A program made the translations under genes and the position numbers. A stretch of 64,000 bases of DNA, taken from Octopus sinensis (taxonomy: Eukaryota). Within the stretch, counting starts at the first letter, position 1. Every line of letters begins with the position of its first letter. The notes below the pieces were generated by a model that was not told the DNA's origin, did no database searches, and saw only the letters and a list, made by a program, of their open reading frames with translations. The stretch covers positions 110,360,001 through 110,424,000 of the forward strand of contig NC_042998.1 of NCBI RefSeq assembly GCF_006345805.1, in the 5' to 3' direction. Shown here piece after piece: positions 1-64,000 of this stretch.

Positions 1-323
1 AGCACTTATATTCATAAAATATGCCATGGATCTTGAAGCAATCTTTGTTCTCCGTTTATGAGTTATATGTATTTTAAAATCAGGGACGCTGAATTGCGAG
101 AAAATATGAAAACCCGTGGAAAAAACGTGAAGGCGGTTGATGCAAAATATGGAGCGAGGAAACAGAAACGAAATCAAGAGTATTAAGATACTCGTCCATC
201 CTGATTGCAGAAATCTCATTAAATACAACTAGTATAGAACAAAATAAGATGAAATGTGTTAAAGTCTGCGACGGATCAACTTAATCCGGAGCGAGTGGTG
301 TCCTTCAATTCGATAAAAGAAGC

Positions 324-960
324 CTATCCATATTTACTGCTGCTAAAATTTTCAGACCTGGAATGAAGCAGTGTGATGGAATTGCTGGATGTAAGATGAA
401 TACGAGATCTTTCTGCTACGCAGAAGTAATATTTCTTAGATCCATTAACATATGGCTTGTATTTCTCTGCTATTCTCCACTTAAATTTATGTGGTGTGAA
501 GTTACTCCTCGAATTCCATACGTAGCTAGCCAACTCAGTTGCATCACTTTTATCGACGTGCAGGAAAGTAGGTAGGTGGTTTTCATAACGTCTCTTGAAA
601 TCGCCCTCAAATGACACAATGTAACTCTTCTTTTCAATTGATTTATCTCGAAGCGTAGCTGTAACTTCAGTCCCGTATGCGACGGAGTTTATCGTACACG
701 CCTGGTAAAGTAGGTAAGCTTTAGGGTCTCGGCAATTACAACTGGGAATGATCTATTGGTAATTTTTACGAGTTATAATGTTCTTCCTATTGGGCAGCAG
801 CTGTATGATATTTTAATTGAGCGTATGGATTAAAGATGATACGTGCTAACATGCAATAATTTAGGATGATGCTGTAAGCTGAAACTCCCGGAACAACACC
901 TAAATAAATAACGTCGACGGTTGCTTCTTTCAGAGAACCGGAACTAAACGAAGTTTCCCT
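324..960 (-). mobile_element. Penelope-like retroelement fragment (linker + GIY-YIG endonuclease), decayed
   Basis: Minus-strand translation gives SCNCRDPKAY..ACTINSVAY (PLE CNCR..CPL..C..VVY motif), then KSYIVSFEGDFKRRYENH..ATELASYVW..KWRIAEK..PY.NGSKK..C..E, the PLE GIY-YIG pattern. Confidence 0.8.
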
Positions 961-1488
961 GAGTACCAAGGATATAGTACAAGCTACAAGGGTTGCTAGT
1001 CAGGAAAACCGCAGCCATATAAAATAAAGCATCCAGACTCCAAAACCATAATTACAATTAAAAAATGATTAAAAAAAAAGGTAAGATGAAATACGATATG
1101 CACTCGGGATTTACGCATGTCACCAGAAAACCTCAAAAACGTTTTCGAAATGTAAAATATAATCCAGAGTAAAGTTTTATAACTTGGACAGCCACAACTA
1201 AAACAAAAGATCACTGGATCTGTTACATCATAAAGAAAAATGAAATCAAAAAGTGTGCGGACAAAATTTGGTTTAAACGTCTCCTGAAAATATGGTCTCA
1301 AAATTGTTCAAGTCAATACACCAACGTAGGTTGTTCCATAAGCAGAGAAATGAAGGAATTAATAATTGCAAAGCCTTTACCGAAATAATATCGGTAGGGA
1401 AAAACAAAGTTAGAGCTTTGAAACCAGTACAATCTCAGGGAATACTCATGAAATGGAAGCAACAACAGAAGAAAAAAAGCCTAAAATA

Positions 1489-1535
<47 letters not shown>

Positions 1536-1949
1536 ATTTTAATACATGAGCCCTGATAAAAAAAGTAATAGCACCGATTTGCAAAAAGAAGCAAATTTAC
1601 TTTAAGAGTAAACCAATTGGGATTAGAAGGAACCCTATAGACGTATTCCAAACAGAAAATTATTTTGTCATAACTGAGCAGCAAACACAATTTGACGACA
1701 GTGAATGTTTAACAAACAACATAGAAAAAGATATCATGAAGACAGCATTCATTAAAGAAAAGCATTTGGCATCAAGAAAGGGAAGAAAAATAGTAACCCC
1801 AAGTAAAATCTTTAAAAGAAGGCAGAAAGTTTTTGGAATGTAGAAATATTTTCATACAAATAGCAGTAGAATTCGAAAACTGTTACCCGCCTTAGAAATA
1901 GCATTGAATTTATGAAGGCGAAATATGGAAGCCTCAACGATACTACTAG

Positions 1950-2130
1950 TTTTAGAAGTTATACCGCACGAAGCGTAACACCATCAAACAAATAATGATG
2001 GCCAAAACTCCAAGGGAAGAGAACATAAAAAGCGATGTTTTAAAAGAAACAAGAAAAATCACATTAACGTAACTGACCACAAATTGCAAACCTTTCCGGT
2101 CTCTTTGAAACGAAGAAGAATCTTTCTAAT
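1950..2130 (+). mobile_element. Highly decayed LINE (RTE-like) RT N-terminal fragment
   Basis: IKQIMMAKTPREENIKSDVLKE resembles the IKxMKxGKAPGxDxIxxExLK motif preceding non-LTR RT domain 0; weak. Confidence 0.35.
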
Positions 2131-2975
2131 TGGGAGCAATAAAGTAAATATTTTACTGTTCGAAACGCCAAATATATGTATTACTGAAATTAGCAGCGTG
2201 TAATCCTCTATCTCCGATATTAACATATTTGCAAATTTCATATCGGATTACCAGCAATTTGACGAAAACTCGCCTTGTAAATAAAGTGGATTCAGGTGAT
2301 TTTCCCTAAGAATGAATAGCTAGATTCATTCAACAGTAATTCGGATATTCGAAGAGGTATAACATATGAGTTTGTTTAGCGTTTGTGGACAATCCAGTTA
2401 CATTCAAATCTACAATAAAAGAAACAGTAATACCAGCCATGACAAAATTTATCGTACAACCAGTATACAGGAAGGTATTTAAACACAATTGCTTCTATAT
2501 TGCAACATTCATCAGAATACACATAGAATTGTTCGAACAAAGTTCCACAAAGGGAAAAACGAATGCGAGAAAAGATAATCTATTTTCTGTAAATTTTCAA
2601 CACTTAGTAGTGTTTCTGAATTAGCAAATTTCTCAGGAACGATTCGTAGTTGATATATTTCTTGTGGGAGAAGTTCCTAGCGAACATCAAACAATGTTAT
2701 GGTAAGTGATTCTAGAAGGCAAGGCAGTAGAGGTAAGAAAGAGCAAAAAGAAAAAAATGATAGATGAATGTCTTCATGTCAAAGTTAAAGAAATGTCCTT
2801 TACAACAGTAAACAGTTAAATCTAACTTTGACAACGTATAACGATACAACCAAATAGATAAAAAGACAAAAAAATTGAGAAAAACTTTGGTCTCATGCAC
2901 GCTTGTGGTGTAAAAGGTAATTTTTAAATGGATATGATTCGAAACCGACAAAAGTCAAGTTTAACATCATTCTTT

Positions 2976-2983
2976 CATACACA

Positions 2984-3071
<88 letters not shown>

Positions 3072-3305
3072 CGCGCGCACACACACAAAACACATGTAAT
3101 ATATAACGCTCACGGTATAAATTTTCATTTTAGGTATTCAAATGTTTTACTTTCAAAACGGAGCAAGGTCTCACATTGCCGGTGAGAACTAGAACATTTT
3201 TCGGGTTATGTCTTTTACACATCTGGTTAGTGTGCATATAAAATGGCCAGATATAAATATATAGTTCGATTGATGTAACTATCTCCCATTGTATATCTAA
3301 AAAGC

Positions 3306-3376
<71 letters not shown>

Positions 3377-3458
3377 GTGTCTGTATATATATATATATAT
3401 ATATATAAATCTTATGCATATACATGTTTATTTTACACACACACACATATGAATGAAA

Positions 3459-3509
<51 letters not shown>

Positions 3510-3552
3510 ATATATAAGAAACTATGAGAGATAGGTTGATAGATAGATAGAC

Positions 3553-3650
<98 letters not shown>
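2976..3650. repeat. Microsatellite cluster (CA)n, (TA)n, (GATA)n
   Basis: Directly visible tandem repeats. Confidence 0.95.
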
Positions 3651-6345
3651 GATCTTTGGCAGAGTATCGTAGAGAATGTTTTACCGTATATGCGACGGTT
3701 TTATACTTTAAAAGCAAAGTACAATGAAGTTAATATTATTAGATACTTTTCTGGATCATTAACGGAACTACATCCCTTAAAATGGTCAGTTTTGTTATTC
3801 CGTTATTTTATTCTTGCTCCCCTTCTACCATTTTCGTTTTCTCTATCTTACAGTAGAAGAAATTGTCTATGATAGGACTTTAGAATAGATGTCTCCATCA
3901 AGAATAAAAAATGCCTGTAGCAGACCATGTGCTACGTAGATTCCATTGTAACACTCACACACGCACGCGCGCGCACACGAAGCACAAACACACACACATG
4001 TATATGTTCACAGACATATACATATACATATATAAGCGATTCTTTGAGAAGGAATTCTACATCTCTAATATGTGTGTGTGTGTGTGTGTGTGTCTGTGTG
4101 TGCAGAACACCATTGTAATTTAATGATGCTTAAACTCAAGTTGCAATACCAAACCTTAATCATTTAAGTCCTCCTGTGGGACTTGAAATTTTAGAGAATT
4201 ATTGTTGTTACAGTAGCAACCAATAAATTGTTGTAGTGAACCAACACAATAACATTCCAGTATCATAGTTGTTGTCTCTTTCGCTTATCGAAATGATCCG
4301 AGTGGATGTGTGTTCGCTCATTCCTTTGTGAAGATAACCAGATTATCCGGTCTCAAGCGTATAGAAAGTTTCACCAAAATAAACAAAGTAGAACTAAGAA
4401 CCCTAATAGATTGAACGTGATATCTTAGGTGTCCAGTCCAGAAAGAAACTTGATATTAAGTCACACATGTTCACATATATACATACAAACCAACACACAT
4501 ACACACATATATGCATACAAGCATATACATAGATACATATGAGTGTACGTGTGCGTGTGCGTGTATGTGTATGTGTGTGTGCCAATGGATGTTAGAATGT
4601 GAGGTTGAAAGCTGGATGCGTATACTTGTACGTCAATTGTGCTTTTTATAAATCCAACAATATAGTGATGAATCGATAATATCTGATGGCTAAGCTGAAC
4701 TATAGCCACAAACATTACTGAACTCACAAATCTTCTTTCATAGTTATATACGTCAGCGATTTATTTTTGTATATCTAAATACGCATATATTCGTATATAT
4801 GTATATATTTGTGTATTAATGGAAGTGTGTATATAGTAATGTAATTGTGTGTATGTATATGCGTGTGTGCAAATGTGTTTCAGTGTGCGTTTCACTGTTT
4901 TCATTTGCATATCGACCACCTAATCCATTTATCCAAACACGCTTGGATATATTCATATTTATTAAGTTGACTATGTATCCGCCTGTATGCCTTTGTGCAT
5001 TTGTGCGTGTGGAGTACTTTCTAAGTTGCGTTGTTTATATATCTATTTGTTTCAATATGCATATATGTATACTCTCTCTCTGTCTCTTCCCCTCACACAC
5101 ACATACACACGCATACACACACACATAGACAACCAATCCAAAGACAAAGACAACCCATACAGACAACCAATCCAAAGGATACGTGTGTATTATGTTGTTT
5201 AGTTTATGATCTCTTCTAACATCGTTTCTTAAAATATTCCAGTAACCATGCAGCGACTTGCAGAGATAGTTTTGATTATTCTTAAATGAATAGAATGGGC
5301 GGCTCTTGTAGATTTCACCAATCGGAGGTGAGACTAAATTAGATTGGATATGCTGTGTGGTGACGTTGATATTAACGATTGCCAAAATGGCTACGTTATG
5401 AAGGCCAAAGGTCGAATAAAACAAACAGTGAGAATGTGTAATATCCAAGTCAAAATTGTTGGACATCACTCTCCGTGTGAAATACTGTGATGATTAATAC
5501 TAGTCAAGTGTGCAAAGCGTTGTTATTCTCTAAATATCAGTTGTAACGCGTAATAAAAGAATATACTTAGTGTTTTTTTTTAAATTTTATTTTGGAAGGT
5601 CTCCATAGGGAATAAAAATTGCTGACGTGTTTTTATTTCAGATACAAAAGGGTATAAAAAATTCTGAATTACTTTGTGTTTGGGAAAAGGAAATTCAGTT
5701 TAAGAGACGTCATATGAGTATATGTAGAAAAATAAGAAGAAATTTCATTTATAGTCAGGCCTTTTGTGTAGAAAAATGGTTTCGGTGTGTTTAAAGTAGG
5801 GTTCCAATTAGTACAAAATTGATTTCCAAAAGTCAGTGCAATTGATCATTGATTTCCATTCTTTTTATTGAGTTCACACATTCTAGCGAACGAGTTGTGT
5901 AAAAAAGAGAGTATAAGACATGGTTCAATAAAGAAATAGAGGTATTAATGATAATTATAATTGCGCAGATGCTGTGTACAATGTTCCGCATCAGTATAAG
6001 ATTTCATGAAACACTTATTAATTATACTCCACTTATTTTGAACGGAACAAATTTCAAAATAGTTTACACATGAATCACATAGCCGCTGATATTGACGTTG
6101 GTATACATACTTACATAGATGCATACACAAAGCACACACACGCACACACGCACACATACACATATGTCTATATATATATATATAATAAATAAATATATAC
6201 ATATCTAGAAATATATATACATATATATGCATTTATACACACATATATATGTGTACCTATATACACATATTCATAGATATATGCATACATCTTTCACATA
6301 TATATATATATATAGATATACACACACATCCCTCATACACACACA

Positions 6346-6392
<47 letters not shown>

Positions 6393-7026
6393 TATATATA
6401 TCACAGAGATTCTCTGATACTTTTGGAAGAAGTTGATGATAACGGCGTGTATGATGCCCATGTTATGTTACGTAGAGCAATTTTGATCTGTATGTTGCTA
6501 ATGTCTCACCGAATTGAAGTGTTCGACGATTGATTCCAGTTTTCATTCTCCATTCAATGAGTATTTTATTTTTATTTTTGTTTGAGAACTGTCCCTTTTA
6601 CGGCCTTAGGCGGCAAATATTGGCTCAATATACATTTGATTATTTTCACATGAGTCCTTACATAATTTTATAAGCGCTTTGTTACTTTAGGCTATATTTT
6701 ATTGAGAACACTATCTTCCAGACTACTCGATGAAAATGTTGTTAAGGATATTTTGTAAATCAAGTTTTCTTTTTACACTGTGTATTGACATGGGTAAATA
6801 TTCTTTATTATTGCTTACGTACAGTGAAACGGCGTGAATACGTTGTAATTGTCTGACTAAACCAAGGGCTACAGTTGTAAGTTTGCAATTGCGATACTTG
6901 TCATCAAATTTGTAAATAACCAATGTTACTTGTTGCATGCTCCCATATTTTCAGGCTTCCATATGTTCTTGGAACATATGCTCCCATATGTTCTTGATAT
7001 GAAGTGTTTTTAGTTATATTTTTTGT

Positions 7027-7692
7027 AGGCGAGTGTAGGTTCCATCCAACCGCCTCACAAGCTTCTTTGATAACGTCCATGTTTCTGAGCCATATAGTAG
7101 AATTGGTTCGACTGTGGCTTTGAAGATTTTAAGTTTGAAGTCTCTACTTAGATTTGATTACCAGATCTTATGCATATCATTACAGGCTGACCAGGCCATA
7201 CCCTCTCTAGTTAGAAAATCTTTTCCAGATGATGATATGTATGACCCAAGATATTTGTAATCGGAAACCGTATTTAAGGGCGTATTATTGAGAGTATGGA
7301 TGATGCAATCACTGTTGGACAGGCACTTGTTTACATATTCAGTCTTGGCCTACACTCGCCTCCGCATGAGAGCTCAAAATCTCTCGTGGAAGTGTCATCC
7401 AACCAAAATGCAAATATATGGGAAACTACCACCTGTGTCATCTCTTGTGAAACGTAGGAGAGTCCAGTTTGCTGGACATTGTTATAGAGCTGAAAACGAG
7501 GCAATTTCTACTCTTCTCCTCTGGAAGCCATCTACTCGCGATATCAGAGGGCGCACACTCTCCTACTCTGATGTAATCTCCAGGGATACAGGCATCCAGC
7601 AGCAGGACCTCCGTAATGCTATGATGGACCGTGAAGTCTGGCGTAGCATGGTAAATTCCATTGTCTCGACCACGGTCGAACAATGATGATGA
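7027..7692 (+). mobile_element. RTE-clade LINE 3' end with inverted 5' segment (7027-7348 antisense; 7349-7692 sense)
   Basis: Minus strand: KTEY..YKYLGSYI..AWSACNDMHKIW*SNLSRDFKLKIFKATVEPILLYGSETWTLSKKLVRRLDGTYTRL. Plus strand: YTRLRMRAQNLSW..RRRVQFAGHCYR..LLWKP..GRTLSY..AMMDREVWR, then a short (TGA)n tail. Confidence 0.92.
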
Positions 7693-10600
7693 ATGTTTTA
7701 GTTTAGTATTTCTTTCGTATATTATCGAAATAAATTTCTAATTTGGTGTAATACACTTTTGATCGGCTTTACAGGTCTCTTTCTCACACAAATAATAAGA
7801 ATTGGTTTCTAATTATACACATACGATATACATCAGATATATTGAAAATATACTTGTCGTAACGCTCATACTTTGGATCTGTTTGTAGAATAATGCAAAA
7901 TATTCTAATAAGACAGTAGATAGATAAAGCTAAATAACAAATAACGAACATGTTAAAATAAATAAATGCATAAATGCTCCATTTATTAAAAACAAACAAT
8001 AATAAAGTTTATTACAGCACAATTCTCATCCCCCCAACCATAAACTAACACTACTTGTATACAGCAGTGTTTGTTACGAGGTTTACTGCTCTTTGAGTCT
8101 ATACGGTATTTTCATGATATATTTCAATACTATGGCAAGGAACACCCCTGGTTATATGCTTACGTGGCTCATATACGCGATGCTTGCACTTTCAATTCCA
8201 TCAAAAACACTCTGCGCCTCAAATGTAACATCTGGTTACGCTTTCCTCTCAGGCATGTCATCTCAAGCAGTTTTTCACAACTGAATTTCTTTTTTACATA
8301 TGACACTGATATTGCCAAATGTCTCCCCACTCCACTACCTTAACTCTCAAGATTCTGATATTCATTCCAGCCCACATTTTCTTTGCTCTGTAGACACCAG
8401 CCTACAGCTGTTTATGCCGCAAGTCTACTGCATCGATCTCACCAATTTGATAAAATCTGAAATCTATTTCGGAAATGACCTTTCTTCACAGAATATCCTA
8501 TAGAAATAAGTGACTCGCAGTTTTCCTTGCAAATCTTGGCATAATTTATGAGAATGTCTTCTTTCAAGAATTAATTGTCTGACCAAGGCAAATTGTATTC
8601 ATCCTTACTTATCATTTCTGATCTGATTGGCACAACACACATGACTGGTTTTCAAGTTTGATATCCACGTCCAATGAATCAGGATTCACGTGTATTTGGA
8701 ATATGACAAGTAAGCTTCATTGCAGTATTTTACTTATCTGTTATTTCAAAAGTGTTGATATTTTCATTTAGTCAGAAGTATTTTAATACAAGCATTAAAC
8801 AACTACATTTGCAAAACTACCGTATACTGGAACACAACTAATGTCTGAGGATTTGTTAATTCTACATTGACGTATCTATGTATCATAACACCAAGAAAAT
8901 GATTACCATCATAGGATCTGAAAATATCATGGTCGGATTTGGATAACATGCTAGATATGAATAATCTTAAATACCATTCTACTCTATAGTATTTATGATG
9001 TGATACATAATAATTTTTTCGTTTGCCACAAAGTAGAGTAAGATTATTACTCTACATATTACATATGTAGAATTTAATTAATTGAAGAAAATATATTTAA
9101 TACATTTCGCTCCTTCTTCCAAATATTCTAGATCCCAATGTATATCCAATAAATCACAGCAAAGATCTTTTAATTAATACGATATATAATAACCTTTCAA
9201 ATAAAAGAGTAATGATGTAAACTACAACGAACGAAATATTTGTTTCCCCGCTGTGTACAACCTTAAAGGAAACAAGATTCAAAGTCAAATTCAGAATAAA
9301 ATAACATCCAGGGCATTTAATTTGCTGCTTATTTATATGCCAGGATGTTTTAATGTATTCGATAAAATTCGAAAGAAATATTTCAGGAACCTTATTAATA
9401 TTGTAATTCCTTAAAGGACAGCATGTTTAGAAATATGTAAGCGCACATAATTTGATTTTAATGTGATGATAACATGAAATAATTTCATTTAATTTGAGAG
9501 AATAAATGTTGTCAGCAGGGCTGAAATTCTAATGGAATCTACATCCAATTGGCAAAATGTTGTCATGCACGAACAATAAGAGTAACGGGTGCAGAGGAAT
9601 AGGAGTTATATAACGTACTAATATATATATATCAAGAACCATATATTTTAGAAAAAACAAAATTATGCCTTTATTATGCAAAAGTAACATTGTGTATATA
9701 AAGTGAATAATATATTTTAATAAAAGTAAAATGATTTAAACAACCAAGCATACAGTTCTGTGCCCCATAAATCAGAGTGCCTTGAATGACATTTCTTAGC
9801 ACGTAAAAATTTTCTCAACCTCAGATTGCCAAAAGTGCAGATAAATGGGATATATAAAAACCTGATAGAACTAGTTTAACTCAAAGTCCATTTCAATTCA
9901 ACTACCTGCACCTAGAATTGATTAAAAGATCACTTTGTTCCAAGTCCTTCCCCAATATTTTCCCTCCAGACATTTAACTATAGAAGTTTAAGTGGCATGT
10001 CATCCACACCTGTCTGATAATTTCTGAAGGGTTTGAAGGAATCATAGACATTGGCATGTTTTCACTCTTTAACATATTAAACTATGTGGAAGTTTATGTT
10101 TTCAAATGATTCTACATATAAGTTGTTAAGTATTATTTCTCGAAACATCAGTTTGTCACATATACTTTCCACACATCAGAAATCTTTTTAGTTGCATATC
10201 AATTAGCTTATTAAATTTCAATGCGGAACACTAATTTAAATACTGAAATCTACTAGTGTCTTGTCGCAAATTTTGAAAGCTTATAACGAATGACAATGTT
10301 TTTTTCCCTGTATGTTAGTGGCAAACAGCTGTTCTCGGAGAAAAGCTGCACTTCAAAATGTCAAAAGCTGAAAGTATTCACTTCAGATGTTTGCTATGAT
10401 GAATTATATATAAAAGTACTAAAATCCGCGAAGCATCTATTTGCAACTTTTGCTTGAAATAGAAAAAAAAAAGAAGGGAAAAAACCCATGCTATGCAGAC
10501 ACATAAATGACGCATTTATTTTATGATTATGAATATCGTGATAGAAGAAAATAGAATTGGGTGTGGAGCAATTTGTCTACCTTTGCTTTCTTTCGTAAAG

Positions 10601-12324
10601 GAAGAAGTTATGACTGCTCGATTCATGATACGAAATAAAATTGACTATATTTGTGATGTTTAACTTTTCAATCAGATTACTATGTAGCAGTAAATATGTA
10701 TACATTGCCATAGTTACAAATTAGTTAAACTCAAGATGTGGGGTTAGAGCAAAATATGTTTGTTGTCTTGCACCTGATACGATCACAGGAGCAACGCACT
10801 TGTTCAGTTTGATCACCCGTAAGATGAAGTTTGTAAAACAACATAGACATAGAAAGAGACTACATCAAAATAGTGCTTCCAGTAAGCAAGATTGGGCACA
10901 TGCTTACGATAGAGTTATTTTCCTTAGAATGTTTGGAGAGAAAACATGTCTGTGAGATAACCGTCAAAGATTATACGAAATGAGTATGTTTAGTTAATCA
11001 AATATTTCATTTAGATGAGATGAATAATGTCGGTGTCGGTATAAACTGGTTTCATTCGTACTTGCAGTACTCGATTAAAGTCCTAAGTGTGATTTTTAGA
11101 ATTTACTGTTGAATGATCTAAAGAGGCCAAGTCTCTAGAACTAATTTTTTGTATGTCAAATGGACAAAGTATCACAAAAGTAACTGCAGATTGCAAATCG
11201 TTGCATTTCTTAAAATTTTTAGGACTTTCATTCTATATCTTTATATTGTTCTGAGTCAAATATTCATAAAGACACATCTAAGCATGTGGTATACTACGTA
11301 TGAAGGCACGATGTTATTTCATAAAGACTAGAGGAGAAAAGAGTTTGCATAAAGCATATTATTTACTTGTGTACGAATAAATTTGTAACTTTGCAATCAT
11401 GTACACATGCATATATGAATAAAATAAATACATACACAGGCACGCACACACAAACACACACACACACAAATATATATATATACATGTATCCACACATACC
11501 CATGTACATAAATACACGTATATACATACATACAAAGTTAAAAGGCATTCGTGTAATAGTGGATGTAAAATTCGTCGAGTATAATTGAGTATGTATCTGC
11601 AACTTGAAAGTTCCAATATTGCAAAGCTGGAGAAGGTTTCATTTTAATGGGAATCAAACAGTTGCTACTGTGGTTTGTTTTCCTCCTCCATGCTACTCAT
11701 GTGGTCCAAAAGTGAGATATAAACCGATGTTGTAACTATATTATCTTCTATGCCTTAAAACTATTCAATTCAAAAATCATCATTGCCTAGTTGATAGACT
11801 TACCGTCTATTTTTCCTTGCTCCCCACTCTAGATGCTATGGACGCCACGTTTCAAAATCATTTATTTTCAAACTAATGGAGTGATCGTAGACCGCAATGA
11901 ATTTCATCAACGAGGGAAGATGTAAATAGCGGCATTCATACTTTTCCGACTAAATAACAAAAAGGCTTATAAAGCTTGGGTTAACTTCATTTTAATGAGG
12001 TTGAACTGACTACTGTGTGCTTACCCAAAGCCTATCATATATACTGTACTTGAAATGTTTACTTTTATGAGTATTTCCTATCCTTATGTAAAAATGCAAG
12101 CGTTTGGAAGGCCAATGATTTCATGCTTTTTTTTATGACAAGCAGAGTTGTACCGTTGTCACATGAAATTTTTACGGCCACCAAATAGTAGAAAGACGAC
12201 ACTAGGATATTCGAAAATTGAGGCCTATCCGAAATGTTTGTGATCTGCTAAAGATAGCCACAGCATCGCTAGTGGTGTTAAAATATGCGACAGGTTAAAT
12301 ATATGATAACATAAGAGAAATGGT

Positions 12325-12430
12325 TCATTCAACGGGCTTCCGTATTGGTTCCGCCAACTAAATGTAACTCATATGGCTTCCAAATATACGCAGCTGTAGA
12401 AGCTGAACAATGAGATAGAACTCGAAACGG
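12325..12430 (-). mobile_element. Decayed SINE fragment (same family as 55372-55762)
   Basis: acgggcttccgtattggttccgccaactaaatgtaactcatatggctt resembles acaggcttctttcagtttccgtctaccaaatccactcacaaggc of the intact copy. Confidence 0.4.
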
Positions 12431-14724
12431 CATTCGGCATTAACAACAGCATTCGTCAATTTCTCTCAGGCACACTATATCACCAGTGCTATGACCTCCT
12501 TATATGCTTATTGTTTTAGCATTCATATAGCCATTCACTATTCATAACACAACTCCATTATAAAATTAAATGAATTCTGTTTCATATTTCAGTTTAATAT
12601 GAAATTGAAATTGATGTAATTTTAAATGTATTCTTTGGAAATATTTGAAATTTAAATTAGGATAATTTTGGAAATAAATAAATCTTTCTGTTTATGTTTC
12701 AGAAAAGAGGCTGCAACAAATAAATATTTAGGTAAAAATGAATCAGGTCATTCTTTATTATTATAATAAAACCAAGAGAGATCCTCTGTAAGGTCACTCA
12801 ACTGCTGGAAGTAGCACCCAAACTTCATAAAGTTACACCTCCAATTTATCTAAAAGTTGTCTATTATATTGCATAAAATATGCTTAATTACCAAGACAAG
12901 TTAGCTGGAATGTCTTAGCTTATGTGTTTATTATAGTCATACTTTGGATATGTAATAGTGGATGTAAACTTAGTTTTAAAGGGTTTGTACCAGAAGCTGT
13001 ATCTATATATTTTTGCTTATGTGTGTACGTGCGAGTCTATATTGATATATGTATTTGCGTAAGAGATACATATAGATCAACAAACACTCAAAGATATAAG
13101 CCTGAGTAAATAGATGTATGTGTGTGTATATGTGTGTGTGTGTGTGGTGGGTGTACGTATATAGGCGTTACGTATAGTTCTATAATTTTGCAGACACAGC
13201 AACAATAAAATAAATGCCTCATACAAGATCAGAGAAACAGACGTTTAAACAAAGTGTCATATTAAAATCACTATTAATGAATTTATTGATTACTTAAGAT
13301 TTGTCTTTCTTAATTTGTAATTAATATCTTTTTTTTATACAAATATTAAGGTATAATTATATAGACATTGATAGCGCATGCACGTAGACTTCTATTAATT
13401 ACTGTCTTATTTTATTTTAAATTATCTGTGATTTATTAAAATTTATGTCAGAGAAATTGTTTTTTTTTTCTTTTCAGTATAAATAGAACAGAAGTGTAAT
13501 GTGTTTTATGGAAAATAGATTAATGATTTTTAAATAAAGTTCTTCATAAAATTATTTATAATCTCATAATATTTGACTCAGTCTTTTACAAAGTAATAGT
13601 TTGTCTAAAGACACACTTGATCATCAAAATACTGGAAAGAAGATTTTATCTCGCTAAGTATTTGAAATAAATAAATATCATTCATATGGCAAGATAAGGG
13701 TTATGCGTTCTTCGCTTTTATTTGATGGTCTTGAAGAGTTAAACGAAATCTGTTACAATTATTTTTAATGTTTCGTTGAATTTGATTCTGAAACTTTCTT
13801 CATCAGATTATGAGATTCGTAGTAAATCTTCGTTTGATTCAGTTGAAGTGAAGTGCATAAATAGAAACATGAATTTCTTTGGATGCAGAAGTCTTCAAAG
13901 TTAACAGGAAACTTTTATAGTATTGACTCACGTAATTCTCTGGATAGTGCTCTCTGAATAGATTACATACGAAAATGTTTTGATTTTACATATTAGCCAG
14001 GGGAAGTTAGAAATTGCCATAGAATGTACTCAAGAACATATTCAGGCTGATGAATTCAATCATATGATGTTCATTTTCATGTTTAACAGATTGATACCTA
14101 GAAAAATAGAGGGTGCAGAGGTGGTTCTCAGCAGTAATGTTAGGTTGAAGTGTTTAATGTGAAAAATTAAGGGCTAAAACCCATTAAGAGTACCAAAAGA
14201 AATGGATACGTATAAATAATGTAACAGTTTCCTTTTTGATGATAGTAGACAAAAGAAACAGAGATCGTGTACAGTTACTCGGTCACAGAGTAGTTAAATT
14301 ATTTTAGTGAATGAGAGTTTACAAATCATTCTGATATATTTTTCTGTAAATAGTTTGGATGGTGTATGCAGCATCAGCATCATACTAAAATTCGGCAAGA
14401 ACACTAATAAGAACAGTGCCTATCACTTATATACGGAAATGAAACATATTATGACCCTTAAAAGATATCCTAGAATTTCAGAATTTATATGTAAATATTT
14501 GGAATTAGCAGATATTCTAAGGACGGCTTGTTTATAAAGTTTCTGATGGGTTTAGTTGTAGATTATTGATGTATAAATCTGACATCCTCACTTCTATTTT
14601 TTATGAGCCTTAACTCTGTTTTGGTACATTTGCGGGAGACTATAACTTACAATATATTTATGAGTAAAGGATTTCCGGGTGTTCGTTTGTAGAATTAGTG
14701 CAATTTTGACCTGAGCTTTCTAAA

Positions 14725-14876
14725 TGTACAGTAGATGTGCTTGTGCGTGTGTTTGTGCGTATGTTTGTGTGTGTGTGCGTTTGTGTTTGCCTGTGTGTGC
14801 GTCCGTGTATGTGCGTGTGAGTGTGTTTGTAGGTGTGTGCATGTGTGTATGTTTGTGTGTGTGCGTGCATGCGTGA

Positions 14877-14925
<49 letters not shown>

Positions 14926-14965
14926 TGTGTGTCTGTGTGTCTGTGTGTGTATGTATATGTGTGTT
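14725..14965. repeat. (GT)n-rich microsatellite
   Basis: Directly visible. Confidence 0.9.
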
Positions 14966-14999
14966 TCCGATGGGAAATATAGCTGAAACGCACAGGATT

Positions 15000-15720
15000 C
15001 TCAGTACATAAAGATCTGGAGACGAATTTGTAAGAAGCGAAGTTAAAAAGGTATTAGGGACAAGTTGATAAATTAAAGGAGAGGAATTTCAGAACGAATG
15101 CATGGAGAAAAGACTGGAAAAATCATGATAAAGAGATAAAGGACATGATGTAATATTGGAAGAATGGTAATAAGGAGCGGTAGTAAGCATGGCAGTAGTA
15201 AGAGCAGTCATAAGCAGTAATAGCATGGCAAAACTGAACATATGTGACAATAGAATAAAACAATTCAGGCAGAAGAGATTGTTTGAAGCCAATCAGAAAA
15301 GAAGTGTTTAAAGAACCACGTGGCCAATTACATCTAACAATGTCACCTGATATGGAAGAAAATAAAACATTTGGGTGGGTGGGGTAATCTAGTATCACCT
15401 GTAAAACATAATGATAAAGCGGAGTGTCTAGATGAAATCCAATATAGGCAAAGAAATATAAAATGACAAGACAATAAAAAAATAAATACAGAAAAAAAAT
15501 TAAAAAAACACATACGCACGTAAGTAAAGTTCCAAACTGGAAGAGCCCCAGGCCGGATGGTGTCCAGGGTTATTGAATGAGGAATCTAAGAGGTCTCCAC
15601 GATAAAATAACAATACAGCTGGATAAGTGCTTGCAGGAAGTCTCGGTATTCAGCTGTATGAGAAAGGGCAAGATATTGATATATATCAAGGATGTTTAAA
15701 AGAAAATCAGATGGAATAAT
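15000..15720 (+). mobile_element. R4/Dong-type non-LTR retrotransposon fragment (pre-RT and RT domain 0), decayed
   Basis: AKLNICDNRIKQFRQKRLFEANQKR and PNWKSP/GPDGVQGY*MRNLRGLHDKITIQLDKCL match R4-clade RIxQYRQNRLFxxNQK and NWKAPGPDGxQGFWxK motifs. Confidence 0.75.
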
Positions 15721-16419
15721 TTTGTTTCAGTGTTTTTCATGTATTCATGCATGCTTCCACCCGTTTATCGTGGGTATAGTGAAGAAACATCCAAGGTCAT
15801 CACAGTTTTCAATACTACTTTGGTGCTGAGAAAAATTGTTAATTTCGGACACAAAATCAAAAGTATCTCGAATATACTACAGGGAGTAAGCCATCTACCC
15901 ATTCCGAAATTTTGGCTGTGTAGCATGCATACTCGCTGCAAATTGGGAGCAATGGAGGAAATTTTTTGAACTTTTTTCTTGTATTTTAGATCATAAAATG
16001 CAGGCATTCTTTGTTCTGATCAAAAATCCTAGATTTATTGCCACTTATGTTTTTCTACATATCCAAAATTATTTTATCAAGTTACTCTCTGTAGTTGAGG
16101 TTTCGATTGGAATCCAATTATGCCAGATTTGATCATCATCGTTTTCAATAAACGTGAGGTTTTTTCTTTTTATTCTTCGTTACCATCTTTAAAAAAAAAA
16201 CCTTAAGCTTGTGACGGCGGACAGACTGAAATAAAAACTTCTAGTTGTCTTTCTAGGAATACGCATTTCTGGGTGGATGTTAAAAAGTGATGATTGATTT
16301 TATGTTGCACCGAATAATAAAAACGTTTAAAAATCTGGCAGTTACCTAAAATTATTGCGTGTTTACCTTCGTGGAGAGTAAAGTCAACCTTTATAAATTA
16401 CTCCTCCACCTCCTCCTCA

Positions 16420-16420
16420 T

Positions 16421-16482
<62 letters not shown>

Positions 16483-16533
16483 ACTACTACTACTAATACT
16501 AATAATAATAATAATAATAATAATAATAGTAAT
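16420..16533. repeat. (CTA)n/(TAA)n microsatellite
   Basis: Directly visible. Confidence 0.95.
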
Positions 16534-16534
16534 G

Positions 16535-16925
16535 AAGAAGCAGAGTGCTCACCCAGCACAATGATCCAGTGAAATGCTTTACCGATTGGCCTGTCTCTAT
16601 CAAATCTGAATATATACAGAGGCAGGATGATTTTGGCTGTTACATCCTACTTTGCTCTATGCCATCTCTTCGATGTGAAATCAAATATGAAATGGTACAA
16701 GCATATACTCGACAGGGTTCATGAAAACGACTTGACCATCATGATCTGGGATATGCTCAACCAAAGTGGCAATTATATCAAGGAAAACCGTCGGCACATA
16801 ATAATAAAGATTGGGAGAGAAAAGTCATGCATAATAATAGACATTGAAATTCCTTCTGAGAAAAATATTTCCGAAAGGAAGTGGAGAAATTTGCATAATA
16901 CAAGGGCATTGAAACTGAACTAACA
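16535..16925 (+). mobile_element. R4/Dong-type REL endonuclease fragment, decayed
   Basis: KWYKHILDRVHEND..MIWDM..IKENRRHIIIK..EKSCIIIDIEIPSEKNISE resembles WYxHxPxxVxENxxxxILWD..NRPDI..IDxAxPxDxN..EKxxKY. Confidence 0.75.
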
Positions 16926-16989
16926 CAGTACTGCCCATACCTTAGGAGCGCTATAGTTGAACAACGGTGTGGATGTTAGTTAAATACAT

Positions 16990-17135
16990 ACATTTCAGCA
17001 CAGGCTGTTACTATATTTTATCGGCCACGAAGAGATGAAAAGCAAAGTTCGCCTTGGTCGGAATTTGAGCGCTGAACGTAGCGAGCCGAAAGAAACACTG
17101 TAAAGGATTTTCCACGACTCTCCAGTGATTTCACC
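16990..17135 (-). mobile_element. SINE with Nin/Deu-like domain (second family), decayed
   Basis: Reverse complement gives caaattccgaccaaggcgaactttgcttttcatctcttcgtggccgataaaat, homologous to the copies at 57225-57595. Confidence 0.6.
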
Positions 17136-18134
17136 TGATCGTTAAGAATAAAAAAAAAAGAAGAAGGCGGGGAGGAAGAAAGGTAATGGAGCGGGGGAAC
17201 GCAATTTTTTACATAAAAATAGCACCAACAATTAAAGAAATAGTCGAAGAAAAATGTCATAAATGCGTGAATATGAAATAATGCATTATTCATGATGGCA
17301 TCTGGTCAGGATGTTGTCATTTATTCCTGTTTATCTTTTCAGTTGGTTTTACTTTGGGACAAACTAACAGCAGGCTCTGGAGAAAGATGGAGAACTATTG
17401 TTACACATGATTACCGCTTTCTTCAAGCTTCGTTAAATTCGTCTAGCTGTTTTAGAATTTAGAAACTATATGATAAAAACATAAAATGATATATAATTGT
17501 AATAATTAGAATGGAAGAATAACCTATCGGTAAGTTTAATATGTTGAAAAATGTTTCAATGATACCAAAAATATTTATGTAATTTTGGTAGCGATTGCTT
17601 CAGGCAATCTGTTTTCAAATTCTTTCTGCAAAATAAACACGAAAGTTGAAAATGCTTGCATGCGAACATTATGTATATGTGTGTGTGTTATTAACGCAAA
17701 GTTCATCGTTAGTTATATAATGTTAATTACATAATTAGATCATTAGATAGTCAGAAACGTCAAAGATATTGAGTGTAACATTACTATATTGAAAATGTAG
17801 ATAGATGTCTTCATGGAGAAGGCAAACAATTGTACTCAGCTTGTTGGGGTACTTTATATATATATAATCAGATAGAGGTAAATTTAGATAGAACAGAATA
17901 GCAGAGATATAGAGGAGAAACTATTTTGCTAGAGAGGATGATAGTATAAATGAGCCAGACCACATTCTGATTCATAGTTTCATTGAATTTTAGTACCAGT
18001 TGTTTTTCTTCAATGGTCCTTGATTATCATAGTAAGGATTATAGATTGCCCTAAAGAGTATCGTTTGTTCAGCTGTATATCATATATACAAATACAAACA
18101 TTGTTTCATATATATATATATATATATAAATATT

Positions 18135-18520
18135 CCCAGCCGTATGGTTCAGGGTTCAGTCACATTGCGTTGTATCTTGGGCAAGTGACTTCTAATGTAG
18201 CCTCGAGTCAACCAAAGTCTTATGAGTGGATTTGGTAAACGGTAACTGAAAGAAGCCCTTCGTATGTATATGTATTTATAACTATGTGAGTGTGTCTTTC
18301 TATCTGTGTCTGTCCCCTCCCCACTGCTTGGAACCGGTGTTGGTGTATTCACATCCACGTAACCTAGCTGTTGGACAAAAGAGACTGATAGAATAAATAC
18401 TAGGCTTAAAAATAAGTTCTGGTGTCGATTTCTTCGACCAAAACCCTTCAAGGCGGTGCTCCAGCATGGCGCAGTCAAATGACTGAAGCAGGTAAAAGAA
18501 TAAATGAATAAAAGAATACG
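18135..18520 (+). mobile_element. tRNA-derived SINE (cephalopod-type), 5' end eroded
   Basis: B-box-like gggttcagtc, core gagtggatttggtaaacggtaactgaaagaagccc, tail aaggcggtgctccagcatggcgcagtcaaatgactgaa; homologous to 55372-55762. Confidence 0.88.
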
Positions 18521-18601
18521 AATAGATTATAAAGCTTGAAAGGGACGGTTAGAGGTTTGCGAAACTTTAACTCGCGTGAAACTGAATCAAACTGTTTTAG
18601 G

Positions 18602-18647
<46 letters not shown>

Positions 18648-18699
18648 AAACATACACACACGCACACGCATACACACATACACATATATATGTTAAATA

Positions 18700-20000
18700 A
18701 AATAAGACAACAATACCAAGGCTGTGTTGAACTTGTAGGACATTTATGAATAGAAAGGTAGTCTTACAGCTGTTTCTGGGATATTAGGGATATCTCTTCA
18801 TCAGAGACGACACGAGAGCGTTCGATATAAGGAGAAATAAAGAGAAATAAGTATAAAAAGAAATAAGAGAATAAAAATAAAAGTAGGACGCTACAGTTGT
18901 AGTTCTATTACCCAAGAAAGTGCTGTGTAGACGGGTAGAAATGCTTCTTATGGTATGTAGATGCCGATAGGAGTTCATAGTTTGTTATTACGAGTGGATA
19001 GTGTGGAGATATAAATCCCATGTGCTGTTCAATCAAAGAGGTGTTGTGGTGTGAATGAAATTTTGAGATTGTACTGGTAGGGGTAAAAAGATAAAGAGAA
19101 GAGAACAGATATGTATGTTAGGGGAGAATGGTATTAGTGAAAAGGAATAGGTGAGGAAAGAAGAAAGAAGAAGAAAAATGAAAAAGTGTGTTAGATGGTG
19201 GTCAAGACATTGTGAGGGGGTTGCCAAACGAGAGCTATCAGGATAAAAGGAATAGGGGAGGGATAGAAGGAAGAGATAAGAATGTAAGGAAGAAATATAT
19301 GTGAGAAATGAGAGGTGGTGTGATGTGTTTGAAAGGCACTAAGGTGGAGAGATAGGCAAAGAAATGGAACGGGGGTGTACTAAAGTGAGTAGTAAACCTC
19401 AAAAAAGAAGACAAGAATTATAAGAAATATTGGTCAAGTTTCTAAAAATAGACGTGGGTCTTTATTGTGCTACCTAAAGTAATAGTGGGGTCTGGTGAAT
19501 CATAGAGAGAAAGAAAGATGTATATATAGAGCTACACACGCGCGCACACATATACATTTTAAGTATATATATTCACTATTATAAGACTGCATGCTTATAG
19601 ATGTATTATTAAACAATTACAAAATTAAAATTAAAAATTGAAAAGTTATTACCTAAGGGTTGTTCGGTGTATGTACTGTGCGGTGAACAAGGTTGCATTT
19701 AGGTTTGTGGTAAAATTTGAAGGTATGAAAAAAGCTGTTTTTGCATGTACCCAGGGCCTCATTATACTTATTTAGTAGTATTGAATCGTTGTATTTTAAT
19801 ATGTGGAATGCCTCTTTTAAGCACAACTTATAGGCTGAGAGTTGACCTTGGTATGAAAGTCTTGAATCTGTTATGGACCATGACAAGTTATATGGAATAT
19901 TCCTATTTTTGAGATGATGAATGTGACTGACGAGGGTTGTGGATTTACTCTGTTTCTCATATCTAAGAGAACTGAGACGCGTAGCGTACTGCTGTTTAAA
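18700..20000 (-). mobile_element. Penelope-like element 3' part: GIY-YIG C-terminus (19720-20000), pyrimidine-rich UTR, terminal HHR
   Basis: Minus strand FKQQYATRLSSLRYEKQSKSTTLVSHIHHLKNRNIPYNLSWSI..LCLKEAFHILKY..LLNKYNEALGTC; co-oriented HHR at 18761-18808. Confidence 0.75.
18761..18808 (-). ncRNA. Minimal type-I hammerhead ribozyme
   Basis: Minus strand: GUCU CUGAUGA agagauaucccuaauauccca GAAA CAGCUG UA AGAC. Helix I GUCU/AGAC, intact core boxes, helix II gauau/auauc, palindromic helix III. Confidence 0.8.
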
Positions 20001-20014
20001 ATTTAAACATTGAT

Positions 20015-20058
<44 letters not shown>

Positions 20059-20330
20059 ATAAGTAATCTTGTGTATGAAAATATGCATATATGTATGCGT
20101 ACGTGTATGTATACATATATAGAAAAATAGATAGGTGTACGTGTGTATATATAAATATGTCTATATGAATGTGTGTATTATGCAACAAAAGCAGTTATAG
20201 AACTAGATACTAACAGATTTAGATTCAGGAATTTAGGAAATTTCAGTTAGATTATTTATTTTTTCTTAAGCTTACCCTTAAAAAATGTTTGTTTTTTTTA
20301 AGCGTTAGCAATTATAAAGTGTTTCAAGTT

Positions 20331-20494
20331 CTATTTTCGTGAAATATTTAAGATATGTCTATCTGATGAAACCTCATTATATTTAAAACGGTATATTATT
20401 ATTCTTGAAATGTTTGTTTGTATTAATGATGCTGAAACAGGTATAACTTACAAGATGTGTCATTTGTTTGCATAATAATAATGTAGAATTGAAT
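20331..20494 (+). repeat. Dispersed ~160 bp repeat with HHR-like cores; second copy at 62281-62445 (minus)
   Basis: gatatgtctatCTGATGAaacctcattatattt...taatgatgctGAAAcaggtaTA...atgtgtcatttgttt aligns by eye with the reverse complement of 62281-62445. Confidence 0.7.
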
Positions 20495-20709
20495 TTATCA
20501 TTAAATGATTAAATTCTTTAATTGTTCAATTTCTTATTTTGGCATCCATTTCTAATATGTACATATATATTTACACACACACACACAAACACACAAAAAT
20601 ACACACACACACACACACGCACACACACACAAACATACACACACACACACATATATATATACATAATACATACATACATACATACATACATACATACATA
20701 CATACATAC

Positions 20710-20741
<32 letters not shown>

Positions 20742-20745
<4 letters not shown>

Positions 20746-21252
20746 CGTCAGAATTAGGGATTCTCGATCAGTACTTTTCGGACGATCAAGGTTCCTGTCA
20801 GTTTATACGTTTACATTTACGTGCGTTGACTACAGCATGAAAGCATATTAGCACTTATTTCTGGCAATGTAGGTGTTTCTATCACCCCAGTCACATTCAG
20901 AAACAATTATGATTTCTTTTTTCGTGAAAAATTGTAAACTGCTGGTTATATTAATTTTATAGATGCACATTATCGAATCGGTAAATTATACATTAATTTG
21001 GTTGAGGAAAACATATATACTAATACTCAATATAATCCGAAAATAGCCGGAGTTCGAACCAGTCCTAACTGACGAAGCAACGGAAATTACCGAAACTGAT
21101 GACCGTATTAGGAATTCGCGATTGGCATTTTTCGGACGATTGAGGTCCTTGTTAGTGTATATATTTACATTTATGCGCATGAGGACATCTTAGCTCTTAT
21201 TTCTAGCAATGTAGGTGTTTCTAATACCCTAGTTACATTTATTGACAATTAT
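20742..21252 (+). repeat. Direct repeat pair (20742-20910 and 21099-21252, ~354 bp period) with HHR at 21063-21113
   Basis: Shared blocks ttttcggacgat, tttacattta, cttatttct(g/a)gcaatgtaggtgtttcta. HHR: UCCUAA CUGACGA ... GAAA ... UA UUAGGA. Confidence 0.8.
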
Positions 21253-21279
21253 ATATACATATATATAGATCAAATTTAT

Positions 21280-21440
21280 AGAAAAACAAAGAGAAAGACA
21301 GGTGTAGGAACAACAAGCAAACGTATTAGTTTGACGTTCGAGAAAATACAAAAGACTTTTACGTTTTGAGGCTAAGCTCTTCGACAGAAATTAATACGAG
21401 GAAATAAATAGAGAGTGAGAGAGAGAGAGAATGAAAAAAC
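21280..21440 (-). mobile_element. PLE terminal (pLTR) fragment with variant HHR, same family as 50050-50220
   Basis: aagacaggtg..aacaa..tattag...cttttacgttttgaggctaagctcttcgacagaaa aligns to 50075-50175. Confidence 0.65.
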
Positions 21441-22150
21441 GTGTTGCGTTCTGTGGTCCAAATGGAGAATGTATACATATATATATATATGTGTGTGGTG
21501 TGTGTGTATATACATACAAAAATATATAAATTTAGCTCTTCAATATTGAGAAAGGATTTTACTATTTATTTGCAGATAAGGCTGCATTCATCATGTCTCT
21601 TTTTTGAAAGAGAGAAGTATTTCGTTAGTTTTACAATAAAATACATTACATAACAAGTATTAATGTTTCCAAATGTAAATATACATGAAGAAATATTCTA
21701 TAAATTGACCAAACCATATAATTTCCACGCGTATATTAAAAGCAATTTCGTAAACTATATTTATTTACACTTTCCTACATATCATAGATGTTTTAAAATT
21801 TTTTATAGAAATAACATTAAGGAAAGCTTTCACAATGTAATACTTCCCCACAACATAGATATATTTATTTCCTTAACCAAAACAAGTACCCACTACCCGA
21901 GAAATGTGTTACCATAGCTCCATTCTGTTTTTACTGAATTTCTATTGCAAAATAATTGTGCACCTGTAAGGGAAGACATCTTAATCAAAATATGCAATAA
22001 CGAATCTGAAAACAACCTTACCACATGCTTTAAGGAAGTAACACGTAGTTTATTTAAAAAGGAAAATGAGAGAGGTACATGGCGCTTTAATTCTGTTGGT
22101 GGTTCCTCCATGAAGTTACCAATTATGCGCATACGATACTTCGTTTTGCT

Positions 22151-22198
22151 AATTCTTTGGCCTCATGAATAGCTAGCTATTCATGAGGCCAAAGAATT
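22151..22198. repeat. Perfect 48-bp palindrome
   Basis: aattctttggcctcatgaatagct|agctattcatgaggccaaagaatt; the halves are exact reverse complements with no spacer. Confidence 0.97.
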
Positions 22199-23477
22199 TT
22201 ATGAAGTTTACACTACGGTTAAGGAATCCCAAGTCAAATTCGACGGGCGAGTTAGCTTAGGATTCCTTAAGGACAATGTAACGTTCATATACACTTAAGA
22301 TATCTTCGGTTTGTTGGGTAACTAGTTGAGTACTCCACATGGAGTAATTATTACATCACAGGATCTGCTAGGTAGTAAATACACACACACATAAGAAACG
22401 CGTTGGAATCCTTAGATCTAAAAAGAATGTGAGATCTTTCAGCAATGCATACGTTGCATTTCTTAGATCCATTTACATAAGCATGGATTTTTCTACAGTT
22501 CTACACCTGATTGTAAATGATGTGCAGTTGGAACTCAAACCCTATAGGTAGATAGCAAACTTATTAGGTTTATTTTTGTCGATGTGCTAAATAAGTTCTC
22601 TAATCACAGCAACTGGGAACTCATATTTTCATACTGTGTACTTTAGATATTTTTCTCTCACTGAAAGGAGTGCTATTTGTTGATCATACCTTAACGGAAC
22701 AGTAAACTATACAAATACCGTATGTATATACATATACGCATTTACATATATGTATATACATACACACATATACGTATCTGACAAGTTATATAAAAATATC
22801 TATAGTACTTCAGGTTTTGTGTGTAATAAATTATCTGCATCATTAAAAGCATAAAACCCGATTCGTATCTATCTTCATCATCATCATTGGAGACCAATCT
22901 ATTGCTTTTAACAGTATCACTTGAAGAATTCAACTATCCAGTATAAATACACACATATATTTATTTACAGCATCCCTATTCATAAGCATACTTGTGTCGC
23001 CTTTTCGGTGTCTTCAACACGATTTCTTTTGTTATCCTTGTACCAGCTTGTTTTTCATTCTGTTGCTCAATCGGTCGCCTATGAGTTTTGGTTTTCTCTC
23101 AGTATGAATTTCTTTCTATTTATTACCTGCATAGTGAGTTTTAAAGTATCTATATTTGCCTGATTCCTTTTTTATCTCACTATTTACCATCGTACTTTTA
23201 CGTAGCAACAAGCAAACTTTAATTCTAAGTAACATAAATATTTTTCCATATACGCATACACAGGCACACGCTCCTTACAACATTTTTTTCATACGCACGT
23301 ATATATCCACCGCATAAATAATCCATATATCCATACATTAAACATAACGATGTTAACAAAACTCAACTCATATATTATGAAGCATATCTCTATGGTACGG
23401 TACAGACACATCCATATATGTGTGCGTGCATTTGTATATGTTAGCATATGATATAAACGAAATAGAAAGTCTTTATA

Positions 23478-23560
<83 letters not shown>

Positions 23561-24314
23561 GTGTCTTATATGCCAACATGTAGATTCGCCGTTCCTTATT
23601 TCCGAAACTATACACTTCACACTGTTCAGAATATTTATCTTAGTCACATTACCTCATTTTTACTTCGCAGGGAACACGATCATAATCCGAACAATATTTG
23701 CATTTCACTTCCTCTTAGTCACTTACAAACATCCTTCTAATCATCTACGCATGCATTAACCTACACATATATACAAAAATAGCACGCGCGCACACATACA
23801 TATTACAAATATATATACACACACACATACCCATACATACACAAACACACCTTCCGACTCATAGAGACATATAGTCATAAATACATGCATACATACACGT
23901 ACTTCAAATATTAAGTTATCTTAAGTCATTTTGTGAAAATTCAAAGAGAACCATTCACTAAATCTTTATCAAATAGAAGCGTCTAACGATCTGATTGCCA
24001 AGCCTGGACTAATCCAATATAATCTAAAGTCATTATATTTATGTGTAATGCTGTATAAAACTCACAGTCTCTTTTTGTCTGTCTTATTCCTTCTGCTCTC
24101 TCTCAATCTCTCTCATTCTTTCTCCTCCTTTCTCTATGTTTATCAAACGTCTATTAGTCTCTCTATCAATCAACTTGTTTTCGTCTGCGTTTGGGTTATT
24201 ATCTCTCTAACACTTTTTCTATTTATGTCATACTATCTATATTTGTATATATGCATGTGTATATGCGTGTATCTATATGTGTATGTATGTATGCTATATC
24301 TATGCAAATAAGTT

Positions 24315-24383
<69 letters not shown>

Positions 24384-24975
24384 GTTATATAAGTTTTTGC
24401 ATATATATGTGTGTGTGTGTGTGCGTATGTTGTAAGTGTATGTGTATGTATATATATATATTTATATGTATATATGCATATATTTGTATACATACATTTA
24501 TGAATATGTGTATATGTGAGAGAGCTTCTGCGCATATATATGAAGACATATGAGTGTGATCGTGTATATATTTGTAAACGTGTCGGTATCTATGTAAGAA
24601 AGTATTTATATGTACAGACACTACTAGAGATGCACTGGTCATTCTTAATAGAAGGAATATCGACCAGTGTTAGACATCTAGACGACTGTGTAAGCTCTGA
24701 GCCAGCCTCCTTTGCTTACTTTTAGTTTCTTCCTGGATCGCTTTACCACTCTTCTTCCTCTCCCATAATGTTCGTGCAAGTCTTTCATTCTCTTTTAGTT
24801 TAAGTCATTCATGGTATTTAAAATCTTTTTATTTTTATTAAATACATTTTGTATTTTTAATTTATCACAGTGTTACTCTTACATATATGTGTACATTCTT
24901 ATGATACTCACACACTCACACGTACATACATGCATACATACTACATACATACTTACTTACATAAATACATACATG

Positions 24976-25029
<54 letters not shown>

Positions 25030-25275
25030 GTGTGACTAATAAGTCATAGGAATAGACAGTCACACGCATATATATAACTAATATCCAGGCATATATTCAT
25101 AAGCTACGGATAAAAATACATTAAAGCAAGTGTATCTCAGAGTCGCACAATAGAAGTGTGTGTAGAGGAAAATATTATACTACCATAATTATATATTTAT
25201 TGAATGTACAGCAGAGTGGAAACACACGCACACACACACACAAGCACACACACACATATACACCCACACACCCAC

Positions 25276-25309
<34 letters not shown>

Positions 25310-25418
25310 TGTACGTACATTATAAATATTGCTATTATTCTACATCTCCCTTTCTCTGTCTATATGTCTGTCGGGCCGTCTGTCTTTCTATCTATTATAC
25401 ATACATACATGCATACCC

Positions 25419-25449
<31 letters not shown>

Positions 25450-26589
25450 CGCGCGTATATATATATATATGTTTATATGCATATATTTATATATGTTTAT
25501 ATGCATATATTTTTATACACTTATGTGTATATGCATGTGTGTATGTATGTATATATATACATATATGTATGGATGAATATATAATGTGCGTACGTTTGTA
25601 TATTTGCGTGCGAATGTATATTTATTAAATGCCTTGTGAAGACTATCAGTATTATATTCATACATACATAAGTATATGATGATATCCATAGATCCACATG
25701 CATGTTTGTACGTACGTATGTATATAGATATATGTGCACGTATCTATTTATCTATCTATCTACCTATCTATCTATCGATCTGTTCGTCTGTCTGTCTGTC
25801 CTCTGCCTGTATGTATGTATGTATGTATGTATGTATATATGTATGTATATGTATATTTATATAAATGCGTGCGTATGCGTGTGAGTCTGCGTGCCAGTGC
25901 AGTTTTATGCTATTTTTATAGTCCTTTTCCCAGGCGCTTAGTCTTCTTATATATTATTTCTACTTTATCGAACTGTTTGGGATTCGTCTTCTTGCAGCCA
26001 TCCATGAAAACTGTATGTCTTTCTATTAGAGGGAAAACACATCAAAATATAAATGGAAGAGACAAAGTCAATCATTGGAGAGATCGAGACATCAATCTTT
26101 GTTACAGTCATAATAAGTAATAGTTATGATTCTATAGTTATTTGATGGCTTGCTTGGCTGCTTGACTGGTGGGTTCGTTGGTCACAGGACCAATCAGGGT
26201 TAATAAGGCCAACATGGGTCGAGGAATGAATATAGATTGTAGATAATAAAAATCTGTCGAAATTATTGCTACAAATAATTCATTTCTTCTTTAATAGATT
26301 TGGCTTTGAAACGAAAAGGAAATAACACTTTTGTAAAACTATTGAATTACTTTGTGATGATATTTCATGTAAATAGTACTAATTTGAATAAAACTAATAC
26401 TATAACAAATCGACCACTCTAAAATACACATGCCTAATTCAGTTGGTAAAATCTAATAATAGTTTACTGATTTTCGGTGAAACGTTAGACCCGTCTATTA
26501 CTTTCGGATCCAATATCCTGTGAGGTCTTCAAGATATTATTTTGGTTGGACCCTACAGAGTATATATAGAAAATATATAGAATTACAGC

Positions 26590-27057
26590 AGGCTCAGGAA
26601 TGTCTGTGCAAGTAAGAAACTTCTTTTCCAGTCATGTGTTCTTGGGTGCAGCCCTATTTCGTGGGTATGTGTCTTTTATTATAGCTCTGGGCCGGTCAAA
26701 ATCTTCTGAGTGGATTTGGTAGACGGCAATATGAAAGAAGCCCATTGTATGTGTGAATTCATATATATATATGCATGTGTGTGTGTGTGTGGGGGGGGCT
26801 TTATGAGCATATGTGTGTGTCTGTGGATGTGTATATGTATTTTGTGGCTTTATGTTATGTTCCTTTCCCCAACGGCTAGACGTCCTGTAGCTGCTTACGT
26901 CCCTGTAAATTAGATTTCCGACAAATATAGACCGACAGAATAAAAATACCAAACTTTAAAAGTAAGTACAGCTGTTGATTTATTAGACTAAACGCATGAT
27001 GGCCAAGTATCACCATGACTGCATTCCAATAACTGAAACATATAGACGATAAAAGAT
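26590..27057 (+). mobile_element. tRNA-derived SINE, full-length but diverged
   Basis: Head aggctcaggaatgtctgtgcaagtaagaa, core gagtggatttggtagacggcaatatgaaagaagccc, internal (TG)n, tail gcattccaataactgaaac. Confidence 0.8.
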
Positions 27058-27596
27058 TACAGCATTGGATTAAGACACTATGAATTTAATTTCATACTTT
27101 CTATTTCTGTAGAAGCTAATCTGAACTTACTGAAAGAATCTACGAAACATTTATCATGTATATATGTTTCTATCCTAAAATTCGTCCCCGCAAATTCTGG
27201 CAGTCATCGTAGCAGAGCTTAAAATCATATAATATTCTGATACATCAGTGGTAGATTACACAATTCATGTTTCCTGGAATTTATATCAACACCTTTATGG
27301 TTGGATTTACCTTCTCTGAGAATTTAATAATCTTAAAATTTTTTTTTTTAAACTGTGCATTGTTGGAAAACATATAAGGTCTGTTTATTACCTTACTTGA
27401 AATTCATAGAACTCTCTCTGAATGCTTCATAAGGATATTTACACTTTCTAGGATGGTTGGAAAACATATACGTGATTTGGCTGATGAATACTTGACATTA
27501 TATTTGCTGTAATATTTGCAGCTTTAAATAAAAATGTTCTCAGTATGAAACAATCGTACCGAATTACTGATCCATTCTTGTTACTTTTTTCTTGGT

Positions 27597-27637
<41 letters not shown>

Positions 27638-27714
27638 TATATATATATATATATATAATATATATATATTATATACATGTGCATAATACATACATACGCG
27701 CACACACACATCAG

Positions 27715-28925
27715 AGTTAGCCGATATGGAAGGTAATTTGCTCTCTATTGTTGGAGGTGGATTAACACATCCAGTTTGCAGCTGCTGCGAAAAAGGTGGT
27801 CAAGCGAAAAGGGGCCAGGGGATCAGATTAGGAGTTATGTCCCTTGGTTGGGTGCGCTGTAAGCCCGGTAAGAGTTAGCTTGAAGTCTTTGTGGGAAAAG
27901 TGTGCGTTATTAAGTGTGGTGCTTCTGTGGGGATGGAGTGTGAGATATGTGTAATGGTGTCATAGGCATTATTTTTCCAAGGATATAGGTATATATAGTT
28001 GTGTTCGTTCATCTGTTTTCTTTCTGTATTGGTTAAAGTTTGTGGGGATTTTATCTTAGCATGCGGTGTGCAATGTGTATGTATATGGGGAGGTCTAAAT
28101 ATACGTGGGTGTACAATTTGTTTGAAGTGGTATATGATGGGGGGAGCGGTCTATTTTGTTGGGTGTCCGCCTTGTTGGAGTGTGCGTGTTTGTATACGGG
28201 AGCATTGGTTTGTGCTCTGGTCAAACTCTCCCGAGCTCGGGGTCATTGTTAGAAAGTCGAATTCGGGACCGGTGGTTGCAGTCATGGTGGGGTGCGCAGG
28301 TATGATAGGATGTACTTCCTTTCAGGTGGGCAAGCATAAAACACCTCACTCCTGCTTTTCAGGTAAATATCTAGGCGTTGGGGACCTTTAAAATTGCTCT
28401 TCTCAGCCAGGTACGTCCTTCACTTCCTGCGACTATTGAAGTACGCTTTGCATTTCTCCAGGATCTTGCACATTATGGTGTTCTCTGTGAGGTTTTCTTT
28501 CAAAGACCAAACGTGCTTGGTCAGGGTTGTGGCATTACGTTTATCCGAGACCTTGAAGGAGGACGTGTGGTTCTTAAAGCGGGTCCTGAAAGGGCCTTCC
28601 ATTCCTTCCACATACTTCCACTTGCTCGATTGCGCATTATGTCCTTTGGCTGTTAGCTCTGCTTCGTATAGAACTGTCTCTGTGTTACAGTGGCCGTTCA
28701 TCGGACAGGTGGTGTTACACCTGAATGAGCACCCTACCTCTGCCTCACGTGTAGGCCTACCTACTAAAATTTCTTTTACACTAGGTGCACAAATAAAGAA
28801 TATTCTCAGGGTATGTCTATTAAGTATTTTGCTGAATCCACTAGTACGGGAGAAGTGTTTATCATCTAAGCTAAGAAAGATATTATCTACTGTGGTCTTA
28901 ACATTTAAAGAGAAGGGTAGGGTGT
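27715..28925 (-). mobile_element. Penelope-like element 3' part (RT-linker + GIY-YIG + UTR)
   Basis: Minus strand SLNVKTTVDNIFLSLDDKHFS..KILNRHTLRI and CPMNGHCNTETVLYEAEL..KYVEGMEGPFRTRFKNHTSSF..NATTLTKHVWSLKE..KILEKCKAY. Confidence 0.85.
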
Positions 28926-29359
28926 ATGCTTATGACTGTAAGTATACATACACACACGTGCTTGCGCATAGACATATGTCATGCCTTTCGGACCAAAGTT
29001 CATGATTGTAGGCTCAACGCATTAACAACTAAACCAAGCGTTGATATACATATTTCGGTGGGTTTTTTTTATTACTACAGTACACTAATACACACTGATG
29101 CTAAATATTTACCCAATTCACTCCAGAGACATATTGGCTAATTTTCTTTTATTAGCTGAAAGGAGATGGGTATGAATACTGAATGCGTACATCAGAACAA
29201 CTCTAAAACAGATTAATTGAAATCGTGTTAAAAAATTTACAAATAAATTGGGATATATCCAAAATATTCTATGCAGTTGAGTTTTGACTTATTAGCAAGA
29301 CATATAATTATGATGTCGCTACAACCTATATGACACTGTAATACTTAGATAGGTATCGG

Positions 29360-29815
29360 ACACATTGGCCCAGGCCATAGCTAACTTAATAGCACCACCT
29401 GGAAAAGACATTTAGTAATCTATTTTTTATAGTTATTTTGGGGCTTCATTGCCCATTCAATCAAAGAGATTTGTTTGCAGCAGTATATCCGGGGTTAAGT
29501 GGCTTATCCGGTAATTGTTGGAAATATTCATCCAGGAACTTTTTGAAGGTTACGAAATCTTTTCCCGCCTTTATATGTTTTGGAATTATGTTAAAAAGAG
29601 CAGGTGCAGTTGAAAAGTAGATCTGTCAGTGTTGTGATGTGCTGACAGCACGATTTATGTAGAGGACGCATGAAACGCGGACCAAGTCTTTGGTGGATTT
29701 TAAAAGTGATACCGATATCATTTGGGCAATACTGTCGGAACAATTTCCACATCATACAAATAATAAAGCGCTCACGGCAGAGAATAAAGTTTGAGTTTCG
29801 CGAGTCGATCCCAGT
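29360..29815 (-). mobile_element. CR1/L2-group LINE 3' end, older copy
   Basis: RERFIICMMWKLF..PNDIGITF..RLGP..APALFNIIPKHIK..FKKFLDEYFQQLPDKP; same C-terminal pattern as 48657-49292. Confidence 0.8.
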
Positions 29816-30588
29816 AATTAAGACCAGACATGCCATAAATTTCTTTTTGTAATTGATCTCTGGAGTGCTTCATGCTTTTTAATATTCTGGCTCGTGTAAG
29901 AAGACCATATCGGACAATAGTGTTCAAGGTGGGGGTGGACGAATGTAGAAAAAAAGAAAGATAATGGCTGGAGTATATCTAGATTTTGTTTTTTAAATTA
30001 GAATATTCTTCAATATTCGACAAGTTACGACAAACGTTGGTGTTTACACCTCGATTAAACTTAATCATGCAGTCAAAGGAAAAAAAAATTCATCCGCAAA
30101 CTTCCTGTTATCTAAAATTACGTTATGTAATGTTTCATACCCTCTGTTAATATGGTAAGAACGGATATGATAGGTGTATAACAAATATGTTTAAAATGCC
30201 GAGCAATGACCACTTGAGTACACATTCGGTAACTTAGCATCGCAGCGATATAAGGTGATTTTGCTTTAAATTTGCTAACTCTTTGGATATTTCAGCGACG
30301 GTCTTGTGTTAATAACAGAAAGGATCCAACTCACAAATTGATCTCACATTGTTTTTAATGATTTTTGCAGGAAAAACTAAACTCTGTGACTCTTCTCCGT
30401 ATACCGTAAATATTACTCCATCTAACTTATTCGAGATCACATTGAAATAGCTATCGAGATTGATATGCCCGGAGCAATTCTGTATTCTATATTTAATTAA
30501 AGTTTCATCGTCACTACAAGATAAAGTTTGACTTGGTTTAGAATTTTTGTATTAGAATATATCTAACGACATATATGTATATATAAGC

Positions 30589-30589
<1 letters not shown>

Positions 30590-30684
<95 letters not shown>

Positions 30685-31097
30685 TGTATATAGTGTGTGT
30701 GTATGTATAGGTAGGTAGGTGGATAGATAAAAGGAGAGATAAATTGATAGATAGATACAAACATACATACATACATAGATAGATGTTCAGAATTCTTTTA
30801 TTTAATTCCAGCAGTGATTTTAGTTTTTGTGTGTCTTCAGAAGATTCACTGCAACAAATACATTGTTATTCATTCCAGATTTATTTAAATTTTTCCTTTT
30901 TTTTAAGTTCCTCTAAGCTATCTATGTTGATATAAAGAAATTTGATGAAACAACACTTAATTGTAACCATGATCTTTTCCATAGGTCGCTTATATGTTTT
31001 CATAGTATATTCATGAATACACCATACAGACAAATACAAATATTCCTGACGATATTTGTATGAATTCGTGCGTATACGTACGTAGGTACGTATATAT

Positions 31098-31129
<32 letters not shown>

Positions 31130-31132
31130 ATA

Positions 31133-31163
<31 letters not shown>

Positions 31164-31514
31164 TATATATATATATATTATATTATATAATAATATATGC
31201 ATACATATTATATATATATATATATATATACACAACCATATATATACACACATATATATATATAAATACATATATATATGTGTGTGTGTGTGTGTGTTCG
31301 CCTATGCGTTACTTAAAGATACATACTTACATATATATTATTCATGTACATTATATATATTATATATACGTGCATACATAAATGCATATATACATATATA
31401 TATATAGATACACATATAGATAAATATATATATGTAAATATATACATATATATATATATGCATACACACACACGCATTCGCACACTCACACATGCGTATG
31501 TGCATATGTATATA

Positions 31515-31556
<42 letters not shown>

Positions 31557-32069
31557 CATATATATTATATGTACAAATTCGCAGAGACATAGAATGGTAT
31601 TGGGAAATATATAACAGAGATCGCCGCCGTAGTTTCCGCACTGGTAGAGAGTAAAGCGTCGCTAAATTGATACACGGTAACCGGAAATTTCTTTCCATCA
31701 CATTTGCCTTCCGTCTCAGGACAGCAATTATTGGTTCTGACAGGTTTAAATCTGTTACATTGAATCTGTGAAGCAATGTTATATCCTGTAGGTATTTATA
31801 GAAAGAGATGTTAATGTTCAATGTTTCAAAAAGAGTTTGTAAGTTATAAACAAGTATATAGTTATATATTCTGACGAGCACACACGTACGTATATGTCCA
31901 CAAAAACAGATTACCTTATGTGTTTGTGTGTGTGTGTGTGTATGTGTATGTGTGAGTGCGCGCGCGTGTGTGTGCATTGAGCTATGTGTTTCCGTATATA
32001 TATGGAAATATATATATATATATATGTTAATACATGCACACACACAAACAAACACACACACAGACACAG

Positions 32070-32106
<37 letters not shown>

Positions 32107-32236
32107 CGTAAATATATATATATATATATATATATGCATTTGTATATAAGTTTACATGCATATATATGCATATATTATGTATATATTTATTTACAAACAC
32201 ATATATACATACAACCACACACACATATATTATTAT

Positions 32237-32267
<31 letters not shown>

Positions 32268-32299
32268 TATATACATATATTATATATATATAAATACAT

Positions 32300-32330
<31 letters not shown>

Positions 32331-32639
32331 TATATAAATACATACACACACACACACAAATATATATATACACACATACCCACACACATGTACACGCGCC
32401 TGAATGCATGCGCGTACTCCTTTCTGTTTGCGTGAGTGGGTGCATTCCGTGTATACATCTATTTATAAAACTAATAAAATATCTACTAAAACTTACATTA
32501 AACAAATATTGAAAGATGAGTAAATGTAAATTAGTACATTTGCATGTGTTATATGCATATGTACATACATGGACCCCAACAAACGCGTGCGAATACGAGC
32601 ACACACACACTCACGCATATTATATGTATATACTATATA

Positions 32640-32671
<32 letters not shown>

Positions 32672-33041
32672 GAAACATGTTCGCATAAATGTTTATATGG
32701 ATGTATGCAAGACTGATTGCACAAAATATTATGTAGATACCAACCATGCATACATTTATACATTCATACATGCATACAATGTATTATATATATATATATA
32801 TATATATACATACATATATATGTATATACACTCACACACTATATATACTTACATACACACATGTATTCCTTTTCACCCTTATACATATATATATATATAT
32901 ACATATATTTATATATATATATATAATATATATATGTATATATATATATATAATATATATACATATATATATATATTATATATAATATATATATATACAT
33001 ATATATAATATATATATATATATATATAATAATATATTAAT

Positions 33042-33093
<52 letters not shown>

Positions 33094-33993
33094 GGACAAA
33101 TGTTTTTTTTAATTGAAGATTAAAAATTTCTAATTCTATCAATATGTCTCACAAGAACAGAAACACACAAAAATTTTGGGAGTGAATTTTGGCATTCTGA
33201 CTCCTTTTTCTTTGTTCCTATGTTTTCGAATTTGTTTTATTATATCATATCATATCATATCTCTCTATCTATCTATCTATCTATCCATCTATGTTTTATA
33301 TGTATATTATATATAATATATATATATATAATATATAATATATGTATATAGATATATAAAATGTAACATATAAAATATATATATCAATTAATATATATAT
33401 ATATATTATATATATAATATATATATATATAATATGATAGTATATATATATCTATATTATATATATAATATGATATGATATATATAATATATATAACTAT
33501 ATGATATACGTTTACACAAATATAGACATGGTATACATACACACTATATATATATACATATATCTATACTATATATATTTTTATATATACATGATAACTA
33601 TATATATATCACCAAATATGTGTTGTGTTTGTCTGTGTGTATGTGTGTGTGTTTGTGTGTGTGTGAGAATCTGTCTTGTGCGTGTGTGTAATAGCCACCA
33701 ACTTAAATTCGCTGGCAGATCTATGTTAAATAATACTTATATTTAGTGATATATGTTTTACAGGTCAGTACAGGGTGATATAATGACAATATTTTTTGTT
33801 CCTGTCTCTTCTAATTTGTTGTTTAGTTCGATATCTCGGATAATGAAAAAAACTCTTCATTTATAGATTGCTTTCTAATCAACATACACCGCATACGCAC
33901 ACGCATATGTGCACGTATACATACATACATATATATGCATGTATATATATCTATATCTATCTATATACATACAAATATATATATATATGTATG

Positions 33994-34025
<32 letters not shown>

Positions 34026-34354
34026 TAGATAGACAGATAGATAGATAGATAGATGACAGATAGACAGATATATATAGAGATGTATAGATATATACGCATA
34101 TGTATATATTTCCATACATACGTACATACAGACATACCCACATGCATAAACTCACATATATATCTATATTTGAATAATTATGTATATTTATGTATACATG
34201 TGTATTTGAGCGAAATATATGTGTGCACGTAGCACATATATGTACACACACACACCGCACACACGCATGTATATATAATATATATATATATATCTATATA
34301 TACATACCTACATACATACCTACATACATGCATACACAACACACACACACACAT

Positions 34355-34420
<66 letters not shown>
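30590..34420. repeat. Large low-complexity field of (TA)n, (CA)n, (GATA)n, (TACA)n
   Basis: Directly visible; source of many spurious YIYI/HTHT ORFs. Confidence 0.9.
31565..31785 (-). CDS. Candidate terminal coding exon, Cys-rich with hydrophobic C-terminus (possibly Ly6/uPAR-like, GPI-anchored)
   Basis: Acceptor tctctttctataaatacctacag|G. Phase-1 frame: YNIASQIQCNRFKPVRTNNCCPETEGKCDGKKFPVTVYQFSDALLSTSAETTAAISVIYFPIPFYVSANLYI*. Unique, higher-GC island within microsatellites; no upstream exons identified. Confidence 0.4.
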
Positions 34421-36619
34421 GAGTGTTTGAGTGAACGAATAATACGTGCAAATGAATGTGCACCTAGTAATATCTACATATATAGATACGGAAAGGGAGA
34501 GGAAAAAAGTGTTGAAGTGAACTGAACGGAAAATAAAGTCATATAGGTGAGACGTGGAAGCGACTATCGACCTATTCTCGAGGGGGAATATTGCGATATG
34601 AGTTAGATGCCATGAGAGTAAATGTATAGTAGATATAGTAATAGTAATAGAGAGGAGTGAAGAGAGAGGAAAAGAAACGGGGAGAAAACAGAAGCGAGAT
34701 GGAGAGAATGGGAGAGAGTGGGAGAGTTAAAAGAGTAACTGAGAGTGAAAGGGAGAGAATGAAAGAGAGAGAGAGAGAGATAGATAGAGTCTCAACATAA
34801 GAAGATCATATTGAAAATAATTCCTCCAATATATTTTAAATATTTTCCCATTAAGTTTACTGCAATATATAAAGAAGAAAAACCTTTTGCCTTTTCCGAA
34901 GAATTTGCATTATGTAAAAAGCTCAATGTTTTGTATGTTAGTTATTGAACAATAACAATTGAGTTTGATATTTTGGTTTGGTTGTTCAGTCAGGTGGATG
35001 GTCACGTTTCAGTTGGTTTACAGTTTTAGTGTTTCGAAAATTGTTTCTTTAATGCTATTACATAAATGTATGTTGTTCTTCGCCTCTTTCTGAATTCTCA
35101 TATCAATAATTCTCTACTTCTATAAAAGCTATATATTTGTAAGTATATACTTATTGCTCTGTCTCTGTCTCTGTCTGTCTCTCTCTCTTTCTCGATAACA
35201 TCAATTATTACAAGTTTATGTATTTCACAGAGTTTAATATTCAACTCCATTGCGAAATCAGTGTCTTTTTTTATAAAGGTAATTGTTACTTTCCCCCAAA
35301 CACATGTTTACACATATACACGCAGTAACACTTATATACTTAATTATAACAAAAAATAATTAAATATTTTCAAGACTAGAGCTTGTAATAAAATAAAAGG
35401 GACATTTAAATGTAGTTACATATGCGCACAAATACATCTACAGAAACGCACATGCAGACAACATGAACTTATGAGTTTTGCCTTTGGGATAAACTAGCGA
35501 ATAACTGCCGTTTATATAGCCAGACCCCACTTAAGTGTTTAAATAAACAATATTTAATGACCTGAAGTACGAAATATCATTATAAACACAGTTTCATGTA
35601 GCATTAAGGAGGTTAATGTTAACATAGATGCATGGCAATGTGGTTAAGAATTTCTTTAGTCAGCCACGTGGTGCAAATCTGATTCTATAATCGCCGTACC
35701 TCTACCTCTTCTCCACTTTTGGGTTAATCAATACATTTGAGTAGAATTTGATAGACGTAAACCGAGAAGATCTATTGTGTGTACATGTAAATATACGTAT
35801 ATTTACGTGTGTACAACATGATATCAATAATACTTGACATTTGTTAAAATGAAAACGTAGTATTCTCACCGGATGGCGCGTCTTTTTGTTATTAAAATAC
35901 ATAATATAATGACACCTAATTTGAGAAAATTCATGAGAAATCTTATATAACAATGTTCGATAGTGAGAATGAAAACAGTCTGGTATTTCCATAAATAGTC
36001 AGCGATGAAAATAGAAAATATCGCTGGAAATTCTCAACTAGAATGCCGATATAATAGCGTGTTTTGTCAATAGATACAAAGATACAAACAGAACATGTGC
36101 AGAGCAAAAACCAAGTAAATGAATCCAAAGCAATGAATTCTACTGACAGTAACAGACATCTGACGCCTCTTGTCTTCGCAAGACTTATATTATTTGTCTC
36201 TCATTTTATGAAATATACTTTCTTGTTTTCCATTAATTTATCGGTGTGATTGTCAGCAAACTTTTTCTGTCTTTCTACTTGATGTTATCCCCCTGACTGG
36301 GTTTTGCAAGTAAGAAATTTAGATTTAATCATATATGTATAATTCCGATATAATCAATAGTACAAGTACTTTGAATTAATTTCTGTCTCAAACATAAAAA
36401 ATATTAATTTGTGGATGCAAACTTGATTAATTGTTCAATACATTTCTTTTATCCTGTAGTTATAACACTCCTTAGACTATCGTCATTATAGGTATCGCCC
36501 TAAAGTGTGTAGTTGAATAAATCATCTGAAGAACTTATCATTTTAAAGTTTGATATTTATTCTATCGTCCCTTGGCGAAAACCAAGGTTACGAGGAATTA
36601 AACAACCGAAGTACGGTTG

Positions 36620-37315
36620 TGAAGCATTGGGGGACAAACTCAAGAATTACGTACACATAAACGCGCACCTAAAGCAGTGGCAGAATGTTATTTTGAGACG
36701 AGTCATTCTTTACCTTATATCCGACCTCCGGCTGAGTATACGTTTGGTGAGAGCCAAAAGAAGCGTTTGACCGAGACTACCTTCTTCCAACTGTTAAACA
36801 TGGAGGAGGATCTGTGATTATCGGGGGTGGGGGGCTATATCTTACAAATGCCGGCCCAATGGTTTCCCTTCGTGACAGAATTAATAGTCAACACTGTTTA
36901 AGCATTTTACCTGATCAAATTCATCCTATGGTTGCGGAACTGTTTCCGAAAGGAAACGCAATCTTTCAGGAAGATAAGGCACTAATTCACACGGCTAAAC
37001 TTGTTACTAAATGGCACAAGGAACATTCTAGTGAAGTTGAACATCTTATCGGGCCACACAGTCCTCAGATCTCAATATTATTGAACATTTATGGTGCGTT
37101 TTAGAAAAACATTTAAGGAAGCGATATCCTCTAACATTATCACTACGAGAATTGTTTTAGCTGAAGAATAGACAAACATTCCTTTGGAAACAATTCAAAC
37201 TTTGCACGAGTCCATACCACGTAGTATTCAAGCTGCCAAAGGCGGTCCTATACGACATTAAAATAAATTTGTTTGAAATTTTAAGGTGTTTCTATTATTT
37301 TGTCAAACCCCTGTA
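36620..37315 (+). mobile_element. Tc1/mariner (DD34E-type) DNA transposon 3' remnant with right terminus
   Basis: WQNVI../DESFFTL..VYVW..LPTVKHGGGSVI..IFQEDKALIHTAK..DLNIIEHLW; ends ttttgtcaaacccctg-TA, a typical CAG...-type TIR plus TA target. Confidence 0.9.
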
Positions 37316-37332
37316 TAAATATATATTTTATA

Positions 37333-37449
37333 TCACGTGATCACGTGACCGACCAGACCATCAGATGTTGTTACACATCGCTGGTCACAATGCGTTCGCA
37401 TTGTTTTAGCTTTCGAAAGACGCTACCCCGCTGGCTAAGCGAGCAGGCC

Positions 37450-37450
<1 letters not shown>
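37333..37450. repeat. Short GC-richer island inserted in (TA)n, starting with palindromic TCACGTGATCACGTGA; probable interspersed repeat fragment
   Basis: Sharp boundaries with TA tracts; family not assigned. Confidence 0.4.
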
Positions 37451-37503
<53 letters not shown>

Positions 37504-37747
37504 ATATATTATATACATACGTTTATAATATAAGGTAAATAATTATTAATTTAAAACAAAACAACAATTATTTTCGGGTAGATTTCGGTATGTCAATATA
37601 ACCATTATCGGTAGGATCTATATATAAAGGGTTGTATGTGGAGTCTTATTTGGAGAAAATAGAAATAAACAGTCTTTGACTGCTATTTCTAATTTTTCGT
37701 TTGGTGTCCTTTTTTATTTACATATATATATATATATATATATATAC

Positions 37748-37783
<36 letters not shown>

Positions 37784-38042
37784 TAAATATAAGGATAAGG
37801 AGGTTATGGAAGTCGATATGCAAAGATTATTAAATGCATTTTATACAAAATAACTTTCATATGCTTACATATAAAATGGTCTTACATAGAATAGAAATGA
37901 TATCAGGAATTAAAGGGATTGAATAAGGGGTTTTAGGCGTTTAACAGCTGTTTCTGGGGGCTTGGTGTTTCAAAATAATGATCGTAAATTGATTCCATCA
38001 TCGGATAGTACCATTCTCTGTCTTCAGAGAATAAGTTTTAAA

Positions 38043-38074
38043 TTGAGGTGTTGACATTTATGTCAACACCTCAA
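38043..38074. repeat. Hairpin: 15-bp perfect arms, 2-nt loop
   Basis: ttgaggtgttgacat-tt-atgtcaacacctcaa. Confidence 0.9.
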
Positions 38075-39249
38075 ATGTTACATTTTCTCCTCTACCTGCT
38101 CAAATTTAAATCTCTTCAGCTGTACGAAGATCATTCTATACGGAAAATATCTGTGTGTATGTGTGTGTGTGTGTTTGTATACTTTTAATGTACACTTTCA
38201 CATTATATAGTTGTGATATTCTAATAGTATTATAGAGGTAGATTTTTAAACATGCCTATTGTCTCCAATTAATCATCAAGCTCTGTTTACAAGGTTTATA
38301 GGAGTTAATATTTAGGACAATAGTTTAAGAGGAATCACACGAGATGATGGTATAAAATCACAAGTGTCTAACGTCTGCAATGCAGCTGCTCAATCTGGAG
38401 AGGATGGTGTTCTTTAAATCACCAAAAGAAACTTGTCCATATGTTTACGCTTGCTGAAGGTTGCTGATCTAGAATTCAGCAGTTCGGTGGATGTCTTTGA
38501 TCAATTAACGATATATGATTTTTCAGCTATGTATATCTTACCTTTTTCAATCCATTATCATATGGCATGGATATTTTTACGATTTTTCTCTTCCTCGTAT
38601 GTGGGATCGACTTGGTCCTTAAACTCCATACGTCGCTAGCCAACTTAGTGCTTTTCTTTTGTTCATCTCTTGGAAAGAAGATGGGTGCCTAGCATAGTGA
38701 TAACTGGTTTTATCAAGCACCTTTGGTCTAGTGGACAAGCTCCAGGGTCCCGAAAAATACAACTGGGAGTGGGCTCTTGGTAGCATTTGCAAGTAATGAT
38801 GTTCTTCCTATTCGTGCAGCAGCTCTCATTATTTAAATGAACGTCTGTTGAAAATCCTTCTGTATTTGTGATTTTCAAGTATATGAATATCTAAGAGCGA
38901 CAAACGTTTTACTTAGTTTTAAAACTCAGAAAAGTGTGTGTTTGTGGGGGACAAATCAAATTATTTTCCTAGGTCTATTCTTAGGTTTCTTTTTTATTAT
39001 TCGTATTATTACTGGATGTTTTGAGATATAACTTATCTCTGAAGTCACTGTTGGATAGGGTATTGTTTTAGTAGTAGGCTGCCTTATAAAGAATTTCTTT
39101 AGAAGAGTAGACGGATATCCTATTGTTAATGTTGACTATCATTGTTTTAAAAAGTGTAGGGTGGTAGCAGGAATGTTTGTGTATCTAGGAAAGTATCTCG
39201 CTGGGCTTATGTTATGGTTATAAATGTGAGAGTTTTTAGATCGCGGGAA

Positions 39250-40694
39250 TTTTTTTATTTACCAAGACCTAAATTCGCCATAGGAGAATGTAGCCACAAG
39301 ACACACACCAGGCATTCCATTGATTTCCCAACTCAAAGAAGCGAGCTCCGTCCTATGCTCGGGTCAAGGCATAGAAAGCAACCCCCGATATCAGAAGCGG
39401 GGCCGGACAGCATATGCTGGTTTCCCCACGCCGCATCATGCTGGTTCCGTACCCCTTTGAGCAACTTCAATTCACTCATCCGATCACAAACACTCTCCAA
39501 GTTTTCCTATCATTTATAAACGCTCTTGCCTCTCTCACTCCAATACTTCTAAGCACTAAAGTTTTCCTCACTCCATTCATCCACATAAAACGAGGTCAGT
39601 ATCAGGTTCTACTGCCTATCACCACTGCCTTCATCCTCCTCCTTACCGTCCTCTCCATGTGGCCAAACCACCTCAACGTTCGTCTATCAATTCTGGTACA
39701 TAGATTTTCTCTCACTTCTGCTCGCCTTCGCACCTCCTCATTCCTCACCTCCGTGTCACACCTATCATAGTCCTCCGCATTCCTCATCCACCGGTGTCAC
39801 ACCAACCATAGCTCTAAAACATTTCATCCCAAATAAATCTAGTCACCTCCTTTTCATCTGTCTCAGACTCCACATCTCTGCACCAGATTACATTGTCAGC
39901 ACAATCATGGTTTCATACACCCTTATTTTCGCTTTCACACTCAACCTTTTATCTCTCAGCATATATTTCATAACTTCAAGTACCTTACTCCACTCCCTTA
40001 CTCTATGTCCCACCTTTTCAGCCGCACCCCACTCGCCATCACATGTAATCCCAGATACTTAAGAGCATTCACCTCCTCTAACATCTCATCATTTATACTC
40101 ATATTCAACAACTCCATACAACTGCAACACCTGCCACATTTTAGCCCTATCCACTCGGTCATATGCCTTCTCTTAATCCATAAAGGCCCAATATATATCC
40201 CTCTTTTGCCAGAAACTTCTCGCACATCTGCCTTACTACAAATATCTGATCTGCACACCCTTTCCACTCCTAAAACCACACTGCTCTTCCCTTAATATAT
40301 TCTGTGCCTGGTTCCTCATCCTTACAATCAGAACTCTCCCATACAGTTTACCAACCACACATAAAAGACTTACACCCCTAACATTTCCACACTCACATTT
40401 ATCCCCTTTCCCTGTGTACAGTGGTACTGTACAGGCACTGCACCAGTCCTTTGATACTCTTCCATCCATATAACAGACATTAATACGCCTCATTAACCAT
40501 TCAATCACTACGAATCCTTTTTTTTAGGCATTCTATACAGTCGCAGGTGGTGGTTTGCTAGTTAGCCCATAACTGGGACCCTTACAGGTGCCACCACGCC
40601 GGGCCAGAGTAGATCTGGGAACCATAGTGGCTAAGAGGTAGTTCCATACGCCTCAAATCATGAAGCCAGGGTTCCAGGGTCCTGCTATATATCC
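39250..40694 (-). mobile_element. RTE-clade LINE, internally deleted, nested in the PLE
   Basis: VSKDWCSACTVPLYTGKGDKCECGNVRGVSLLCVVGKLYGRVL..EEQCGFRSG; LEEVNALKYLG; VRNEEVRRR..TLRWFGHMER. A-rich 3' tail at 39250; candidate TSD agatcgcgggaa (39238) / agatcgagagaa (40695). Confidence 0.9.
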
Positions 40695-42103
40695 AGATCG
40701 AGAGAAACATCTCCAAAATTGACTTTGACAGATTAGTTTTGACAGTGATTTTAAGGTCGAATTGACTAATGGTAGCGATGAGTTTTCCTTAAATTTATCA
40801 AGAGTGTGAACGTCATAGCCATGTGAAATTGAAAATCCATTGTTTTGGTAGAGATCTACATCGTTCAACGGGAACTTGGAGATCTTAGTGTGTTTGCTAT
40901 AAGGATACAAGATTGTAGTGGTGAGCACTGTCATACGATCCCATCAATAAACCGAGCAAGTTATCTGTATCGGATTTTAAACTCATGCTGAGCCTTTACT
41001 ATATTAAAAATACTTTTCTCAGATGCATGATAAAGTCTAAGTTTATATAGTCTATATCAACATATATATTTGCAAAAGCAGTCGCCTTATCAAGCAGCCA
41101 TCTCGATATCGAGAGATAAAAACATTTAACATCGAAGTGTGTAAATATAGACCTATGCTTTAAAACCTTAATCTACTCTGTTACAGTATTGTAATTTAAT
41201 TGTATAGCAAATTTAGATACTAATATTCCTTAGTAGCTTTTTGGCTACTAACCCGATTTCAGTCCTCGCTGTTTAAAAATCTGCAAGTAGGCTTCCTCTT
41301 GAAATTAGGTTTGTGATTTTTTACAGTAATAAAAGCATACCTTTTTGTTAAGCATTCTAATCTATGATCGATTTTATACGTTCAGAGAGGGATTTTGCCT
41401 CATCGTTAATATCATTGCATCTCTCTCTCACTGTTACTTTTTATATTTAGTGGGAAAATTCTCATAAAGAAACTTATCATATAGATCGAAAGTGACTTCT
41501 TACAGGTTGTTGCTCTTATCAGAAAATATGAACTTCATTTTATAACTTCTAAAATTTCTAATATCAGATGTTAGTCCGGCTTGACAGGTGTTATAGTAGG
41601 TGCGGAATCTAATATTGGTAATTATATATATACATATATATATAGACAGACACAAACACATCCCATACAAACACACACACGCGCACGCACATGTACTCAC
41701 ACACACACTTGTATGCGTATAATCAAATGCTGCTTGTATATAGGAAGTGATGATCAAGGAAGCTGGTTAGAAATTTTATCCTCACATAAAATGTTGTAAT
41801 AAAGATTTTATTAATTAAACATGAACCTATATATCTAATAAATCTACCGAGGATATATCATTGCAATTTCATTAAATTATATTTTTACAGAACCCTATAA
41901 ATTATGTTGAGAAATGTACTATATAACTTCCCATCTATATGTATATTTTTAAATATATGAAAATTGTAATATATTTTATACAGAATCTCATATACTTAAA
42001 TTATGTACAATCAGCTTGGCTAACAAGTATTAAGTACTTTTGTCTAAGTCTTGTGCGGCGTGAGAATTATTCTAATCCAGCGTCAGAATTCCGTGTAATG
42101 TCT

Positions 42104-42146
42104 GTGACTGAGGAGGCTCACTGATGCCGAAATATTGCTGTCTTAT
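42104..42146 (+). ncRNA. Candidate type-I hammerhead ribozyme
   Basis: GUGA CUGAGGA GGC-ucacugau-GCC GAAA UAUUGCUG UC UUAU; cores intact, helix II GGC/GCC, helix I relies on G-U pairs. Confidence 0.55.
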
Positions 42147-42627
42147 TGTTCGAAACGTTATTAAAATGTATGTGTCAACATAGATCTTCTAATGAGAGAA
42201 AATATTTTCCGAAGTAGAAAGCCAATAGCGAAAATCTTATCCACGACCAGGACTCGCGAAACATGTTAAGTAAATTCACATTGTATTTATACCTCGTCAT
42301 TTACATAATCAGGGAAAATACATACTGAACGTGCGATATGTATACGTTCCATTCCAAAACAGCTTTATATGTAGACCATTCAATTTTAACAACGTATATA
42401 AAATGAGCGCAACATTGTCAAAATATTCTAGTTTTGGTAAAGGAAACGTGATTAAAATATACTCTAGTAACATTTGATGTTACAAGTCTACATGAAATAT
42501 ATGAAATGTATGATATTTCAATAACTCTATTCGATAAAATTTTCAGATTTATTAACTTCTACATCTCGACATGTTTTGATGGTATCAATATCCAAGTTAT
42601 ACGTCCCCCACACACATGTATACATAC

Positions 42628-42667
<40 letters not shown>

Positions 42668-43237
42668 ATATTTATACATATATATAATGTTTATATATGT
42701 ACATGTATTCATATCTTTATATAAGAACATAGGTATATATGCATGTATTTGTATACATGTGTGTAAGTATATACACACATCAGGTTTTGTAGTGTCCTTG
42801 AAATTCAACTTATTCAAGTGTATATCAGTTTTTGTTAGGAAAGGGGTTGCTTTACTCAAGGTATTTAAATGCAATTATTCTTCAAAATACAGGGAAAATG
42901 CATTTTAAAAGCCCGTGGTTCTGTACTAGATGCACCGTGGTGCTAATTCTACATGTGATTATATGAAATTAGACTTCTGTGATGGTTTAACGAAATATCG
43001 ACAATTTGCATTATAGATTCGTAGGTAATTTTCTCCTCTTAGTCGCCTGCGTTGACAAATACGATGAGTGATTCTCTTTACGAATCATGCATTTGTCTTT
43101 AGTCTATTTTCAAAAGTATGTTATATGTGTATATAAGTTGCTAATAAATATATACATACAAACATACATACGTATACACATATAGACACACATCCCGCAT
43201 ATATACATTGATACATACATATATATATATTATATAT

Positions 43238-43348
<111 letters not shown>

Positions 43349-43377
43349 TACATACATACTTACACACATACATGCAG

Positions 43378-43897
43378 ACTGGAATGTCCCGGTTAAAACC
43401 TCAATAAACCGGATATACTGATTTGAGACAGGGGGAGAAACTGTGTTTCAGCTGTCTGTGGAAATCAGCTGTCCAGCTGATATAATCATAAAGCTGAAAA
43501 TCAGTGAAAAAGGGAATGCTTACGCTGAACTATTGATGAGAAATCTGCAGTTACTCTACCCAGATTACAAGTGCAGGTCACTACCTACAATTTTGGGGGC
43601 AGTGACTTGTGTAATAAACTGTCTAAACACCTATCTTGAGAAATTAGGCTTCCCAAAACTAGAAAGGAGAAAGCTGATTCGAAGACTGCAGATCAAACTA
43701 TCACTGGATCTGTAAAAATCTGTAAAACTTTCCAGAAGTTTATCATTTAAGTATATTAGAGCATGTTTAGATATGTAAGTATATGCATGAGAAGACATAC
43801 ATAAAGCGAAACGTACAAATCAACAATTATACATATATACATACACACAAACACACATAGGTACATACATACATACATACATACATACATACATACA

Positions 43898-43931
<34 letters not shown>

Positions 43932-44050
43932 CATACATACAAAAATACCATGTTGCTGATATTGAAATTCCAATGAAAGTGTATTAGAACTAGATTAGAA
44001 ACCGTCTCTTTCTGTATTGGTAAGAAATCTTGATTTAAAACTGAATAATG
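43378..44050 (+). mobile_element. REL-endonuclease non-LTR retrotransposon 3' end (R2/R4-superfamily) with 3' UTR, in (TACA)n context
   Basis: WNVPVKT../NKPDILI*DR..VEISCPAD..KISEKGNAYAEL..PTILGA..LEKLGF..RRLQI..GSVKICKTF (PD..E..K REL layout); ends aaaactgaataatg. Confidence 0.8.
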
Positions 44051-45032
44051 ACATACACAAATACATATACGTGCATACATGCATATATACATACATACAT
44101 ACATACATACATACATACATGCCAACATACATACATACATACATACATACATACATACATGCATGCATACATACATACATGCATATATATACATACATAC
44201 ATACATACATATATACATACGTTCTTAGATAATTTATTATACTGAATTCCCTTATCTAGCCATATATGTAGATATCTCTGTTTTACCCACTCTACTTTCT
44301 TTCATCAATCATTTGATAGATTTTCTTCAATATATTATTATTTTTTTTTTCGTGCGTTCTGTGGATTTTATTCTCCGCTTTTGCTGGGGTTTAAACGCTT
44401 TAAGCACTTATCTACCGTTTATTACATTTCATGATATTTACAACCACGTCGATGGTGATGTTGACAAAACAAAAAACAAAAACAATAAAAAATAGGACTA
44501 TGATAATGCTGATTCTGGTGAAGATTGGTAAGGATGTATGACAGTGCTGTTGGTGGTAGTGGTGTAGAGACGATGATCTAAAAGATATGTTAATGATTTT
44601 GGTCACGATAAATTTTGCGATGGCACTGAGCATGCATATGAGATTGAGTATAATGGTGATGGGTAAGATATTAATCTTACAATACTGCTGTTATTGTTGT
44701 TGCTTGTTGATGATGATGATGATGATTATGTTGCTGCTGATGTTGTGATGATGATGATTATGATGATGACGTTGGTGTTGATAACTAACATGATGATGAG
44801 AATGTTGAGGACAAAATATAGGCAGTGCCTTTTCTATTTTTTCTCCCCTATTTTTTCACCACCAACATTTGCAGCACAACTGTTGCAGCCATCGACACCA
44901 AGTTTACAACTTTGTTTTTGTAGTCAGGATTTGTTTTCAAGACACAGTTGATAGTATCGATCAACATTTTAGTCATTAACCACACAATGATACTAGTAGC
45001 AGAGTTAATAATGATAATAATAATAATAATAA

Positions 45033-45084
<52 letters not shown>

Positions 45085-45085
<1 letters not shown>

Positions 45086-45503
45086 TACTAATAATAGTTG
45101 TCAGAGACCATGAAGAAAAAAAATGCTTTCTAATTGATGTATCAGTCCCGGCAGATGACAACGTGTCTCTAAAAGAAATGGAGAAACTCTCAAAATACAA
45201 AGACCTGGAAATAGAGGTAACTAGAATGTGGAATCTGAAAACAGAAACAATTCCTATCATAGTAGGTGCATTAGGCATGATAAAAAAATATTCAGACAAA
45301 TACATAACAAAAACACCAGGACTTACAAACACATATAACATACAGAAAATTGCACTACTAGGCACTGCACACACCCTACGCAGAACACTTTCCATACAAT
45401 AACCATCAGAGCATCACAACAAATCACAGCACATACCAAGGCACGCAGAGAGCTGCGCTCGGTAGTGAAGTGAAAGCACGCTATAAAAATAAAAATAAAA
45501 CTA

Positions 45504-45510
<7 letters not shown>
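45085..45510 (+). mobile_element. R4/Dong-type LINE 3' end (REL endonuclease C-terminus + UTR), young, 5'-truncated
   Basis: Stop-free IVVRDHEEKKCFLIDVSVPADDNVSLKEMEKLSKYKDLEIEVTRMW..IPIIVGALG..IQKIALLGTAHTLRRTL; flanked on both sides by (TAA)n. Confidence 0.92.
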
Positions 45511-45920
<410 letters not shown>

Positions 45921-47345
45921 ATCCCAAATATTTTTTACCGTACACTTCATTTTCGACTTCCGCTTTGAACAAACATCAAACATCTTATGTGTGTGTGTGT
46001 GTGGTGTGTCTGTGTGTGTGCGTGCGTGCGTATGTGTATGTTTGTGAGTACGTACATATATACATAAATATGTATATGTGACTATAGGTATATATATTAT
46101 ATTATGTATGTCTCCATATGTAATTTTTTTGTGTCTTTAATGGGATATTGTTTACTGCATTTTCTTTTACAGTATCATATTTCTGGAGTAAAAAATACGA
46201 ATGGAATCTACAACCAATATATATCACCATCATCAATAGCTGATCAAGTTCAGTGACTTTACAAGAGGTGTCACAATCATTCCGTTCAGAAATCAGAGGC
46301 TGAAAAGAAGTCCATCTCCTCCTGTCAAATATTCAGGTGATTCTGAAATTTGCTTATGTTGGCCTTCCTCCTCTGATAAAATCGCGAAAAAATCCAGGAA
46401 ACGCGATACACGCTCTGTGTGTATATCATAGTGATCGGTGTATATCTATGATGTTTTCACTTTTTTCCGCAGATAACAAAAATCAATAAAGTACTCTACT
46501 GGTCTACATATTTACTAAACACAACCAATTTGCCTCCTTGTCGTTCTCGTAAATAGTAACAAGTATAGCAACGCGATGAACATAAGAAACTTCCACAACA
46601 AGAGCAATATAACCAGGAAAAGAAGCAAAAAAAAGAAAAACACGTCAAAATTTAGAAATGTGTCAGGTTTGGCAGAGTGATATGAAAGTTTACGAACCAA
46701 ACAAAACTGTAGTATTACCATCATCAGCAACGTCAACAACAACAATAGGAGGAGTAATAAAAGAATAAGCAAGAAAATAATATCAACAACATTGGCAGGA
46801 ACAATCACTTCACCTACACGTAGACTACAAACAATTCTCATAAAAAAATATATAATGAAGTGTGTCACTGTGTCTTTTTTTGAAACCTAAACCACATTTA
46901 GTTTTCGTTTTTCTTTTCTTTTAGCTGTGTTCGAACATCCACAAACATATACACAACCGTAATTCACACTCCCTTACTTCCTTGTATACATATATGGAGA
47001 TATATCCACAAACACTCAATTCCTATATAAGTTCACTCTTAAAACACACGCAACCCAACATCGGTGGGTAGGTATACATACACAACTATGTACATACCTT
47101 GCAACAGACACAAATGCATTTTTGCACGCTTACAAACTCACGCGCTCATATACACGTACAAATCGATAGAAAACTCAAAAGTAAACCCAAGCAGATACCA
47201 AGAATAACAGGGATACACAAAGAGGAATATGACATTAGAGACGCATGGAATCACGTTTAATACGGTACACAGTCACACATGTATAAACACATTCTTGCTT
47301 CTCTTCCGTTCCACTTTAGCTCTCATTACACACACACAAATACAC

Positions 47346-47394
<49 letters not shown>

Positions 47395-47459
47395 ACATAC
47401 ATACACGCACGCACACACACATACACATGTCTGTGTATGCGTCATATTCTCTATAATTT

Positions 47460-47670
47460 ACTACTTCCAATGATAGGAGTGCAGCCATCCTATGGCACCG
47501 CTTTGAAGGATGCTGTCAAATCGCCCACAAGACATTGTTTAAACAGCTTTTTTAATAGTTACATTCTGCAAAGCTTTTTTCAACCCTTTTCCCTCATAAG
47601 AGATCTATCGGCCCGGGATTATTGTGCCGTGAACCACGTAGTTGACAAACGAATTTCGTAACCAAGCAGA
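47460..47670 (-). mobile_element. Decayed SINE
   Basis: gtgcagccatcctatggcaccgctttgaagg resembles the SINE tail; gaaccacgtagttgacaaacg resembles the head. Confidence 0.45.
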
Positions 47671-48594
47671 AAACCGATACGTGTGTGTGTGTGTGTGTGT
47701 GTGTTATATTGTAGTCATCTACCCGTCTATTATATTTATGAAACATTTTCCCCCTTTCCATCTACCTGTTGTCTGTCGAAGTAAATAGCTATTGTTCTGT
47801 TTCTGAGTCCAGATGTTTCGGTGTCTATCATATTATCCATTTTAATATTCTCCAAACTTCCAAATGGTAGTCTTTCATTACGTTCTGTATATTACTCTAA
47901 TTCGTTCTTCATTCTCTCATGCATACATACATACATACATACATACATACATACATACATACATACATAAATATATACATACATACATATGATATGTGCG
48001 TGTGTGTTTGTGTATTTCTGTATGTGTGTATCTACATATGCATATATCCATGTCTATATGTGTTCATTTATATTTGCTTCACTCATATCTTTTTCCCTCA
48101 CTCTCACTCCTATTTTTCCTCTTCATTTATACATTTTCATACTGACAAGTGATTTATATCAAAATCCGTGACTGCGCATTGTAATGATGTATGTGGGGCA
48201 CTTTCAGGCTCTTGTTCGTTCTTGTCTATCTAATGCAACATCTGACCTATTTTCCAGAAAATCAAGGAGAATGGTCCATTTGTCATCTGCCAAGACAGCC
48301 ATTATTATTTTCTGTGCCGATCACTGGCATTAATACTTTAACACTTTCGAGAAGAGTTGTGACTGAAGCTTCGTTTCCGAATCACAAAGACATGTCTACA
48401 TTTTGCACTCTGTCATCAGAAGGGAAAAAAATCGGGTTTGGTTGGCCTCAGTCTCTTTCCGCAGATCAGAGCACACTTCACACTATTCTCATCTTCAAAT
48501 CAAGTGTTTACTTTCGAGACACTAAATTTGTACACACTTTCAACCCACCCGTAAATTTTCACCATTTTCTGTGATATATATATATATATATATT

Positions 48595-49292
48595 CTCTAG
48601 TTTCAGCTCAGAGCTGCGGCCATGCTGATGCACCGCCTTTTTGTGCTACACTGTTATTACGAAGAACCTCGTCTAATATGTGGCACTTGGTGAAGAATAG
48701 AGTTTGATATAGCTACTCTCATTTGCACCTCTTGCCGTGAGGTAGGTTCATCTGGGACTCTTGACAGGAAGATGTCCAGCTTTGATTTAAAAACCGCTAC
48801 ATCTACTTTGTGCACGTTCCTCAGACTCTTTGGGAGAATATTAAAAAGTTGTGGGCCCTTGAAACCCAGGCTGTTGCAGAAGCTGGTCCTGAAGCGTGAT
48901 GGCATTGCTAGGATGTTTGGCACTATGCAGTGTCGTCCCGTTCTAGCATTGGTGTAGCTTACAATACCAAAATTTGGCACAATTCCTTCCAGGATCTTCC
49001 AGACATATATTACTGCATACCTCTCCCGTCTTCTCTCCAGGGAGTAGAGTCTTAGCTGTTTCAACCTTTCCCAGTAGCTGAGCTGTTGCAAAGAGACGAT
49101 CTTCTTTGTGAATCTTCTCTGGATTGCTTCAAGGTCCGCTGTTAATTTTACACTGGTGGGTGACCATAGCTGTGAGCAGTAATCCAGGCGGTTGAGGACG
49201 AATGTCCGCCAGAGGACAATCATGGTTTCCTTATCTCTGGTTTTGAATGTTCTTAGGATCCACCCAGCCAGTCGTCTGCACTTTGTCGCCAT
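48595..49292 (-). mobile_element. CR1/L2-group LINE 3' end, young (stop-free 211-aa C-terminus + 3' UTR)
   Basis: GWILRTFKTRD..LDYCSQLWSP..LEAIQRRFTK..SYWERLKQLRLYSLERRRERY..GPQLFNILPKSLRN..FKSKLDIFLSRVPDEP; inserted in (TA)n. Confidence 0.93.
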
Positions 49293-49320
49293 CCTGTATG
49301 TATATATATATATATATATA

Positions 49321-49426
49321 TTATATTAAATTAGAGACAAAACCACTATCGGGCAAATCAAGTATTGGCTTAAGTTTTTCATTGTTTGATTTGCCTAATA
49401 GTGGTTTTGTCTCTAATTTAATATAA
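49321..49426. repeat. 41-bp inverted repeat, 24-nt spacer
   Basis: ttatattaaattagagacaaaaccactatcgggcaaatcaa vs ttgatttgcctaatagtggttttgtctctaatttaatataa (2 mismatches); third partial copy at ~49990-50025. Confidence 0.9.
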
Positions 49427-49503
49427 TATAATATTTTACTATAAAATTGGATTCAATCCTAAATCTGATTTTTCCCTGTAAGTTTGGATTTATTCCCTAA
49501 TAT

Positions 49504-49534
<31 letters not shown>

Positions 49535-49681
49535 TATATACATCCGTATATATATATACACATATATACATATATATATATGCATGTATATACATACACA
49601 CACACATATATATATATATATGTATATATATATACATGTATATACATAAACACACACACACACATATATATCTCTCTCTCT

Positions 49682-49880
49682 CTTTTACTTGTTTCAGTCA
49701 TTTGACTGCAGCCATGCTGGAGCACCGCCTTTAGTCGAGAAAATCGACCCCGGGACTTATTCTTTGTAAGCCCAGTACTTATTCTAACGGTCTGTTTTGC
49801 CGAACCGCTAATGACGGGGACGTATACACACCAGCATCGGTTGTCAAGCAATGCTAGGGGGACAAACACAGACACACAAC
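49682..49880 (-). mobile_element. tRNA-derived SINE 3' half
   Basis: Near-identical to 55372-55560. Confidence 0.92.
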
Positions 49881-49892
49881 ATATACACACAC

Positions 49893-49996
<104 letters not shown>

Positions 49997-50049
49997 TATT
50001 CGAGACAAAACCACTATTTTGCAAAACATATATATATATATATATCGGG

Positions 50050-51780
50050 AGAGTTTACGAAAAAACAAAAGACGAAGACAGGTGGTGTACAAAACAAACT
50101 ACAGATGTATTAGTATAACGCTCATGAATAGAAAAAAATCTTTTACGGTTCGAGCCAACACTCTTCAACAGAAAGGGACACAGAAAAACAAGGAGAGAGA
50201 AAAAAGATGTGTGTAGTGGCTAATGATCTATTATACGACTGACTGTCGGACAGAACGGTCACAGAGGAGAGCGAAGAAGTAGGGGAGATAAAGTAAATAT
50301 GACCCCCAACACGAAGGTGTAGTGTGTATAAGAGAGCATGCAAGTGCGTGTGAAAGAGGGCTGGTGGTCTGGACGTGTGCGTGTATGTATGTGTAGGTGA
50401 GAAAATGAAGGGATGGGCATTGGTCAGTGCTGGTGTGTGGGTGGTGTGTTGTGATGTGATGTGTAATGTTTTATGGTGTAGTGTGATGTGGTGTGATGTT
50501 GTTGGGAGGTGGGGTATGTAGGAGAGGGTGTAGGGGATAGGATGGGGGATGGGATGGCTGGATGGGAAGGATAGGGAAGGTGGAGTAGGAATGTGTAGGG
50601 GTGGGTGGGCTTATGGGGGAGTGTTGATAATGAAGGGGGAAGGGGAAGGTGGGTATGTGAGGAGAGAGAGTAAGAGAGAAGAGAGAAAGAGAGGGTGAAA
50701 GAGTAAGAGAGAAGAGAGAAAGAGAGGGTGAAAGAGTAAGAGAGAAGAGAGAAAGAGGGAAGAGAGAAAGAGAGTAAGAGAGAAGAGAGAAAGAGAGAAG
50801 AGAGTAAGACAGAAGAGGGAAAGAGAGTAGGGGTGAAGAGAAGTAGGAGTAAAGAAAAGTAGGAGTCGGGATAAGAGAGGAGAGTTCGGTGGGAGGAAGT
50901 AGAAGAGAGCGGGGGATAGGCAAAGGGAGGAGTTTAGATGATGAGGTTAGAATGAGCCCAAATGGCGTAAAGGAGCGAAGAGAGAAGATCCCTGTTCACG
51001 GCGCAAACGGGAGTCAGGATGGCCTTTGTGGAAGGACAATCCGAACACGGACAGGTGTTGCAAAGAGTGACCGGCGAACCTGTCAGCCAGGCGGCGTCCC
51101 GTTTGTCCGATGTACAGAGAATGGCAGAGAGAGCAGGTGATGCAATAGACGATATTGGTGGAGGTGCAGGTGAAGGAGTCGGTGATGCGATAGGGTCGAT
51201 GATAGGTGCCGGTGAGGAGGGTGGTGTTGGAGAGGTATGGGCGGGAGCAGGGGAACGAGCCAGGTTAGGAGGTAGGGCTGGGGAAGAAGCTGTGGACCAA
51301 GAGGTCTCGTAGGTTGTGGGCTCGTTTGAAGGAGAGGAGGGGTCGGTTAGGGAAGATGTGTGAAGTGGACGGGTCGGACTGGAGATGCCGGAAAGCTCGA
51401 AGAATGGTGCATTGGAGAGGTAGGGTGATAGGTGAGGGGGATAAAGGAGGCGGGAGACTGAAGGGCGGGTTCGGGGTGAGAGAGCAGATGCATGGTCCTC
51501 GGAAAGTGCTCTGGTAGGGCGGTGTGGATAGTGGTGAGGGGATATCCACGTACGATGAACTGGCGAACCATGAGTTGAGACTGAGTCTCAAAGTCATTGT
51601 TGTCACTACAGAGCCTGCGTAGACGGGGGAATTAGGAATAGGGGATGGAAAGCTTGGTGTGTTTGAGGTGGGAGGAGGAGAAGTTGAGGTATGAGTGTGA
51701 GTCTGTGTGTTTGTAGTGGATGGAGGTGGTAAGAGTGGTGTGATGAATGCTGACCGAAATGTCAAGAAAGGAGACAGAAG
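50050..51780 (-). mobile_element. Penelope-like element 3' half (RT C-terminus, GIY-YIG, UTR, terminal variant HHR)
   Basis: SFLDISV..TSIHY/KHTDSHSYLNFSSSH..RLRRLCSD..FIVRGYP..PLLSFKRAHNLRDLLVHS..FTCTSTNIVYCITCSLCHSLYIGQTGRRLADRF; purine-rich (+) UTR; HHR variant at 50140-50175. Confidence 0.92.
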
Positions 51781-51817
51781 TGTCAGATATATATTCCGTT
51801 TAATCATTTTTCGTACG

Positions 51818-51900
51818 TAGGTGCGGGCATGGCTTTGTGGTAAGAAGCTTGTTTCCTCCTGCATGGCATCTCCAGCAAGTATCTTTTAGTATAGTCACAG
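51818..51900 (+). mobile_element. SINE head fragment
   Basis: aggtgcgggcatggctttgtggtaagaagcttg matches the SINE 5' end with A-box. Confidence 0.6.
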
Positions 51901-52425
51901 GCTTCGAGTTGTGTACGGATCAGTTCCTATATGTGCAAGCATGAGATTATCTTCTTAATTATTATATATGAACATAGCTAAGTAGGAGATGGGCTTCCTC
52001 AAGAACACATGAGAACATCATTGCAATTTCAATTGCAATGATAGATAGAGCATACACAGAAATGTAAAATGCAATCCGGTTACCTCGTAAATAATTTTAT
52101 TATCTCCTAAAATGTTTAAAGATTAATCCTAAGAACCGCCTCCGCAAATAAAAAAAACAACTAACTAGCCATTTAAATATTTATCTCTTAACGTAATAAA
52201 TATTATGGCAATATCACATGAATAAATAGCAAGCTTATAGAATACCGAACAATGAAATTTCGCATGCAATGTATAATATGTGTATGACCCTAAAATAAAA
52301 ATAAGTTGTATGGATAAATCATTAACCAAAATATCTACGAAATATGAATTTCAATTAGCAATGCAAATAATTTTACACCCTGCTCACAGCCAGATATACA
52401 AGAATACAAGAATACATACATACAT

Positions 52426-52456
<31 letters not shown>

Positions 52457-53295
52457 TATATATATATATGTATGTAGGTATGTATGTAGGTATGTATGTT
52501 TGTATGTATGTATGTAGATAGGTAGGTATCTTAATATCCGTGAAAGGATTTCAATACAATGCGCAAGCAATCGATCATTTGCTGGCGTAATGTGTTGAAT
52601 AAGGGTCAACAAATAACGGAATGCTACAATGAATAACGACCTCATTCGTGCATTTAATTAATATAATAAGATCGCATACAATGATATATTTCTTGGGCAT
52701 GTGTTATCAATAAGCACTCTCAGAATACATTCAACACCTTCCGTAAATATAGCACCAAATTATTCCTGCATATCGTCTAATATGGACCGGCGTTACTTGA
52801 AATCCAAGAAAACTGTATTAGCAAGATTATATCTATATCCATTCATACACACACGCACGTGCGTGCACACACACACGCGCGCGCACATTCAAGCAGTTTC
52901 CAAACAATTGATTTGCAAAGATGCATGTTATGTGAAGCTGTGTCGCGAGAAGGTGTTCTCAAAGCTGATATGCAGTACATATGTCATATGACAGACAAAA
53001 CATTAGTTATAAAAAGAGAATTTAGAGCTGTTTTAGCTTTTTGGCTCTGTACTGGAGGTGTGTGAGTAAATTGTCTTATTTAGCCATGGCCTGGTTTCTT
53101 TTTTATGTCATTTATGAGTAAAAGAGTAAAAGAGTATATATATATATATATATGTAAAAGGAAATGAAGAAAATGCTGACAAATAATTGAAGTAATTTAA
53201 GTAATTTAATTAGGTGAAAGTTCTTTTTACCGGTTGCGCATTTGTTATGCTTATCAAAATATAAAAGAGAGATTAGAGTCTGTCTCTTATATGTG

Positions 53296-53497
53296 AAAAA
53301 AAGAGGCTCCAGAGTTGTTTTGGATTTGCTTGGTTTCGCGCCTAAAATTTTGATTGGTCATTATGAAGGGGTCACGTGAATGTTTGAATGGAAGTTGGTG
53401 TTGGGGTAAGAAAAAAGGCTCCAGAGAAGTTAAAATTTGGCTAGTGTCCCGCCTAAAATTTCTTATTGGCCATAATAAAGAGGTCACGTGAATGTTT
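53296..53497 (+). repeat. ~90-bp direct repeat pair (53296-53385, 53411-53497)
   Basis: Both copies read ggctccagag...cgcctaaaatt...attgg...ggtcacgtgaatgttt. Confidence 0.85.
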
Positions 53498-54150
53498 AGA
53501 ATTTTCGAAAATAGTGTTGTTGAAAATTCTTATTGTTCAGGCTGGTCAGTAGACGTCATGTGGATATTTTAAATAGTTTTTTAGCGCGTAGTTAGGGAGT
53601 GTATTTTCCGCTTGACTGGATAAGTAAGTTCGTTTAGAACAGGGAGAGCTGTATGTATGTATGTGTGTGCGCGCGCGCGTGTGTGTGTTTATATGTATGT
53701 TGGGACGCGCGCGCGTGTATATATGTGTATGTGTGTGGGTACAATTTTCAATATTTATAGTTCTGCTGGCCTTGTGCCTGTATGGGGAAGCAACGTATTT
53801 GTGTGAAGTCAATATTTACAGCCATTTCCAAAAAATAGTGTTGGATGTTTTGCACCCGTATTCAATTATGTGTATGTGTGGAACCATATAGTTGTGTGTG
53901 TCATGGTGTTAATATCTGGGTAAAGGTGTGTGTAGGGTGTGTGCAGGTGTAAGTGTGTTTGTTGTGGGTTCGTGTTAGGGGCATGTGTTTAGAAGTGGTC
54001 TGTATTTATTAATAAGGTGGGATTCCATGGTTATTCGCTGGGTATGAGTGGCATTGTCTTTAAATTTGTAGAGGGGAAAGATTCTAAAATTGGGATGGAG
54101 TTGTGCGGCACAGGTATCAATATGTGCACTAAATGCTATTTATATAAATG

Positions 54151-54204
<54 letters not shown>

Positions 54205-55371
54205 TGCTTCGTACCAAAATGTCAAAACTGTTGAAAAGGAAATGTTACCTTGTAAGTATTTGGAATGCCTAGCTGTTAAGAATAACTACAGTTGAAAATT
54301 TTTGAAAAGTATGATGTGTGGTTGTTGAAAACGCATCACAATAAAAAAATGGGACAAGTTTATGGTGTGAAAACCCTCTTTACGTCTTCATAGAATTATA
54401 TGCCATTATATGTAATGAATTCAGCGAACGTTAAATGGGGCAAGCGAAACTCACATAAAGGATAAGAATAAATGCAGGACAATAAAATACGTGATACCAG
54501 GACTAAACAAATCCCATTCAGTGAACTTTTGGATATATGTGCAAAATCTCCACTTTCTAGTCTTGCGACTTTATCTATCTGCACACTAGACCACAGACAA
54601 AATACAAATAATATAGTTTATAGAAAACAAAAACCACTACTGAACATGCTATTTAATTTGAATGTTTTGCATGAAAGTTCCTGCTCGTGAATCACTTTCA
54701 TCAGTAGGAAGAAGATCATTAGTTATACTTTAATTTTGGGCATAACAAATTTCAAGTACCTTCATTTCATTTTCCCTAATATCTCTTTACTTTTCCATAT
54801 TAGTGTCTGAGGTGTTTGTTATTTTGTTTAATCTAATACATGCACACCAGGCATACACTCGTATATACGCAACTGCACTCTCACACATTCTTTTTTACTC
54901 TATCTCGCTTTCTTTCTATGTAAGCCTCTTTATTTATATTTGCCCTGTAAACACAGCATGTTTAAATGGATGCAGTGAAAATTTAAGAACCAAATAATCA
55001 TATTTATTCGCTTGAGAATTTTCAGCAAATTGCAACTGCAGCTATTCATAACAATTATGCTCAGCAAATCGGTTAAAAATAACAATTTTTTAAAACCGTT
55101 TTGAAAATATAAAAAAAAAAATAAATGTATCACACATAAAGGACACCACTCCTTGACTAAATAAGATTATATACTCACACAGCTACTGGATACAATAAAA
55201 AGGTAAAAGAGCTCTAATTCGAAGGCTACCTCCAGTCTTCATAGCTATTGTTGTGACTATCATATGGCATAGCCACTGAACGTAAGCTTTGACGTAACCT
55301 TCTCGCGCATCTGTCATATGATATTAACACACAGACGTTGCGGATAAACGACCATCCTCAACCTAATAATT

Positions 55372-55762
55372 TTGTTTCAGTCATTTGACTGCGGCCTTGC
55401 TGGAGCACCGCCTTTAGTCGAGCAAATCGACCCCGGGACTTATTCTTTGTAAGCCCAGTACTTATTCTATCGGTCTCTTTTGCCGAACCGCTAAGTGACG
55501 GGGACGTAAACACACCAGCATCGGTTGTCAAGCAATGCTAGGGGGACAAACACAGACACACAAACACACACACATACATATATATATATACATATATACG
55601 ACAGGCTTCTTTCAGTTTCCGTCTACCAAATCCACTCACAAGGCATTGGTCGGCCCGGGGCTATAGCAGAAGACACTTGCCCAAGATGCCACGCAGTGGG
55701 ACTGAACCCGGAACCATGTGGTTGGTTAGCAAGCTACTTACCACACATCGACTCCTGCGCCT
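55372..55762 (-). mobile_element. Full-length tRNA-derived SINE (cephalopod-type)
   Basis: Head aggcgcaggagtcgatgtgtggtaag (A-box-like), gggttcagtcccac (B-box), CORE-like cttgggcaagtgtctt, internal microsatellite, LINE-like tail cagtcaaatgactgaaac. Confidence 0.93.
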
Positions 55763-55776
55763 ATATATATATATAT

Positions 55777-55807
<31 letters not shown>

Positions 55808-55860
55808 ATATATATATATGTATGTATATATATATATGTATGTATGCATGTATGTATATG

Positions 55861-55892
<32 letters not shown>

Positions 55893-56689
55893 AGAAAAAT
55901 TTTATAAAGTATAACATTAAAACGCACACACATACTTACGAGAAATTGGAAAAGAATACATAAGATTACCAAATACAGCAACGAGGTCCTGATATACAAG
56001 ACCTGGTGAGAATAATAAAGAACAAAATTAAAAAATAGATTACAAGAAGAAACAAAACAATAGTCGTAAAGACAGAGAAAGATATCAAGAAAATGAACGG
56101 ACAAAATGAATAAACACAAAATCTTACGTATAGAACTCTTGGTAGAAAGTAGAAAAAACATTATACACATATAAATTGAGTAGGAAGCACTCTGTTACCA
56201 TGTGCTAGTCATTCTGAGATCAAAAGGTTTACGATGTTGTCATGTAGATTTTCAGCTTTTGTCTTTTCTCTAACGCATTTATGCAATGTCTCTCCCCACT
56301 GTGTTCGCTATAATCAAGACCATTGATACCATAAATACCATTGCTAAGTCAGTATATCACTAAATTCTATTGTATAATGCGGTTACTATATTCGGAATAT
56401 GTTCATTTTGTGGTTTTTGTGATTTTATATTATTCTAATCACATTCTTGCATCTATATGTACATGCAGAATCACATAAGACGAGGGACTAATGCATACTT
56501 CCACATACAATGTACCAATATGCCCAAAGATACGCACTCAATTGTACACTTACCTATTTGTCTTCAACCTTCCTTTGCACATGGTAAGGAAATGAACACA
56601 AACCCACACGCGCATACGAACACATAAACATACGTGTGTGACATATATATTCACATATACATATATACATATTTTATATATGCATATAC

Positions 56690-56734
<45 letters not shown>

Positions 56735-56746
56735 CATGTATATGTG

Positions 56747-56777
<31 letters not shown>

Positions 56778-56931
56778 GTACATATATACATATGTGTGTG
56801 TGTGTGGTTATGTACATATATGTACATTACACACACTCACACACACACATAATTATAACTGCTCATACAATTATCATTGTGTCTTCATAATTTTAATACT
56901 GGTTTCAATATTTTACCACTGCTGCTGCTGC

Positions 56932-56982
56932 TAGTAGTAGTGGTGGTAGTGGTGGTGATGTTGTCGGTAGTAGTAGTAGTAA

Positions 56983-57027
<45 letters not shown>

Positions 57028-57047
57028 TAGTAGTAGTAGTAGTAGTG

Positions 57048-57086
<39 letters not shown>
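56932..57086. repeat. (GTA)n microsatellite
   Basis: Directly visible. Confidence 0.95.
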
Positions 57087-57224
57087 TTGTTATTTTGTTA
57101 TTGCTTTCATTCCTCGTGACCCATAATATGTCTAAATTCGTCTCTTCATATACTTGTGACTTATTATTATCGGTTTATCATTAATGTATTCTCAATACTG
57201 CTTGTTCTCATAATATTACTTTTA

Positions 57225-57595
57225 TTGCAGGAATGTTAGCACACCAGACAAAATGCTTAGCTGCATTTAGTCTGACCTCAATTCTGTGTTCAAATTCCTC
57301 TGAGTTGATCTTTGCCTTCCATAATTTTGATGTAGATGAATTCAGTAACAGTAATCAACTGGAATAGACAATATCGACTAGCCACCAACCTCAGACCTTC
57401 AACCACTGGCAGAATCGTTTGCACATCGAAGAAATTCTTAACAGCATTTCGTCTGGCTTTACGTTCCCAGTGCAAATGCTGTTTATGTCGACTTCGCCTT
57501 TCATCATTTTGGAATCCATAAGATAAGTAACAGTCGAGCAATGGGATTGATGATACCGACGTACTCCGTACGCCTAGTGCCAAAATTTGAAATTA
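57225..57595 (+). mobile_element. Two tandem decayed SINEs with Nin/Deu-like domain
   Basis: Each has gcag(g)aat(c)gtt(a/t)gcaca...gccttc(c/t)at...gat.a.t.agtaacagt, resembling the GCCTTTCATCC..GTCGATAAAxxAGTACCAG Nin/Deu block. Confidence 0.65.
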
Positions 57596-57619
57596 TTATT
57601 ATCATTGAGTGAGAGGGAG

Positions 57620-58075
57620 ACAGAGAAAAAGAAAGAGAAAGCAGTGCATACCAGTGACACTGGGGTAAAATATATGAAGCCCAGCATGCCCATCATAACT
57701 ACTGATCTGATAATAGTACACCAGGTACATGCATCACAACCATATGTGCGCGACATGGTGATCCCATATCAAGATAAACAGCGCATGACCTTGCAGGTGG
57801 GACCCAGTTAGAATTTTCTTCAGGTCGAGTAGCCCTTTCTGTTAAAAAAAAGTCCCTGAATAAGGGTTGTTTAAGGATGTTGAATGAAACACCCATTTTT
57901 CCAATGGTGAATTATTCAAACTCCAAAGAATTCCTCGCAACACATGGCTATGATGCTCTCCGACTTCCTCTGCTCGTGATTAGCGATGCACATGTTAGCC
58001 ACCAACTGATATGTTCAACTGGTTATGGTCAAACAACTTACAAGCAAATCTATGGTACTGAGCAGAATATTTGCA
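57620..58075. repeat. Interspersed repeat, family unassigned
   Basis: GC-richer block bounded by trinucleotide tracts; recalled as a common octopus repeat, not verified. Confidence 0.4.
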
Positions 58076-58137
58076 TCATCATCATCATAATCATCATTAT
58101 TATATGAAAACTCAGCTTCTTTTTTTTACTGGGTATG

Positions 58138-58507
58138 ATGGAAAGTGTCAGCTGTCCAAAGTCAGTAGACTAAGTTGACATTGTTTACTAGTCAAACTTC
58201 AAAAACGCTGCAAAAAGTTCATGCAGTTCCAAGCAATGGTGATTTTGGTAGGTGTTCTATCTTTACCAATCTTTTTGAGCCATGTTGGTCGTTGAGTACT
58301 GATACTTCCAAGTGCACCAATTATTATTCGTATCATGTCTACTCTTTTCATTGACTACAACGTTCGTACTGCCACTTCAAATCCTTCTGGTTGTTTAGCT
58401 TTTCGTCTTTCTCTTTGATCCTGGTGTCACTGGACATGATATGTCGATTTATTACTCACCACAAGAATGTTCGGTTTCCAATGTTTGGACAGGTGAATCA
58501 TTGCATT
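58138..58507 (-). mobile_element. R4/Dong-type LINE 3' end, older copy
   Basis: Homologous to 58637-58875 (ggaaagtgtcagctgtcca 3' end, tgatacttccaagtgcaccaatt = IGALGSI); abuts (ATT)n. Confidence 0.8.
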
Positions 58508-58535
58508 GTTACTATCGTTGTTGTTGTTGTTGTTG

Positions 58536-58629
<94 letters not shown>

Positions 58630-58636
58630 TATTATT

Positions 58637-58975
58637 ATGGAAAGTGTCAGCTGTCCACAACCAGCAAACTAACGTGACACTTGTTTACTAGTCATGTTCC
58701 AAGAACCCTGCGAAGAATTCTTGCAATTCCAAGCAATGCTGATTTTTGTAGGTGTTCTACCTTCACACTTGCATCGATCTTTTTCAGCCATGTTGGTAGT
58801 TGAGTGCTGATACTTCCAAGTGCACCAATTACTATTGGTATCACGTCTACTTTCTTCATTGACCTCAAACTTCTTGCATTTAATGTGCACTCGTTTTCTG
58901 TACCATCTGTACTCTCTGTTCCGGTGGTAATACTCCATAACCATCATGATTACTTGTTTACTCCACTTATACATT
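58637..58975 (-). mobile_element. R4/Dong-type LINE derivative: N-terminal motif joined to C-terminus
   Basis: KWSKQVIMMVMEYY..YRKRVH followed, in another frame, by KKVDVIPIVIGALGSISTQLPTWLKKI..LQKSALLGIARILRRVLG*. Confidence 0.8.
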
Positions 58976-59000
58976 ATTTGTTCTCATCTTGTGTGTTGTT

Positions 59001-59046
59001 AACACGACGTTTCGGCTGATATACCCTCCAACCTTCTTCAGGTGTC
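59001..59046 (-). ncRNA. Minimal type-I hammerhead ribozyme (best-preserved copy)
   Basis: Minus strand: GACAC CUGAAGA A GGUUG-gaggguauau-CAGCC GAAA CG UC GUGUU. All core nucleotides intact, GUC cleavage triplet, ACGU palindromic helix III. Confidence 0.88.
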
Positions 59047-59107
59047 TTGGGGAAATTTCGAACCTGGCTTCTCACTCCCAACTTATTTTTCGATGTTGTT
59101 GTTGTTG

Positions 59108-59169
<62 letters not shown>

Positions 59170-59249
59170 GCTATTATTATTGCTATTATTATTGCTATTA
59201 TTATTATTGTTTTAGTTGTTGTTGCTGCTGCTACTGTTGTTGTTGTTGT

Positions 59250-60210
59250 TGAGGGAGATATTAGCAAAGTGTTGTATTATTCTTGAATACTGTCCTGATG
59301 TCATATGGGCAGCATATCTTTCGTATCTTTTCGGAGAGGCCTTTCACACATGATATGCCGAATTGAAGTTGAGGTATCGTCCAGTAAATGTTGGCTTGCG
59401 GTATACGGATGTCCTGAATCCATACTTGGTGCGTGAATCTATACTTGGTGTTTGTATCCGTGCCCTTTATATAATTTTTGTTTGTTTGCTTGTTTACCTA
59501 TGTATCACTATTTCTTATATTCATCATAGGTATGTTTGATATTTTTGTGTATATTACACCGTTTGTATCTGTGCATTTTTTACTTCTGTCTTTAGTCGTC
59601 GTGTCGCTTGGTGTGGTGTTCCAGGATTTACTCCTGTATAGCAGGTTCATCCCATTCACATCATGCACGCTTGCTTTCGAATTATAAATCTGCGGCCACG
59701 TTTCATACCCATTCACTAGATGGTAACAAAAAATAATTGTTTTTTCACTGGTTTCAGATACTTCCAGCAGATCTGAGCAAATATAGAAATTACTTCGTAC
59801 CCTCACTGGCGATATGTGTCAGAGAGTGTTGTTGATGCTCTCTGACTGGGTAGTTTAGCTTCAATTCCGGTTCCGCCGTATTTAGATTGCTTCGTCCATC
59901 TGTACTTGTCACTGGTGTCATCGTTATGTACAAACTGTAGATTTCTGTGCATGTTAAATATCCTATCCCTTTCCTCGTCAAGAACTAAATGACAGCACGC
60001 TGGTTTTCCTTGGAACACATTATCTATCTGCAACTGAGAACAAGAAAGAAATTGCTTTAAAAGTGTTAATCTTACAACATGTGCAATCCGAGTGACTTGT
60101 GTCAGATAATATAAAAGATATACCAGCGTTTGCATTACATTCGGTAGAATCCCCGTCGAAAATTCTAAATATAAGCAATTATATGGTGAGCTTTGTGCAG
60201 GTGTCATTCA
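59250..60210 (-). mobile_element. Penelope-like fragments (RT C-terminus 59270-59435; decayed GIY-YIG 59740-60060)
   Basis: FRTSVYRKPTFTGRYLNFNS is a clear PLE RT motif; YLTCTEIYSLYI..VREHQQH is weaker. Confidence 0.65.
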
Positions 60211-60379
60211 TAAACACCCCACCTATGATAAACTAAATAACATGCTATGCAGTAACAAAATTGGAAGTGACAAATGTTATTGTTTCTCAAATGTGCTCAT
60301 ATAGGAAAATAGAAATCCCGGAACTAATAGTGAAATGAAGGAAACTAAAGTAACAAATTCTCTAATCTTTGATAAAGTG

Positions 60380-62270
60380 ACTAAATAAAATAAGTTAAGG
60401 AAAAAAGGAGAACATTCCAAACAATTTTATCAAGAACTAGGTGAAAATAAACAAAACTTAATGTCATACCAACAATATGAGATGTAGAAAATTCTTCGAA
60501 AATATCATCACCCATGGGGTTTTTCACAAGTGCAGCACATAAGGTATTGAAGGCGATATCAATTCAAGAAGTAGTCCAGCTGCTACAAATAGCAAACAGT
60601 GGGAAAGCGCAAGAAACGATAAAATCACAAACTTATATAGTTATATCCTTTAACAAGCACACTAAAATGCTGCCATTAATATTTAACAGCCTATTGAAAT
60701 AGCTGGTTGAAATACATAACTATCCTGGTGAGAAGAAAACCAATAAACAGCAAAGTTAAGCACAACAGAACCATTACCTTTCTACCAACAACTTACAAAT
60801 CTTTAACCCCAGCATTCTCGCAGAAAATATATAATTATATGAAAAATATATTTCCAGGAAAAGAAAGGAGATTCTACTATTGTTCACGGTCAGTTGGCGA
60901 TTAACAAATGCATAACCGAAGACTATAGAAAAAGAAAGAATATACAGAAGGTAGAGATATAGATATAAAATATGAATGCTGTTAACTGTGTTTCCTCTAC
61001 AAGGATCTAGAAATATAGATCAAAAGCAATGATAATCAAGTACATTAAACACGTCATGAATAAATGACAAGACACTCAGCGAATACAAAGAAGAAAATAT
61101 ATTGGAAACGAATTAAAAAATGTGCAGCAAACTAATAGATATTTGTTAAGCAAACTTAACGCAGTAAATACGGTGATAGGCAGCAGAAATCTAACTTTCC
61201 AAGTGAATTTAAAGTTACAATAATCTCATCTGAATACTTAGTAAATTAGCCAGTTTAGATAAGAAAAAAAAACAAAAACTAATGACTGTACTTAGTATAT
61301 AGTATGCAAGGTCTAACATAAAAAGATAATATCTGCTGCAAATGGTGAGATATCATATAAGACTATTATAATACCATATAAATCTATTAGTATTCTATAT
61401 TAAACTGTAATAAAATATCCGATGTTGGACTAGAAAAGATAGGTATTAAAAGTAGCAGAAATTCATACAAATAACTACAAAATATGATCAAAAGAATAAA
61501 ATGTTATTTCTCACTTTAATGATGCAAAAATACATAACGTGGACTAAAGCAGCTTTAAGGAGAAATGATTAATAACAAAATATAAATAAAACAACCACTT
61601 AAAACTAAACTAAAATGTTGGGTTACAGATTGCCATGCTAAACCAAATGCAAGGCAATCACCTGTATGGTAAATACCGGATGAGATTTAATAGTATGAAA
61701 TGGATTGACATGGAAATTTCTCTGAAAAATTTTCAAAACATTCAAAAATTTTAGGCACGATGCTGCGACTAACTGAAGGAATATTTTTAATGTAATAAAT
61801 ATATGAGCTATGCAAATATCAATATGTTCGGCTTCCTTTCTAAAATGAACAAAAATCGAACTACTGAAGTTAGAATTTAGAACTTAGAAAGCTGTCCACA
61901 GTGCATAACGCACACCGTGAAATACTGGCTGACCCAACATACAATGAAAGGAAGGATGGAGATTTCTAAACACAAAAGACACTTTTATTACTGCGATATT
62001 GGAGTTGAGAAAGTATGGTGAGCGTAGTGAAGAAAGAATACTCTTGGCGGCTAAAAGTGACCAAAGAGTTACTGAAAGAGTAGGAGGATTCAAGAGCGGA
62101 AGGAAGAACAGTACAAACATTTAGCAAGGAAAGGAATAACATGGCTATTTCATGCCAGAAACCGAGACCTAAATGTAAAGGATGATTATTATGGCTGACA
62201 GAACGGAACTTCATACGAGAAAATGAAGTGTTAATTACAACCGCTCAAGATTAAGCCATAGGGATGATTC
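60380..62270 (+). mobile_element. Heavily decayed R4/Dong-type LINE RT region (possibly two fragments)
   Basis: Scattered motifs: KQFYQELGE, an NWKAPGxDKI-like block, IFP.K..QLAINKCITED, LYGKY, WL..NF.RENEVLITTAQD*AI (ETExxIxAAQDQA). Confidence 0.6.
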
Positions 62271-62280
62271 TGATAAAGAA

Positions 62281-62445
62281 AGATTCAATTATATTATTTT
62301 GCACAAACAAATGACACATTTCATAAATTACAGCTGTTTCAACACCATTAATAAAATAATTTTTTCAAGAATAATAAAATATCGTTTAAATATAATGAGA
62401 TTTCATCAGATAGACATATCTTCGTAAATATCTCACGAAAAATAG
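62281..62445 (-). repeat. Dispersed repeat with HHR-like cores and long helix II; partner of 20331-20494
   Basis: Minus strand CUGAUGA aaucucauua...uaaugguguu GAAA CAGCUG UA. Confidence 0.7.
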
Positions 62446-62544
62446 CAATTGAAAATTGTCTCCCCAGACACAACAAAATATGATTCAACACACGAACTCA
62501 CATAAAGAATCTTGCAAAACAAATCCAAAAACGAAATATCTGCT

Positions 62545-63246
62545 TATGTGAGTGTTCCATTTATTTCTAATCGTGTTTCTCCTTGAAGAAGGAAGAATAC
62601 TCGTGGATTAATCCAGAAATCGGTCCGATTCGGGAATAACGAATTTTTAAAAAATGTCTGTAAGCTTGCTTTCTTTGTTTCAGCACGCTGTGTATTTATA
62701 GTGAAAAATATTATATGTGGTTAGACATTCTAAAGTCTATTTTTCAGCATACTGGCATAGAAAATCTTTTCTTTTACCCTTATTTATAATTGTTTATATT
62801 TTCACCCTGAAAGGTATTTTAATATGCTGGCCACTGATAATTTCTTTTTCTTTTGAAAAATTTTATTCTTACATTAGAAGTAAATTTATTACGATTCACT
62901 TCGGGACTGGTAACCACTTTACGTGAGTTTTCAGACTCGTGTACTGAAGCTTGCTACAGCATTTCTGTTTGTATATATATTTGGGATACTTAAATGTGCT
63001 CATGACTTTGCATCTGCTTTTTCCGTGGGTATATGTGAGTGTTCCATTTATTTCTAATCGTGTTTCTCGCTGAAGAAGGAAGAATCTACGTGGATTAATC
63101 CAGAAATCGGTCCGATTCAGGAATAACGAATTAAAAAAAATTCTGTTAGCTTGTTTTCCCCGTTTCAGCACGCTGTGTATTTATAGTGAAAAATATTGTA
63201 TGCCGTTAGATTTTCTAAAGTCTAGTTCTTTTAGCATACTGGCATA
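62545..63246 (+). repeat. ~215-bp direct repeat pair (62545-62759, 63032-63246), each carrying an HHR motif
   Basis: Highly similar copies. Copy 2: UCG CUGAAGA aggaagaaucuacguggauuaaucca GAAA UCGG UC CGA. Copy 1 has UUGAAGA. Confidence 0.9.
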
Positions 63247-63779
63247 TATATATATACACAATACAAAATGGGACAAGAACGTAAAACATCCGGACAGCTA
63301 GGTGATACAAAAAGGGACAACAAAACATCCAGATAGATGATACAAAGAAAACAAGGATGGGTCATTCGAAGTTTTCTTTCCTCAGTCAAGCACCAGATTA
63401 TCCTCGCAATTTCGGCTAATTATTCTTGAGATTGCTCCAATCTGGCCAGCCCCAAGGAAAAACTAAGCTAAGAGCATTAGATTCCTTGGAAGAAAGCAGC
63501 GAATGTATACAAAAACATGGACGGAAAAAACGGACAATGTTACACAAATATAGATACAATAAAAAATCCAATAAAAATAATAACAGGACATAACAACAGG
63601 TGTCTTTCGACTAAGGACGAATTGAATTAAGCTGGCGCGTGTGGAAATGAAGTCTTACGGCAAAGATAGAAACATTTCACAACACACAAGGAAGAATATC
63701 GATGAAAGCGGGTGGAGCCGCTCTATGTCCTGATTAATGATACATCTAATGATGGTGTCACAACAAAATCACTGGTAAT

Positions 63780-64000
63780 TACTTGACCCGATAATCGTAC
63801 CTCATGTGAGTGACAATGAAAAAACAAATATTGTGAATAACCGTGGTAATGAAACTGAAGTCATTGATGGTGACAGTGTTGCACTTAGCAGGCTCGGAGA
63901 TTCTGGTCCGGCTCCAGCCTGTTGATATCCAGAAAGGGGCCAGCAGACACGGCGTAGACGGGGCAAGCAAATTAATGCTGTGGTCATGGAGTGTTACTAC
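63780..64000 (+). mobile_element. Probable 5' start of an R4/Dong-type LINE ORF running off the window
   Basis: Final codons RRRRGKQINAVVMECYY match the RxKWxxxxNxxVMECYY N-terminal motif also seen at 58930-58970. Confidence 0.6.

Follow-up and report, generated by a model that had tools for sequence, protein, structure and literature searches.

A stretch of 702 nt in Octopus sinensis DNA, inside the window (the 64,000 nt analysed from contig NC_042998.1), carries two hammerhead motifs in direct repeats that flank a non-coding stretch. What kind of element does it represent? With fair confidence, the locus is read here as a decayed copy, 1.44 turns long, of a dispersed non-coding family of ~490 nt with predicted hammerheads, likely inserted by the RT-EN of a Hydra-clade Penelope-like element (PLE) and probably copied from a ribozyme-made RNA circle.

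Overall architecture of the locus

The layout of the insertion is given in Table 1. A sequence-only reading had described two LTR-like direct repeats of ~215 bp with a spacing of 487 nt, both containing a hammerhead (C3U in the first). The repeats, their spacing, and the two cores are present, along with a GAAA in each, and the repeats are 88.5% identical at an offset of 487 (BLAST E = 2.7e-75). The LTR framing, on the other hand, was abandoned: only the window copy has these repeat borders, and other copies start anywhere on the monomer and mostly end elsewhere. The two "LTRs" are a mere overlap of 1.44 turns. No target-site duplication was seen at the 3′ TA-tract junction.

Table 1. Features of the insertion in the window, with monomer positions numbered from the predicted cut.
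Feature	Position	Strand	Remark
Whole insertion, 702 nt, 1.44 monomer turns	62545..63246	+	Monomer positions 402–487, 1–487 and 1–129
First pass of overlap region ("LTR 1")	62545..62759	+	Randomly truncated at its 5′ border
Type I hammerhead, copy 1, whole motif	62571..62642	+	
Distal stem, copy 1	62571–62574/62639–62642	+	
Helix I, copy 1	62577–62582/62631–62636	+	First pair C·C
Core, copy 1	62583–62589	+	TTGAAGA, C3U
Helix II, copy 1		+	Two-part; GAAA at 62616
Helix III, copy 1	62619–62629	+	Cut expected after 62630 (AUU)
Predicted cut-to-cut monomer, 487 nt	62631..63117	+	Non-coding
Single-pass monomer part ("spacer")	62760..63031	+	
The family's two main 3′-end sites, in single-pass part	near 62775–62806 and 62870–62901	+	
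Second pass of overlap region ("LTR 2")	63032..63246	+	Stops at +129, a minor 3′-end site
Type I hammerhead, copy 2, whole motif	63058..63129	+	Predicted cut after 63117
Core, copy 2	63070–63076	+	CTGAAGA, intact; GAAA 63103–63106
(TA)n tract	63244..63256	+	3′ junction, likely target

The window copy is probably unable to release a monomer. It is likely dead because of the C3U change and mismatches in helix I, whose second pair in copy 2 is C·A; the earlier suspicion that the locus may be inactive is therefore likely right. Very abundant unrelated repeats lie on either side of the insertion (62466–62539 and 63244–63650), and the host genome (G000, 2.72 Gb) is rich in microsatellites.

A dispersed non-coding family

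Repeat and spacer were searched separately. The repeat gave 48 matches (40 scored of 504 candidates) and the spacer 45 (40 scored of 1607), i.e., the unit is multi-copy and not a single-copy duplication. Across loci, the two are direct neighbours, with either one first. A degenerate pattern of 26 nt, searched exactly, matched 81 times versus 0 with its reversed control; a looser pattern matched 415 times versus 5, a count in which overlapping variants are double-counted and other families included.

The family is a dispersed, non-coding, closed monomer whose subfamilies are 464–501 nt long and 72–80% alike. Natural cut-to-cut monomers measure 487 and 478 nt in subfamily A, 501 in B, 479 in D, and 464–468 in G; identity to A is 77–80% for B and D and 72% for G. 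Subfamilies A, B, and D differ from the commonest letter of each column by a median of ~10%, the top matches of the younger subfamily G by 4%. At ~10%, the window's subfamily is old, and the window's own copy is an old, probably inactive member. The longest stop-free stretch is 57–84 aa in sense and at most 103 aa in antisense, and none is common to the subfamilies. Compared with the PLE proteins tried, the unit had no similarity (best E 0.49), nor was it found attached to an ORF. The sequence-only proposal, a non-coding unit of retrozyme type whose monomer measures 487 nt, is supported. Family pieces also occur in contigs of three presumed-RNA runs and of an unlabelled one, where the abundant flanking repeats have much greater depth; such contigs cannot show ends or circles and were left out of the evidence. 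At one locus (L121, 3156 and 3461), two subfamily-D hammerheads lie only 305 nt apart, which suggests a shorter, internally deleted monomer.

Hammerhead register and fold

The first reading had placed the cuts after 62625 and 63112, in a GUC register, with a minimal hammerhead and a helix I of only 3 bp. The family fits a different register, 5 nt downstream, which leaves the monomer length unaffected: a 6-bp helix I with a 4-bp distal stem, a palindromic 4–5-bp helix III, and a predicted cut after AUU/AUA. The cuts in Table 1 are therefore predicted from the covariation, pairing, and energy of this AUU/AUA (AUH) register.

The motifs aligned for this purpose numbered 39 (35 taken from a set of 70 distinct intact motifs, two of them replaced by the pair in the window, and four added D/G copies). 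The AUU/AUA register pairs 88.8% of the cells, compared with 73.6% for the GUC register, whose helix I reaches 64.1% and has two of its three pairs broken (in 18 and 16 of the 39 motifs). Double-sided changes occur in 16 of 24 pairs, including four of the six core pairs of helix I and three of the five of helix III. The covariation score of 0.370, which is inflated by relatedness among the motifs, was reached by 0 of 500 shuffles, and controls with a slid register gave at most 0.161. Predicted energy was lower for the AUH register in 37 of 39 copies. Averaged over 106 motifs, helix I forms 5.2–5.5 of 6 pairs, versus 1.6–3.8 in the GUC register. None of the 39 aligned motifs has a gap at the predicted cut.

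Position 17 divides the subfamilies: the predicted cut follows AUU in A/C (35 of 37 copies) and AUA in B (55 of 57) and D/G (12 of 12). An A·A mismatch at 10.1/11.1 is present in 36 of 37 copies of A/C. Both this mismatch and a U at position 17 are expected to slow cleavage.

Two tandem hammerheads had been suggested as a source of a dimer partner in cis. Such pairing is possible (predicted palindrome duplex energy −13.9) but not clearly needed, because an intact copy (L005) can fold its hammerhead as a monomer at a predicted −20.2 kcal/mol, versus −21.7 for the MFE. The circular fold is predicted to be stable in all four natural monomers (z −3.2 to −5.4, 30 shuffles each); that of the window is put at −113.8 kcal/mol (z −4.2). 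A perfect palindrome of 10–12 nt lies in helix II (window 62605–62615 and 63092–63102), where alternative pairing or a second dimer contact is possible. An Rfam scan of the window gave no hammerhead among the 150 of 177 matches listed, and its miRNA matches were discarded as microsatellite-driven.

Insertion anatomy

Copy ends were mapped in 168 non-overlapping loci, 146 of which held segments; after two duplicates were dropped, 240 segments from 145 loci remained. Since the counting intervals were picked after seeing the data and the loci were chosen by similarity, the end counts are not a random sample. The 3′ ends concentrate at two sites ~90 nt apart, with 101 at +145–176 and 66 at +240–271 from the cut, together 167 of 240 (13% expected). 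The 5′ ends are spread round the whole monomer, with 2 of 240 within 4 nt of the cut (3.9 expected). A microsatellite directly follows 109 of the 167 main-site 3′ ends, as against 18 of the 240 5′ ends. The sequence is TA-rich at 96 of the 167 main-site ends and at nearly all ends in subfamily G.

The predicted cut is crossed once by 159 of the 240 segments and twice by 14. Forty segments are longer than one unit, and the longest copy anywhere spans 2.8 units. A head-to-head inverted piece is present in 72 of the 145 loci. The G set comprises 29 loci that were top matches to a long query and is thus biased to long copies; in it, two sites with a spacing of 90 nt hold the 3′ ends of 44 of 49 segments, and the lengths include 1101 and 1287 nt for two copies. 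Neither the 145 loci nor these 29 contain an array of three or more full units. No pile-up of ends at the predicted cut was seen among the 240 segments. One of them (L038, 1420–1894, − strand) runs from +1 to +483, nearly from cut to cut, like a linear cleaved monomer.

Amplification at the DNA level, as a local duplication or satellite, was also considered. A paralogue of the window locus exists (L032, G000:C2:194.93 Mb), with flanks 98–99% identical and repeats 97% identical, and these shared flanks indicate that the locus was copied once by segmental duplication. For the family as a whole, however, this explanation is very improbable: it is refuted by 145 dispersed loci that have polar ends, microsatellite 3′ junctions, and inversions, and no long arrays were seen.

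Relationship to known retrozymes

The family resembles the metazoan non-LTR retrozymes in the available passages of PMC7229834 (Cervera and de la Pena 2020) and of a 2026 preprint by Li et al. (bioRxiv 10.64898/2026.07.22.740005): non-coding, AT-rich head-to-tail units with one type I hammerhead each, a self-paired predicted circle, and co-occurrence with PLEs. The likeness is drawn here from genomic sequence, and the circular RNA is a prediction. Yet, several differences are present in the same passages. The monomer of 464–501 nt exceeds the 150–450 bp of PMC7229834, although it lies within the 51–972 bp of the preprint. Moreover, the family consists of dispersed insertions of 0.1–2.8 turns, with no long arrays seen and a Hydra-type hammerhead, and neither defined internal 3′ ends nor inversions are described for retrozymes in these passages. 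Plant LTR retrozymes (PMC4918200), with their features as given in the two sources above, also have two hammerhead-bearing direct repeats around a non-coding stretch, a likeness found at the window locus only. Their hammerheads are type III and their LTRs fixed, whereas the family is type I with variable borders, and their 4-bp target-site duplication is absent at the window locus.

As for novelty, the first reading knew of no description of this family. The class is described in the sources above; the family itself was not found among the listed literature on retrozymes or hammerheads in octopus, cephalopods, or molluscs, and Repbase, Dfam, subscription journals, and supplements could have a description. 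Judged by sequence, the family appears to be a previously undescribed addition to the non-LTR retrozymes, with unusually clear Hydra-PLE fingerprints. The preprint argues from Xenopus pLTR homology that non-LTR retrozymes derive from PLEs; Hydra was found only in coral among its 35 species, and cleavage was obtained for only 1 of 9 predicted retrozymes.

Hydra-clade PLEs as the likely driver

In the portions of PMC8557442 (Craig et al. 2021) available, Hydra hammerheads have a helix III of 3–4 bp, a loop of 1–3 nt, and often one extra base on each side of helix II; by our own count, 22 of 26 rows of its File S2 have U or A at the cut. The family likewise shows a 4-bp helix III, a 1–2-nt loop, U/A at the cut, and extra bases flanking helix II. 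Since File S2 lists the same build, the odd hammerhead features are a signature of the Hydra clade and not a novelty. The insertion anatomy matches as well. The same source describes PLEs as forming partial tandems, tails, and inverted 5′ pieces and as targeting (TA)n, which is where almost all Hydra families insert; the family has (TA)n insertions, partial tandems, tails, and inverted 5′-truncated pieces. (TA)n insertion is not diagnostic by itself because it is common to Naiads. The tail of ~90 nt compares with 30–40 bp drawn there for PLEs generally. Two internal RT starts are a PLE trait seen in vitro for a Poseidon PLE, according to the part of PMC11167929 available.

Distinctively, the family has no RT-EN ORF, its helix II is in two parts, and no sequence-level parent was present among the loci examined. 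It is not an autonomous Hydra element, because the ORF for RT with a C-terminal GIY-YIG is absent. By analogy with these elements, mobilisation by a Hydra-clade PLE enzyme is likely; the link rests on motif style and insertion anatomy, since no ORF-bearing relative of the unit was found.

Candidate enzymes exist in the same genome, where some elements of Hydra type combine long open frames (RWK, DKT, CxCX5C) with the pattern seen in the family: two ends, (TA)n, and the odd palindrome. One of them (L111, G000:C5:61733000-61741000) has a 717-aa frame with RWK, DKT, and CxCX5C, 97–100% identity to the best of at least 150 matches, a similar hammerhead, two 3′ ends, and (TA)n junctions. Its hammerheads lie at 4849 and 2271 (− strand) in what is a young Hydra-type PLE family; in its pLTR hammerhead, the core change U4-to-C is fixed, and the core can pair with helix II. 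Further Hydra-type families have open frames of up to about 950 aa (L252–L264), and the hammerheads of L254 and L263 combine a very long helix II region with a 6-bp helix I. A Pfam search gave no family for the Hydra proteins.

Could the copies instead be truncated pLTR or UTR ends of an autonomous PLE with an overlooked ORF? Their anatomy matches PLE ends, and PLE sampling covered only a few families, all of the Hydra clade. Nevertheless, copies pass from the tail region straight to the next hammerhead without an ORF, as in the 14 segments that cross two cuts. A Hydra protein match lies near 7 of 146 family loci, and none is contiguous with the 5′ end of a copy. At L169, such a match is upstream on the same strand and separated from the copy by an inverted piece. 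The search for an autonomous parent with EN and RT queries, which covered few of many Hydra families, found no similarity to the unit in 47 loci examined: none in L091–L117, and a best E of 0.009 over 23–43 nt in L252–L271. For the closed unit, this explanation is largely refuted and is given a small probability, while an ORF-bearing parent may be its ancestor. L140 was considered as an ORF-linked copy and rejected; that copy stops at (TA)n, ahead of an ORF that is old and decayed.

Circular or linear template

That the family is PLE-mobilised and non-autonomous, by whatever template, is regarded as very probable, and among such readings the circle receives a larger share than the line. Circular PLE templates have been proposed (PMC4209133, in part). 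In the available passages of PMC7229834, PMC4209133, and the 2026 preprint, animal retrozyme movement and the use of circular templates by PLEs are proposed and not shown.

If the template is a circle, a locus with two hammerheads would be transcribed, and the transcript would be cut twice after AUU/AUA. By analogy with part of PMC7229834, the released monomer would be ligated by an RtcB-like activity. A Hydra enzyme would nick (TA)n DNA, reverse transcription would begin at one of the two internal sites ~90 nt apart and run round the template until drop-off, and a second cDNA would give the inverted piece. Rolling-circle copying would thus start at two fixed internal sites and seamlessly cross the ligated cut up to three times, repeating the private variants of the circle.

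The neighbouring turns of long copies bear on this point. Among 28 cases in subfamily G, the similarity of the two turns exceeds both medians for comparison with other loci in 24 and does not exceed a median in 4; in 8 of the 28, they share more rare alleles than any other copy does. The turns of the window locus have four rare alleles in common, a number that 0 and 2 of the 61 other copies match. Many pairs of turns from the older subfamilies resemble each other no more than they resemble other copies (L046, 0.76; L059, 0.76; L193; L208). Gene conversion could also make neighbouring turns alike.

The main alternative dispenses with the circle: a PLE-dependent, non-autonomous family would have as its templates linear read-through transcripts of partial tandems that were never cut, or would spread by template jumps. 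A Poseidon PLE used mainly uncut RNA in vitro (PMC11167929, in part), so that a linear template would account just as well for the lack of ends at the cut. In some pairs, moreover, the two turns differ as much as unrelated copies do. The absence of arrays of three or more full units from the 145 and 29 loci argues against this alternative. Moreover, linear copying could not extend a copy beyond the length of its source, whereas five subfamilies have persisted, and the ribozyme fold was kept by compensatory changes over 20–28% divergence. A linear template is thus judged unlikely, with an appreciable share of the probability. The circular template is probably favoured by copies of up to 2.8 turns, the ungapped cut, the lack of long arrays among the loci seen, selection on the predicted ribozyme fold, the stability of the predicted circular folds, and like turns. 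The strongest formulation, that the family is a ribozyme-made circular RNA parasite of Hydra PLEs whose insertions would be a fossil record of rolling-circle reverse transcription, is put forward tentatively, at somewhat under an even chance.

The family is useful because it makes the model of PLE mobilisation testable. It shows PLE integration marks at nucleotide resolution, with candidate Hydra enzymes that have long frames in the same genome, and it names RT start sites, a target, and an enzyme class for a direct circle-versus-line assay. If true, the rolling-circle reading would link an animal retrozyme with one particular PLE clade, and the PLE-circle hypothesis would gain a minimal substrate on which it can be tested.

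Other hammerheads and PLE remnants

At least five more hammerhead families have the same helix II ends (L128–L138, L143–L149, L156, L157, L159, L160). They show no similarity to the unit, and no Hydra ORF is linked to them; they may be further non-autonomous families. Elsewhere in the window, the region 58134–59700 contains a minimal PLE-type hammerhead (59041, − strand) that lies within a local duplication of ~500 nt, downstream of a decayed RT-like frame. GIY-YIG-like fragments were judged by eye at 324–752 and 19653–20177 (− strand), and one at 28420–28929 (− strand) matches Hydra-type endonucleases.
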